Virus record (IMG/VR): IMGVR_UViG_2645727810_000023
Coordinates: 1 to 17,891 of that record
Strand: one strand, 5' to 3'
Length of the DNA stretch: 17,891 nucleotides
DNA from: a virus
Taxonomy: Duplodnaviria; Heunggongvirae; Uroviricota; Caudoviricetes
The notes under the pieces: generated by a model
Seen by the model: only the letters and a program-made list of their open reading frames with translations
The model's database searches: none
Told to the model about the DNA's origin: nothing
Program-made: the position numbers and the translations under genes
Shown: in pieces, positions 1 through 17,891 of the stretch
Layout of the letters: every line of letters begins with the position of its first letter
Position numbering within the stretch: position 1 is the stretch's first letter

Positions 1-423
1 CTTCTGCATCGTCATCAACCGTTCTCTGAGGGTGAAATAATCCCGTTCAGCGGTGTCTGCCAGTCGGGGGCTGGTTGCATTATCCATGCTGGTGGGTCCG
101 GTGGCTTCACGCACGGCTGCGGAGCAACTGGCATTGACCCGCAGGCGCTTACGACCAGCGGCAACATCAGCGCGCAGAGTTTCATTTTCAGTTTTCGCAT
201 CGGCTAACTCCTTCGTGTATTTTGCATCGATCGCAGCAACATCACGCTGACGCTGCTGCATGTCAGCGATGGTGGCGGTCGCCTGCTTCAGCTCACTGAC
301 TGTGGCTTTATCACGCTGCTCTTTGTAGGCGATGGCGTTATCACGGTAATGATTAACAGCCCACGACAGGCAGACGATGATGCAGATAACCAGAGCGGAG
401 ATAATCGCGGTTACTCTGCTCAT
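1..423 (-). CDS. Rz: Rz i-spanin, 3' end truncated by window edge (about 141 codons present, no stop in window)
   Basis: ATG at 423-421 overlaps the endolysin stop (ATGA). Hand translation gives [31 protein letters not shown]..., which closely matches lambda Rz as I recall it. The frame stays open to position 1. Confidence 0.85.
15..200 (-). CDS. Rz1: Rz1 o-spanin lipoprotein, embedded in the +1 frame of Rz
   Basis: 61 aa [25 protein letters not shown]... with signal peptide plus lipobox (VSAC), Pro-rich mature part and C-terminal [13 protein letters not shown] like lambda Rz1. Lies entirely inside Rz in a different frame. Confidence 0.85.
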
Positions 424-917
424 TGTTGCCCCCACAAACAGACTTCACGCTCAATCTCGCGGCGAGTCATCAGCCCTTTCCATTGCTTACCGCCAGCGTA
501 TGTCCAGCGCCGTAGCTGATCACATGCGCCTTTGATATCGCCCTGGTTTATTTTGCGAAGAAGCGTCGATGTTCTGAAATTGCCAGCGCCCACGTTGTAA
601 ACGAACGAGTAAAGAGCGCCGCGCGTTGTTTCCGGTATATCGACGTTGATGTACGGGTTAATTTGTCTGGCGACCGTGGCAAGGTCTTTATTCAGGAGGG
701 CTTTGCATTCTGCTTCGGTATACGTTTTACCGAGCATGATGTCTTTTCCGGTGTGTCCGTGACATACAGTCCATACGCCAACGATATCTTTGTATGGTAT
801 GTAGCTGACACCTTCCAGACCATCGTTACCACCCGGACCAGTGATGAGCACAGACGCTATGGCAACAGCCCCACCACCAATAGCAGCAGCAACAGCCTTG
901 CGTAATGACGGCGACAT
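420..917 (-). CDS. R: SAR endolysin (phage-21 R-type lysozyme with N-terminal signal-anchor-release domain)
   Basis: 165 aa with Gly/Ala-rich weakly hydrophobic N-terminus ([23 protein letters not shown]) followed by a T4-lysozyme-like catalytic region. Start overlaps holin stop, stop overlaps Rz start. Confidence 0.9.
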
Positions 918-1132
918 TATTCACCTCTCGCAGCCTTACGCTTATCTTCTTTAATCTTGAAATAAAGGTTTGTCAGATACGTCAGCAGGCCAAACAGCAG
1001 ACTACCCAGCACACCTATTGCCACCCACTGGGACGGAGAGACTTTATCCAGCAACTGCAAAAACCAGTACCCGGCACTACCTGCTGAGGTGCCATAGGCG
1101 ACACCCGTTGTTAACTTATCCATGGATTTCAT
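917..1132 (-). CDS. S: Class II holin (pinholin, S21-like) with dual-start motif MKSMDK
   Basis: 71 aa, two TM segments, C-terminal [13 protein letters not shown]. The two Met codons separated by Lys-Ser give the holin/antiholin dual-start arrangement. SD GAGGTGGGG upstream. Confidence 0.9.
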
Positions 1133-1165
1133 AACCCCACCTCGCAGATGCGGGTGCTGTGTAAT

Positions 1166-1192
1166 GGAAATAAAAAGGCCACCTACGTGGCC
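1166..1192 (-). terminator. Intrinsic terminator between methyltransferase gene and holin
   Basis: Minus-strand RNA would read GGCCAC-GUAG-GUGGCC followed by UUUUUAUUU (plus-strand stem GGCCAC 1177-1182 / GTGGCC 1187-1192, A-run 1166-1176), immediately after the methylase stop at 1199-1201. Confidence 0.5.
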
Positions 1193-1198
1193 ACCAGA

Positions 1199-2251
1199 TT
1201 ATTTCCCCACCAGCTCGTTTATCTCTTTCACTGTCTGGTTAAACCGCTCTGACTCAAGCTCAACACCTAAGGCCCGACGCCCCAGCGCCATTGCTGCTTT
1301 TATTGTGGAACCGGATCCCATAAAAAAATCAGCAACCAGATCACCAGGTCGACTACTGGCATTGATTATTTGCCGGAGCATATCCGCAGGTTTCTCACAC
1401 GGATGTTTACCCGGGTAGAACTGAACGGGTTTATGCATCCAGACATCGGTATAAGGCACGGAGACTGATACGGAGAAATAGCGCCGGAGAGATTTAAACT
1501 CATCCAGCAATTCAGAATATTTGCGATTCAGTGAATCATAAGATGCCACCAGCTGGTGGTGTGGTTGTTCCAGTTGTTGTTCCTGAAACTTCTCTGCCGC
1601 TATACGGGAAAACAGTGCCTGTAACTTCCGATAGTCAGCCTCATTCGGCAACTGCCACTGACTGGCACCAAACCAGTGGGAAACCATATTTTTCTTACCT
1701 GTGGCTTCGGCAATTTGTTTTGCCGTTATACCCAGTTCGGCACGAGCATCCCTGAAATACGATATCAGCGGTGCCATTATGTGCTGTTTGAGTTCCCTTT
1801 CTTTTGCCGCATAGCCGTCACTTTTGCCACGATATGGCCCCTGGTAATGTTCAGCAAACAGAACGCGCTCTGTGGCAGGAAAATATGCGCGCAGACTTTC
1901 TTTATTACACCCATTCCAACGTCCGGACGGCTTCGCCCAGATGATATGGTTAAGCACGTTGAAACGTTCACGCATCATGATCTCAATATCAGATGCCAGG
2001 CGATGCCCACAGAACAGGTAAAGACTTCCGGCAGGTTTCAGCACCCGCCAGAACTGCGCCAGACACTGGTCCTGCCACTTCAGGTAATCATCGTCGCCCT
2101 TCCACTGGTTATCCCAGCCCTCGGGCTTCACTTTAAAGTACGGCGGGTCCGTGACTATCAGGTCAACAGAATTTTCGGGTAACGACCGGATAAATTCCAG
2201 GCAGTCGGCGTTGACTAACTCACAACTGGATATTTTTACAGTATTAAGCAT
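1199..2251 (-). CDS. DNA N6-adenine (or N4-cytosine) methyltransferase, beta class (DPPY motif IV near N-terminus, FxGxG motif I near C-terminus)
   Basis: 350 aa; TDPPYF at about residue 35 and FFMGSGST at about residue 312, the circularly permuted order typical of beta-class amino-MTases. No adjacent restriction endonuclease candidate seen. Confidence 0.85.
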   Translation of the reverse strand: MLNTVKISSCELVNADCLEFIRSLPENSVDLIVTDPPYFKVKPEGWDNQWKGDDDYLKWQDQCLAQFWRVLKPAGSLYLFCGHRLASDIEIMMRERFNVLNHIIWAKPSGRWNGCNKESLRAYFPATERVLFAEHYQGPYRGKSDGYAAKERELKQHIMAPLISYFRDARAELGITAKQIAEATGKKNMVSHWFGASQWQLPNEADYRKLQALFSRIAAEKFQEQQLEQPHHQLVASYDSLNRKYSELLDEFKSLRRYFSVSVSVPYTDVWMHKPVQFYPGKHPCEKPADMLRQIINASSRPGDLVADFFMGSGSTIKAAMALGRRALGVELESERFNQTVKEINELVGK

Positions 2252-2401
2252 GGATCATTAAGCCTGTCTCTGATAGGCTCATTCTGCTTTTGCGCAAAGC
2301 AGTGGGCCTGAGGTTTGCTTGTGATCCGGACGCATGAGCAGATGGCTGGTGAGTGCCCCTAACACCCACCAGTCGCCCATTTACCACAAATAAAAAAGCC
2401 T

Positions 2402-2599
2402 TCAGGACTGAAGGCGTCTGTAACAACCGAACTGATAGTCTGCCAGACCCGCCATAACAAGCTGGGTCAGTATTAACTGGCAGCGTTCGCGTGAAAGGTA
2501 AGTATTCTGCGCAATCTCCCCGACTGTCGCCGGTTCGGTGACGCTTAATTCATTAAACACCACTCTGGCGGTTTCTGTCATATCCTGCTGTTTCAGCAT
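2402..2599 (-). CDS. Small hypothetical protein, possible winged-helix DNA-binding fold (alternative upstream start at 2692)
   Basis: ORF track gives 96 aa from 2692. The internal ATG at 2599 (MLKQQDMTETARVVF...) has an AAGGGA SD-like sequence about 9 nt upstream and lies downstream of the terminator at 2721-2743. Confidence 0.4.
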   Translation of the reverse strand: MLKQQDMTETARVVFNELSVTEPATVGEIAQNTYLSRERCQLILTQLVMAGLADYQFGCYRRLQS

Positions 2600-2720
2600 G
2601 TCTTTTTCCCTTTTTCGGTTAACGTGACACACCAATAACTCTTGTCGAAAAAGCCAGCAAGCTGAAAGACAGGTATTCACCGCCACCAGCACGTTTACTG
2701 TACTGGACCGATTTCAGCCA

Positions 2721-2743
2721 TAAAAAAACCCGCTCGCGGCGGG
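2721..2743 (-). terminator. Intrinsic terminator about 70 nt downstream of the Q-like gene (tR'-like position)
   Basis: Minus-strand RNA: CCCGC-CGCGA-GCGGG followed by UUUUUUUA (plus-strand A-run 2722-2728, stem 2729-2733 / 2739-2743). Confidence 0.6.
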
Positions 2744-2830
2744 TTTAAGCTGTGTGGCGAAGTAACCACTCTTAACATACTGACATACTTTTTGCGGACC
2801 GCACTAATCATTTTTTACTTTTTTAGCAGC
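2744..2830 (-). promoter_or_regulatory. Probable late promoter / Q-utilisation region (exact -35/-10 not resolved)
   Basis: Position only: interval between the 3' end of the Q-like gene and the tR'-like terminator. Candidate -10-like hexamers (TATGTT, TAAAAAAT on the minus strand) are present but no convincing -35. Confidence 0.3.
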
Positions 2831-3195
2831 CAGTCGTCCATCTCCAGTCTTACCCCCAGCACAGACAAACATCCGTCAATAAACCCTTCGGCTATCTGCA
2901 TCTCAATTCGTATTGCTTTTTCGCTTTTCTTTCTCTTCCTGGCTATCTGTCTTTTTGATATTCGCAACAAATAATGAGCAATGAGAAGCGAATACTCCTC
3001 AGGTTTTTTCTGCTTCAGACGAGCAAGACAGTTTTCAATGATAAGTCCGTCATCATCGCAGCAGGCCGGACGTGGTTTAGTGGCAGATGGTAAAAGTCCT
3101 TTGAATCCGGCAGCGATCGGAGAATAGTCCACCCCGGTGTTACCACTTGCAGCCCATGCCCCCCAGCGTTCAAGAACCATCTGAATATCACGCAT
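2815..3195 (-). CDS. Q: Late-gene antiterminator Q-like protein (phage 21 / DLP12 QuuD-like family)
   Basis: About 126 aa starting MRDIQMVLERWGAWAA... with GGAGA SD 8 nt upstream of ATG at 3195 (ORF track start 3210 is a TTG). Sits directly upstream of the tR'-like terminator and lysis genes. Family assignment from recalled similarity, not searched. Confidence 0.7.
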   Translation of the reverse strand: MRDIQMVLERWGAWAASGNTGVDYSPIAAGFKGLLPSATKPRPACCDDDGLIIENCLARLKQKKPEEYSLLIAHYLLRISKRQIARKRKKSEKAIRIEMQIAEGFIDGCLSVLGVRLEMDDWLLKK

Positions 3196-3212
3196 CAACT
3201 TTCTCCACAAAA

Positions 3213-4208
3213 TCAGGACAGCACACCAATCGCCAGCGCGCGATCGATAAAACGAAATATCAGCTCCAGTTGGGAACCATACTTCTCTTCAAATGCCACG
3301 GTATCCGCATGCAGTTCGTCATGGTGTTTTCTGCACAAAGGCAACACAAAAAGGTCATGCGCTTTTGTACCCATTCCACCCTGACCATGACCAATCAGGT
3401 GATGAGGATCGTCGGCTGGCTTACCACAACATGCACACGGCTGCGTCTTAACCCAGCGCGTGTACTTTTCATTAACCCAGCGACGACGTTTGGGGCGTAA
3501 CATAAAAGACTCCGGCGACTCCGGATCCACTTTCAGCGCCAGCACCTTTTTCGCCTTATCCCGGATGATGCTGGTGGCAGGAACCGAAGGCACAAGGTCA
3601 CTTTCCCGGGTGACAGACGGCACAACAGGCTTCGGTAATCTCAGTGCCTTACGGGCTGCACTTTCCGGTAAGGCATCCGCCAGGTCATTACGAACCAGCC
3701 ACCAGCACAGTTCCGGCATTGTCACAACGTGACTGTCATCAAAACCGAGATCCCGACGCACAACAGACAACACCCAGCGGGCACAGTTATCCGTTGCCAT
3801 TGATTCCAGACGTTCCGTGAACTGATCGCGAAGCAGGTTATCGCAGTGCCAGCACAGACGGATTGCGCCCGGCGCGTGTCGCATTGTGGTCATGTTCTCG
3901 CTGTGCCATCCGGAATGAGGCCACTGGCAGCCTTTTTCACGAAGTAACCAGCTCTCAAGGCATTCCACACCACCAGCACGACGGATCACCGCCTCATGGC
4001 GGAACACGGCCCGAACGGCAGGATCATCCGCCAGCGGTTGTGATGCTGCCGGAACGACACCACTGGCAAAAGATGAATAACGTTCCGGCTCAGGCTCCAG
4101 CAGGACACGCCCCTGCATAAACAGGGGCATCAGCTCTGAACCGGGTCTGAACAAGACGATCCCCATACGCGGGGCAATTTCAGGGGTCAGCAGTGCTCTC
4201 ACGGTCAC
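3213..4208 (-). CDS. DUF968-like protein with C-terminal Cys/His cluster (YdfU-like, nin-region protein)
   Basis: 331 aa; C-terminus PCACCGKPADDPHHLIGHGQGG...FVLPLCRKHHDELH resembles the conserved Cys/His motif of the DUF968 family. Start codon uncertain (GTG at 4208 or ATG at 4166, neither with a clear SD). Confidence 0.6.
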   Translation of the reverse strand: MTVRALLTPEIAPRMGIVLFRPGSELMPLFMQGRVLLEPEPERYSSFASGVVPAASQPLADDPAVRAVFRHEAVIRRAGGVECLESWLLREKGCQWPHSGWHSENMTTMRHAPGAIRLCWHCDNLLRDQFTERLESMATDNCARWVLSVVRRDLGFDDSHVVTMPELCWWLVRNDLADALPESAARKALRLPKPVVPSVTRESDLVPSVPATSIIRDKAKKVLALKVDPESPESFMLRPKRRRWVNEKYTRWVKTQPCACCGKPADDPHHLIGHGQGGMGTKAHDLFVLPLCRKHHDELHADTVAFEEKYGSQLELIFRFIDRALAIGVLS

Positions 4209-4254
4209 CTCAGCGAACGGTATTGCATGAACGCAGGAGAAAAAAATTCAGCCA

Positions 4255-4512
4255 TCACGCAGTAAACTCCTTCACCAGCGTTTCAAACTGGCTTACCTGT
4301 CCTTCCAGTTCCTCCACGCAATCCACCAGCTCATCCACCGCCTTTTGTGTACGGTGTTTTGCCTGCAGCAGATCACGAAGCGCCGGAGTAAGCTGCTTGC
4401 GGAGCGTATCTTTTGCCACGCTCGTTTTTTCCATCTGTTCAGCACAACGAAGCATCTCCTGCGCCTGCCGACGAAGTTGTTCCGGTGAAACAGTGGTTGT
4501 TCTGTTGTTCAA
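4255..4512 (-). CDS. Hypothetical small coiled-coil protein
   Basis: 85 aa ORF whose start (TTG at 4512, alternative internal ATG) overlaps the helicase stop. Charged helical composition. Function unknown. Confidence 0.45.
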   Translation of the reverse strand: MNNRTTTVSPEQLRRQAQEMLRCAEQMEKTSVAKDTLRKQLTPALRDLLQAKHRTQKAVDELVDCVEELEGQVSQFETLVKEFTA

Positions 4513-5909
4513 AATAAACGCTCCGTTTTACTGCCCGACATGCGGTTATTGCTGTATCTGCGCGGATTGCCCGGCGTCATGGGTGTGGAAAGAACCCGGG
4601 CACTCTCCTGGTCCACAGGCAGAAAATGTCCGTTATGAAAACGCCGGTAAATGGTCCCGAGCGTGCCATTACGCTGTTTCGTGATGTTGATTTCTGCTAT
4701 GCCTCTGGCCTGAGTTTCCGGGTTGTATACCTCATCCCTGTAAAGCATCAGAATGATGTCGGCATCCGCCTCGATTTCCCCGGAGTTTTTCAGGTCCGAG
4801 TTCATTGGGCGTTTATTGGGTCTGGATTCCACGCCGCGGGAGAGCTGGCTCAGAGCAATCAGCGGAAAACCGCCGGATTTTGCCAGGCTTTTAAGTCCCT
4901 TTGAGATTTCCCCCACCGCAAGGTCGTGACGCCCCGTGCTGCGGGTTTTAATCAGGCCGAGGTAATCGACCACCACCAGCGCCGTTTCCGGGTGTTTCAT
5001 CCGGTGGTGCTTCGTGGTTGCACATATCTCATCAATGGTCAGGTTTGCCTGGTCCACCATCCAGATATTACGCCCCGTCATTCGTCCCACGCCCTGCGAG
5101 AAACGCGCCCAGTCTTCATCTTCAAAACGGGCAACAGACTTAAGACGGGATACCGGCATTCCACCGGCAGCAGACACCATACGTTCACCAATCTGGATGT
5201 TCGCCATCTCCATGGTGAACAGAAGCACGCCATGCCCCTGCTCAGTCACCTTGTCGATGATGTCCAGCGCAAGTTCGGTTTTCCCCATCGAAGGACGGGC
5301 GGCAATGAATACCAGGTCTCCGGGCTCCATACCGCCCGTTTTTGCGTCCAGTTCATCAATACCGGTCATCAGCGCCCTGGATTTCTCCAGTCCCTGATTG
5401 CGGCATTCAACACGGTCGACCACTTCCGGAAGGACATCATCAATGTGAACCGGCTGAATGACGCCCTTTCCGGTCGACAGTGAGGCCATCATGTTCTGCA
5501 CATCCTTCAGGGCATCCTCGGCTGCTTCACAGGTATACGCATCACGTAAATTCTGTAATGCTTCAGTCAGTGTTTTTTCTGCATCGCGCAGTGCGGCATT
5601 GCGCCGCAACGCTGCGACATAGTGCTCCAGTGAAGACTTCACCCAGGTTTTGCGTCCGGTGTCGGTAATCACCGGGGCAAGTTCCGGCATCTCATTGCAC
5701 AGCAGTACGGGGTCAATGACGCCGGATATGCGAGCCTGTCTGCAAATCCCCGCGTAAATATCCCGGTACTGACGCACAAAAAATACATCCGCCGGAAGTG
5801 TGGCCAGAATATCCATCACTTCCGGATCGGCCCCACGCAGAAAAAACGCACCGATGACAGCGCCTTCCAGGTCATCGTTACGCCATGCCGGGGTGTTCTG
5901 GCTGGTCAT
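4509..5909 (-). CDS. Replicative DNA helicase, DnaB family
   Basis: 466 aa; Walker A ARPSMGKTELALDI, conserved DnaB C-terminal motifs (LIALSQLSRGVESRPNKRPMNSDLKNSGEIEADADIILMLYRDEVY). GGAGG SD; ATG overlaps stop of upstream gene. Confidence 0.9.
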   Translation of the reverse strand: MTSQNTPAWRNDDLEGAVIGAFFLRGADPEVMDILATLPADVFFVRQYRDIYAGICRQARISGVIDPVLLCNEMPELAPVITDTGRKTWVKSSLEHYVAALRRNAALRDAEKTLTEALQNLRDAYTCEAAEDALKDVQNMMASLSTGKGVIQPVHIDDVLPEVVDRVECRNQGLEKSRALMTGIDELDAKTGGMEPGDLVFIAARPSMGKTELALDIIDKVTEQGHGVLLFTMEMANIQIGERMVSAAGGMPVSRLKSVARFEDEDWARFSQGVGRMTGRNIWMVDQANLTIDEICATTKHHRMKHPETALVVVDYLGLIKTRSTGRHDLAVGEISKGLKSLAKSGGFPLIALSQLSRGVESRPNKRPMNSDLKNSGEIEADADIILMLYRDEVYNPETQARGIAEINITKQRNGTLGTIYRRFHNGHFLPVDQESARVLSTPMTPGNPRRYSNNRMSGSKTERLF

Positions 5910-6805
5910 GCGGCAACACCTCCGATACGAGAACGGTAGCTGGGCCAGTTAAACGACAACCAGTTGCGCCCGCCATCGGTGATCCTGTCGGCAATCCGGG
6001 GACTGATGAACGCCCACAATTCTTCCGGTGAAAGGTTGCTGATCAGGATAGTTGGCAAAATACCCTCATACCGGGCATTGATAATTTCCTGCAAAATGGC
6101 CATTTCAGCCGCACTGCCAAACTGAACGCCGACTTCGTCGACAATCAGCAAATCCAGTGACGCATAATGCTCAATGACGTCATCCGCTGTTTTTTCACTG
6201 TCATTCCGCCAGCAGTTTTTCACAGCCCGGGTAAGGCGCATCACGTCGGTGATCTCCACACTGGCCAGATAGTTACGGATGATGTGTTTTGCCATTGATA
6301 CCGCCAGATGATTTTTCCCGGTACCGCAACTGCCGGTCATAACAAGACTGGTACCGTTCTCCAGCATATCTGGCCAGTTCTCCGCATAGCGGCGACAGGC
6401 CGCAAGATTTCTGGCTGCGTCAGGATTAACCTCCAGATAATTATCAAACTCGCAGTCCCGAAAACGCAGAGCAATTCCGGCGTTATCAGTCAGTTCTTCC
6501 GCCTTGAGGGACGACAGTTCCATGGTCAAATCACTGGCCTCAGCGATCAAGCAGTCAGGGCAGCATGAAATTTTTTCTCTGTCCTCGCCATTACGATCGA
6601 TCCACACCAGTATATGCGTACGATATTTACCGTGTTTTTCGCAATATCCGCGACCTTCACGCATCAGGCAGGAACGATAAGGCCATGGCTTTTCGCCCTT
6701 CTGAGCAAATGCAATCTCTGCCCGTAACTCATCCATTTCTGCCCGTAACTCATCCATTCGCGCCTGTAGTCTTGTTTGTTTCTCACGTTGGTCAATCGTC
6801 ATCAT
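5906..6805 (-). CDS. DnaC-like helicase loader (IstB-like AAA+ ATPase)
   Basis: Walker A MTGSCGTGKNHLAVSMA, Walker B LLIVDEVG, N-terminal Cys-rich/coiled-coil region. ATG at 6805 has GAGGTG SD; ORF track start at 6814 is a GTG two codons upstream. Confidence 0.85.
   Translation of the reverse strand: MMTIDQREKQTRLQARMDELRAEMDELRAEIAFAQKGEKPWPYRSCLMREGRGYCEKHGKYRTHILVWIDRNGEDREKISCCPDCLIAEASDLTMELSSLKAEELTDNAGIALRFRDCEFDNYLEVNPDAARNLAACRRYAENWPDMLENGTSLVMTGSCGTGKNHLAVSMAKHIIRNYLASVEITDVMRLTRAVKNCWRNDSEKTADDVIEHYASLDLLIVDEVGVQFGSAAEMAILQEIINARYEGILPTILISNLSPEELWAFISPRIADRITDGGRNWLSFNWPSYRSRIGGVAA
6718..6759. repeat. Perfect-to-near-perfect 21-bp tandem duplication inside the DnaC-like gene
   Basis: CTGCCCGTAACTCATCCATTT followed by CTGCCCGTAACTCATCCATTC, encoding the in-frame heptad repeat MDELRAE-MDELRAE. 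Confidence 0.9.
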
Positions 6806-6815
6806 CGCTGTCACC

Positions 6816-7808
6816 TCAGAATGTCAATTTGTTACTGGATTTACCGAATTTGTCAGACATGGCTCCCAGGCCAGCCAGGACATCGACCTGTCGCTGTCGC
6901 CCACCTCCGTGAGCGGCTGGCTGTTGCCAGTAATCTTCGAAGTGACGATCGGGTCCAAAGAACGTCGCAGCCTGCTTCACGAACTGTGTGCCGGTATTTC
7001 CTGTAGCACGTACCCAGGCGGCATACCGCTTCACGCCATCAAGCATGGTCTCCGGTTTTATTCCCTCCCTGATACGGGCTTTCCAGGCTTTGAAGGCTGC
7101 TGACTTGGAATTGCCACCAGCACGTTTGGGATATTCCTGCCAGGCCTGTTCAAATTCCGGTGAATATTCCTGTCGGGCAGAACGCGCTGGCGCAGACGCG
7201 TCAGCGGATGCATCAATAGTGTTTTTAGTCTCCGTTGTAATCTCTGTAGTAATCTCTGTATTTGTATCAACATTCGGCGTATCCCCTGTTCCGTTATGAC
7301 GTCGGGGGGTGTTCCGTTTTAACGTAATAGCTGTATCGCTGATTGCATTATTGCTGTTACTTTCTGGCGAAACAGAAGAAGGTGTGGTGATGGCCGCAAT
7401 TGCCTGTGGGTTGATCCCGACAAACAAAATATTGCTGCATTTCACCCCATCGAGCATTTCCACCGTGCGTAAATCCAGAGTAATAAACCCTGCATCGCGC
7501 AGACGCTTCAGCGCATCTGCGGTTTCCCTTTTCCCGAAACCAAACTGCTCAGCAAACGCCTGGTAGCTTCTTTGCAGTTTGTCGCCCTGAAAACGCTTGC
7601 GATATCCCAGCAACGCTCCGGTGTGCTCATCCCTGACCTCTGTCGGGCGGTACCAGTAAACGATCTCTGAAAGCAGAGCGATAGCCGTCGCATCCGGACG
7701 CCCACTGGGTAGTCGAATATATTTCCACCAGTTCGCAGGTGTAACATTGCCGGAAATATTAATTTGACCAATAGCCATAACTTCCGGTGTGGGGGCGTAA
7801 CGGCTCAT
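6816..7808 (-). CDS. Replication initiator (O-like / replisome organiser) protein
   Basis: 330 aa; position immediately upstream of DnaC-like and DnaB-like genes. Internal low-complexity linker (TEITTEITTE, DASADASA) encoded by DNA iterons. AGGAGG SD. Family assignment by context rather than recognised motif. Confidence 0.65.
   Translation of the reverse strand: MSRYAPTPEVMAIGQINISGNVTPANWWKYIRLPSGRPDATAIALLSEIVYWYRPTEVRDEHTGALLGYRKRFQGDKLQRSYQAFAEQFGFGKRETADALKRLRDAGFITLDLRTVEMLDGVKCSNILFVGINPQAIAAITTPSSVSPESNSNNAISDTAITLKRNTPRRHNGTGDTPNVDTNTEITTEITTETKNTIDASADASAPARSARQEYSPEFEQAWQEYPKRAGGNSKSAAFKAWKARIREGIKPETMLDGVKRYAAWVRATGNTGTQFVKQAATFFGPDRHFEDYWQQPAAHGGGRQRQVDVLAGLGAMSDKFGKSSNKLTF
7237..7318. 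repeat. Iteron-like direct repeats inside the O-like gene (putative replication origin)
   Basis: GTAATCTCTGTA at 7237-7248 and again at 7249-7260; GTTCCGTT at 7288-7295 and 7311-7318; A+T-rich stretch between. Confidence 0.45.
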
Positions 7809-8104
7809 ACAACCTCCTTCCGCGGCATGAGAATTGTGTAGCCACGCGCAGGTTGTAGTCTGGCTTTTGCATCAATAGTAAGCGTTGCAATTTTTCGGAT
7901 ATGAAGATAACCAGCTCTTTCCAGTGCCAGGGTTTTCCTGAATATCGCTTGCTTAGAACAACAGCAGAAATCAGCAAGCACCTGATGATCAATAACTCTC
8001 TCGCCTTCACCGTCTGAAGAACCCGACATCAAAACACGCAACATAATCAGGCGCTGAATCGGGTTATCGAAAGCACATCCGCACACAAACTGAAAACAGT
8101 TCAC
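7805..8104 (-). CDS. Hypothetical protein, possible helix-turn-helix DNA-binding (occupies cII-like position)
   Basis: 99 aa; GTG start at 8104 with GGAGG SD 6 nt upstream, overlapping upstream stop (GTGA). Segment SKQAIFRKTLALERAGYLHIRK looks HTH-like. Function not established. Confidence 0.5.
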   Translation of the reverse strand: MNCFQFVCGCAFDNPIQRLIMLRVLMSGSSDGEGERVIDHQVLADFCCCSKQAIFRKTLALERAGYLHIRKIATLTIDAKARLQPARGYTILMPRKEVV

Positions 8105-8325
8105 GCCACACCTCCCAGACGCTTAAACATTTTTCCAGACAGAAATACCGCCAGAGGGTAACTGATGGTGTAGCTACGCCCCTGTAGTTCGCACACGACT
8201 TTCTGGCTTTCAGCGTTGACTAGGCAAACCCGCAGAACGTGACCGTTGCTGGTGGCGAACCACTGCCCCACACGGGGGCAACGGTTGTATCGGTGATACA
8301 GGGAATTAACGATGTGGCGGATCAT
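8101..8325 (-). CDS. Hypothetical protein
   Basis: 74 aa; ATG at 8325 with GGAGG SD, overlaps stop of the upstream gene and start of the downstream gene. Confidence 0.5.
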   Translation of the reverse strand: MIRHIVNSLYHRYNRCPRVGQWFATSNGHVLRVCLVNAESQKVVCELQGRSYTISYPLAVFLSGKMFKRLGGVA

Positions 8326-8516
8326 GGACGCACCTCCGCCGTAGTTACGTATTTAACCGGGCTACCTTTCATTGAGATGGTTTCACACATCTCTGCCGCT
8401 TTCAGTTCCGCTGTTTTTCTGGATTTATAGCGACGGTGCCAGACAGATACATCCGTGCGAACTGATACATCGTTTCTGTATTCCGTAGTGGAGATGATGA
8501 TTTCGTAACTAATCAT
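8322..8516 (-). CDS. Hypothetical protein
   Basis: 64 aa; ATG at 8516 with AGGAGG SD, ATGA overlap with the Rha-like gene stop. Confidence 0.5.
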   Translation of the reverse strand: MISYEIIISTTEYRNDVSVRTDVSVWHRRYKSRKTAELKAAEMCETISMKGSPVKYVTTAEVRP

Positions 8517-9376
8517 GGGCGAACCTCCTTGTCAGAACCATTCAGCCTGGAATCAACAAGTGCAGCGCCAAAAACAGCATCACCAACACGGTCGTACAGT
8601 TTGCTAGCCAGCGGAGATTCAACGGCCTTAAGCATTGGATAAAGCTGGCTTGTCCAGATTTGATGGATTTCACGCAAATGCAGGTATACGCCTCTGGCGT
8701 TTCGTGCGACAGCTGACATATCAGACGCATCGGCACCTGATAAACTCTTCTCCATCAGGTTAAAGGCGTTGATGTATGCCTCTTTGAACCGGGCAGCACG
8801 TTTACCCGTGAAACCCATAGCAAGAAATGCAAAACCGTCTCGTGTGATTTGATAGCAAGGGAGCTTGCGTGTACCGCCGTTCGGTTGATTTACCGAAATC
8901 GATGTCTCCGCAAAATTGCGGGCACAAAACTCAGGGGAACAATCCAGAGTGCGGATCTTTTTCAGCACATCGTCGTGACGCTTGGAGAAGAAGTTGGCAA
9001 CAGCCAAAGAAGTGGTAACGGCCTGGCCGTTGTCAATGGTGATTTCAGGTTGAGTGAGGGCTGGGATCGTAGCCATGATGGCAGCCTCCGTTGACAGTGA
9101 AAAACTTCCACCACCGGAAACGCCAATTTCACTGGTGGTGAACTGGACGGGGTTGGCGTAACCGGCGTCAACGGAGACCGGCGCACCTTTCGGTGCCCCC
9201 GCCCAGCCCACCATAATCTGGATGTGAGCAAATGCGGACGATAAAAAAGACGCTGGCGCGTCATACATCGCCGTTGACAATTTCAGGACGCCAATCCCGG
9301 CACCCGCTTTATAAGGTGCAGAGACAGTGTAACGTCCCGAAATTGCAGAATCAATATTTGGTCTTGAAATGATCAT
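8513..9376 (-). CDS. Rha-family (ORF6N / Bro-N-like) phage regulatory protein, with N-terminal extension or alternative internal start at 9076
   Basis: C-terminal 187 aa carry FSKRHDDVLKKIRTL...CYQITRDGFAFLAMGFTGKRAARFKEAYINAFNLME, typical of Rha/ORF6N. Internal ATG at 9076 has a GGAGG SD; the ATG at 9376 has none. The upstream 100 codons still show E. coli-like codon choice. Confidence 0.65.
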   Translation of the reverse strand: MIISRPNIDSAISGRYTVSAPYKAGAGIGVLKLSTAMYDAPASFLSSAFAHIQIMVGWAGAPKGAPVSVDAGYANPVQFTTSEIGVSGGGSFSLSTEAAIMATIPALTQPEITIDNGQAVTTSLAVANFFSKRHDDVLKKIRTLDCSPEFCARNFAETSISVNQPNGGTRKLPCYQITRDGFAFLAMGFTGKRAARFKEAYINAFNLMEKSLSGADASDMSAVARNARGVYLHLREIHQIWTSQLYPMLKAVESPLASKLYDRVGDAVFGAALVDSRLNGSDKEVRP

Positions 9377-9459
9377 ATAGCTGCTGATATCTTTAGAACT
9401 GTTCTTGGATGTTTCGGAGCCGTTTTATGCGAAACAGCTCCCCGTTATTGATGTTGAGT

Positions 9460-9485
9460 GAGCCGGGTTACTCCCGGCTTTTTTT
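9460..9485 (+). terminator. Plus-strand intrinsic terminator inside the minus-strand early operon
   Basis: GCCGGG (9462-9467) - TTACT - CCCGGC (9473-9478) followed by TTTTTTT (9479-9485). The reverse complement lacks a downstream U-run. Confidence 0.5.
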
Positions 9486-10192
9486 CACCGCTGCCAACCA
9501 ATAACCTGAAATAACCCCATTTTCGGGTGATACCAGCGAGTCCCTCGCGGTTCTGCTTCCTCCATAACCCGATAAAAAGCAGCCATAAACGGTTCCACAG
9601 CAACAATTGCGCGACGTGACAACAATCCGTCCGGCGTCATGAACTCATGTGTGTCTGTAGGAATTTGATAGGCGTTCACCAGATTGCGGCATTTATCATC
9701 TGACAAACCGGTTTTTGCTTTCAGTTGGCGATATCCGGCATAGCCCTCACGAATAGTGCCCTTTTTAATTTGCTCGACTGTTTCAGCAACGTGGCTGACT
9801 TTTTCTTCCACCTGAGTGATCCGTTTCTGTTGGCGAACGGCTTCAAGAGCCATCGCGGCAACCATTTCGATTTCGCTCATTGGCTTACGGATCTGTTCTT
9901 CCAGTTCGCGCCAGCGATCTACCAGGCGAGCAGTGAATTCAGGACAGAGCTGTGCGACGACAATGATGCTGTCGCGCTTACCTCGTTCACCTTCGAATAC
10001 ATACGCGCTAGAAAATCGGCGAGGCCCAAGTGATTGTTTATTCTCAATTTCCACAGTCTGTGGAAATTGGATGATTCCCTTTTTAGCCAGTGTTTCAATA
10101 GTTCTCTTAACACTATCTGGTCGGCTTCCCACCAGCTCTGCGATCTCAACGCTGGTCATGGATGCTTTGCCGTTAAAAATTGCGGTGTTCAT
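9485..10192 (-). CDS. Putative phage regulatory / antirepressor-like protein (Rha/Bro-N-like N-terminus)
   Basis: 235 aa; N-terminal SVEIAELVGSRPDSVKRTIETL resembles the DNA-binding start of Rha-type proteins. AGGAG SD; ATG overlaps cro-like stop (ATGA). Confidence 0.5.
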   Translation of the reverse strand: MNTAIFNGKASMTSVEIAELVGSRPDSVKRTIETLAKKGIIQFPQTVEIENKQSLGPRRFSSAYVFEGERGKRDSIIVVAQLCPEFTARLVDRWRELEEQIRKPMSEIEMVAAMALEAVRQQKRITQVEEKVSHVAETVEQIKKGTIREGYAGYRQLKAKTGLSDDKCRNLVNAYQIPTDTHEFMTPDGLLSRRAIVAVEPFMAAFYRVMEEAEPRGTRWYHPKMGLFQVIGWQR

Positions 10193-10416
10193 TGTTGGTC
10201 TCCTGTGGGCTTGTCATCTTCTGTATTCGCTAGACTTGGGTGTGTATATGGAATGCTCGGATCCAGATGACAAAGAATGGCAACATCCTCCGGAACACCT
10301 CGCGTTTTCCACTTTCCAACACCTTGACTGCCACGAGGCCTTCCTTTCTTTGGGAACCTGCGACCAATAGCGGCATTGGTTTTAAATTGAATTTTTAATA
10401 TTTCATAAAGGGTCAT
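10189..10416 (-). CDS. Putative Cro-like small regulator (by position, divergent from cI)
   Basis: 75 aa, first gene of the rightward (minus-strand) operon, translationally coupled to the next gene. Motif GVGKWKTRGVPEDVA loosely resembles the SQWK..IPE motif of Cro/YdaS-type proteins. Weak. Confidence 0.45.
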   Translation of the reverse strand: MTLYEILKIQFKTNAAIGRRFPKKGRPRGSQGVGKWKTRGVPEDVAILCHLDPSIPYTHPSLANTEDDKPTGDQQ

Positions 10417-10527
10417 TCTTTAGTCTCACACCAGATACTTTGTTATCCAACGATGTTAACCACAGGAACCCAAAGTATCAAGAAATTCTGTTACTTTAGT
10501 ATCAACAGCCATGAGAGGAGAAGAAAA
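10417..10527. promoter_or_regulatory. Right operator / divergent promoter region between cro-like gene and cI
   Basis: Repeated half-site CAAAGTA/TACTTTG at 10436-10442, 10471-10477 and 10493-10499. Candidate minus-strand promoter TTGATA (10481-10476) - 17 bp - TAACAT (10458-10453). Confidence 0.5.
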
Positions 10528-11184
10528 ATGAAGTCTTTAGGTGAACGTCTCATCAACGCACGGCAAAAAGCGGGGTTAACACAAGATGCGTTGGCTAAAA
10601 AAGCTGGGGTCACCAGAGTTGCAATCAGTAAAGCCGAGCAAGGCCTTACAAAAAGTTTCAACGGTGACACCCTTTTTAAAGTTGCAGCTGCACTGCGGTG
10701 TTCACCGCAGTGGCTTCAGAACGGAGATGAAAAAGATAAGCATTGGGAAAATAATGTTAAGAGCTGCCCACAGAGAGACACAGCACACTCTTACCCTGTA
10801 ATTAACTGGGTTCAGGCAGGATTATTCGCAACTTCTGGTGATGACTACAACATGTATGATCAGGATAATTGGAGGCATTCTGTAAAATACGCTGGTGAGA
10901 GGGGGTTCTGGCTGGAAGTGCACGGAGACTCAATGACTTCGCCCGTAGGAATAACATTTCCTGAAGGAATGTCGATCCTTGTCAACCCAGATAAAGAAGT
11001 TTTTTCAGGGTGTTACGTCATCGCCAGAAAAAAATCTACCAATGAAGCAACATTCAAAAAATATATTTCTGACATGGGAAAGGCGTTTCTAAAGCCCCTT
11101 AATCCACAATATCCAATCATAGAAATGGACAATGATTGCGAAATAGTAGGTGTTGTGGTTGATGCCAGGTGGGATATTTTCTGA
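10528..11184 (+). CDS. cI: CI-type prophage repressor (N-terminal HTH, C-terminal LexA/S24 autopeptidase domain)
   Basis: MKSLGERLINARQKAGLTQDALAKKAGVTRVAISKAEQG HTH, then HGDSMTSP (catalytic Ser) and VIARKKS (Lys). GAGGAG SD before ATG at 10528; the ORF-track start at 10453 is an upstream in-frame extension. Confidence 0.9.
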   Translation: MKSLGERLINARQKAGLTQDALAKKAGVTRVAISKAEQGLTKSFNGDTLFKVAAALRCSPQWLQNGDEKDKHWENNVKSCPQRDTAHSYPVINWVQAGLFATSGDDYNMYDQDNWRHSVKYAGERGFWLEVHGDSMTSPVGITFPEGMSILVNPDKEVFSGCYVIARKKSTNEATFKKYISDMGKAFLKPLNPQYPIIEMDNDCEIVGVVVDARWDIF

Positions 11185-11287
11185 CCAGACACAAAACACA
11201 AAAAGAAACCAAAGTATCAAAAATCACTTGCCACACCTTGATACCTTAGTTACCATAAAACAAAGTTCGTAACTGAGGTATCATCTC
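11185..11287 (+). promoter_or_regulatory. Left operator / promoter region downstream of cI
   Basis: Same operator-like motif: CAAAGTATCAA at 11208-11218, inverted TTGATAC at 11238-11244, CAAAGTT at 11261-11267. Candidate promoter TTGCCA (11228-11233) - 17 bp - TACCAT (11251-11256). Confidence 0.4.
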
Positions 11288-11791
11288 ATGATCAATAAAG
11301 CTACAACTCTTGACTGTCTCGAAGAACTGAAAAACCTCGGCAGCCTCATTACACTAATAGCAAAAGCAACACCTGATGCTACGCTCTCTAGCGATATAGA
11401 GTCATGCGCAGGACTGGCATGGGATATGACAAATAGCATATCCAGAAAGCTATCGTCAGCAATGCTTTTACAGAACAAAAATTCTGCAATCAGCAACCGT
11501 CTTCGCACCCAACGCGAAGCCTGCGGCTTAACAACCGCCGAACTCGCCAGGCTGCTCGATCTCGATGAAGAAATTATCATCCAGTGGGAGAGCGGAGAGT
11601 ATGAACCAACTATCAGTATGCTTATCCCACTGGCAAATATTCTTGGCTGCGATCCGATGTGGCTGTTAACTGGTGAGGTTACTCCTCCGGAGCAACCAAA
11701 AAGTGAGGAGCAGCAACACCATGACGCATCTCAACAAGTTTGCCCCTTATCTCGCGAAGCTCTTCTGCGGAAGAACCAATACCAATGGTGA
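11288..11791 (+). CDS. HTH (XRE/Cro-C1-type) domain protein with about 60-aa N-terminal extension
   Basis: 167 aa; GAGGT SD 8 nt before ATG. Central ISNRLRTQREACGLTTAELARLLDLDEEIIIQWESGEYEPTISMLIPLANILGCDPMWLLTG is a typical XRE-family HTH. Not an Arg-rich N-like protein. Confidence 0.6.
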   Translation: MINKATTLDCLEELKNLGSLITLIAKATPDATLSSDIESCAGLAWDMTNSISRKLSSAMLLQNKNSAISNRLRTQREACGLTTAELARLLDLDEEIIIQWESGEYEPTISMLIPLANILGCDPMWLLTGEVTPPEQPKSEEQQHHDASQQVCPLSREALLRKNQYQW

Positions 11792-11919
11792 CATAATCGC
11801 CGCTTCGCCCCTCAAGGTACATGCGAACATTTTTATCAATCATTGCGGAAACAGTCTCAATATGAAAACACTTCTGAGACTCGCTATATAGCAGAACATA
11901 TAAGTCAGCTGAGGAAGCC

Positions 11920-12285
11920 ATGAAAAAGTTCGAAAACATAACTGTTCTCCATGTTGATGACTTTGATTATACAAACCCGGAACTTCTCCCGGAGGTTGTA
12001 AAGGCAATAGATGTTGCCGATATAGTGATTAGAGAAAAGAGAATTATCAAAAACAGGCTCGCATGCACTTCAGGAGCAATGACAGAAACAACCTCACAGC
12101 AAGATAATTACGAAGGCATTTGTCTGGAGCCTGATTCATTTGCGGTAAATGTTTATCATTTATTGCATGCAACACAGGTATTACATATGTCCAGTAATCA
12201 CGAAACGAAAACACTCGGCAGCGAAATTCTGAGTTTTGCATGTGAGTATGCAAAAGCTACTGCCGAAAAAGAATTAGCGCAATAA
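11920..12285 (+). CDS. Hypothetical protein
   Basis: 121 aa, GAGGAAG SD 5 nt upstream of ATG. No recognised motif. Confidence 0.55.
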   Translation: MKKFENITVLHVDDFDYTNPELLPEVVKAIDVADIVIREKRIIKNRLACTSGAMTETTSQQDNYEGICLEPDSFAVNVYHLLHATQVLHMSSNHETKTLGSEILSFACEYAKATAEKELAQ

Positions 12286-12363
12286 CAACAAATATGCCCT
12301 GAACGTTTATTGCGGTTTTATCGCCGGGGATTGTTACAACCTTAATCCACAGGAGGCTTTATT

Positions 12364-12477
12364 GTGACTTTTATAAAGAATATGGCATCACACAAGACCG
12401 CCTGCCTTATTGCACAATACGGTGAAAATTACATGCATATTGCCTGCTTATTTCTGCGTAAAGCATACGGGAGATAA
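12364..12477 (+). CDS. Possible small ORF (37 codons) with strong SD
   Basis: AGGAGG at 12351-12356, 7 nt spacer, GTG at 12364. Stop directly abuts the next gene's ATG at 12480. Below the ORF-track length cutoff. Confidence 0.3.
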   Translation: MTFIKNMASHKTACLIAQYGENYMHIACLFLRKAYGR

Positions 12478-12479
12478 TA

Positions 12480-12662
12480 ATGCATCAGAAAACAGCAGAA
12501 CACGAACAAACCAGAGTATTGCTGACCATCAAAAACGGGAAAGTAATATTCATTCGCCATGTTCATGACGATGAACTTGTAGGAATTCTTTCAACATTCC
12601 TGTTTATTGCAGAAAAGGCAGGATATGACGTTATTGCACCAGCAGATGAAGATGAGGAATAA
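12480..12662 (+). CDS. Hypothetical small acidic protein
   Basis: 60 aa, GGGAG SD 8 nt upstream. C-terminus PADEDEE. Confidence 0.5.
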   Translation: MHQKTAEHEQTRVLLTIKNGKVIFIRHVHDDELVGILSTFLFIAEKAGYDVIAPADEDEE

Positions 12663-12667
12663 ATATC

Positions 12668-13249
12668 ATGCAATACGATGAATTCCAGGCTGAAGCAACA
12701 GCCAATGGTATACGAACTGGCAGTATGACGATTGATTATCACGACGCCATACGTCGTCTGGATGCCGGAGAATTCGATACTCCTAATGTGCGAGGTTTAC
12801 GTATCCTTCAGTGTCTGGCGCAAGCCGACGAAGCAGGATTACTGGGTAAACTTCCGGTTGAGATGAAGGTTGCTCAGTGGCGATGGTTGTATGTGACGAC
12901 ATTCATCAACGAAGAAGAAGACAAGAACGGCACAATTGATATCTTGAATGAACACGGAACAACTGAACACGCCGTGGTATATAACGGGATGTATGGGTTT
13001 ATGACGATATATCCCGGCCCCATTCGATTTGCCTTACAACAGTATATTGAATGGAATTTAATTCAAAAATACGGCGAAGCTGAAGGAATGGGAAGAGCGC
13101 TGTTTCTTTATCAGAAAATGCTCACTACTTCCCCTGATAAAGGTTTCATTCTTTCAGATATGGGTCGAGAAGGGCTTGAAATCCTTCTGGATGAAATTAT
13201 TAACGAAATGAATACTCATGGCATGCAATCCGAAACAGATATTAAGTAA
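12668..13249 (+). CDS. Hypothetical protein
   Basis: 193 aa, GAGGA SD, starts 5 nt after the preceding stop. No recognised motif. Confidence 0.6.
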   Translation: MQYDEFQAEATANGIRTGSMTIDYHDAIRRLDAGEFDTPNVRGLRILQCLAQADEAGLLGKLPVEMKVAQWRWLYVTTFINEEEDKNGTIDILNEHGTTEHAVVYNGMYGFMTIYPGPIRFALQQYIEWNLIQKYGEAEGMGRALFLYQKMLTTSPDKGFILSDMGREGLEILLDEIINEMNTHGMQSETDIK

Positions 13250-13259
13250 AAGGGACCAC

Positions 13260-13508
13260 ATGACCGTTATCGAGTATATCCAGGAAAATCCAGATTGCAG
13301 TAGAGAAGATATATCCCTCGCACTTGGAAGAAGCGCAACTTCTATCAGTAATGAATTATCACGGTTATTGTGGAATGGGTTAATAGTACGAACTGGAGAA
13401 AAAAACAAAATGATTCTGTACTGCGTAAACAATCTGCCGTTTGGATACAGCAATCCCCTAAGTGTTATGTTCAACCAGTTACTTAAACAGGTAAGAAATG
13501 GCAACTGA
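13260..13508 (+). CDS. Small putative winged-helix DNA-binding protein
   Basis: 82 aa from ATG at 13260 (AAGGGA SD); the ORF-track start at 13218 overlaps the previous gene. Segment CSREDISLALGRSATSISNELSRLLWNGLIVRTGE looks wHTH-like. Confidence 0.5.
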   Translation: MTVIEYIQENPDCSREDISLALGRSATSISNELSRLLWNGLIVRTGEKNKMILYCVNNLPFGYSNPLSVMFNQLLKQVRNGN

Positions 13509-13815
13509 CTCACAACTAACCATAGAAACGGCCCTGAATGTCGGCCTGGCGCTCCTTGGTTATTTTTACATCGTGTTCTGCAGCGGACGGTGGCTGTCGC
13601 TGTTGTTCCTGAAAAAATGGAATAAACGCCGTAAGCAGGATGAACGCCAGAAGGCAATGAATGCGTTTTCCGAAGCCTTCGGAATTGACGGCATGGAACC
13701 AGGGGATCCAGCTCGCGCAATCAGCAGAGGGGGTGTAGTAATCCTTGTATATCGGAGTGAAGAGAAAAATGACGATCACAAAACAACGAGTAGAAAAAAT
13801 CATATATCGCCATGA
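13498..13815 (+). CDS. Small predicted membrane protein (one TM helix, basic juxtamembrane region)
   Basis: 105 aa; hydrophobic stretch ALNVGLALLGYFYIVFCSGRWLSLLFL followed by KKWNKRRKQDERQK. AGGTAAGAA SD. Overlaps the upstream gene by 11 nt. Confidence 0.55.
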   Translation: MATDSQLTIETALNVGLALLGYFYIVFCSGRWLSLLFLKKWNKRRKQDERQKAMNAFSEAFGIDGMEPGDPARAISRGGVVILVYRSEEKNDDHKTTSRKNHISP

Positions 13816-14083
13816 AATGGGACTGAACAGCGATGTCACTGCCGAAGAGGTTTATGACCTGGCTGTACTGGCGCTGAATTTATCAAATATCGCAAACCTG
13901 AAGCGATACGAGCTTGATATGGATGGTTGCGACTCGTGCGGTCAGGATTGTGGCGCAGATATGACTGAAGATCCTGATGGTGATTATGTCCTGTTTGATG
14001 ACGTGGTTAAGTTGTTTGAATTTGATACAACCACTCAAAAGTTAGAAATCCCGGCAAAGGAGGCTGCCAGTGAGCAAGATTGA
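13769..14083 (+). CDS. Hypothetical acidic protein
   Basis: 104 aa from ATG at 13769 (ORF-track start 13745 is TTG). Contains CDSCGQDCG. Overlaps neighbours at both ends. Confidence 0.45.
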   Translation: MTITKQRVEKIIYRHEMGLNSDVTAEEVYDLAVLALNLSNIANLKRYELDMDGCDSCGQDCGADMTEDPDGDYVLFDDVVKLFEFDTTTQKLEIPAKEAASEQD

Positions 14084-14555
14084 CTATCAGGCACTGCGTG
14101 AGGTGGCGGAACGTGCAATTCCAGCAATGGAACGCCTGTTAATGTTGCCAGCTGATGATGACTTGTTAAGTGAACAGGAACTTAAAGATTACGGTGTGGA
14201 TATTGATGCGCTCAACGCCTTCAAATTTCTGACCGGACCAGAAACCGTGCTGGCACTGCTGGATGAACGGGAAAGAAACCTGCAATACATCAAAAGCCGC
14301 GATCAGGAGAACGAGGATATTGCGCTAACGGTAGGGAAGCTGCGCGTTGAGCTTGAAGCAGAAAAACAGCGGGCAAAAGTTCTATTTATGGAAAATGCTC
14401 GGCTTAAGTCAGGCATAGCCGGTCTGATACACCTCGGTATTCGATATGCAGATGTTGAGGTCATGAAAATTGCTGGAGATGCCCAGCTTTCTACCCCATG
14501 CACTGACAGCATCATAAACAGCATTGCAACAGGCATTCGCATCAAAGGAGAGTGA
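14070..14555 (+). CDS. Ead/Ea22-like early protein (tentative)
   Basis: 161 aa from GTG at 14070 with AAGGAGG SD. N-terminus MSKIDYQALREVAERA... recalled as typical of Ea22-like proteins of lambdoid prophages. Not verified by search. Confidence 0.5.
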   Translation: MSKIDYQALREVAERAIPAMERLLMLPADDDLLSEQELKDYGVDIDALNAFKFLTGPETVLALLDERERNLQYIKSRDQENEDIALTVGKLRVELEAEKQRAKVLFMENARLKSGIAGLIHLGIRYADVEVMKIAGDAQLSTPCTDSIINSIATGIRIKGE

Positions 14556-14556
14556 T

Positions 14557-15072
14557 ATGGCGTTAACACACCACGAACTCTGTCAGATTGCGTACAAGTT
14601 CCTTAAGCGCAACGGGTTCAAGGTTTGCTTTCATGACCGCTTTGTTGCTGTAACCAGTACCGGAGAACAGCCAGATGCTATGGGATTCAGAAATTCAGCA
14701 TCATGCCTGATAGAGGCGAAGTGTTCTCGTGCTGACTTGTTGGCAGATAGAAAAAAGCGTTTCCGTAAAAATCCCTCACTTGGCATGGGCGACTGGCGAT
14801 TCTTTATTAGTGAGCCGGAAATTATTTCAGTTGAGGATTTACCTCCCGGCTGGGGATTACTTCACGTTGTTAACGGAAGAGTACGGAAAGTACATGGATG
14901 GCCCAGGGGTAATTGCTGTTGGGGTAATCCTGACGATAAGCCATTTACTGGGAATAAGCAGGTTGAATGCGATTACATGTTATCTGCATTAAGGCGCATG
15001 GAGTTGAGAGGGCACCTTAATGAAATATATGACGGTGTGATTGTTAATAAGAAAGAAGGAAACGCGGCATGA
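14557..15072 (+). CDS. Putative PD-(D/E)xK-fold nuclease-like protein
   Basis: 171 aa from ATG at 14557 (AAAGGAGAG SD). Motif GEQPDAMGF ...(8 aa)... LIEAKCSRADL fits the D...E-x-K pattern of restriction-endonuclease-fold / Hjc-type nucleases. Confidence 0.5.
   Translation: MALTHHELCQIAYKFLKRNGFKVCFHDRFVAVTSTGEQPDAMGFRNSASCLIEAKCSRADLLADRKKRFRKNPSLGMGDWRFFISEPEIISVEDLPPGWGLLHVVNGRVRKVHGWPRGNCCWGNPDDKPFTGNKQVECDYMLSALRRMELRGHLNEIYDGVIVNKKEGNAA

Positions 15073-17891: not shown

Follow-up and report, generated by a model that had tools for sequence, protein, structure and literature searches.

A prophage methylase cassette between the Q antiterminator and the lysis genes, with three terminators and a conserved mRNA leader

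How does an orphan adenine methyltransferase gene fit between the antiterminator and the lysis genes of a lambdoid phage, what might its product do there, and what would keep it in check? We addressed these questions computationally in a 17,891-nt stretch of Caudoviricetes DNA (IMG/VR record IMGVR_UViG_2645727810_000023; hereafter, the window), for which an earlier note had described a methyltransferase island insulated by two terminators. All features named there were found on the minus strand, in place or a few bases off, and the location of the methylase between Q and the lysis cassette was borne out, with terminator T3 and then a holin gene following it (Table 1). This holin gene is the first gene of the lysis cassette. 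Taking the locus as a whole, we consider it probable that the segment is a widespread cargo cassette within a lambdoid late-operon leader, namely a Q-gated late cassette that would supply an M.EcoGII-type anti-restriction methylase, with a structured mRNA leader as a second safeguard.

Table 1 Features of the methylase cassette and its surroundings, in window positions.
Feature	Position	Strand	Sequence or note	Support
Q antiterminator, phage-21 family	2815..3210	-	131 aa	Pfam PF06530, E=6e-53
Interval expected to hold late promoter pR' and Q-utilization site	2747..2814	-		inferred
T1, tR'-like intrinsic terminator	2719..2746 (hairpin 2746-2726)	-	AAACCCGCCGCGAGCGGGTTT + U-tract; left edge of cassette	-11.2 kcal/mol
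Conserved noncoding block upstream of small ORF	2622..2653	-	CTTGCTG, ~11 nt, GAGTTAT.GGTGTGTCAC	23-locus alignment
Small ORF, stand-alone acidic winged-helix protein	2402..2599	-	65 aa	PHROG 331, E=1e-37
T2, intrinsic-terminator-like hairpin	2388..2415 (hairpin 2415-2398)	-	GCCTTCAGTCCTGAAGGC + TTTTTTATTT (U-tract)	-9.1 kcal/mol
Conserved structured 5' leader of methylase mRNA	2252..2386	-	~135 nt	alignments A2, A3; pair counts; folds; covariance model
Leader helix P0	2380-2374 with 2340-2334	-		
Leader helix P1	2372-2363 with 2355-2346	-		
Masking helix (predicted)	2327-2322 with 2257-2252	-	anti-SD box GGAUCA with UGAUCC, the latter abutting AUG	
P3 palindrome	2302-2284	-	CTGCTTT-GCGCA-AAAGCAG	
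Alternative pairing	2379-2375 with 2307-2303	-	UGGGC with GCCCA	
Alternative pairing	2339-2333 with 2323-2317	-	GCUCAUG with CACAAGC	
M.EcoGII-family beta-class N6-adenine methyltransferase	1199..2251	-	350 aa	Pfam N6_N4_Mtase PF01555, E=2e-42
T3, intrinsic terminator	1168..1192 (hairpin 1192-1177)	-	GGCCACGTAGGTGGCC + TTTTTATTT; right edge of cassette	-11.1 kcal/mol
Phage-21-type class II holin	917..1132	-	Pfam 'Bacteriophage P21 holin S'	PF04971, E=5e-35
Lysozyme-family endolysin, after holin	917-420	-		PF00959, E=2e-45

The methylase scored 146 bits against its Pfam family (cut-off 26.7), and the order of its motifs, DPPY (residues 35–38; 2149-2138) followed by FxGxG in the form FFMGSGS (residues 309–315; 1327-1307), places it in the beta class. 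A scan of the larger ORFs of the window returned Q, DUF968/HNH, DnaB-type and IstB/DnaC-like replication proteins, Rha/antirepressor-like proteins, a CI-like repressor, Ead/Ea22, an integrase and the lysis genes, while two larger ORFs lacked a Pfam match. None of the scanned ORFs matched a restriction-endonuclease family, the neighbors of the methylase being Q, the winged-helix ORF and the holin, and PADLOC returned methyltransferase models as its sole matches. The previous description as a beta-class orphan amino-methyltransferase is thus upheld.

Aligned over its whole length, the protein shows 83.6% identity with M.EcoGII, 87.9% with Anc291, a reconstructed ancestor, and 69.7% with SUPREM; its recognition domain shares 76.9% with M.EcoGII and 86% with Anc291, and its N-terminal catalytic part is 96% identical to M.EcoGII (identities are approximate, the reference sequences stemming from a machine-read supplement of the SUPREM paper with small reading errors). 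The gene is recombinant, with ~2251-2050 matching the Stx-phage type and ~2050-1199 the phage cdtI type. By sequence, then, the enzyme belongs to the M.EcoGII family. A PDB sequence search with the methylase retrieved distant beta-class relatives only, and no M.EcoGII structure. M.EcoGII modifies adenines whatever the surrounding sequence, in DNA and RNA alike, and also acts on single-stranded DNA and DNA:RNA hybrids (PMC5778455); Anc291 and SUPREM methylate adenine in both DNA and RNA, and on RNA they are reported to be largely non-sequence-specific (PMC11551740). Extrapolating from these 70–88% identical relatives, we infer that the enzyme would methylate adenines regardless of their context.

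Cassettes of this kind have been described before. Like the methylase here, M.EcoGII and M.EcoGI of E. coli O104:H4 C227-11 (349 as compared to 350 aa) show the arrangement DPPY, recognition domain, FxGxG, and M.EcoGII is likewise prophage-borne and orphan. Phage 1720a-02, named as the bearer of a very similar enzyme in the M.EcoGII paper (PMC5778455, Murray et al. 2018), has a Q gene, small ORF and leader with 95–99% DNA identity to the window, and the Q proteins of this phage and of the Stx2a phage Stx2_14040 are 98–99% identical to ours (tblastn). Compared with M.EcoGII, the recognition domain and C-terminal part differ (~77% identity) and are of the cdtI/SfV subtype, the gene being recombinant. 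Phage SfV (NC_003444) carries the same series of terminator, small ORF, methylase and terminator at orf47-orf48, and matching genes occur in phages cdtI, phiP27, 1720a-02 and Stx2a phages with the qO111 antiterminator allele (PMC8456039, PMC3491183), between Q and lysis or stx genes and with a DNA identity of 83–93%. SfV differs in having a Q without detectable similarity and a holin of another type; in Stx phages, the methylase is followed by tRNA and stx2 genes where the window has T3 and the holin. As Q and the tRNA-stx2 genes flank this same pair of small ORF and methylase in 1720a-02 and many Stx2a/2c/2d phages (PMC8456039), the earlier suggestion that the methylase occupies the place of a toxin gene does not hold: many Stx2 phages have both.

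At least 80% of the cassette was present in 2111 of 5426 complete E. coli genomes (~40%). Across 70 loci, the nearest upstream gene was a Q antiterminator of any family (PF06530, 31; Q-like DUF1133, 21; PF03589, 9; PF06323, 5; counts may overlap), and the nearest downstream gene was usually a holin, from many different families.

Not two but three terminator-like hairpins punctuate the cassette. The flanking pair, T1 and T3, was already noted and stands, being the top two terminator-like sites in a 5-kb scan (15 sites, compared to 5.1 +/- 2.3 in shuffles); T2, whose hairpin includes the stop codon of the small ORF (2404-2402), had been overlooked. We surveyed their conservation across species, at 80 loci. 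Of the 52 loci with the small ORF, 46 have a T1-like terminator ahead of it, in 40 different hairpin sequences, and a T2-like hairpin was present in 31 of the 52 (24 distinct sequences). Where a phage-21-type holin came next, a T3-like terminator followed the methylase in 10 of 11 loci. Such recurrence of T1 and T3 exceeds what chance would give. With a G+C-rich hairpin, a U-tract directly after it and a position kept despite sequence change, all three have the features of intrinsic (Rho-independent) terminators. Homology to SfV begins exactly at T1, where the SfV record annotates a terminator, and T3 is likewise annotated as a terminator in SfV.

A terminator of the lambda tR' type must be overridden by Q-modified polymerase. 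Both the lambda tR'/6S RNA and the short StxS transcript of Stx phages resemble the present layout in that a terminator follows soon after Q and the late promoter; here, however, only ~70 nt separate the Q stop codon from T1, and three successive terminators precede the lysis genes. In Stx phages, pR' and tR' lie upstream of stx2 (PMC8456039). Three other loci, with Q proteins 54–75% identical, share the box TGTTAAGAGTGGTTACTT of the interval between Q and T1, either unchanged or differing at a single position, and a consensus scan for pR' located no canonical promoter. The same scan found no sigma-70-like promoter on the minus strand in 1-5000, which, the scan being crude, is a weak negative. 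The conserved block upstream of the small ORF matches sigma-70 promoters poorly, with a G where T is expected at -7, and hand inspection of this block and of the P3 region gave 3/6-type hexamers only. Rfam contained no family for the small-ORF region or T1; at 2720-2812, weak matches to Trp-leader (E=0.07) and isrK (E=0.15) were driven by the terminator hairpin and fell far under the gathering scores. With terminators flanking the cassette, T1 upstream and no promoter found on the strand, expression most plausibly occurs via Q read-through, in agreement with the earlier proposal of Q antitermination.

The reported behavior of related enzymes fits late expression. M.EcoGI and M.EcoGII are both silent in lysogens, and M.EcoGII renders cells unhealthy if expressed constitutively (PMC5778455); a review likens it to Mom of phage Mu, both being toxic and not expressed in lysogens (PMC12707154). 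In addition, homologues with 92–94% amino-acid similarity yielded no motif in lysogen methylomes (PMC6602927). Silence in the lysogen is consistent with the presence of T1 upstream and the lack of a detected promoter. Probably, the methylase is switched on only upon phage induction. Since enzymes of the M.EcoGII type are silent in lysogens and relatives gave no motif, the previously proposed methylome comparison between lysogen and cured strain would probably show nothing and refute nothing: the absence of a prophage-dependent motif is an invalid refutation of an orphan methylase. The meaningful readout is instead the methylation of virion DNA after induction. A limited literature search retrieved no virion DNA methylation measurements for such phages, and the anti-restriction role is therefore an assumption, the same one that is made in the M.EcoGII paper.

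In the mechanism that we propose, transcripts from the late promoter would end at T1 in the lysogen, and nothing downstream would be produced. Upon induction, Q-modified RNA polymerase would pass T1, T2 and T3 and read in turn through the small winged-helix gene, the structured leader, the methylase and the holin and endolysin genes. The late-made methylase would place N6 marks on adenines irrespective of sequence, leaving replicating and packaged phage DNA heavily methylated, and progeny could thereby be protected in the next host against many adenine-methylation-sensitive restriction systems at once. As such an enzyme is harmful to cells, expression may be subject to a second safeguard: a leader fold that pairs GGAUCA with the start-adjacent UGAUCC and so limits or gates translation. 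The observed parts of this scheme are the gene identities, the terminator hairpins, the location of the cassette, the conservation of the leader and hairpin P1.

This leader is the one feature of the cassette that is apparently undescribed. Lying in the 150-nt spacer ahead of the methylase, it ranges from Escherichia to Proteus and was complete in 39 of the 80 species loci, 25 with and 14 without the winged-helix gene, and covariance-model matches always ended at the methylase start codon. Within IMG/VR, the methylase ATG lay 129–132 nt downstream of the 5' box of the leader in 114 of 121 pattern matches (three of the seven exceptions have no downstream sequence). In divergent comparisons, leader identity was 0.53–0.79, versus 0.38–0.49 at methylase third codon positions. 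The whole structure was 88.8% paired, as compared to 36–43% in slid controls. Helix P1 showed changes on both sides at 7 of its 10 pairs and was alone in displaying strong covariation. P0 and the anti-SD helix were 95.6% and 92.8% paired, respectively, and their variation, mostly one-sided in the masking helix, was of the G-U wobble type, which is sensible only for sense-strand RNA. Against shuffles, single-sequence folds of leaders gave z = -3.6, -1.2 and -4.2, the second being no more stable than its own shuffles, and common descent of the leader sequences inflates such shuffle statistics. With its covariation-supported structure and fixed position 5' of one gene family, the leader has the hallmarks of a cis-regulatory structured mRNA leader.

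Minimum-free-energy folds of three divergent leaders converged on the same two-domain architecture, with the GGAUCA/UGAUCC helix in all; in Gilliamella, the masking helix takes the form CUGGUCAU/AUGACCAG and extends across the AUG itself. UGAUCC is the only Shine-Dalgarno-like element before the methylase start. These folds suggest that the leader may hide the ribosome-binding region of the methylase by means of the predicted masking helix. Loci of Xenorhabdus and Photorhabdus, and a part of those of Proteus and Morganella, lack the 3' half of the leader, and masking would therefore not extend to every member of the family. The palindrome P3, noted earlier as an element upstream of the methylase, is present, not as a free-standing element but as one helix of the leader.

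Rfam 15 gave no match to 2252-2386 at E<=1 in the whole window or at E<=10 in the sub-region, the sole exception being an lncRNA match on the other strand that is at chance level, and literature searches by key words and literal sequence strings did not find the leader described. The spacer does not behave as coding sequence: its indels are not multiples of three, no peptide is conserved, and the ORF from the invariant AUG of AAAUGGGCG varies in length from 3 to >30 codons. The E. coli type has Trp-Trp codons that Proteus lacks. A lambda boxA at CGCUCAU was ruled out, the Proteus type reading CGCCCGU.

A more specific reading of the leader, which we put forward tentatively and hold to be possible though doubtful, is that of an undescribed regulatory RNA class: a two-fold switch gating translation of a toxic methylase in response to a late-infection signal. 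Its masked fold would combine P0 with the GGAUCA/UGAUCC pairing, and its open fold would pair UGGGC with GCCCA and GCUCAUG with CACAAGC. In 25 sequences, P2alt has changed from UA to CG, and in three the long-range pairing has gone from CG to GC. Candidate triggers are a small molecule, a protein, or cleavage of the long P0/P1 hairpin by RNase III. The small acidic protein could take part in the same control, be it as a Com-like factor, a methylase partner or inhibitor, or a binder of m6A-DNA.

In 52 of the 80 species loci, the gene for that protein immediately precedes the methylase. An AlphaFold2 model (pLDDT 89.7) with the order H1-beta-H2-H3-beta-hairpin supports the winged helix suspected earlier, and Foldseek returned generic winged-helix domains (E ~1e-3) and IclR/MarR winged helices with TM-scores up to 0.81. 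The protein begins with the conserved MLKQQDM, and C40 and C59 are invariant across 40 aligned close homologues (>=81% identity). Its pI is 5.14, and 56 homologues have a median pI of 5.08 and net charge of -2.4. Pfam TrmB scored 18.1 bits, under the cut-off of 25.6; the best NCBIfam match had E=0.12, and PADLOC gave nothing meaningful for this ORF. Given the acidity of the family and the sub-threshold TrmB score, a role as DNA-binding regulator is unproven and the label 'transcriptional regulator' is doubtful, while the fold itself stands. Acidity, as opposed to the basic character of nucleic-acid binders, is suggestive only. The idea that this protein binds P3 as an operator is weakened in that the leader including P3 lacks the small ORF in 14 of 39 loci, that Xenorhabdus and Photorhabdus carry the small ORF without P3, and that the protein is acidic.

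Other explanations of the locus were weighed against the Q-gated anti-restriction cassette. Beta-class orphan methylases such as CcrM have regulatory roles, and the enzyme could accordingly be sequence-specific and active in the lysogen, as an epigenetic regulator or in host-genome protection, which is the premise of the earlier methylome proposal; PGAP labels some copies "site-specific DNA-methyltransferase", and the recognition domain is just 77% identical to that of M.EcoGII. Yet it is nearer to Anc291, at 86% in the target-recognition domain, and the methylase falls within the identity range of three tested enzymes with no or little specificity (PMC11551740). The motif-free lysogen methylomes of its homologues (PMC6602927), T1 between late promoter and gene, and the lack of a detected internal promoter likewise speak against this reading, the least probable of those considered. 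Hardly more probable is a moron acting autonomously, with a promoter of its own after T1, from which the small ORF and possibly the methylase would be expressed in the prophage independently of Q. Hendrix defined a moron as an inserted gene that brings a promoter and terminator of its own and is expressed from the prophage. Terminators at the cassette edges are typical of morons, the conserved block with TTGCTG lies 23–55 nt upstream of the small ORF, and T2 could restrict such a transcript to that ORF. The best -10 candidates (TATTGG, TATCTG and TACATG), however, do not have the conserved T at position -7, no promoter emerged on the minus strand in the consensus scan, and M.EcoGI and M.EcoGII are silent in lysogens. 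Of the earlier designation as an orphan methylase moron, 'orphan' is thus retained and 'moron' in the strict sense is not.

Late expression of a non-specific enzyme could also serve another end, for instance a replication or packaging mark, interference with host mismatch repair or transcription, or RNA methylation, although we regard this as unlikely. Enzymes of the Mrr and DpnI type restrict m6A DNA, so m6A-rich DNA is itself a target of methyl-adenine-dependent restriction and protection would not be unconditional. M.EcoGII acts on single-stranded DNA, DNA:RNA hybrids and RNA (PMC5778455), and Dam of phage P1 is required for packaging (PMC12707154). But the cassette is dispensable, with many lambdoid and Stx phages lacking it (PMC8456039), and four IMG/VR loci carry other cargo in its place, which better fits an accessory anti-defense gene than a replication or packaging function. 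Somewhat less probable still is that the 150-nt spacer is conserved for a function at the DNA level, as an operator for a dimeric protein at P3 or as a recombination hotspot. P3 is palindromic through its center in four lineages (AGCGCT, TGTGCACA, TACGCGTA and TGATCA), a symmetry that an RNA hairpin loop does not need, and cassette variants recombine at or near the conserved blocks. Against this, the one-sided G-U-type changes in P0 and the masking helix (UA 40/UG 32, GU 37/GC 35, GU 40/AU 28) would give A-C mismatches if read on the opposite strand or as duplex DNA, P1 covaries, the register to the start codon is fixed, and the leader including P3 occurs both with and without the winged-helix gene. 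For P3 alone, the DNA and RNA readings are compatible.

The Q-gated cassette with its leader finds a functional parallel in com-mom of phage Mu. There, the translation start of mom is buried in an RNA helix, and com-mom constitutes translational control of a toxic modification gene. On the present reading, both systems involve a harmful DNA-modifying enzyme that is silent in the lysogen, stands at the end of a regulatory cascade and has a small ORF upstream, and we know of no sequence or fold relationship between them. In the present cassette, burial of the start is a prediction, the small partner is an acidic winged helix where Mu has the zinc-finger protein Com, and the two genes are kept apart by a terminator, without overlap, the small ORF being missing from 14 of 39 leader-bearing loci. 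Com-like activation by the small protein would be pure conjecture. A parallel between Mom and M.EcoGII has been drawn previously (PMC12707154).

The island itself is ordinary, in that the prophage cassette is already described and the enzyme family characterized and presented in published work as a research tool. The leader is a modest new lead. No study of how phages control so dangerous an enzyme was found in the literature searched, and a conserved leader predicted to bury the start region, the succession of three terminators and the small acidic protein conserved alongside offer testable handles on methylase control. In Stx2 phages, the cassette lies upstream of stx2 on the same Q-dependent transcript, and elements that terminate, process or structure this RNA could thus affect toxin output.

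By its sequence, the methylase encoded between the Q antiterminator gene and the lysis genes is an M.EcoGII-type enzyme, an identity that the earlier note had missed. The protein matches Pfam N6_N4_Mtase and aligns with M.EcoGII (reference sequence from Supplementary Table S1, PMC11551740) along its entire length, with 83.6% identity overall, 96% in the N-terminal catalytic part and 77% in the recognition domain; identity amounts to 87.9% with the reconstructed ancestor Anc291 and 69.7% with SUPREM. M.EcoGII is non-site-specific on DNA and RNA (PMC5778455), and Anc291 and SUPREM, which methylate adenine in both DNA and RNA, are reported to be largely non-sequence-specific on RNA (PMC11551740). 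Prophages encode both M.EcoGII and its twin M.EcoGI, which are silent in the normally growing lysogen, whose constitutive expression impairs growth and whose switch-on at prophage induction was proposed by the authors (PMC5778455). For homologues at 92-94% amino-acid similarity in two O111 strains, no methylation was detected (PMC6602927). Going by these precedents, comparing the methylomes of lysogen and cured strain would probably give a negative result, which would not refute methylase function; such a test would be uninformative.

Every relevant gene from Q to the lysis functions lies on the minus strand. The coordinates and motifs previously reported for this island proved correct (DPPY at residues 35-38, FFMGSGS at 309-315), and, as also reported, no cognate restriction enzyme was found among the larger ORFs scanned in the window, where two larger ORFs had no Pfam match.

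Features of the methylase cassette and its neighbors
Feature	Coordinates	Strand	Remark
DUF968/HNH gene	4208-3213	-	
Q antiterminator	3210-2815	-	PF06530, phage-21 family
T1	2746-2726 + U-tract	-	G+C hairpin
Small ORF	2599-2402	-	65 aa
T2	hairpin 2415-2398 + U-tract (whole element 2388-2415)	-	between small ORF and methylase
Non-coding spacer, about 150 nt		-	between T2 and methylase ORF
Methylase ORF	2251-1199	-	350 aa
T3	1192-1177 + U-tract	-	third hairpin
Holin	1132-917	-	phage-21-type class II (Pfam 'P21 holin S')
Endolysin	917-420	-	lysozyme family
Putative spanin-like ORFs		-	3' of endolysin; assigned by position

The cassette is already well known and common, and the island is ordinary. 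Megablast placed its 1.75-kb segment in SfV, cdtI, phiP27, 1720a-02 and many Stx2a, Stx2c and Stx2d phages; of 5426 complete E. coli genomes, 2111 contain 80% or more of it. In the SfV record, orf47 and orf48 are annotated together with a rho-independent terminator on either side, and homology to SfV starts exactly at T1 and ends just ahead of the holin. The methylase had been thought to occupy the site of the toxin genes. Many Stx2 phages, however, have the cassette between Q and stx2 (Q, small ORF, methylase, stx2 genes in 1720a-02 and Stx2_14040), so it accompanies the toxin genes rather than substituting for them. Downstream of the methylase, Stx2_14040 has tRNA genes and then stx2AB; for 1720a-02, the record gives only a truncated stx2A, replaced by a resistance marker, and no annotated tRNAs. 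From 2850 to ~2050, our sequence matches the Stx-phage type at 93-99% identity, a level shown with 1720a-02 by the Q gene, small ORF, leader and first ~70-100 methylase codons; from ~2050 to 1100 (rest of the methylase, T3, holin) it is 97-100% identical to phage cdtI. On these alignments the methylase gene is a recombinant, with its junction at about 1950-2050 (-).

Across 80 species, represented by one locus each and ranging from Escherichia to Xenorhabdus, Proteus and Gilliamella, 52 loci have the small ORF directly before the methylase. Upstream, the closest of the larger genes encodes a Q antiterminator of any known family (PF06530 in 31, PF03589 in 9, PF06323 in 5 and Q-like DUF1133 in 21; 70 loci, overlap possible); downstream, a holin gene usually comes next, and the holins belong to many unrelated families. 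This arrangement supports residence of the cassette in the late-operon leader regardless of Q type.

Both hairpins described earlier as insulating the island, T1 and T3, are present, but a third, T2, had been overlooked. T1-like terminators lie 5' of the small ORF in 46 of the 52 loci, their hairpins comprising 40 distinct sequences; T2-like hairpins occur in 31 of the 52, and T3 in 10 of 11 loci with a phage-21-type holin directly next. Such positional conservation despite varied hairpins supports their being real terminators. Since the small-ORF stop codon (2404-2402) falls inside T2, a ribosome ending the small ORF could disturb folding of the hairpin, which in the E. coli-like group always starts 9-13 nt ahead of the stop-codon end. 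A promoter scan returned no sigma-70-like promoter on the cassette strand, leaving the label 'moron', in its strict sense, unsupported. The interval between the Q stop codon and T1 is only ~70 nt long (2747-2814 (-)). It holds a tandem GTATGT repeat and a box, TGTTAAGAGTGGTTACTT, common to other loci with phage-21-family Q genes; repeat and box are candidates for the late promoter and Q-loading site, and any short RNA ended at T1 would measure about 45-50 nt. Between T1 and the small ORF, a non-coding block (2622-2653 (-): CTTGCTG, ~11 nt, GAGTTAT.GGTGTGTCAC) is conserved in loci from Escherichia to Proteus; its match to a sigma-70 promoter was not convincing.

The spacer between T2 and the methylase contains a leader whose conservation, from these alignments, exceeds that of synonymous sites in the methylase gene next to it: identity is 0.53-0.79, versus 0.38-0.49 at methylase third codon positions, in divergent comparisons. 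It can be aligned from Escherichia to Proteus/Morganella, with a diverged form in Gilliamella, and its indels are not multiples of three. A covariance model recovered the full leader in 39 of the 80 species loci, its end always at the start codon. In IMG/VR, the methylase ATG lies 129-132 nt 3' of the leader 5' box in 114 of 121 box matches; three of the other seven lack downstream sequence. No Rfam family matches the leader, and key-word and literal-sequence literature searches found no prior description. Together with its acidic partner protein, the leader constitutes a modest new lead.

The predicted folds of three divergent leader sequences agree in having two domains. Domain 1, a long hairpin, comprises helix P1, where 7 of 10 pairs have changes on both sides, and helix P0, 95.6% paired and varying by wobble-type changes only. 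Such wobble-type changes argue that selection acts on the sense-strand RNA, not the DNA. Domain 2 is closed by GGAUCA:UGAUCC (92.8% paired), with UGAUCC abutting the AUG; the Gilliamella counterpart of this helix, CUGGUCAU/AUGACCAG, covers the AUG itself. No canonical Shine-Dalgarno sequence lies in front of the methylase AUG, the sole similar element 5' of the gene being UGAUCC (2252-2257 (-)), complement of the leader box GGAUCAC (2322-2328 (-)). As this box is identical to part of the 16S rRNA 3' tail, and UGAUC is complementary to GAUCA of that tail, the box looks like a putative anti-Shine-Dalgarno mimic. Two alternative pairings, UGGGC:GCCCA (100% paired; CG-to-GC swap in three Gilliamella sequences) and GCUCAUG:CACAAGC (UA-to-CG change in 25 sequences), both exclude P0, making a two-state switch possible, albeit unproven.

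At the leader 5' end, the box AAAUGGGCG (2374-2380 (-)) keeps its AUG in nearly all copies. This AUG opens a short ORF of 3 to >30 codons, unconserved in peptide, which extends into the P1 hairpin; its translation would open P0/P1. The palindrome noticed earlier exists, not as a standalone element but as leader helix P3 (2284-2302 (-)). In four lineages the symmetry holds right across the centre (AGCGCT, TGTGCACA, TACGCGTA and TGATCA; leader alignment A3). An RNA loop does not require dyad symmetry; because the symmetry continues through the centre, it may mark a DNA-level (dyad) site, or else an RNA-RNA contact.

The small ORF, flagged earlier as a possible wHTH gene, has its conserved start at the ATG at 2599, with upstream extensions differing among homologues. 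AlphaFold2 gave a confident model (pLDDT 89.7) with a canonical winged helix, bearing out the fold. Calling the protein a transcriptional regulator is unproven and doubtful, because Foldseek matched generic winged-helix domains only (E ~1e-3; IclR and MarR regulators, O-methyltransferase dimerisation domains and SelB among them), Pfam TrmB scored below threshold and the family is acidic throughout (median pI 5.1; net negative charge across 56 homologues). C40 (helix 3) and C59 (wing) are invariant in 40 close homologues (≥81% identity), with at least one of these positions varying in more divergent ones; invariant cysteines and net negative charge are odd for a DNA-binding regulator.

The components, the order in which they lie and how well they are conserved are directly observed; from these we infer the steps of expression and methylation. 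In the lysogen, late-promoter transcripts would halt at T1; upon induction, Q-modified polymerase would pass all three terminators, and the methylase would then be produced under translational restraint by the leader. The enzyme would modify phage DNA adenines generally and might thereby shield progeny from many restriction systems. The closest regulatory analogy to small ORF, leader and methylase is Mu com-mom, where the start of the gene for a toxic DNA-modifying enzyme is buried in an RNA helix, and the product of a small gene lying upstream opens that helix. A recent review pairs Mom with M.EcoGII as silent in lysogens and toxic (PMC12707154). A Com-like role for the winged-helix protein is conjecture by analogy, and its simple version is disfavoured because the protein is acidic and 14 leader-bearing loci lack the small ORF.

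Cassette variants were also seen. In four IMG/VR loci (L276, L314, L340, L359), small ORF, T2 and P0/P1 hairpin are still present, with the remaining leader and methylase replaced by an AT-rich gene (237 aa; MVVVCSVIMVCSPINIF...), so that the P1 hairpin acts as a cassette junction. Photorhabdus and Xenorhabdus loci (L040-L084) retain the small ORF and a P1-like hairpin in a spacer of only 76-101 nt; in Xenorhabdus a U-tract often follows this hairpin, which thus resembles a simple terminator more than a piece of a two-domain leader.

Elsewhere, the window has the content of an ordinary lambdoid prophage, encoding an integrase, Ead/Ea22, a CI-like repressor, Rha/antirepressor-like proteins, and DnaB-type and IstB/DnaC-like replication proteins. 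Above the Rfam gathering score were C4 antisense RNA (81 bits) and isrK (62 bits), at 9131-9218 (-) and 9243-9319 (-), adjoining Rha/Ash-type genes (8513-9376, 9485-10192); these matches suggest a P1/P7-style antisense-controlled antirepressor region in the prophage.

What the first reader, a model, noticed from the sequence alone, without database searches (positions are those of the whole stretch)
8513..10192. Two Rha/antirepressor-like regulators in tandem after cro; the second has an unusual Gly/Ala/Ser-rich N-terminal extension and an internal strong ribosome-binding site
The first gene of the rightward operon after the cro-like ORF is a 235-aa protein with a Rha-like N-terminus, and a second canonical Rha/ORF6N-type protein follows, in the position where lambda has cII. 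For the second ORF the long reading frame (start 9376) has no SD, whereas an in-frame ATG at 9076 sits 8 nt after GGAGG and begins exactly where typical Rha proteins begin. The upstream 100 codons nevertheless use E. coli-preferred codons, so two isoforms or a fused novel N-terminal domain are both possible.
Basis: partly seen in the sequence, partly recalled or inferred. Interest (0 to 1): 0.5.

Follow-up and report, generated by a model that had tools for sequence, protein, structure and literature searches.

The report
RNA immunity switch inside Rha gene
The odd "extra head" on this E. coli prophage regulator gene is a known kind of phage RNA switch: a small antisense RNA and its target sites that cover the gene's real, internal start. 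The finding is therefore an unannotated copy of a known system, not a new protein domain.

Summary
Everything lies on the minus strand. The sequence facts hold. A 235-aa gene (9485-10192) follows the cro-like ORF. A 287-aa ORF (8513-9376) comes next, with GGAGG 8 nt before an in-frame ATG at 9076.

The 100-codon "Gly/Ala/Ser-rich extension" is not a new domain. It matches Pfam Phage_ASH, and on the same strand Rfam isrK (9319-9243) and C4 antisense RNA (9218-9131). This is the immunity RNA cassette known from P4 (seqA-CI-seqC, nested eta/kil), P1/P7 (c4) and Gifsy-1 (isrK-orf45-anrP).

The C4 loops are complementary to sites in isrK and to sites after C4. One site, b2 (9096-9085), covers the GGAGG. 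Across 120 related loci the loops and sites co-vary, and the C4 helices show compensatory changes.

So ATG 9076 starts the regulated 187-aa Rha protein.

The long frame is nevertheless kept open in the P4-like enterobacterial subgroup: 17/109/192 stops in frames 0/1/2, with spacer lengths mostly in phase. Codon-position variability is flat. This matches P4 Eta, where translation through the cassette matters rather than the peptide. "Two isoforms" is therefore plausible.

Verdict: new member of a known kind, missing from RefSeq annotation.

The parts
10189..10416 (-). cro-like first ORF of the early operon (75 aa), divergent from the cI-like repressor gene (10453-11184, +)
   Evidence: No Pfam hit and PHROG 4749 of unknown function. 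The cI-like neighbour has HTH_3 and Peptidase_S24.
9485..10192 (-). Gene 1, 235 aa: winged-helix, weakly Rha-like, Ant/'Roi'-type regulator
   Evidence: Pfam Phage_pRha 25.6 bits (below 29.9) and HTH_Crp_2. PHROG 63 'anti-repressor Ant' 3e-46. RefSeq 'Rha family transcriptional regulator'. Called 'Roi' in phage PhiR49_2.
9460..9488 (+). Hairpin plus T7 run in the 108-nt gap between gene 1 and the long ORF. It is a canonical intrinsic terminator only for the + (antisense) strand.
   Evidence: On the minus strand the hairpin is followed by TCACTCAAC, not a U-run.
8513..9376 (-). Long 287-aa ORF (Phage_ASH part plus Rha part), the counterpart of P4 eta. Its ATG lies 55 nt upstream of the inferred internal transcription start.
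9326..9354 (-). Inferred internal promoter: TTGATT (9354-9349), 17 nt, TACACT (9331-9326), with start near G9319
   Evidence: Read from the sequence. Conserved in window-type relatives. The Rfam isrK model starts at 9319. It matches 8 of 12 consensus positions, so the scan does not list it. Inferred, not shown.
9243..9319 (-). isrK / P4 seqA / c4-a1b1-type RNA. It carries target sites a1 (TTGGCGT, 9294-9288) and b1 (TGTCAACGG, 9279-9271) and its own terminator (hairpin 9262-9249, T6 9248-9243).
   Evidence: Rfam RF01394 62.2 bits (gathering score 50), overlapped by RF03163 c4-a1b1 at 22.6 bits, below its cut-off. Terminator. Sites.
9131..9218 (-). C4 / P4 CI-type antisense RNA. Specificity loop b' is UCUCCGUUGACG (9177-9166). 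Single strand a' is UACGCCAA (9160-9153). The conserved 5' AUG is at 9214-9212.
   Evidence: Rfam RF01695 81.4 bits (gathering score 45). Covariation on 30 loci: 97.3% paired, 14 of 27 pairs changed on both sides, 0 of 500 shuffles as high.
9085..9126 (-). Downstream target sites: a2 TTGGCGT (9126-9120) and b2 TGTCAACGGAGG (9096-9085). b2 includes the Shine-Dalgarno GGAGG (9089-9085).
   Evidence: The minimum-energy fold of the leader pairs b' with b2 in cis, z=-4.97.
8513..9076 (-). Regulated short gene: 187-aa Rha-family protein starting MATIPALT...
   Evidence: Pfam Phage_pRha 96.3 bits and TIGR02681 89.4 bits. PHROG 821 7e-103. ATG lies 138 nt after the C4 AUG, as in P4 kil. The first 60 nt are C-rich and G-poor, 22 C to 11 G.

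Best explanation
The region is a P4/P1-type immunity RNA cassette nested in the 5' part of a Rha-family gene, sitting in the early operon of an E. coli lambdoid prophage.

Proposed mechanism in the lysogen:
- An internal, presumably constitutive promoter (start near 9319) makes a leader RNA.
- Most transcripts stop at the isrK/seqA-like terminator (9243).
- Read-through transcripts carry the C4/CI-like RNA (9218-9131). By homology this RNA is cut out and is stable.
- Its b' loop and a' strand pair with b2 and a2 on the mRNA. They also pair with b1 and a1 in the isrK part.
- b2 covers the Shine-Dalgarno of ATG 9076, so the 187-aa Rha regulator is not translated.
- The untranslated, C-rich start of the gene then probably allows Rho-dependent termination. 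This would keep the downstream replication genes silent and give sequence-specific immunity in trans.

Proposed mechanism on induction:
- The long 287-aa frame, which starts upstream of the internal promoter, corresponds to P4 eta.
- It can be translated only from transcripts coming from the derepressed early promoter.
- Ribosomes crossing isrK, C4 and the target sites would override the RNA block and the internal terminator.
- This would yield an N-terminally extended Rha protein as a by-product.

Shown here: the RNA family matches, the target-site complementarity and its covariation, conservation of the internal start, and selection for an open frame without selection on the peptide.

Inferred: promoter activity, RNA processing, Rho involvement, translation of the long form, and what the Rha cargo does. 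A lytic-switch or antirepressor-type regulator is my guess for the cargo.
For: RNA family matches:
- Rfam hits above gathering score on the coding strand: isrK 62.2 bits and C4 81.4 bits.
- In P4 the same two models hit seqA (8692-8615) and the CI RNA gene (8507-8420). The old P4 'cI protein' ORF over CI matches Pfam Phage_ASH at 59.7 bits.
- The window extension matches Phage_ASH at 73.5 bits.

Target sites in the window:
- b' pairs with b2 over 12 nt including GGAGG, and with b1 over 9 nt.
- a' pairs with a1 and a2 over 7 nt each.

Target sites across relatives:
- Of 137 unique C4 loci from viral and genome collections, 120 have all four sites plus an ATG after b2.
- These loci hold 64 distinct b' and 22 distinct a' sequences.
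- Cognate b2 pairing averages 9.7 nt against 6.2 nt for non-cognate pairs. The ATG lies 7-11 nt after b2 in most loci.

RNA structure:
- C4 helices on 30 loci are 97.3% paired, with 14 of 27 pairs changed on both sides and 0 of 500 shuffles as high. Slid controls pair at 49% or less.

Architecture shared with P4:
- The C4 AUG to target ATG distance is exactly 138 nt and in frame in the window, in P4 (kil, 65 aa) and in 54 unique enterobacterial loci.

Evidence that the frame is selected in that subgroup:
- Stops per frame are 17/109/192, and loci with a stop are 7/48/53.
- The whole region is open in frame 0 in 46 of 54 loci.
- The a1-to-C4 spacer length classes 77, 80, 101, 104, 119, 122 and 125 are all in phase (47 loci, against 7 out of phase).
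- A column-shuffle null expects 17.7±2.3 sequences with a frame-0 stop; 3 were observed (0 of 2000 shuffles). Frames 1 and 2 behave as expected.
- An in-frame start codon lies upstream of the internal transcription start in 45 of 46 loci.
- Entropy by codon position is 0.696/0.699/0.691, so there is no selection at the amino-acid level.

Literature:
- PMC10111431 summarises P4: a promoter internal to eta, termination through CI and seqA, Kil as a truncated Eta, full Eta translated only from an upstream promoter, and Eta translation preventing termination.
- PMC4825925 shows for Gifsy-1 that the ORF starting at the same AUG (orf45) is translated and coupled to the downstream antirepressor gene. 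It also reports that the nucleotide sequence, not the peptide, is conserved.

Other support:
- The first 60 nt after the target ATG have C/G about 2.1-2.3, against 1.2 further on.
- The leader fold sequesters b2 in cis, z=-4.97.
Against: - The long ORF's ATG 9376 has no Shine-Dalgarno. Unlike P4 eta and the Stx1-phage relative, it is not coupled to the upstream gene: a 108-nt gap with hairpins separates them. Translation of the long form in this particular prophage is therefore uncertain.
- The internal promoter is only an 8 of 12 consensus match and was not listed by the scan.
- More distant C4 loci (66 unique, spacing other than 138 nt) keep no frame open: 157/111/145 stops. The ORF is thus not needed for C4 function as such.
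- In Gifsy-1 the short IsrK RNA activates rather than represses, so the sign of isrK action here is not settled.
- The column-shuffle control does not preserve the relatedness of the sequences.
- No expression data for this locus were found.
Confidence: 0.65

Rival explanations
1. The upstream 300 nt are purely a non-coding leader holding RNA genes. The open frame is an accident of G+C-rich structured RNA, and only the 187-aa Rha protein is ever made in this prophage.
For: - No Shine-Dalgarno at ATG 9376, and a 108-nt gap with hairpins after gene 1.
- Flat variability by codon position.
- Strong RNA covariation.
- Distant C4 loci have no open frame.
- Many phage records annotate nothing over this stretch.
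Against: - Frame-0-specific stop avoidance: 3 sequences observed against 17.7±2.3 expected, while frames 1 and 2 are as expected.
- 17/109/192 stops in frames 0/1/2.
- Seven spacer length classes in phase.
- An in-frame start upstream of the promoter in 45 of 46 loci, even where the flanking DNA is unrelated.
- The P4 eta precedent.
Confidence: 0.2
2. Gifsy-1-type activation. The relevant upstream reading frame starts at the conserved AUG at the 5' end of C4 (9214), which is the start of Gifsy-1 orf45. [quoted passage not shown] Because the frame here is fused rather than ending in AUGA, this gives a 233-aa extended Rha protein.
For: - AUG 9214 lies at position +106 from the inferred start, the same place as the first AUG of orf45.
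- Gifsy-1 orf45 (45 aa) starts at the same C4 AUG and its stop overlaps the anrP ATG.
- The orf45 product was detected by tagging, and its translation is needed for AnrP.
- The window leader folds into a b'-b2 paired, inactive form.
Against: - AUG 9214 has no Shine-Dalgarno and lies in the outer helix of C4.
- This does not explain why the frame is also kept open upstream through isrK and beyond the promoter.
- The spacing in Gifsy-1 is 134 nt, not in frame. Its cargo AnrP is unrelated to this Rha protein.
Confidence: 0.1
3. The RefSeq annotation is right as it stands. A single 287-aa protein carries a genuine folded 'Ash' N-terminal domain fused to Rha, and the RNA matches are incidental.
For: Pfam Phage_ASH at 73.5 bits, and several PHROG families that include this segment. 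PGAP calls the long ORF.
Against: - No codon-position signal.
- Helices kept by compensatory changes.
- Loops co-vary with their target sites.
- An intrinsic terminator and a promoter-like site sit inside the supposed domain.
- The P4 member of the family lies over the CI RNA gene.
- The internal SD and ATG are conserved whatever the cargo.
Confidence: 0.04

Closest known systems
Satellite phage P4 immunity region (PLE promoter, seqA, CI RNA, seqC, nested genes kil and eta)
   Same: - The same two Rfam models hit in the same order.
- The same Pfam Phage_ASH segment is present.
- The spacing from the C4/CI AUG to the regulated ATG is the same 138 nt, in frame.
- The RBS and start are nearly identical (GGAGGCTGCCATCATGGCTAC).
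- The long ORF begins upstream of the internal promoter and is in frame with the short gene.
   Different: - The cargo is a 187-aa Rha-family protein, not the 65-aa Kil.
- The host element is a lambdoid prophage early operon between a cro-like gene and replication genes, not a satellite.
- The seqA-to-CI spacer is short (a1-to-AUG 80 nt, against the 119/125-nt classes of the P4-like loci in the survey; P4's own spacer was not measured) and lacks the extra variable hairpin.
- The long ORF start is not coupled to the upstream gene.
Phage P1/P7 immI operon (c4 antisense RNA, icd, ant)
   Same: A C4-family RNA sits in the leader of its own target mRNA. It has a' and b' elements complementary to a1/b1 upstream and a2/b2 downstream, and b2 lies over the RBS of the first gene. 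The role of c4 in blocking antirepressor synthesis is summarised in PMC12197685. The rest rests on established knowledge (Citron and Schuster 1990).
   Different: Here the RBS covered belongs directly to the Rha-type gene, with no icd-like intermediate ORF. The upstream a1/b1 part ends in its own terminator (isrK type).
Salmonella Gifsy-1 isrK-orf45-anrP locus (Hershko-Shalev 2016, PMC4825925)
   Same: isrK-type RNA with a terminator, then a C4-like stable RNA (STnc1160) whose 5' AUG starts orf45, then an antirepressor-type gene of 187 aa. The leader forms translationally inactive structures.
   Different: - In Gifsy-1 the spacing is 134 nt, and orf45 ends in AUGA over the anrP start (coupling). 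Here the frame is fused.
- The b' loop is 8 nt in Gifsy-1 and 12 nt here.
- AnrP and the window Rha protein are not detectably homologous.
- The Gifsy-1 locus lies next to the Q-like gene, not after cro.
Phage P22 sar RNA / ant
   Same: A small antisense RNA limits translation of an antirepressor gene in a temperate phage (PMC12197685).
   Different: This is an unrelated RNA, transcribed from the opposite strand of its target. It has no a/b site architecture and gave no Rfam match here.

Membership tests
C4 antisense RNA (Rfam RF01695; P1 c4 / P4 CI) | Covariance-model score above the curated gathering score | tested here: met
   81.4 bits against 45, full-length match 1-87, window 9218-9131 minus strand.
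C4 antisense RNA (Rfam RF01695; P1 c4 / P4 CI) | Three-helix fold maintained by compensatory changes in relatives | tested here: met
   On 30 loci, 97.3% of cells paired, 14 of 27 pairs changed on both sides, 0 of 500 shuffles as high, and slid controls at 49% or less. Helix 3 and the GGGG/CCCC pairs were fixed by my search pattern and say nothing.
C4 antisense RNA (Rfam RF01695; P1 c4 / P4 CI) | Loops a' and b' complementary to a1/b1 upstream and a2/b2 downstream, with b2 over the RBS of the next gene | tested here: met
   Window: b2 12 nt including GGAGG, b1 9 nt, a1 and a2 7 nt each. Of 137 loci, 120 have all four sites, and they co-vary.
C4 antisense RNA (Rfam RF01695; P1 c4 / P4 CI) | Excision from the leader (RNase P) and repression of the target in vivo | not testable with these tools
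   Needs northern blots, 5' end mapping and reporter fusions.
isrK / P4 seqA / c4-a1b1 RNA (RF01394, RF03163) | Covariance-model score above the gathering score, with a 3' intrinsic terminator | tested here: met
   isrK 62.2 bits against 50. Hairpin 9262-9249 plus T6. c4-a1b1 scores only 22.6 against 46.7.
isrK / P4 seqA / c4-a1b1 RNA (RF01394, RF03163) | Gifsy-1 arrangement: orf45 ends in AUGA over the start of the downstream gene (translational coupling) | tested here: not met
   In the window the frame from AUG 9214 runs on into the Rha gene (spacing 138 nt, in frame). In Gifsy-1 the spacing is 134 nt with TGA over the ATG.
P4 eta/kil-type nested genes (Pfam Phage_ASH N-terminal part) | Phage_ASH match, with the long ORF in frame with a short gene whose RBS lies in the seqC/b2 site | tested here: met
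   Phage_ASH 73.5 bits at aa 16-111. ATG 9376 and ATG 9076 are in frame. b2 covers the Shine-Dalgarno.
P4 eta/kil-type nested genes (Pfam Phage_ASH N-terminal part) | Long ORF starts upstream of the internal promoter | tested here: met
   ATG 9376 lies 55 nt upstream of the inferred start at 9319. The same holds in 45 of 46 open-frame relatives. The promoter itself is inferred.
P4 eta/kil-type nested genes (Pfam Phage_ASH N-terminal part) | Long ORF translationally coupled to the upstream gene | tested here: not met
   A 108-nt gap separates the gene 1 stop (9485) from ATG 9376, with no Shine-Dalgarno. Coupling is present in P4-like loci and in the Stx1-phage relative.
P4 eta/kil-type nested genes (Pfam Phage_ASH N-terminal part) | Translation of the long form prevents termination; a Rho-dependent terminator lies downstream | not testable with these tools
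   Only indirect support: frame openness is selected, and the 60 nt after the ATG are C-rich and G-poor.
Rha family (Pfam PF09669 / TIGR02681) | Profile score above the curated cut-off | tested here: met
   Second gene: 95-96 bits against 29.9, and 88-89 bits against 45.95.
Rha family (Pfam PF09669 / TIGR02681), gene 1 | Profile score above the curated cut-off | tested here: not met
   25.6 bits against 29.9, and no NCBIfam hit. It is related at PHROG level to Ant-type proteins.

The most novel reading that the evidence does not exclude
The open frame across isrK-C4 may be a general translation-driven override switch rather than a P4 curiosity. In the P4-like enterobacterial branch, selection keeps a reading frame open through a promoter-like site, a terminator and a structured antisense RNA, without constraining the peptide. 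Cargo genes are swapped freely behind it (Rha, Kil, a SymE toxin and others). In lambdoid prophages such as this one, ribosomes arriving from the derepressed early promoter would then erase RNA immunity and the internal terminator. That would couple Rha expression and replication-gene expression to induction. It would also mean that the Pfam family Phage_ASH describes an RNA-dictated pass-through peptide.
Probability: 0.4. Interest if true: 0.5.

Novelty: new member of a known kind. Interest (0 to 1): 0.35.

Why it matters
- Annotation. RefSeq calls one 287-aa "Rha family phage regulatory protein" and no RNA here. Parts of the 2.1-kb region that includes this cassette match 1,614 of 5,426 complete E. 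coli genomes, and the cassette itself matches 337 phage records, including many Stx-converting phages. The real start of the regulated gene and two regulatory RNAs are being missed.
- Biology. The cassette probably sets a second, RNA-based layer of immunity over a lytic-switch regulator and the replication genes of such prophages. This is relevant to induction of toxin-carrying phages.
- Method. It is a clear case where a protein family (Phage_ASH) and two RNA families describe the same DNA. A frame can be under selection to stay open while its amino acids are not.

Tried and rejected
- My first idea was that Phage_ASH is simply a spurious translation of an RNA gene and the long ORF an artefact. 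I rejected this as the whole story after the frame statistics.
- The Rha cargo is not an AnrP homologue. BLASTP against Gifsy-1 STM2616 gives E=2.1.
- My first loose C4 pattern scan of viral contigs gave about two-thirds chance matches. I filtered them by fold and by eye and used a stricter pattern for genomes.
- The first structure string for pair counting was one column out of register (32.5% paired). I corrected it.
- Anchoring the a1 site by best complementarity gave noisy distances. I replaced it with an exact anchor on the reverse complement of a'.
- Forti 1999 (PMC94026) is not held, so I used its summary in PMC10111431.
- The svsR prophage sRNA paper concerns a different RNA at the 3' end of cI and is not relevant.
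- The sroD-like match on the + strand (24.5 bits against 50) is below threshold and not accepted.
- I considered a boxB/nut reading of the hairpin after gene 1 from memory. I dropped it because the loop AGUAA does not fit, and I ran no test.
Full report
**1. What is in the sequence**

All genes of the finding are on the minus strand.
- A cI-like repressor gene (10453-11184, +; HTH_3 plus Peptidase_S24) faces a 75-aa cro-like ORF (10189-10416).
- Next come a 235-aa gene (9485-10192), a 108-nt gap, a 287-aa ORF (8513-9376), three small ORFs, and replication genes.
- The window is E. coli prophage DNA. It is 99.4% identical to the chromosome of strain E300082, and parts of the region occur in 1,614 of 5,426 complete E. 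coli genomes.
ATG 9376 has no Shine-Dalgarno. GGAGG (9089-9085) lies 8 nt before the in-frame ATG 9076. The first 100 codons are 42% Gly+Ala+Ser.

**2. Profile searches of each half**

- The C-terminal 187 aa are a clear Rha-family protein (Pfam Phage_pRha 96 bits, TIGR02681 89 bits).
- Gene 1 is only weakly Rha-like: 25.6 bits, below the 29.9 cut-off. It matches PHROG 63 "anti-repressor Ant" at 3e-46, and RefSeq names it a Rha family regulator.
- The 100-codon extension is not novel. It matches Pfam Phage_ASH (73.5 bits in the long ORF, 62.7 bits alone) and several PHROG families in which the same segment precedes different C-terminal parts.

**3. The same DNA holds RNA genes**

- Rfam finds two families above their gathering scores on the coding strand inside the extension: isrK (9319-9243, 62.2 bits) and C4 antisense RNA (9218-9131, 81.4 bits).
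- With a laxer threshold the isrK match is overlapped by c4-a1b1, the targets of C4.
- The isrK part ends in a hairpin plus T6 (9262-9243).
- Upstream is TTGATT-17-TACACT, which would start transcription at G9319, exactly where the isrK model begins. It matches only 8 of 12 consensus positions, so promoter activity is inferred.
- The 12-nt loop b' of C4 (UCUCCGUUGACG) is complementary to TGTCAACGGAGG (b2, 9096-9085), which contains the Shine-Dalgarno of ATG 9076. It is also complementary to TGTCAACGG inside isrK (b1).
- The single-stranded a' (UACGCCAA) is complementary to TTGGCGT at 9126-9120 (a2) and 9294-9288 (a1).
- A minimum-energy fold of the whole leader pairs b' with b2 in cis (z=-4.97).

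**4. Comparative test of the antisense mechanism**

- I collected C4-like loci with DNA patterns from viral contigs and from one genome per species.
- Of 137 unique loci, 120 have a1, b1, a2 and b2 plus an ATG after b2, mostly 7-11 nt downstream.
- There are 64 different b' and 22 different a' sequences, and the target sites change with them. Cognate b2 pairing averages 9.7 nt against 6.2 nt for non-cognate pairs (examples).
- On 30 diverse loci the C4 fold is 97.3% paired, with 14 of 27 pairs changed on both sides. No shuffle of 500 reaches this, and slid registers pair at 49% or less.
- The upstream 300 nt therefore evolve as structured, specificity-bearing RNA, and ATG 9076 is the regulated start.

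**5. Is the long frame meaningless? No.**

- In the window, in P4 and in 54 unique enterobacterial loci, the conserved AUG at the 5' end of C4 lies exactly 138 nt before the target ATG, in frame.
- In this subgroup, stop triplets from the leader start to the ATG number 17/109/192 in frames 0/1/2. Only 7 of 54 loci have any frame-0 stop, against 48 and 53.
- The a1-to-C4 spacer comes in length classes 77, 80, 101, 104, 119, 122 and 125 nt, all in phase (47 loci; 7 loci are out of phase).
- A column-preserving shuffle expects 17.7±2.3 sequences with a frame-0 stop. Three were observed (0 of 2000 shuffles), while frames 1 and 2 match expectation.
- In 45 of 46 open-frame loci an in-frame start codon lies upstream of the internal transcription start, even where the flanking DNA is unrelated.
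- Variability is identical at the three codon positions (0.696/0.699/0.691). The frame is kept open, but the amino acids are not conserved.
- The 66 more distant loci (spacing other than 138 nt; Pseudomonas, Chromobacterium, Ralstonia and others) spare no frame: 157/111/145 stops.

**6. What this corresponds to**

- In phage P4 the same Rfam models hit seqA and the CI RNA gene. The old "cI protein" ORF over CI matches Phage_ASH. kil (65 aa) starts 138 nt after the CI AUG with an almost identical RBS. A long in-frame ORF (eta) opens upstream.
- PMC10111431 summarises the P4 work of Forti et al. 1999, which is not held. A constitutive promoter sits inside eta. Its transcript is terminated through CI-seqA interactions and processed to CI. 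Kil is a truncated Eta. Full Eta is translated only from an upstream promoter, and its translation prevents termination. The same paper notes that the Rfam C4 and isrK models detect CI and seqA relatives.
- In Gifsy-1, orf45 starts at this same AUG, is translated, and is coupled to the antirepressor gene anrP. The authors note that the nucleotide sequence is conserved and the peptide is not. In Gifsy-1 the spacing is 134 nt and orf45 ends in AUGA. In the window the frame is fused.

**7. Mechanism proposed**

- In the lysogen, the internal promoter feeds isrK (terminated) and some read-through RNA that yields C4.
- C4 pairs with a2 and b2, blocks the Rha RBS, and probably exposes the C-rich, G-poor start of the gene to Rho. 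C/G is about 2.1-2.3 in the first 60 nt across 101 loci, and 22 to 11 in the window. Rha and the downstream replication genes stay off.
- On induction, transcripts from the early promoter carry the long frame. Ribosomes crossing the cassette would override pairing and the internal terminator.
- The weak point for this prophage is the start. ATG 9376 has no Shine-Dalgarno and is not coupled to gene 1. In a Stx1-phage relative, by contrast, the long ORF abuts gene 1.

**8. Verdict**

The Rha domain, the internal start and possible isoforms hold. The claim of an unusual or novel domain is wrong.
- The locus is a new, unannotated member of a known kind (P4/P1/Gifsy-1 immunity RNA cassettes) carrying a Rha cargo in a lambdoid early operon.
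- Cargo behind the same cassette varies: Kil-like 64 aa, a 77-aa protein, Rha-like proteins, and a SymE toxin. All begin MAT....

Noticed in passing
window 9364-9490 (+ strand): The gap between gene 1 and the long ORF holds two hairpins. The second (9460-9480 plus T7) is a canonical terminator only for the antisense strand. A promoter-like site (TTGAAA-18-TATCTT, 9364-9393) could drive an RNA of about 90 nt ending there (fold z=-3.28). A sroD-like Rfam match is below threshold.
   Followed up: partly
L159 (Atlantibacter sp. RC6) and the other 138-nt-spacing loci: The same cassette precedes very different cargo genes: Kil-like 64 aa, a 77-aa protein, Rha-like 120 and 187 aa, and a SymE type I toxin (64 bits). 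Nearly all cargo begins MAT(T/V/I)(P/L), so the module boundary seems to lie a few codons inside the cargo.
   Followed up: partly
P4-like loci, e.g. L079, L155, L172: Between the seqA/isrK terminator and C4 these loci carry an extra hairpin. Its sequence is hypervariable with apparent compensatory changes. The spacer that holds it comes mostly in two length classes (a1-to-C4 119 and 125 nt, six apart) and contains no frame-0 stops.
   Followed up: partly
L001 (NZ_CM128602.1) 3114-3977; L124 (P4) 8168-8584: RefSeq/PGAP annotates the 287-aa ORF and no RNA over the cassette. The P4 reference record still carries the 1990 'cI gene product (AA 1-137)' CDS, named 'transcriptional repressor', over the CI RNA gene.
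   Followed up: yes
window 10453-11184 (+): The mechanical ORF for the cI-like repressor is 243 aa. The RefSeq homologue is annotated as 657 nt (218 aa), so the true start is probably an internal codon.
   Followed up: no
window 9074-9015 (-) and 101 related loci: The first 60 nt after the regulated ATG are C-rich and G-poor (C/G about 2.1-2.3, against 1.2 further on). This looks like a Rho utilisation region that belongs to the cassette.
   Followed up: partly
L125 (Gifsy-1) 34076-34330: The Gifsy-1 C4-like RNA has a b' loop of 8 nt instead of 12. Its orf45 stop overlaps the anrP start (ATGA). AnrP happens to be 187 aa, like the window Rha protein, but is unrelated to it.
   Followed up: yes

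Follow-up and report, generated by a model that had tools for sequence, protein, structure and literature searches.

We have identified, in a 17,891-nt stretch of phage DNA (hereafter the window), an element at 9359-9485 with the sequence signals of a small self-contained transcription unit on the + strand, opposite in direction to the early operon of this E. coli prophage. We lean modestly toward the view, which comes from sequence, that it is the gene for a discrete small RNA on the + strand, some 85 nt in length, that converges with PR and has its analogue in lambda oop; the gene looks to be undescribed and is unrelated to oop in sequence. Transcription would start near 9400 from a sigma-70 promoter (9364-9393) whose -10 is extended and which stands back-to-back with that of the neighboring isrK/C4/antirepressor module, and a strong intrinsic terminator would end it at 9483-9486. 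From its 5' end onward, the predicted product would consist of a single-stranded segment with GUUCUUGG, a stem-loop that differs between alleles, a linker rich in U and A, and a terminator hairpin followed by U7-8.

Signals and predicted RNA

The strongest signal is the terminator on the + strand at 9460-9485. Its core, GCCGGG at 9462-9467, the loop TTACT at 9468-9472, and CCCGGC at 9473-9478, grows to an 8-bp stem (GAGCCGGG/CCCGGCTT, 9460-9480; -14.5 kcal/mol) in which six pairs are G-C, and the run of seven T occupies 9479-9485. The site thus has the sequence of a rho-independent (intrinsic) terminator, taken here as a G+C-rich stem of at least 5-8 bp and a loop of 3-8 nt followed by a U-tract of at least 5-6. 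It ranks first among the terminator-like sites in a scan of the whole window, and stringent terminators (stem of at least 7 bp, at least 5 G-C pairs, at least 6 consecutive T) number 2 in the window against 0.01 expected per dinucleotide shuffle, about a 200-fold excess. The coordinates given in the preliminary description for this stem and T7 were right. So was its view that the signal is orientation-specific, because on the reverse complement A7 precedes the stem and UCACUCAAC, not a U-run, comes after it.

A promoter-like site lies 95 bp upstream of the terminator. The hexamers TTGAAA (9364-9369) and TATCTT (9388-9393), separated by an 18-nt spacer, are present as first described, and the TG at 9386-9387 makes an extended -10 (TGaTATCTT, 9386-9393). 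The match to consensus is 9/12 plus TG, better than the 8/12 of the adjoining P_isrK, which was read by eye. Promoter-like sites as such are not enriched, with 18 in the window and 22 expected; TG is present at one of these 18, the site at 9364-9393. The same scan run on lambda as a positive control recovers pO (TTGAGT-17-TG-CATAAT, 9/12 plus TG) and the oop terminator. A sigma-70 -10 hexamer usually lies 6-8 nt from the start site, and from this distance we predict a + strand start at 9399-9401.

The predicted RNA (89 nt as folded) folds with z = -3.4 into stem-loop 1 and the terminator hairpin. Its 5' end carries an 8-nt motif, GTTCTTGG (9401-9408), that is invariant in every variant of the three alleles described below and may serve as a seed. 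Stem-loop 1 (GGAGC-c-GTTTT, loop ATGC, GAAAC-a-GCTCC) occupies 9416-9441 on the + strand, with the earlier-noted arms GGAGC at 9416-9420 and GCTCC at 9437-9441 in place. A U/A-rich linker of 16-18 nt in all alleles (9442-9459), ending in a conserved GTTGAG, joins it to the terminator. The sequence of an Hfq-dependent 3' module, defined as a U/A-rich stretch, a terminator hairpin, and at least 6-7 U, is found in every allele as UUAUUGAUGUUGAG or a similar linker, then the hairpin and U7-8. We rejected a small peptide as the product: the frame opened by ATG 9409 has no stop before the terminator and differs among alleles, and no conserved ORF is found in the + strand RNA among the three.

Alleles, conservation, and distribution

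The element, about 125 bp long, always has a Roi/Rha-type gene on one side and the isrK promoter block on the other, and its edges coincide with the -35 and the T-run. It is known in only three alleles (A, the one in the window, B, and C), whose bodies share 56-70% identity, against 96-100% for the flanks on both sides; the predicted RNA would be about 85 nt long in A, about 92 nt in B, and about 82 nt in C. All three retain the -35, the 18-nt spacing, the TG and -10, the 5' motif, the hairpin, and the terminator, so that the hexamers and hairpin are kept in relatives, as the preliminary description proposed to check. TTGAAA is unchanged in A, B, and C though the bases on either side differ (one contig has TTGGAA instead), and the spacer is constant in length though 8 of its 18 bases differ between alleles. 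The extended -10 reads TGgTATTTT in B and C, and the 5' motif is kept amid neighboring sequence that is not alignable. The terminator stem is identical in all alleles and therefore neither supports nor opposes the terminator by covariation; its T-run is 7-8 long and its loop varies (TTACT, TCACTA, TTACTA, TCACTC, TGACTA). Part of the promoter and terminator conservation may come from recombination boundaries, as conserved flanks adjoin.

The alleles differ chiefly in stem-loop 1. At its position B and C have a hairpin of other sequence, and 3 of the 5 inner pairs are changed on both sides between alleles. In a structural alignment about 98-99% of cells pair, and the covariation score is reached by 0 of 500 shuffles, with an N-padded alignment that was made by hand, fitted to the structure, and so biased toward it. 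The covariation rests on perhaps 2-3 independent events, because there are only three alleles. This alignment was used in place of RNAalifold on a MAFFT alignment, which mis-aligned the hairpins and gave a meaningless consensus. Within these bounds, the compensatory change that had been suggested as a test is seen across related prophages: the hairpin sequence is replaced and the pairing kept.

Distribution is narrow and confined to E. coli/Shigella prophages. Allele A occurs in 205 of 5,426 complete E. coli genomes (about 4%) and is nearly invariant, and a test of polymorphism within it had few variants. Carriers include Stx2a phages, O26, O103, O111, O145, and some O157 strains, and ExPEC. 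Copies of the element lie at NC_013353.1:2181726-2181854 (O103:H2 12009), NC_013364.1:2433076-2433204 (O111:H- 11128), and NC_017646.1:2510051-2510179 (CE10), and ECOR13 / PhiR49_2 has it too. A metagenome scan for further alleles, with a pattern that was too loose, returned 120 hits, most of them chance; the real ones were A, B, and C again. The element is missing where Roi/Rha homologues or isrK modules adjoin other neighbors. We could thus set aside a feature of the Roi/Rha gene itself, since homologues in Yersinia, Providencia, Proteus, Atlantibacter, and others lack the terminator and in other genera the next gene abuts or overlaps. A feature of all isrK modules was likewise rejected, since most have coding sequence, such as DUF4222, directly upstream. 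The allele assorts independently of cI/cro type, Roi/Rha N-terminus, and antirepressor type, which argues against stem-loop 1 as a DNA palindrome bound by a protein.

Genomic setting and comparison with known RNAs

To the right of the element, a Roi/Rha-family DNA-binding gene (235 aa, 9485-10192, - strand) ends in a TGA at 9487-9485 that abuts the T-run. To the left is a putative P_isrK (9326-9354, - strand), read from the sequence as TTGATT (9354-9349), a 17-nt spacer, and TACACT (9331-9326). This block is conserved in all isrK modules and stands back-to-back with the + strand promoter. The promoter driving isrK-orf45-anrP has been shown in Salmonella (PMC4825925). Next on the - strand are an isrK-family RNA with its own terminator (9243-9319; Rfam RF01394, 62.2 bits against a gathering score of 50), found at all related loci, and a C4 antisense RNA of the P1 immI / STnc1160-like type (9131-9218; RF01695, 81.4 bits against 45). 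The initial statement that all genes within about 5 kb on both sides lie on the - strand fails on the right, where a cI-like LexA-family gene (10453/10528-11184), starting about 1 kb from the element, is on the + strand. Since isrK and C4 have their own P_isrK, the predicted RNA would be antisense only to PR read-through transcripts.

The comparison with oop bears out the likeness in layout first suggested, in that both units are convergent with PR and come after the second gene of its operon, and does not really bear out the suggestion that the position differs. Because the cro-like and Roi/Rha genes overlap, the element is the first non-coding gap downstream of PR. Like the 77-nt oop RNA, the candidate of about 85 nt is short, would be read leftward from a sigma-70 promoter that looks constitutive and has a TG-extended -10, lies after the second PR-operon gene and before the replication genes, and has two hairpins, the second a strong intrinsic terminator. 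The two share no sequence similarity, with local alignment scores of 16-18 for the three alleles against a shuffle mean of 15.5 (p = 0.17-0.42), so the likeness is one of analogy and not of membership. They also differ in several respects. Oop, whose leftward promoter is at the beginning of the gene that follows cII, overlaps the last 55 nt of cII, with its terminator inside the 3' end of that gene; the candidate overlaps coding sequence by 1-3 nt at most and would end at the upstream stop codon (9485-9487), covering untranslated sequence only. The upstream gene is of the Roi/Rha type rather than CII, the downstream neighbor is the isrK/C4/antirepressor module rather than O, and the candidate, unlike oop, has three allelic forms that differ in the hairpin.

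P22 sar is likewise a small antisense RNA just upstream of an antirepressor gene and directed against the ant operon. Sar covers the ant ribosome-binding site (summarised in PMC12197685), whereas the predicted 5' end of the candidate and the likely Rha/Ant start (~9076) downstream of it are about 320 nt apart. Its span of 9400-9485 overlaps neither that start or its ribosome-binding site, nor the annotated ATG 9376, nor IsrK, and an Rfam scan of the element gave no sar match. IsrK and C4 (P1 immI, Gifsy-1 isrK-orf45-anrP) are immediate neighbors on the opposite strand, with a promoter back-to-back with that of the candidate. The candidate has no sequence likeness or complementarity to them, matches neither of their two Rfam models, and is absent from most isrK modules.

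A further resemblance is to the Hfq-dependent prophage sRNAs AgvB/AsxR, StxS, HnrS, and Pas of pathogenic E. coli, which are also short, with a 5' single-stranded region and a long-U terminator. Such sRNAs occur in allelic families whose members share the 3' end and differ in the body (PMC4104026), as do the alleles of the candidate. Those RNAs come from late-gene and moron regions, whereas the candidate lies in the early operon, and no sequence match to them was found. The element belongs to no Rfam family, the hits being sub-threshold and driven by the terminator (for example sroD, 24.5 bits against 50). It was not found in the phage-sRNA and EHEC/EPEC sRNA literature that we searched, and the hairpin sequence does not occur in those papers. 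EcOnc22/23/24 are of similar length (~85 nt) and map to tail genes, and HnrS and the Pas sRNAs are located in late regions; none of these is the candidate.

Strand of action and possible roles

Which strand acts is a question on which the wobble-pair evidence is equivocal. In allele A the hairpin is more stable on the - strand (-15.1 kcal/mol, against -11.8 on the + strand), where it forms a continuous 10-bp helix, and the GGAAC and CAGAGC variants of that allele stay paired on the - strand only. Alleles B and C and the L277 variant favor pairing on the + strand. The former evidence suggests that the functional RNA may be the - strand, with two hairpins that closely follow the roi/Rha stop codon in the polycistronic mRNA from PR. 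These might stabilize a 3' end, mark a processing site between cro-roi and isrK-ant-replication, or shield IsrK folding, and the + strand T-run and promoter-like site would then be incidental. This strand is certainly transcribed in lytic growth and the region folds on it with z = -3.1. Such roles give no reason for the A7-8 run before the hairpin or for the conserved hexamers, and there is no Rfam match; we consider this explanation unlikely, ranking it just after the insulator discussed below. More specific - strand readings also fell away. A lambda-type nut site would have a boxA with a boxB hairpin after it and would recur, as nutL, in the PL transcript. By eye, no CGCTCTT-like boxA adjoins the hairpin and no further hairpin of this kind is seen in the presumed PL leader; a search of the window allowing up to 2 mismatches likewise found the hairpin only once. 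A put-like element is unlikely, as the two hairpins are about 19 nt apart, not adjacent, and an Rfam hit is absent. A - strand terminator is rejected because no U-tract follows the hairpin, and a dnaX-like frameshift or UGA recoding at the UGA-A7-hairpin because the slippery A_AAA_AAG is, by eye, outside the zero frame.

It is also possible that the terminator is an insulator only, blocking + strand (leftward, cI-direction) transcription into roi-cro-cI, with the short RNA a by-product. The transcription to be blocked could come from pervasive antisense activity in the early and late genes, or from a promoter next to P_isrK that is divergent or spurious; left unblocked, it would meet PR head-on or continue into cI. 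The terminator's strength, orientation, and invariance fit this role, as do the position of cI downstream on the same strand and the fact that nearly all of the 9.4 kb leftward is antisense on the + strand. An insulator leaves unexplained why the 5' motif, hairpin, hexamers, and spacing are kept given bodies that are only 56-70% identical, and most phages with an isrK module or a Roi/Rha homologue do without such a terminator. Although it comes next after the reading that we favor, we think it unlikely. Least probable of all, in our view, is a non-functional mosaic joint, a spacer or scar between the often-recombining Roi/Rha and isrK immI modules whose signals are remnants. The element does sit exactly at the module boundary, what stands upstream of the isrK promoter block differs widely from locus to locus, and the narrow distribution and near-invariant allele A would fit a recent spread. 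Against this, three deeply diverged alleles share architecture and signals, and a scar would not keep hairpin complementarity through complete sequence replacement.

From the signals, their statistical rarity, and their conservation we infer a + strand small RNA with its ends, target, and effect, and its most likely mode of action would be oop-like. In the lambda oop family, the complementary PR mRNA is cleaved in a manner dependent on RNase III. Where the Roi/Rha gene gives way to the isrK-ant-replication genes, the candidate RNA would match PR read-through mRNA with perfect complementarity, whether that message came from its own phage or from a superinfecting phage of the same allele. Pairing could trigger cleavage or decay of that mRNA, or the converging polymerases could interfere with one another. 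With its conserved 5' motif and Hfq-type 3' module, the RNA could act in trans as well. A search of the window gave no convincing trans target; a 10-nt complement within the int coding sequence (~16691-16700) exists for allele A only and is probably chance.

It is tempting to speculate that the alleles constitute an RNA-based specificity determinant, a second, cI-independent layer of immunity or exclusion, since they differ mainly in stem-loop 1 and assort independently of cI/cro, Roi/Rha, and antirepressor. The + strand RNA would be a constitutive product of the resident prophage and would pair, perhaps from its variable hairpin loop, with the PR transcript of an incoming phage of the same allele, shutting off the isrK-ant-replication-Q genes. 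The invariant GUUCUUGG might then be a nucleation site or a separate, host-directed seed. The logic is comparable to that of P1/P7 c4 or P4 CI heteroimmunity, at a different site of action. We regard this extension as distinctly improbable, less so than a mosaic joint and more so than a functional - strand RNA.

If the small RNA is made, it would be a new regulatory RNA in the early (lysis-lysogeny, replication) region of widespread lambdoid prophages. The isrK/C4/antirepressor switch controls prophage induction in Salmonella. Because the element lies directly beside this switch, the RNA would then offer a testable handle on how PR read-through into the antirepressor module is controlled.

The same neighborhood reveals a problem of annotation. 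The 287-aa ORF annotated as "Rha family / ash family" (8513-9376, - strand) has two Pfam domains, Phage_ASH at aa 16-111, overlying isrK and C4, and Phage_pRha at aa 121-210. Upstream of P_isrK, its ATG at 9376 lacks a Shine-Dalgarno sequence. The coding part of the ORF probably excludes the N-terminal ~100 codons, and the start given above for Rha/Ant is the likely one. The gap is therefore not the simple leader of a Rha-like ORF that it was first taken for: the first ~100 codons of that ORF coincide with isrK, C4, and Phage_ASH, and P_isrK is separate. Thousands of genomes carry "Ash family protein" entries and long "Rha family" ORFs that appear to be isrK/C4 non-coding RNA in translation.

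Signals in the first gap of the early operon

The window comes from a lambdoid E. coli prophage, of which it forms the early control region, and is 99.4% identical to a prophage of strain E300082; its relatives include Stx1a and Stx2a phages, phiP27, ASU11 and PhiR49_2. A PR-type operon on the minus strand opens with a cro-like gene (10189-10416) and an overlapping gene for a 235-aa Roi/Rha-family DNA-binding protein (9485-10192). Beyond the gap studied here it continues through a 287-aa ORF annotated as 'Rha family' (8513-9376), small ORFs, O-like, DnaC-like and DnaB-like replication genes, a gene for a DUF968 protein and, last in the listed operon, antiterminator Q (2815-3210; Pfam Phage_antitermQ). 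The cro-like and Roi/Rha genes overlap, which makes the gap between the Roi/Rha gene and the 287-aa ORF the first non-coding stretch after PR. The preliminary description had placed every gene within about 5 kb to either side on the minus strand, which is wrong on the right, where a cI-like LexA-family repressor lies on the plus strand (10453/10528-11184).

Every motif claimed for the gap is present at the coordinates first reported. The plus-strand terminator hairpin extends to eight pairs (GAGCCGGG/CCCGGCUU, -14.5 kcal/mol) with T7 directly after it, and the last T of the run doubles as the opening base of the Roi/Rha stop-codon complement. The hairpin is the top-ranked terminator-like site in a scan of the window, where two sites pass stringent criteria against 0.01 per dinucleotide shuffle. 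The minus strand has A7 before the hairpin and UCACUCAAC after it, so the hairpin is a terminator for plus-strand transcripts only, as had been proposed. Under loose criteria the whole window holds 35 terminator-like sites, about twice the 18.8 expected in shuffles (sd 3.6).

The promoter scan reports TTGAAA-18-TATCTT with TG at -15/-14. Promoter-like matches are not enriched across the window (18 found, 22 expected), and this is the only one of the 18 to carry the TG. Applied to lambda as a positive control, the same scan recovers the oop terminator and pO (TTGAGT-17-TG-CATAAT), whose score, 9/12 plus TG, equals that of the site described here. The predicted RNA (9399-9487) comprises stem-loop 1 (9416-9441) and the terminator, with a folding z of -3.4.

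Three alleles of the element

The element (9359-9485, about 125 bp) always lies between the Roi/Rha C-terminus and the block of P_isrK, the putative minus-strand promoter of the isrK/C4/antirepressor module. Allele A, the window's own, occurs at 99% identity or more in 205 of 5,426 complete E. coli genomes, and only two further alleles, B and C, were found among E. coli genomes, viral contigs and metagenomes; the metagenome pattern scan was too loose, most of its matches being chance. Since the bodies of the alleles are 56-70% identical and both flanks 96-100%, the comparison marks them as old variants swapped by recombination, not recent drift. In other genera the next gene abuts the Roi/Rha homologue, and coding sequence lies immediately before most isrK modules; the element is a property of neither neighbour. 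Allele type did not co-vary with cI/cro type, Roi/Rha N-terminus or antirepressor type. The element is not among the matches listed for Sakai and EDL933, so published Sakai dRNA-seq, Term-seq and Hfq CRAC data are probably unusable.

The -35 hexamer TTGAAA is an island of identity common to all three alleles, with differing bases on both sides. The 18-nt promoter spacer keeps its length while 8 of its 18 bases differ, and TG plus TATCTT or TATTTT is always present. GUUCUUGG is kept 5-12 nt from the predicted 5' end, and a linker of 16-18 nt, U/A-rich and ending in GUUGAG, is likewise common to all. The terminator has an invariant stem, variable loops and U7-8. Stem-loop 1 keeps its position but not its sequence: GGAGC-c-GUUUU / GAAAC-a-GCUCC in allele A, GGC-uu-ACUUC / GARGU-u-GCC in B and GGC-CUGC / GCAG-uu-GCC in C. 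Loops vary within allele B (UUUGU, UCUGU, UCAGU, UUUUGU) over a constant stem, and allele A is too little polymorphic for a constraint test. When RNAalifold was run on a MAFFT alignment, the hairpins came out mis-aligned. An N-padded structural alignment, adjusted by hand to follow the structure, shows pairing in 99% of cells and changes on both sides in three of the five inner pairs of stem-loop 1, and its covariation score is reached by none of 500 shuffles; because the alignment is hand-fitted and only two or three events contribute, this covariation is supportive of the hairpin rather than decisive.

RNAalifold also proposed an alternative fold in which GUUCUUGG (9401-9408) could pair with the terminator 5' arm CCGGGUnAC (9463-9471, plus strand) through seven pairs, two of them G-U, much more weakly than the terminator itself; it is possible that this fold sequesters the 5' motif or competes with the terminator.

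A candidate antisense RNA and its alternatives

With slightly better than even confidence, we favour a discrete plus-strand sRNA of about 85 nt, since the ends of the element coincide with the -35 hexamer and the terminator, the promoter keeps its geometry while its spacer diverges, and the predicted RNA has the usual sRNA architecture. All evidence for this candidate is computational. Its likeliest action would be to pair, as an antisense RNA in the manner of oop, with PR read-through mRNA at the junction that precedes the isrK, antirepressor and replication genes; alternatively, it may act in trans through GUUCUUGG and an Hfq-type 3' module. A search for targets in the window gave a sole, allele A-specific match inside int: CCAAGAACAG (about 16691-16700, plus strand), about 115 nt into the integrase coding sequence (16578-17891), is perfectly complementary over 10 nt to CUGUUCUUGG, located at the 5' end of the allele A RNA as predicted (duplex -18.2 kcal/mol; chance expectation for the window about 0.03 matches of this kind). 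Alleles B and C keep only eight of the 10 nt, and the complement is probably chance.

The same terminator might merely insulate, the short RNA being a by-product, a reading we consider unlikely. Function might instead reside in minus-strand hairpins of the PR mRNA. The allele A hairpin forms a continuous 10-bp helix on that strand (-15.1 kcal/mol, against -11.8 on the plus strand), and two allele A polymorphisms (GGAAC, CAGAGC) keep pairing there only; for alleles B and C and the L277 variant the plus strand gives the better pairing. These G-U versus A-C asymmetries point both ways, and if the two RNAs form an antisense pair, constraint is expected on both strands; we rate a minus-strand function as rather unlikely. 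That the element is a non-functional mosaic joint seems improbable.

The plus-strand sRNA would be of a kind already known, the cis-antisense or small RNAs of lambdoid early operons. Its suggested likeness to lambda oop holds for layout, which works as that of oop does, but the element has no sequence similarity to oop and the predicted RNA essentially no overlap with upstream coding sequence, and on these grounds we reject membership of the oop family. A sar reading was rejected as the predicted RNA overlaps no RBS, and identity with C4 or isrK RNA as the element lies on the opposite strand and matches no model. Nut and put sites, a frameshift or recoding site, an encoded small peptide and a protein operator were rejected on testing. 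The element has no match in Rfam 15 and appears neither in a 2025 phage-sRNA review nor in the EHEC/EPEC sRNA sets checked; its hairpin sequence was not found in the literature searched.

Neighbouring RNAs and promoters

Immediately downstream of the gap, Rfam matches place isrK (9319-9243, 62 bits) and C4 antisense RNA (9218-9131, 81 bits) on the minus strand, with a weak c4-a1b1 match in addition, all inside the annotated 287-aa ORF. In Gifsy-1, isrK-orf45-anrP is transcribed from a promoter, and the C4-like RNA STnc1160 is a processed product of read-through transcripts (PMC4825925). Read relative to the isrK 5' end (9319), the putative P_isrK (TTGATT 9354-9349, 17 nt, TACACT 9331-9326, minus strand) belongs to the block kept in all isrK modules. 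From these positions, the putative plus-strand promoter stands back-to-back with P_isrK, the -35 hexamers 9 bp apart, and the predicted RNA is antisense to PR read-through transcripts only. It would be antisense neither to IsrK nor to the RBS of an antirepressor.

In a few phages (viral contigs L115 and L120) a divergently transcribed protein gene starting ATGAACTACACTATCGAATAC lies upstream of P_isrK, so this back-to-back position hosts divergent units elsewhere too. The isrK promoter block of many related phages is directly adjoined by a small gene of DUF4222 type (4835-5027 in L002, Stx1a phage LC567819; viral loci including L108 and L122), which annotation merges into one long 'antirepressor Ant' ORF running through isrK and C4 as well.

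The N-terminal ~100 codons of the 287-aa ORF ('Rha family phage regulatory protein' or 'ash family protein'; 9043-9376, minus strand) overlie isrK and C4, an overlap that recurs in the related loci L001 and L003-L006. Pfam Phage_ASH (aa 16-111) overlies both RNAs, and because of this coincidence it seems to be a translation of non-coding regulatory RNAs. The Rha domain proper begins at aa 121; ATG 9376 lacks a Shine-Dalgarno sequence and is located upstream of P_isrK, and the probable start of the real Rha/AnrP-like protein is near M101 (about 9076).

The isrK terminator (GACGCGCCAGCGTC plus T6, 9243-9262, minus strand) stands within the PR operon, ahead of the antirepressor, replication and Q genes, so that transcription from PR has to pass it; neither an N-like gene nor a nut site was recognised for this passage. 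The sole other stringent terminator in the window (AAACCCGCCGCGAGCGGGTTT plus a T-run, 2746-2720, minus strand) lies some 70 nt past the Q stop codon, and 2720-2815 looks like a PR'-tR' unit predicted to give a short constitutive RNA, which would be of the lambda 6S/StxS type.

Follow-up and report, generated by a model that had tools for sequence, protein, structure and literature searches.

What is encoded by the A+T-rich cluster of small genes that lies directly downstream of cI in this lambdoid prophage, at the position where lambda has N and, next to cI, rexAB? The original prediction, made for the window (the whole stretch of 17,891 nucleotides that was analysed), described the cluster at 11288-13249 as uncharacterised and as a place where superinfection-exclusion or defence cargo, or some other undescribed function, might reside. 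Our preferred reading, to which we assign about an even chance, is that the region represents the promoter-proximal part of an early-left (PL) operon, repressed by CI, in a lambdoid E. coli prophage of the phiP27/Fels-1 kind and constitutes a regulatory and prophage-crosstalk module. The following features were delineated:

11185-11287, plus strand: cI-to-regulator spacer with operator-like repeats, a PL-like promoter and an inverted repeat
11288-11791, plus strand: XRE-family regulator of 167 aa (phiP27 L10, phrog_4739), with a Pfam HTH_3 domain
11679-11939, minus strand: anti86, 86 aa (phrog_6104), an antisense gene absent from the earlier list of open reading frames
11920-12285, plus strand: L08, 121 aa (phrog_5451), delineated by PHROG match and family alignment
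12310-12355, plus strand: conserved non-coding element 5' of orf37, recognised by its near-invariance between loci
12364-12477, plus strand: orf37, 37 aa, GTG start, recognised by dN/dS and by its presence in 78 of 78 IMG/VR loci
12480-12662, plus strand: L07, 60 aa (phrog_340), member of the FsoA/GfoA/GftA family
12668-13249, plus strand: L06, 193 aa (phrog_1515), a conserved protein with a predicted alpha/beta fold
13260-13508, plus strand: MarR-like winged-helix protein, 82 aa (phrog_1687), at the right edge of the noted cluster

Each of the open reading frames named earlier (the regulator and those of 121, 37, 60 and 193 aa) was found where it had been placed, all starts were preceded at 4 to 10 nt by a GAGG- or AGGAGG-type Shine-Dalgarno (SD) sequence, and comparison with diverged loci revealed purifying selection on the small ones. 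orf37, L07 and L06 are real genes and are tightly packed. The earlier list held up for the genes that it named but had omitted both anti86 and the MarR-like gene. The A+T-richness, previously judged by eye, was borne out when computed, since 11288-13249 is 42.6% GC versus 53.4% in the replication genes (whole window, 48.7%; cI gene, 43.5%). No match to L08, orf37, L07, L06 or anti86 was obtained in scans of Pfam, NCBIfam and PADLOC; PHROGs returned families of "unknown function" only for L08, L07, L06 and anti86, and no family for orf37; PDB sequence searches were negative; and the Rfam scan gave no match inside the cluster. That the small open reading frames carry no recognisable motif was thus accurate insofar as they are "hypothetical" or unannotated everywhere, but not for the 60-aa protein, which falls in a described antirepressor family.

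The spacer between cI and the regulator does contain the operator-bearing promoter that had been proposed. A 26-nt repeat is common to the cro-cI region (10459-10484) and the spacer (11198-11223), the two copies being 81% identical; further AGTATCA half-sites lie within the spacer, and a sigma-70-like, PL-like promoter, TTGCCA-17-TACCAT, was found at 11228-11256 (-35 at 11228-11233; -10 at 11251-11256). The spacer also contains an inverted repeat with arms of 15 nt at 11239-11253 and 11269-11283, the 3' arm of which covers the regulator SD. The corresponding hairpin has a dG of -20 kcal/mol (z = -5.7), with 0 of 200 shuffled sequences folding equally well, and five other immunity groups have hairpins that are as strong but unrelated in sequence. 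No terminator was predicted between cI and the regulator. As the original prediction had stated, the first gene after cI encodes an XRE-type HTH protein rather than an N-like antiterminator, and no boxA is found near PL; the single boxA-like match in the window is on the minus strand, at 610-618. The regulator occupies the slot of lambda N and HK022 Nun, as the first gene 3' of OL/PL, and, as is the case for N, part of the regulator (its N-terminal domain, described below) is inherited with the immunity region. However, N and Nun are arginine-rich RNA-binding antiterminators, whereas the regulator is a DNA-binding protein of the XRE HTH type, and the combination of an arginine-rich motif with boxA/boxB nut sites 3' of PL was not found. 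In our preferred reading, the HTH protein would stand in place of N as the first early product and would act on DNA, and the immunity region would encode its partner or whatever determines its specificity.

The regulator consists of three parts, namely, an N-terminal domain that we call X (aa 1 to about 65), the HTH (aa 72-126) and a tail (aa 131-167). The five-helix Pfam HTH_3 domain matched residues 72-126 at 3.7e-11, so the N-terminal extension, which had been put at 60 aa, measures approximately 62 to 70 aa. The HTH resembles those of the 434 repressor and P22 C2, whose DNA-binding domains matched it at 3e-6 to 1e-3 (P22 C2, 3e-6). The dN/dS values were 0.13 to 0.23 for the X domain and 0.06 to 0.2 for the HTH (dN of 0.08 and dS of 1.27 for the HTH in one comparison). 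For the last 37 residues, dN/dS exceeded 1 in the regulator frame and no homologue was found in other alleles; the tail is unselected read-through into anti86. The type of X domain matched the type of CI one to one in 15 of 15 and in 78 of 78 loci. In contrast, the HTH does not follow repressor type, being 70 to 94% conserved across E. coli immunity groups. The X domain is therefore inherited with the immunity region, while the HTH is common to several immunity types, and a mosaic boundary cuts through the regulator gene, with the immunity-linked N-terminal domain on one side and the shared HTH on the other. Because X and CI are only about 100 bp apart, their association could be mere physical linkage. 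The single-HTH form of the regulator arose by deletion from double-HTH forms.

A second copy of the X domain is present in L08. The N-terminal domain of this protein (aa 1 to about 47) is conserved, and its C-terminal domain (aa about 57-121, phrog_4587) is a variable X domain. When the regulator N-terminal extension was compared with the C-terminal half of L08, hhalign gave a probability of 96% (E = 3.7e-9), and BLASTP across alleles reached 57% identity (E = 1e-18). Direct BLASTP of the two window sequences gave no match, the homology being detectable only via other alleles and profiles; these comparisons show that the two X domains are paralogous. The dN/dS of the C-terminal half of L08 was about 0.2, and the N-terminal half is conserved at the nucleotide level (dS of about 0). 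Among the cluster genes, only the first 56 codons of L08 lack third-position bias; the reading frame nonetheless remains open and free of indels down to 43% identity. When GTDB species representatives were scanned for L08, no relative came up. Additional small helical proteins, from one to three in some relatives, are encoded in the PL-proximal region of related loci (67 and 128 aa in locus L009; 74, 61 and 69 aa in locus L011); they look X-like by eye and are candidate X kin only, and at E of 0.05 or less BLASTP linked those of L009 and L011 neither to the regulator N-terminus nor to the L08 C-terminal half.

The fusion of an XRE HTH with a small helical domain, a second copy of which occurs in the product of the adjacent gene, recalls a known switch. 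In Bacillus subtilis, SinR is an XRE repressor and SinI is a small antagonist, and the two have a common oligomerisation domain. By analogy, L08 and other free X proteins might heterodimerise with the regulator through X and titrate it off DNA. The homology between the regulator N-terminus and the L08 C-terminus, the adjacency of the two genes, the coupling of the L08 start to the regulator stop through an ATGA overlap in loci without anti86, and the X-like appearance of the extra small proteins, which lack a BLASTP link, would all suit such a switch. However, the regulator and L08 X types reassort freely between phages, the window-type regulator being found with three different L08 C-terminal halves, and this argues against an obligate X-X partnership. 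Moreover, the two X domains in the window have diverged beyond BLASTP detection, the regulator has the shared domain at its N-terminus here, and neither the regulator nor L08 has a sequence relationship to SinI or SinR. Any X-X interaction is putative, and we consider a SinR/SinI-type switch unlikely.

Between the regulator and L08, and on the opposite strand, lies anti86. It is convergent with the regulator gene, the two overlapping at their 3' ends, and its first 20 nt overlap the L08 start head-to-head. anti86 is conserved in three genera, invariably between the regulator and L08, and it was not found outside this triad in the Escherichia, Salmonella and Citrobacter loci; in some loci, alternative antisense genes occupy the slot. 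It represents a conserved antisense gene overlooked by current annotation pipelines. Structure prediction yielded a confident model that matches no known fold; a GIY-YIG nuclease fold, with its beta-beta-alpha-beta-alpha core, GIY/YIG motifs and catalytic Arg and Glu, was considered as a tentative candidate for the protein. PADLOC returned just one match, to Cas11a, that was not significant (E = 0.03). For anti86, no promoter site exceeded the tool threshold in the scans, the sole candidate being a conserved TTGACA-17-CACTAT that is confounded with the coding constraint on L08, and no LexA box was found 5' of the gene. Under our preferred reading, anti86 would be expressed while PL is silent and would be shut off by convergent PL transcription. 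The possibility that anti86 is itself an antirepressor of the Gifsy type was rejected (GftA versus anti86, z = 0.8).

Downstream of L08, orf37 is preceded by an AGGAGG SD and its stop lies 2 nt 5' of the L07 start. Purifying selection on this 37-aa gene is clear (dN of 0.166 to 0.181; dS of about 2.3, with 2.26 in one comparison; differences at the three codon positions of 9-10/3-4/17-20). The 12310-12355 element before it (TTAYGGYTTWATCRCCGGGGATTRTYRCA...) is nearly invariant in nine loci, whereas the flanking coding DNA is only 62 to 73% identical; an RNA structure in the element received no covariation support, and no consensus promoter was found there.

The case for prophage crosstalk is carried by L07. 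L07 and FsoA matched phrog_340 at 3e-20 and 1e-26, respectively, and BLASTP aligned the two proteins at E = 7e-10. FsoA was identified as STM0898.2n of Fels-1, a 78-aa open reading frame, because the published fsoA primers le154 and le162 (Table S1 of PMC3121763) match it exactly. FsoA of Fels-1 and GfoA, GfhA and GftA of the Gifsy phages were described by Lemire, Figueroa-Bossi and Bossi in 2011 (PMC3121763). The link to GftA is weaker (GftA versus FsoA, z = 8.2; L07-family HMM versus GftA, E = 3.8e-5, with an hhalign probability of 55%): GftA aligns over the same stretch as the family core, RV.L.I.NG.V...DDE...DTF...A..AG, with a weaker and partial match to the pattern. All three are small single-domain proteins (L07, 60 aa; FsoA, 78 aa; GftA, 73 aa). 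FsoA differs in having a 30-residue N-terminal leader that is missing from the shorter L07, and the acidic C-terminal tail of L07, AGYDVIAPADEDEE, is nearer to the GfoA C-terminus, RRLGYRVTPPSDI. The dN/dS of L07 was about 0.2. Taken together, these comparisons place L07 among the small trans-acting antirepressors of the FsoA/GfoA/GftA family, which serve crosstalk between prophages and not defence (PMC3121763), and from this membership (49% identity over a 37-aa core with FsoA) we infer a probable antirepressor activity. The E. coli members of the L07 family are all annotated as "hypothetical".

It was also considered that the cluster might contain ordinary host-takeover early genes with no inter-prophage role, the likeness of L07 to FsoA reflecting a shared fold only. 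The lambda PL operon carries Kil, CIII and Ral-like genes at the corresponding position. Besides this position, such a role would accord with the small size of most of the proteins and their lack of enzymatic motifs, and FsoA has no detectable role in the induction of Fels-1 itself (PMC3121763). However, the similarity between L07 and FsoA is at the level of sequence and within the same PHROG, and the core pattern is family-wide; hence, we regard this explanation as improbable.

The setting of L07 is also that of FsoA, which belongs to the left operon of its phage, is induced by DNA damage and comes from a phage whose CI-like repressor is cleavable (PMC3121763). L07 likewise lies in a left operon that is controlled by the repressor of its lambdoid prophage, 3' of the operator-bearing PL and behind a CI with an S24 peptidase domain, that is, a cleavable repressor of the LexA/CI type. 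DNA damage is coupled to expression through LexA for GfoA and GftA and through the cleavable phage repressor for FsoA (PMC3121763). Unlike gfoA and gftA, L07 has no LexA box nearby. Between PL and L07 a single promoter-like site was found, a consensus match within L08 (12079-12108), and such sites were no more numerous than in shuffled sequences; this is consistent with L07 being under CI/PL control. In the Salmonella loci L011 and L014 and in Fels-1, the neighbours of the FsoA-family gene are p119, p130 and small helical proteins. The window has only the L07 gene in common with that neighbourhood, its own L07 neighbours being orf37 and L06.

FsoA inactivates the heteroimmune Gifsy-2 repressor (PMC3121763). 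If L07 behaves likewise, DNA damage would lead to cleavage of CI, firing of PL and synthesis of L07, which would bind the repressors of co-resident prophages, where these are short and non-cleavable and of the Gifsy/DicA type, and would remove them from their operators. Induction of such prophages would thereby be coupled to that of the L07 phage, for whose own induction L07, as FsoA, would probably be dispensable. A related case is Rem of the Qin cryptic prophage, a DicA antirepressor found by homology searches seeded with GfoA and FsoA (PMC10448788). Rem is likewise a small E. coli prophage protein that relieves repression by a short non-cleavable repressor (PMC10448788), but its similarity to the L07 family is marginal (HMM E = 1.7e-4 in a single comparison; z = 0.9 against L07 and z = 6 against one L07 relative), and it has another genomic position.

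In phiP27-like, Stx-converting, Fels-1-like, Salmonella and Citrobacter prophages, the repressor gene is followed by the same genes. Across Escherichia, Salmonella and Citrobacter, the set lies behind at least seven types of repressor that are unrelated to one another, and it is also present in ASU11 and in E. coli chromosomes. Since the genes are syntenic in the early-left operon across genera and repressor types, they do not represent a mobile cargo island. Fourteen of the 78 loci lack L06 and the MarR-like gene and have a HigB/ParE-like gene, p119 and p130, but they keep orf37 and an L07-family gene. DNA similar to the module was found in 904 of 5,426 complete E. coli genomes, and 19 records of Stx1a-, Stx2a- or Stx2d-converting phages carry L07 homologues, annotated only as hypothetical.

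This distribution bears on the suggestion that the cluster is defence or superinfection-exclusion cargo, with the L07-L06 pair, L08 or anti86 expressed in the lysogen and protecting it from other phages. Lambda rexAB, Gifsy-1 STM14_3217-3220 (PMC9879122) and GiPD474 (PMC12724215) are likewise repressor-adjacent and variable between related prophages, and the repressor-proximal, lysogen-expressed genes of Gifsy-1 provide a precedent (PMC9879122; PMC12724215). The high A+T content of the region, the mosaic content of its 3' part (the different set in 14 of the 78 loci), the alternative antisense genes in the regulator-L08 slot, the read-through from PRM that the lack of a terminator between cI and the cluster would allow, and the confidently predicted yet unmatched folds of L06 and anti86 could all be accommodated by such cargo. 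However, those systems have no sequence similarity to the cluster and lie in the repressor transcript, whereas the plus-strand genes here are 3' of the operator-bearing PL, where, in RNA that reads through from cI, the first SD would be occluded by the hairpin. PADLOC-DB v2 matched only generic HTH or wHTH proteins (RmrA, CapH and CasR types), with none for L08, orf37, L07 or L06. Furthermore, the module is not sporadic, its synteny being conserved over three genera and many types of immunity; anti86, unlike a free moron, never occurs outside its triad; and L07 belongs to an antirepressor family. Defence cargo was therefore not upheld by the evidence, and we view it as a doubtful explanation.

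A further alternative, that L07 and L06 form a type II toxin-antitoxin or abortive-infection pair in which a small acidic-tailed antitoxin precedes a larger toxin, was suggested by their tight spacing (or ATGA overlap) and by a HigB/ParE-like toxin that adjoins the L07 relatives in loci L007 and L015. Yet another gene separates the L07 and L06 homologues in Salmonella and Citrobacter, and Fels-1 has FsoA without L06. Moreover, the predicted L06 structure matches no toxin fold, and no PADLOC or toxin-antitoxin family match was obtained. The pair was rejected on synteny and is, in our estimation, highly improbable.

L06 is under purifying selection (dN of 0.21; dS of 1.33), and its predicted alpha/beta fold is confident and matches no known fold. 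The profile and structure searches that had been proposed for the cluster thus placed the 60-aa protein and the MarR-like gene in families but left the 193-, 121-, 37- and 86-aa proteins with no known homologues or folds. Since not all of the proteins were given an ordinary function, an undescribed function may still be present in the cluster, and because four proteins are left without a function, the regulatory and crosstalk module fits only part of it. As a broader possibility, to which we give little weight, the PL-proximal region might be a modular set aimed at repressors and regulators, by which one prophage wakes or poisons its neighbours. The hypervariable X would then be a protein-recognition module, tied to its own immunity type in the first gene, and the freely reassorting X copies of L08 could recognise the repressors or regulators of heteroimmune phages. 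These copies would act together with the FsoA-type L07, and anti86 would be the lysogen-state counterpart, turned off under convergent PL transcription.

Most E. coli genomes carry short non-cleavable repressors of the DicA/Gifsy type (PMC3121763). If L07 works like FsoA, prophage induction would derepress co-resident prophages with repressors of this type, and this would have a bearing on coordinated prophage induction and on the release of toxin phages in polylysogenic strains. The module is common in E. coli and Stx phages, and its genes are annotated only as hypothetical. The new points are the placement of L07 in the FsoA family, anti86, the X paralogy and the one-to-one co-segregation of X with repressor type, and the unmatched predicted folds of L06 and anti86; the last two proteins, being conserved and predicted to be well folded, are reasonable experimental targets.

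The MarR-like protein at the right edge matched phrog_1687 (1.3e-24) and, below the gathering threshold, the winged-helix family Pfam MarR_2 (9.5e-5). Its dN/dS was 0.25 relative to Stx1_14040. The gene receives no PGAP call in NZ_LR890326 and is annotated as MarR family in LC567819.

The window lies within a lambdoid prophage of E. coli, and the tested 3.5-kb segment (10400-13900) is 99.7% identical to a prophage of strain MINF_1A that is integrated beside yecN/cmoA. The genes concerned are as follows.

10528-11184, plus strand, cI, encoding a LexA/S24-type repressor
11288-11791, plus strand, XRE-type HTH regulator (167 aa)
11679-11939, minus strand, 86-aa antisense gene (anti86)
11920-12285, plus strand, 121-aa gene (L08)
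12364-12477, plus strand, 37-aa ORF (orf37)
12480-12662, plus strand, 60-aa gene (L07)
12668-13249, plus strand, 193-aa gene (L06)
13260-13508, MarR-like winged-helix gene following L06

On the plus strand, cI is followed by this cluster, a DUF4752 gene, ea22-like genes, xis, and int, and the minus strand carries a cro-like gene, Rha-family genes, replication genes, and Q. This layout makes the plus strand beyond cI the leftward early operon, as had been proposed from the sequence; in this phage lineage, the cluster is the conserved stretch of the early-left operon nearest its promoter. The same segment is present in phiP27 (genes L10 to L06), 19 Stx-converting phages, ASU11, and PhiR49_2. Almost all of its genes are annotated there as hypothetical, and only the HTH and MarR-like genes bear a label, that of a generic regulator. 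In the compared prophage locus L001 (NZ_LR890326), where positions 12393-14098 correspond to 11792-13497 of the window, the RefSeq/PGAP annotation has no entry for the antisense gene, orf37, or the MarR-like gene and cuts the 121-aa gene to 68 aa.

All of the ORFs listed in the original prediction were found at the locus, and coding status was assessed by codon-by-codon alignment of the window genes with diverged loci. Purifying selection was evident for the regulator (dN/dS, 0.06 to 0.23), orf37 (dN, 0.17; dS, 2.3; strong third-position excess), L07 (dN/dS, about 0.2), and L06 (dN/dS, 0.21/1.33). The L08 reading frame stays intact, with neither stops nor indels, in homologues of as little as 43% identity, and its C-terminal half shows a typical coding signature. 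The first 56 codons (11920-12087) are unusual in being conserved at the nucleotide level, with dS near 0 in a number of comparisons and without a bias toward third positions, possibly reflecting dual constraint from the 5' region and promoter of the antisense gene. The regulator had been described as an XRE-type protein with an N-terminal extension of 60 aa; HTH_3 was located at residues 72 to 126, with about 65 residues before the HTH, which is closest to the DNA-binding domains of P22 C2 and the 434 repressor. The cluster, judged by eye to be A+T rich, has a GC content of 42.6%, compared to 48.7% for the window and 53.4% for the replication genes. A 26-nucleotide repeat and AGTATCA half-sites recur in both the cro-cI region and the cI-regulator spacer, which had been said to hold an operator-bearing promoter and which carries a promoter-like TTGCCA-17-TACCAT. 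These checks confirm the initial observation.

A strong hairpin (z, -4.2 to -5.7) was found in the 60 nucleotides 5' of the regulator start in six of the eight immunity groups compared, and none was found in the other two (L008 and L011).

Window, 11239-11283, leader hairpin
L004, 2184-2224, leader hairpin
L006, 2127-2183, leader hairpin
L010, 3027-3084, leader hairpin
L012 and L013, leader hairpins

The hairpin sequences are unrelated between immunity groups, and the 3' arm spans the Shine-Dalgarno (SD) sequence in the window and in four of the other five; the L012 hairpin stops 2 nucleotides before it. In the window, the predicted -10 element of the early-left promoter (PL) falls within the 5' arm, so that the PL transcript would lack that arm and cI read-through RNA would carry the whole hairpin. 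On this lysogenic transcript the hairpin would block translation of the regulator. The inverted repeats could be operator palindromes, or they could be an SD-masking structure on the cI read-through RNA only.

The N-terminal domain of the regulator, designated X, and the C-terminal half of L08 are homologous (profile-profile probability, 96%; E = 3.7e-9), with up to 57% identity between single alleles (E = 1e-18); the two copies in the window are too diverged to give a BLASTP match to each other. Regulator X type and CI type corresponded 1:1 across 15 hand-curated loci (seven groups) and 78 IMG/VR loci (four groups), while the adjoining HTH was 70 to 94% identical across the E. coli groups, indicating that the mosaic boundary of the immunity region cuts through the regulator gene where X meets the HTH. 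Evolution is faster in X than in CI (dN/dS, 0.17 to 0.23 versus 0.03 to 0.12), yet selection on X is still purifying. In lambdoid phages, N specificity travels with the immunity region, and the co-inheritance of X and CI resembles this pattern, which suggests that a partner of X is encoded within the immunity region; plain physical linkage of X and CI, about 100 bp apart, explains the association equally well. The X domain of L08 follows neither CI nor the regulator but reassorts on its own, which weakens the case for an obligate regulator-L08 pair of the SinR/SinI kind. Regulators occur in double-HTH (216 to 265 aa) and single-HTH forms, and the single-HTH form in the window looks like the product of a deletion between two HTH repeats. 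Some relatives encode one to three extra small helical proteins (phrog_1478, 20558, 8959, and 6882) that look like X-domain paralogues, and L009 additionally encodes a YdcK beta-solenoid repeat protein.

L009, 2265-3648, extra small helical proteins
L011, 3813-4582, extra small helical proteins
L096 (Fels-1), 4070-4843, extra small helical proteins

The minus-strand ORF anti86 matches phrog_6104 over its full length. Compared to its ASU11 homologue (76% nucleotide identity), it had a dN of 0.17 and a dS of 0.97, and 34 of its 60 differences fell at third positions; the other frames had stops or dN/dS values near or above 1. Homologues, 59 to 97% identical, were found in Escherichia, Salmonella enterica, and Citrobacter freundii. 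In every locus read, the gene has the HTH regulator on one side and L08 on the other, converging on the regulator 3' end and overlapping the first 20 nucleotides of L08 head to head. The 78 IMG/VR loci included 53 with the full gene, 20 with a 36- to 38-codon remnant followed by another antisense gene (phiP27 L09 or phrog_20080), and 4 with an empty slot, where the regulator stop and L08 start overlap as ATGA. In the window, the final 37 residues of the regulator are read-through into the antisense insert, in a frame without selection, and this tail is missing from other alleles. Because anti86 is strictly associated with the regulator/L08 pair, an integrated role is suggested rather than that of a free moron. 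A candidate promoter lies about 100 nucleotides upstream on the minus strand (TTGACA-17-CACTAT in E. coli and Salmonella; TTGATA-17-TACGAT in Citrobacter); the former pair overlaps the most conserved L08 codons, which confounds its conservation as a promoter signal. By its placement, anti86 is the only gene of the cluster positioned for expression under PL repression.

Salmonella loci with the regulator-anti86-L08 triad also encode, further along the operon, families known from the left operon of prophage Fels-1. Lemire et al. (PMC3121763) placed the antirepressor gene fsoA in this Fels-1 operon and showed that destruction of the cleavable Fels-1 repressor derepresses FsoA, that Fels-1 can be induced without it, and that it inactivates the repressor of the heteroimmune Gifsy-2. 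The published PBAD-fsoA and fsoA::3xFLAG primers exactly match the first and last codons of a 78-aa ORF, STM0898.2n.Fels1. Both this ORF (E = 1e-26) and L07 (E = 3e-20) belong to phrog_340, and the two are 49% identical across the conserved core (E = 7e-10). GftA of Gifsy-2, also identified from published primers, resembled FsoA (Smith-Waterman z, 8.2) and was detected by the L07-family HMM at an E value of 3.8e-5 in a single comparison. The GfoA C terminus deduced from the tagging primer, RRLGYRVTPPSDI, is like the family ending AGY..I.PP. Rem of Qin, a DicA antirepressor (PMC10448788), showed only marginal similarity to the L07 family. Like FsoA, L07 lies in a left operon under operator control, in a phage that encodes a repressor with an S24 peptidase domain; a search for a LexA box for L07 found none. 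On this basis, we assign L07 to the FsoA antirepressor family and predict that it works by the same mechanism, inactivating the repressors of heteroimmune prophages.

L07 and L06 do not form an obligate pair. Some relatives lack L06; in these, a gene for a 119-aa protein lies next to the L07-family gene, with those for a HigB/ParE-like toxin-like protein and a 130-aa protein coming after it.

L007, 3782-4935, arrangement without L06
L015, 2142-2933, arrangement without L06

The same arrangement was seen in 14 of the 78 IMG/VR loci. The L06 family comprises about 100 representative clusters across Enterobacterales, all unnamed, and several database copies (P0016, P0031, P0032, P0034, and P0035) are frameshifted in the C-terminal third, through either gene decay in some prophages or sequencing errors. 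No relatives of known function were found for orf37, the L08 N-terminal domain, or anti86. About 45 noncoding nucleotides 5' of orf37 (12310-12355) are nearly invariant between loci, the flanking genes being just 62 to 73% identical; neither a promoter consensus nor covarying RNA structure was found there. The best-supported functions of the cluster are regulatory: an HTH protein occupies the position of N, L07 is of the FsoA antirepressor type, and a winged-HTH protein follows. No component matched a known defence system. The suggestion that this slot hosts defence cargo gained no positive support and is a less probable reading for L06, L08, or the antisense gene.

Outside the region equivalent to the window, the near-identical MINF_1A prophage (L001, 934-2783) encodes a DUF262 protein and HEPN-like nuclease pair beside the genes for Q and the methyltransferase. 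As a candidate defence locus, this is more conventional than the cluster. In the rightward operon of the window, between both Rha-family genes, Rfam matches above the gathering score were obtained for C4 antisense RNA (9131-9218, minus strand; 81 bits) and the Hfq-binding RNA isrK (9243-9319, minus strand; 62 bits), a pair that looks like a P1/N15 immI-like antisense control element 5' of an antirepressor-like gene.
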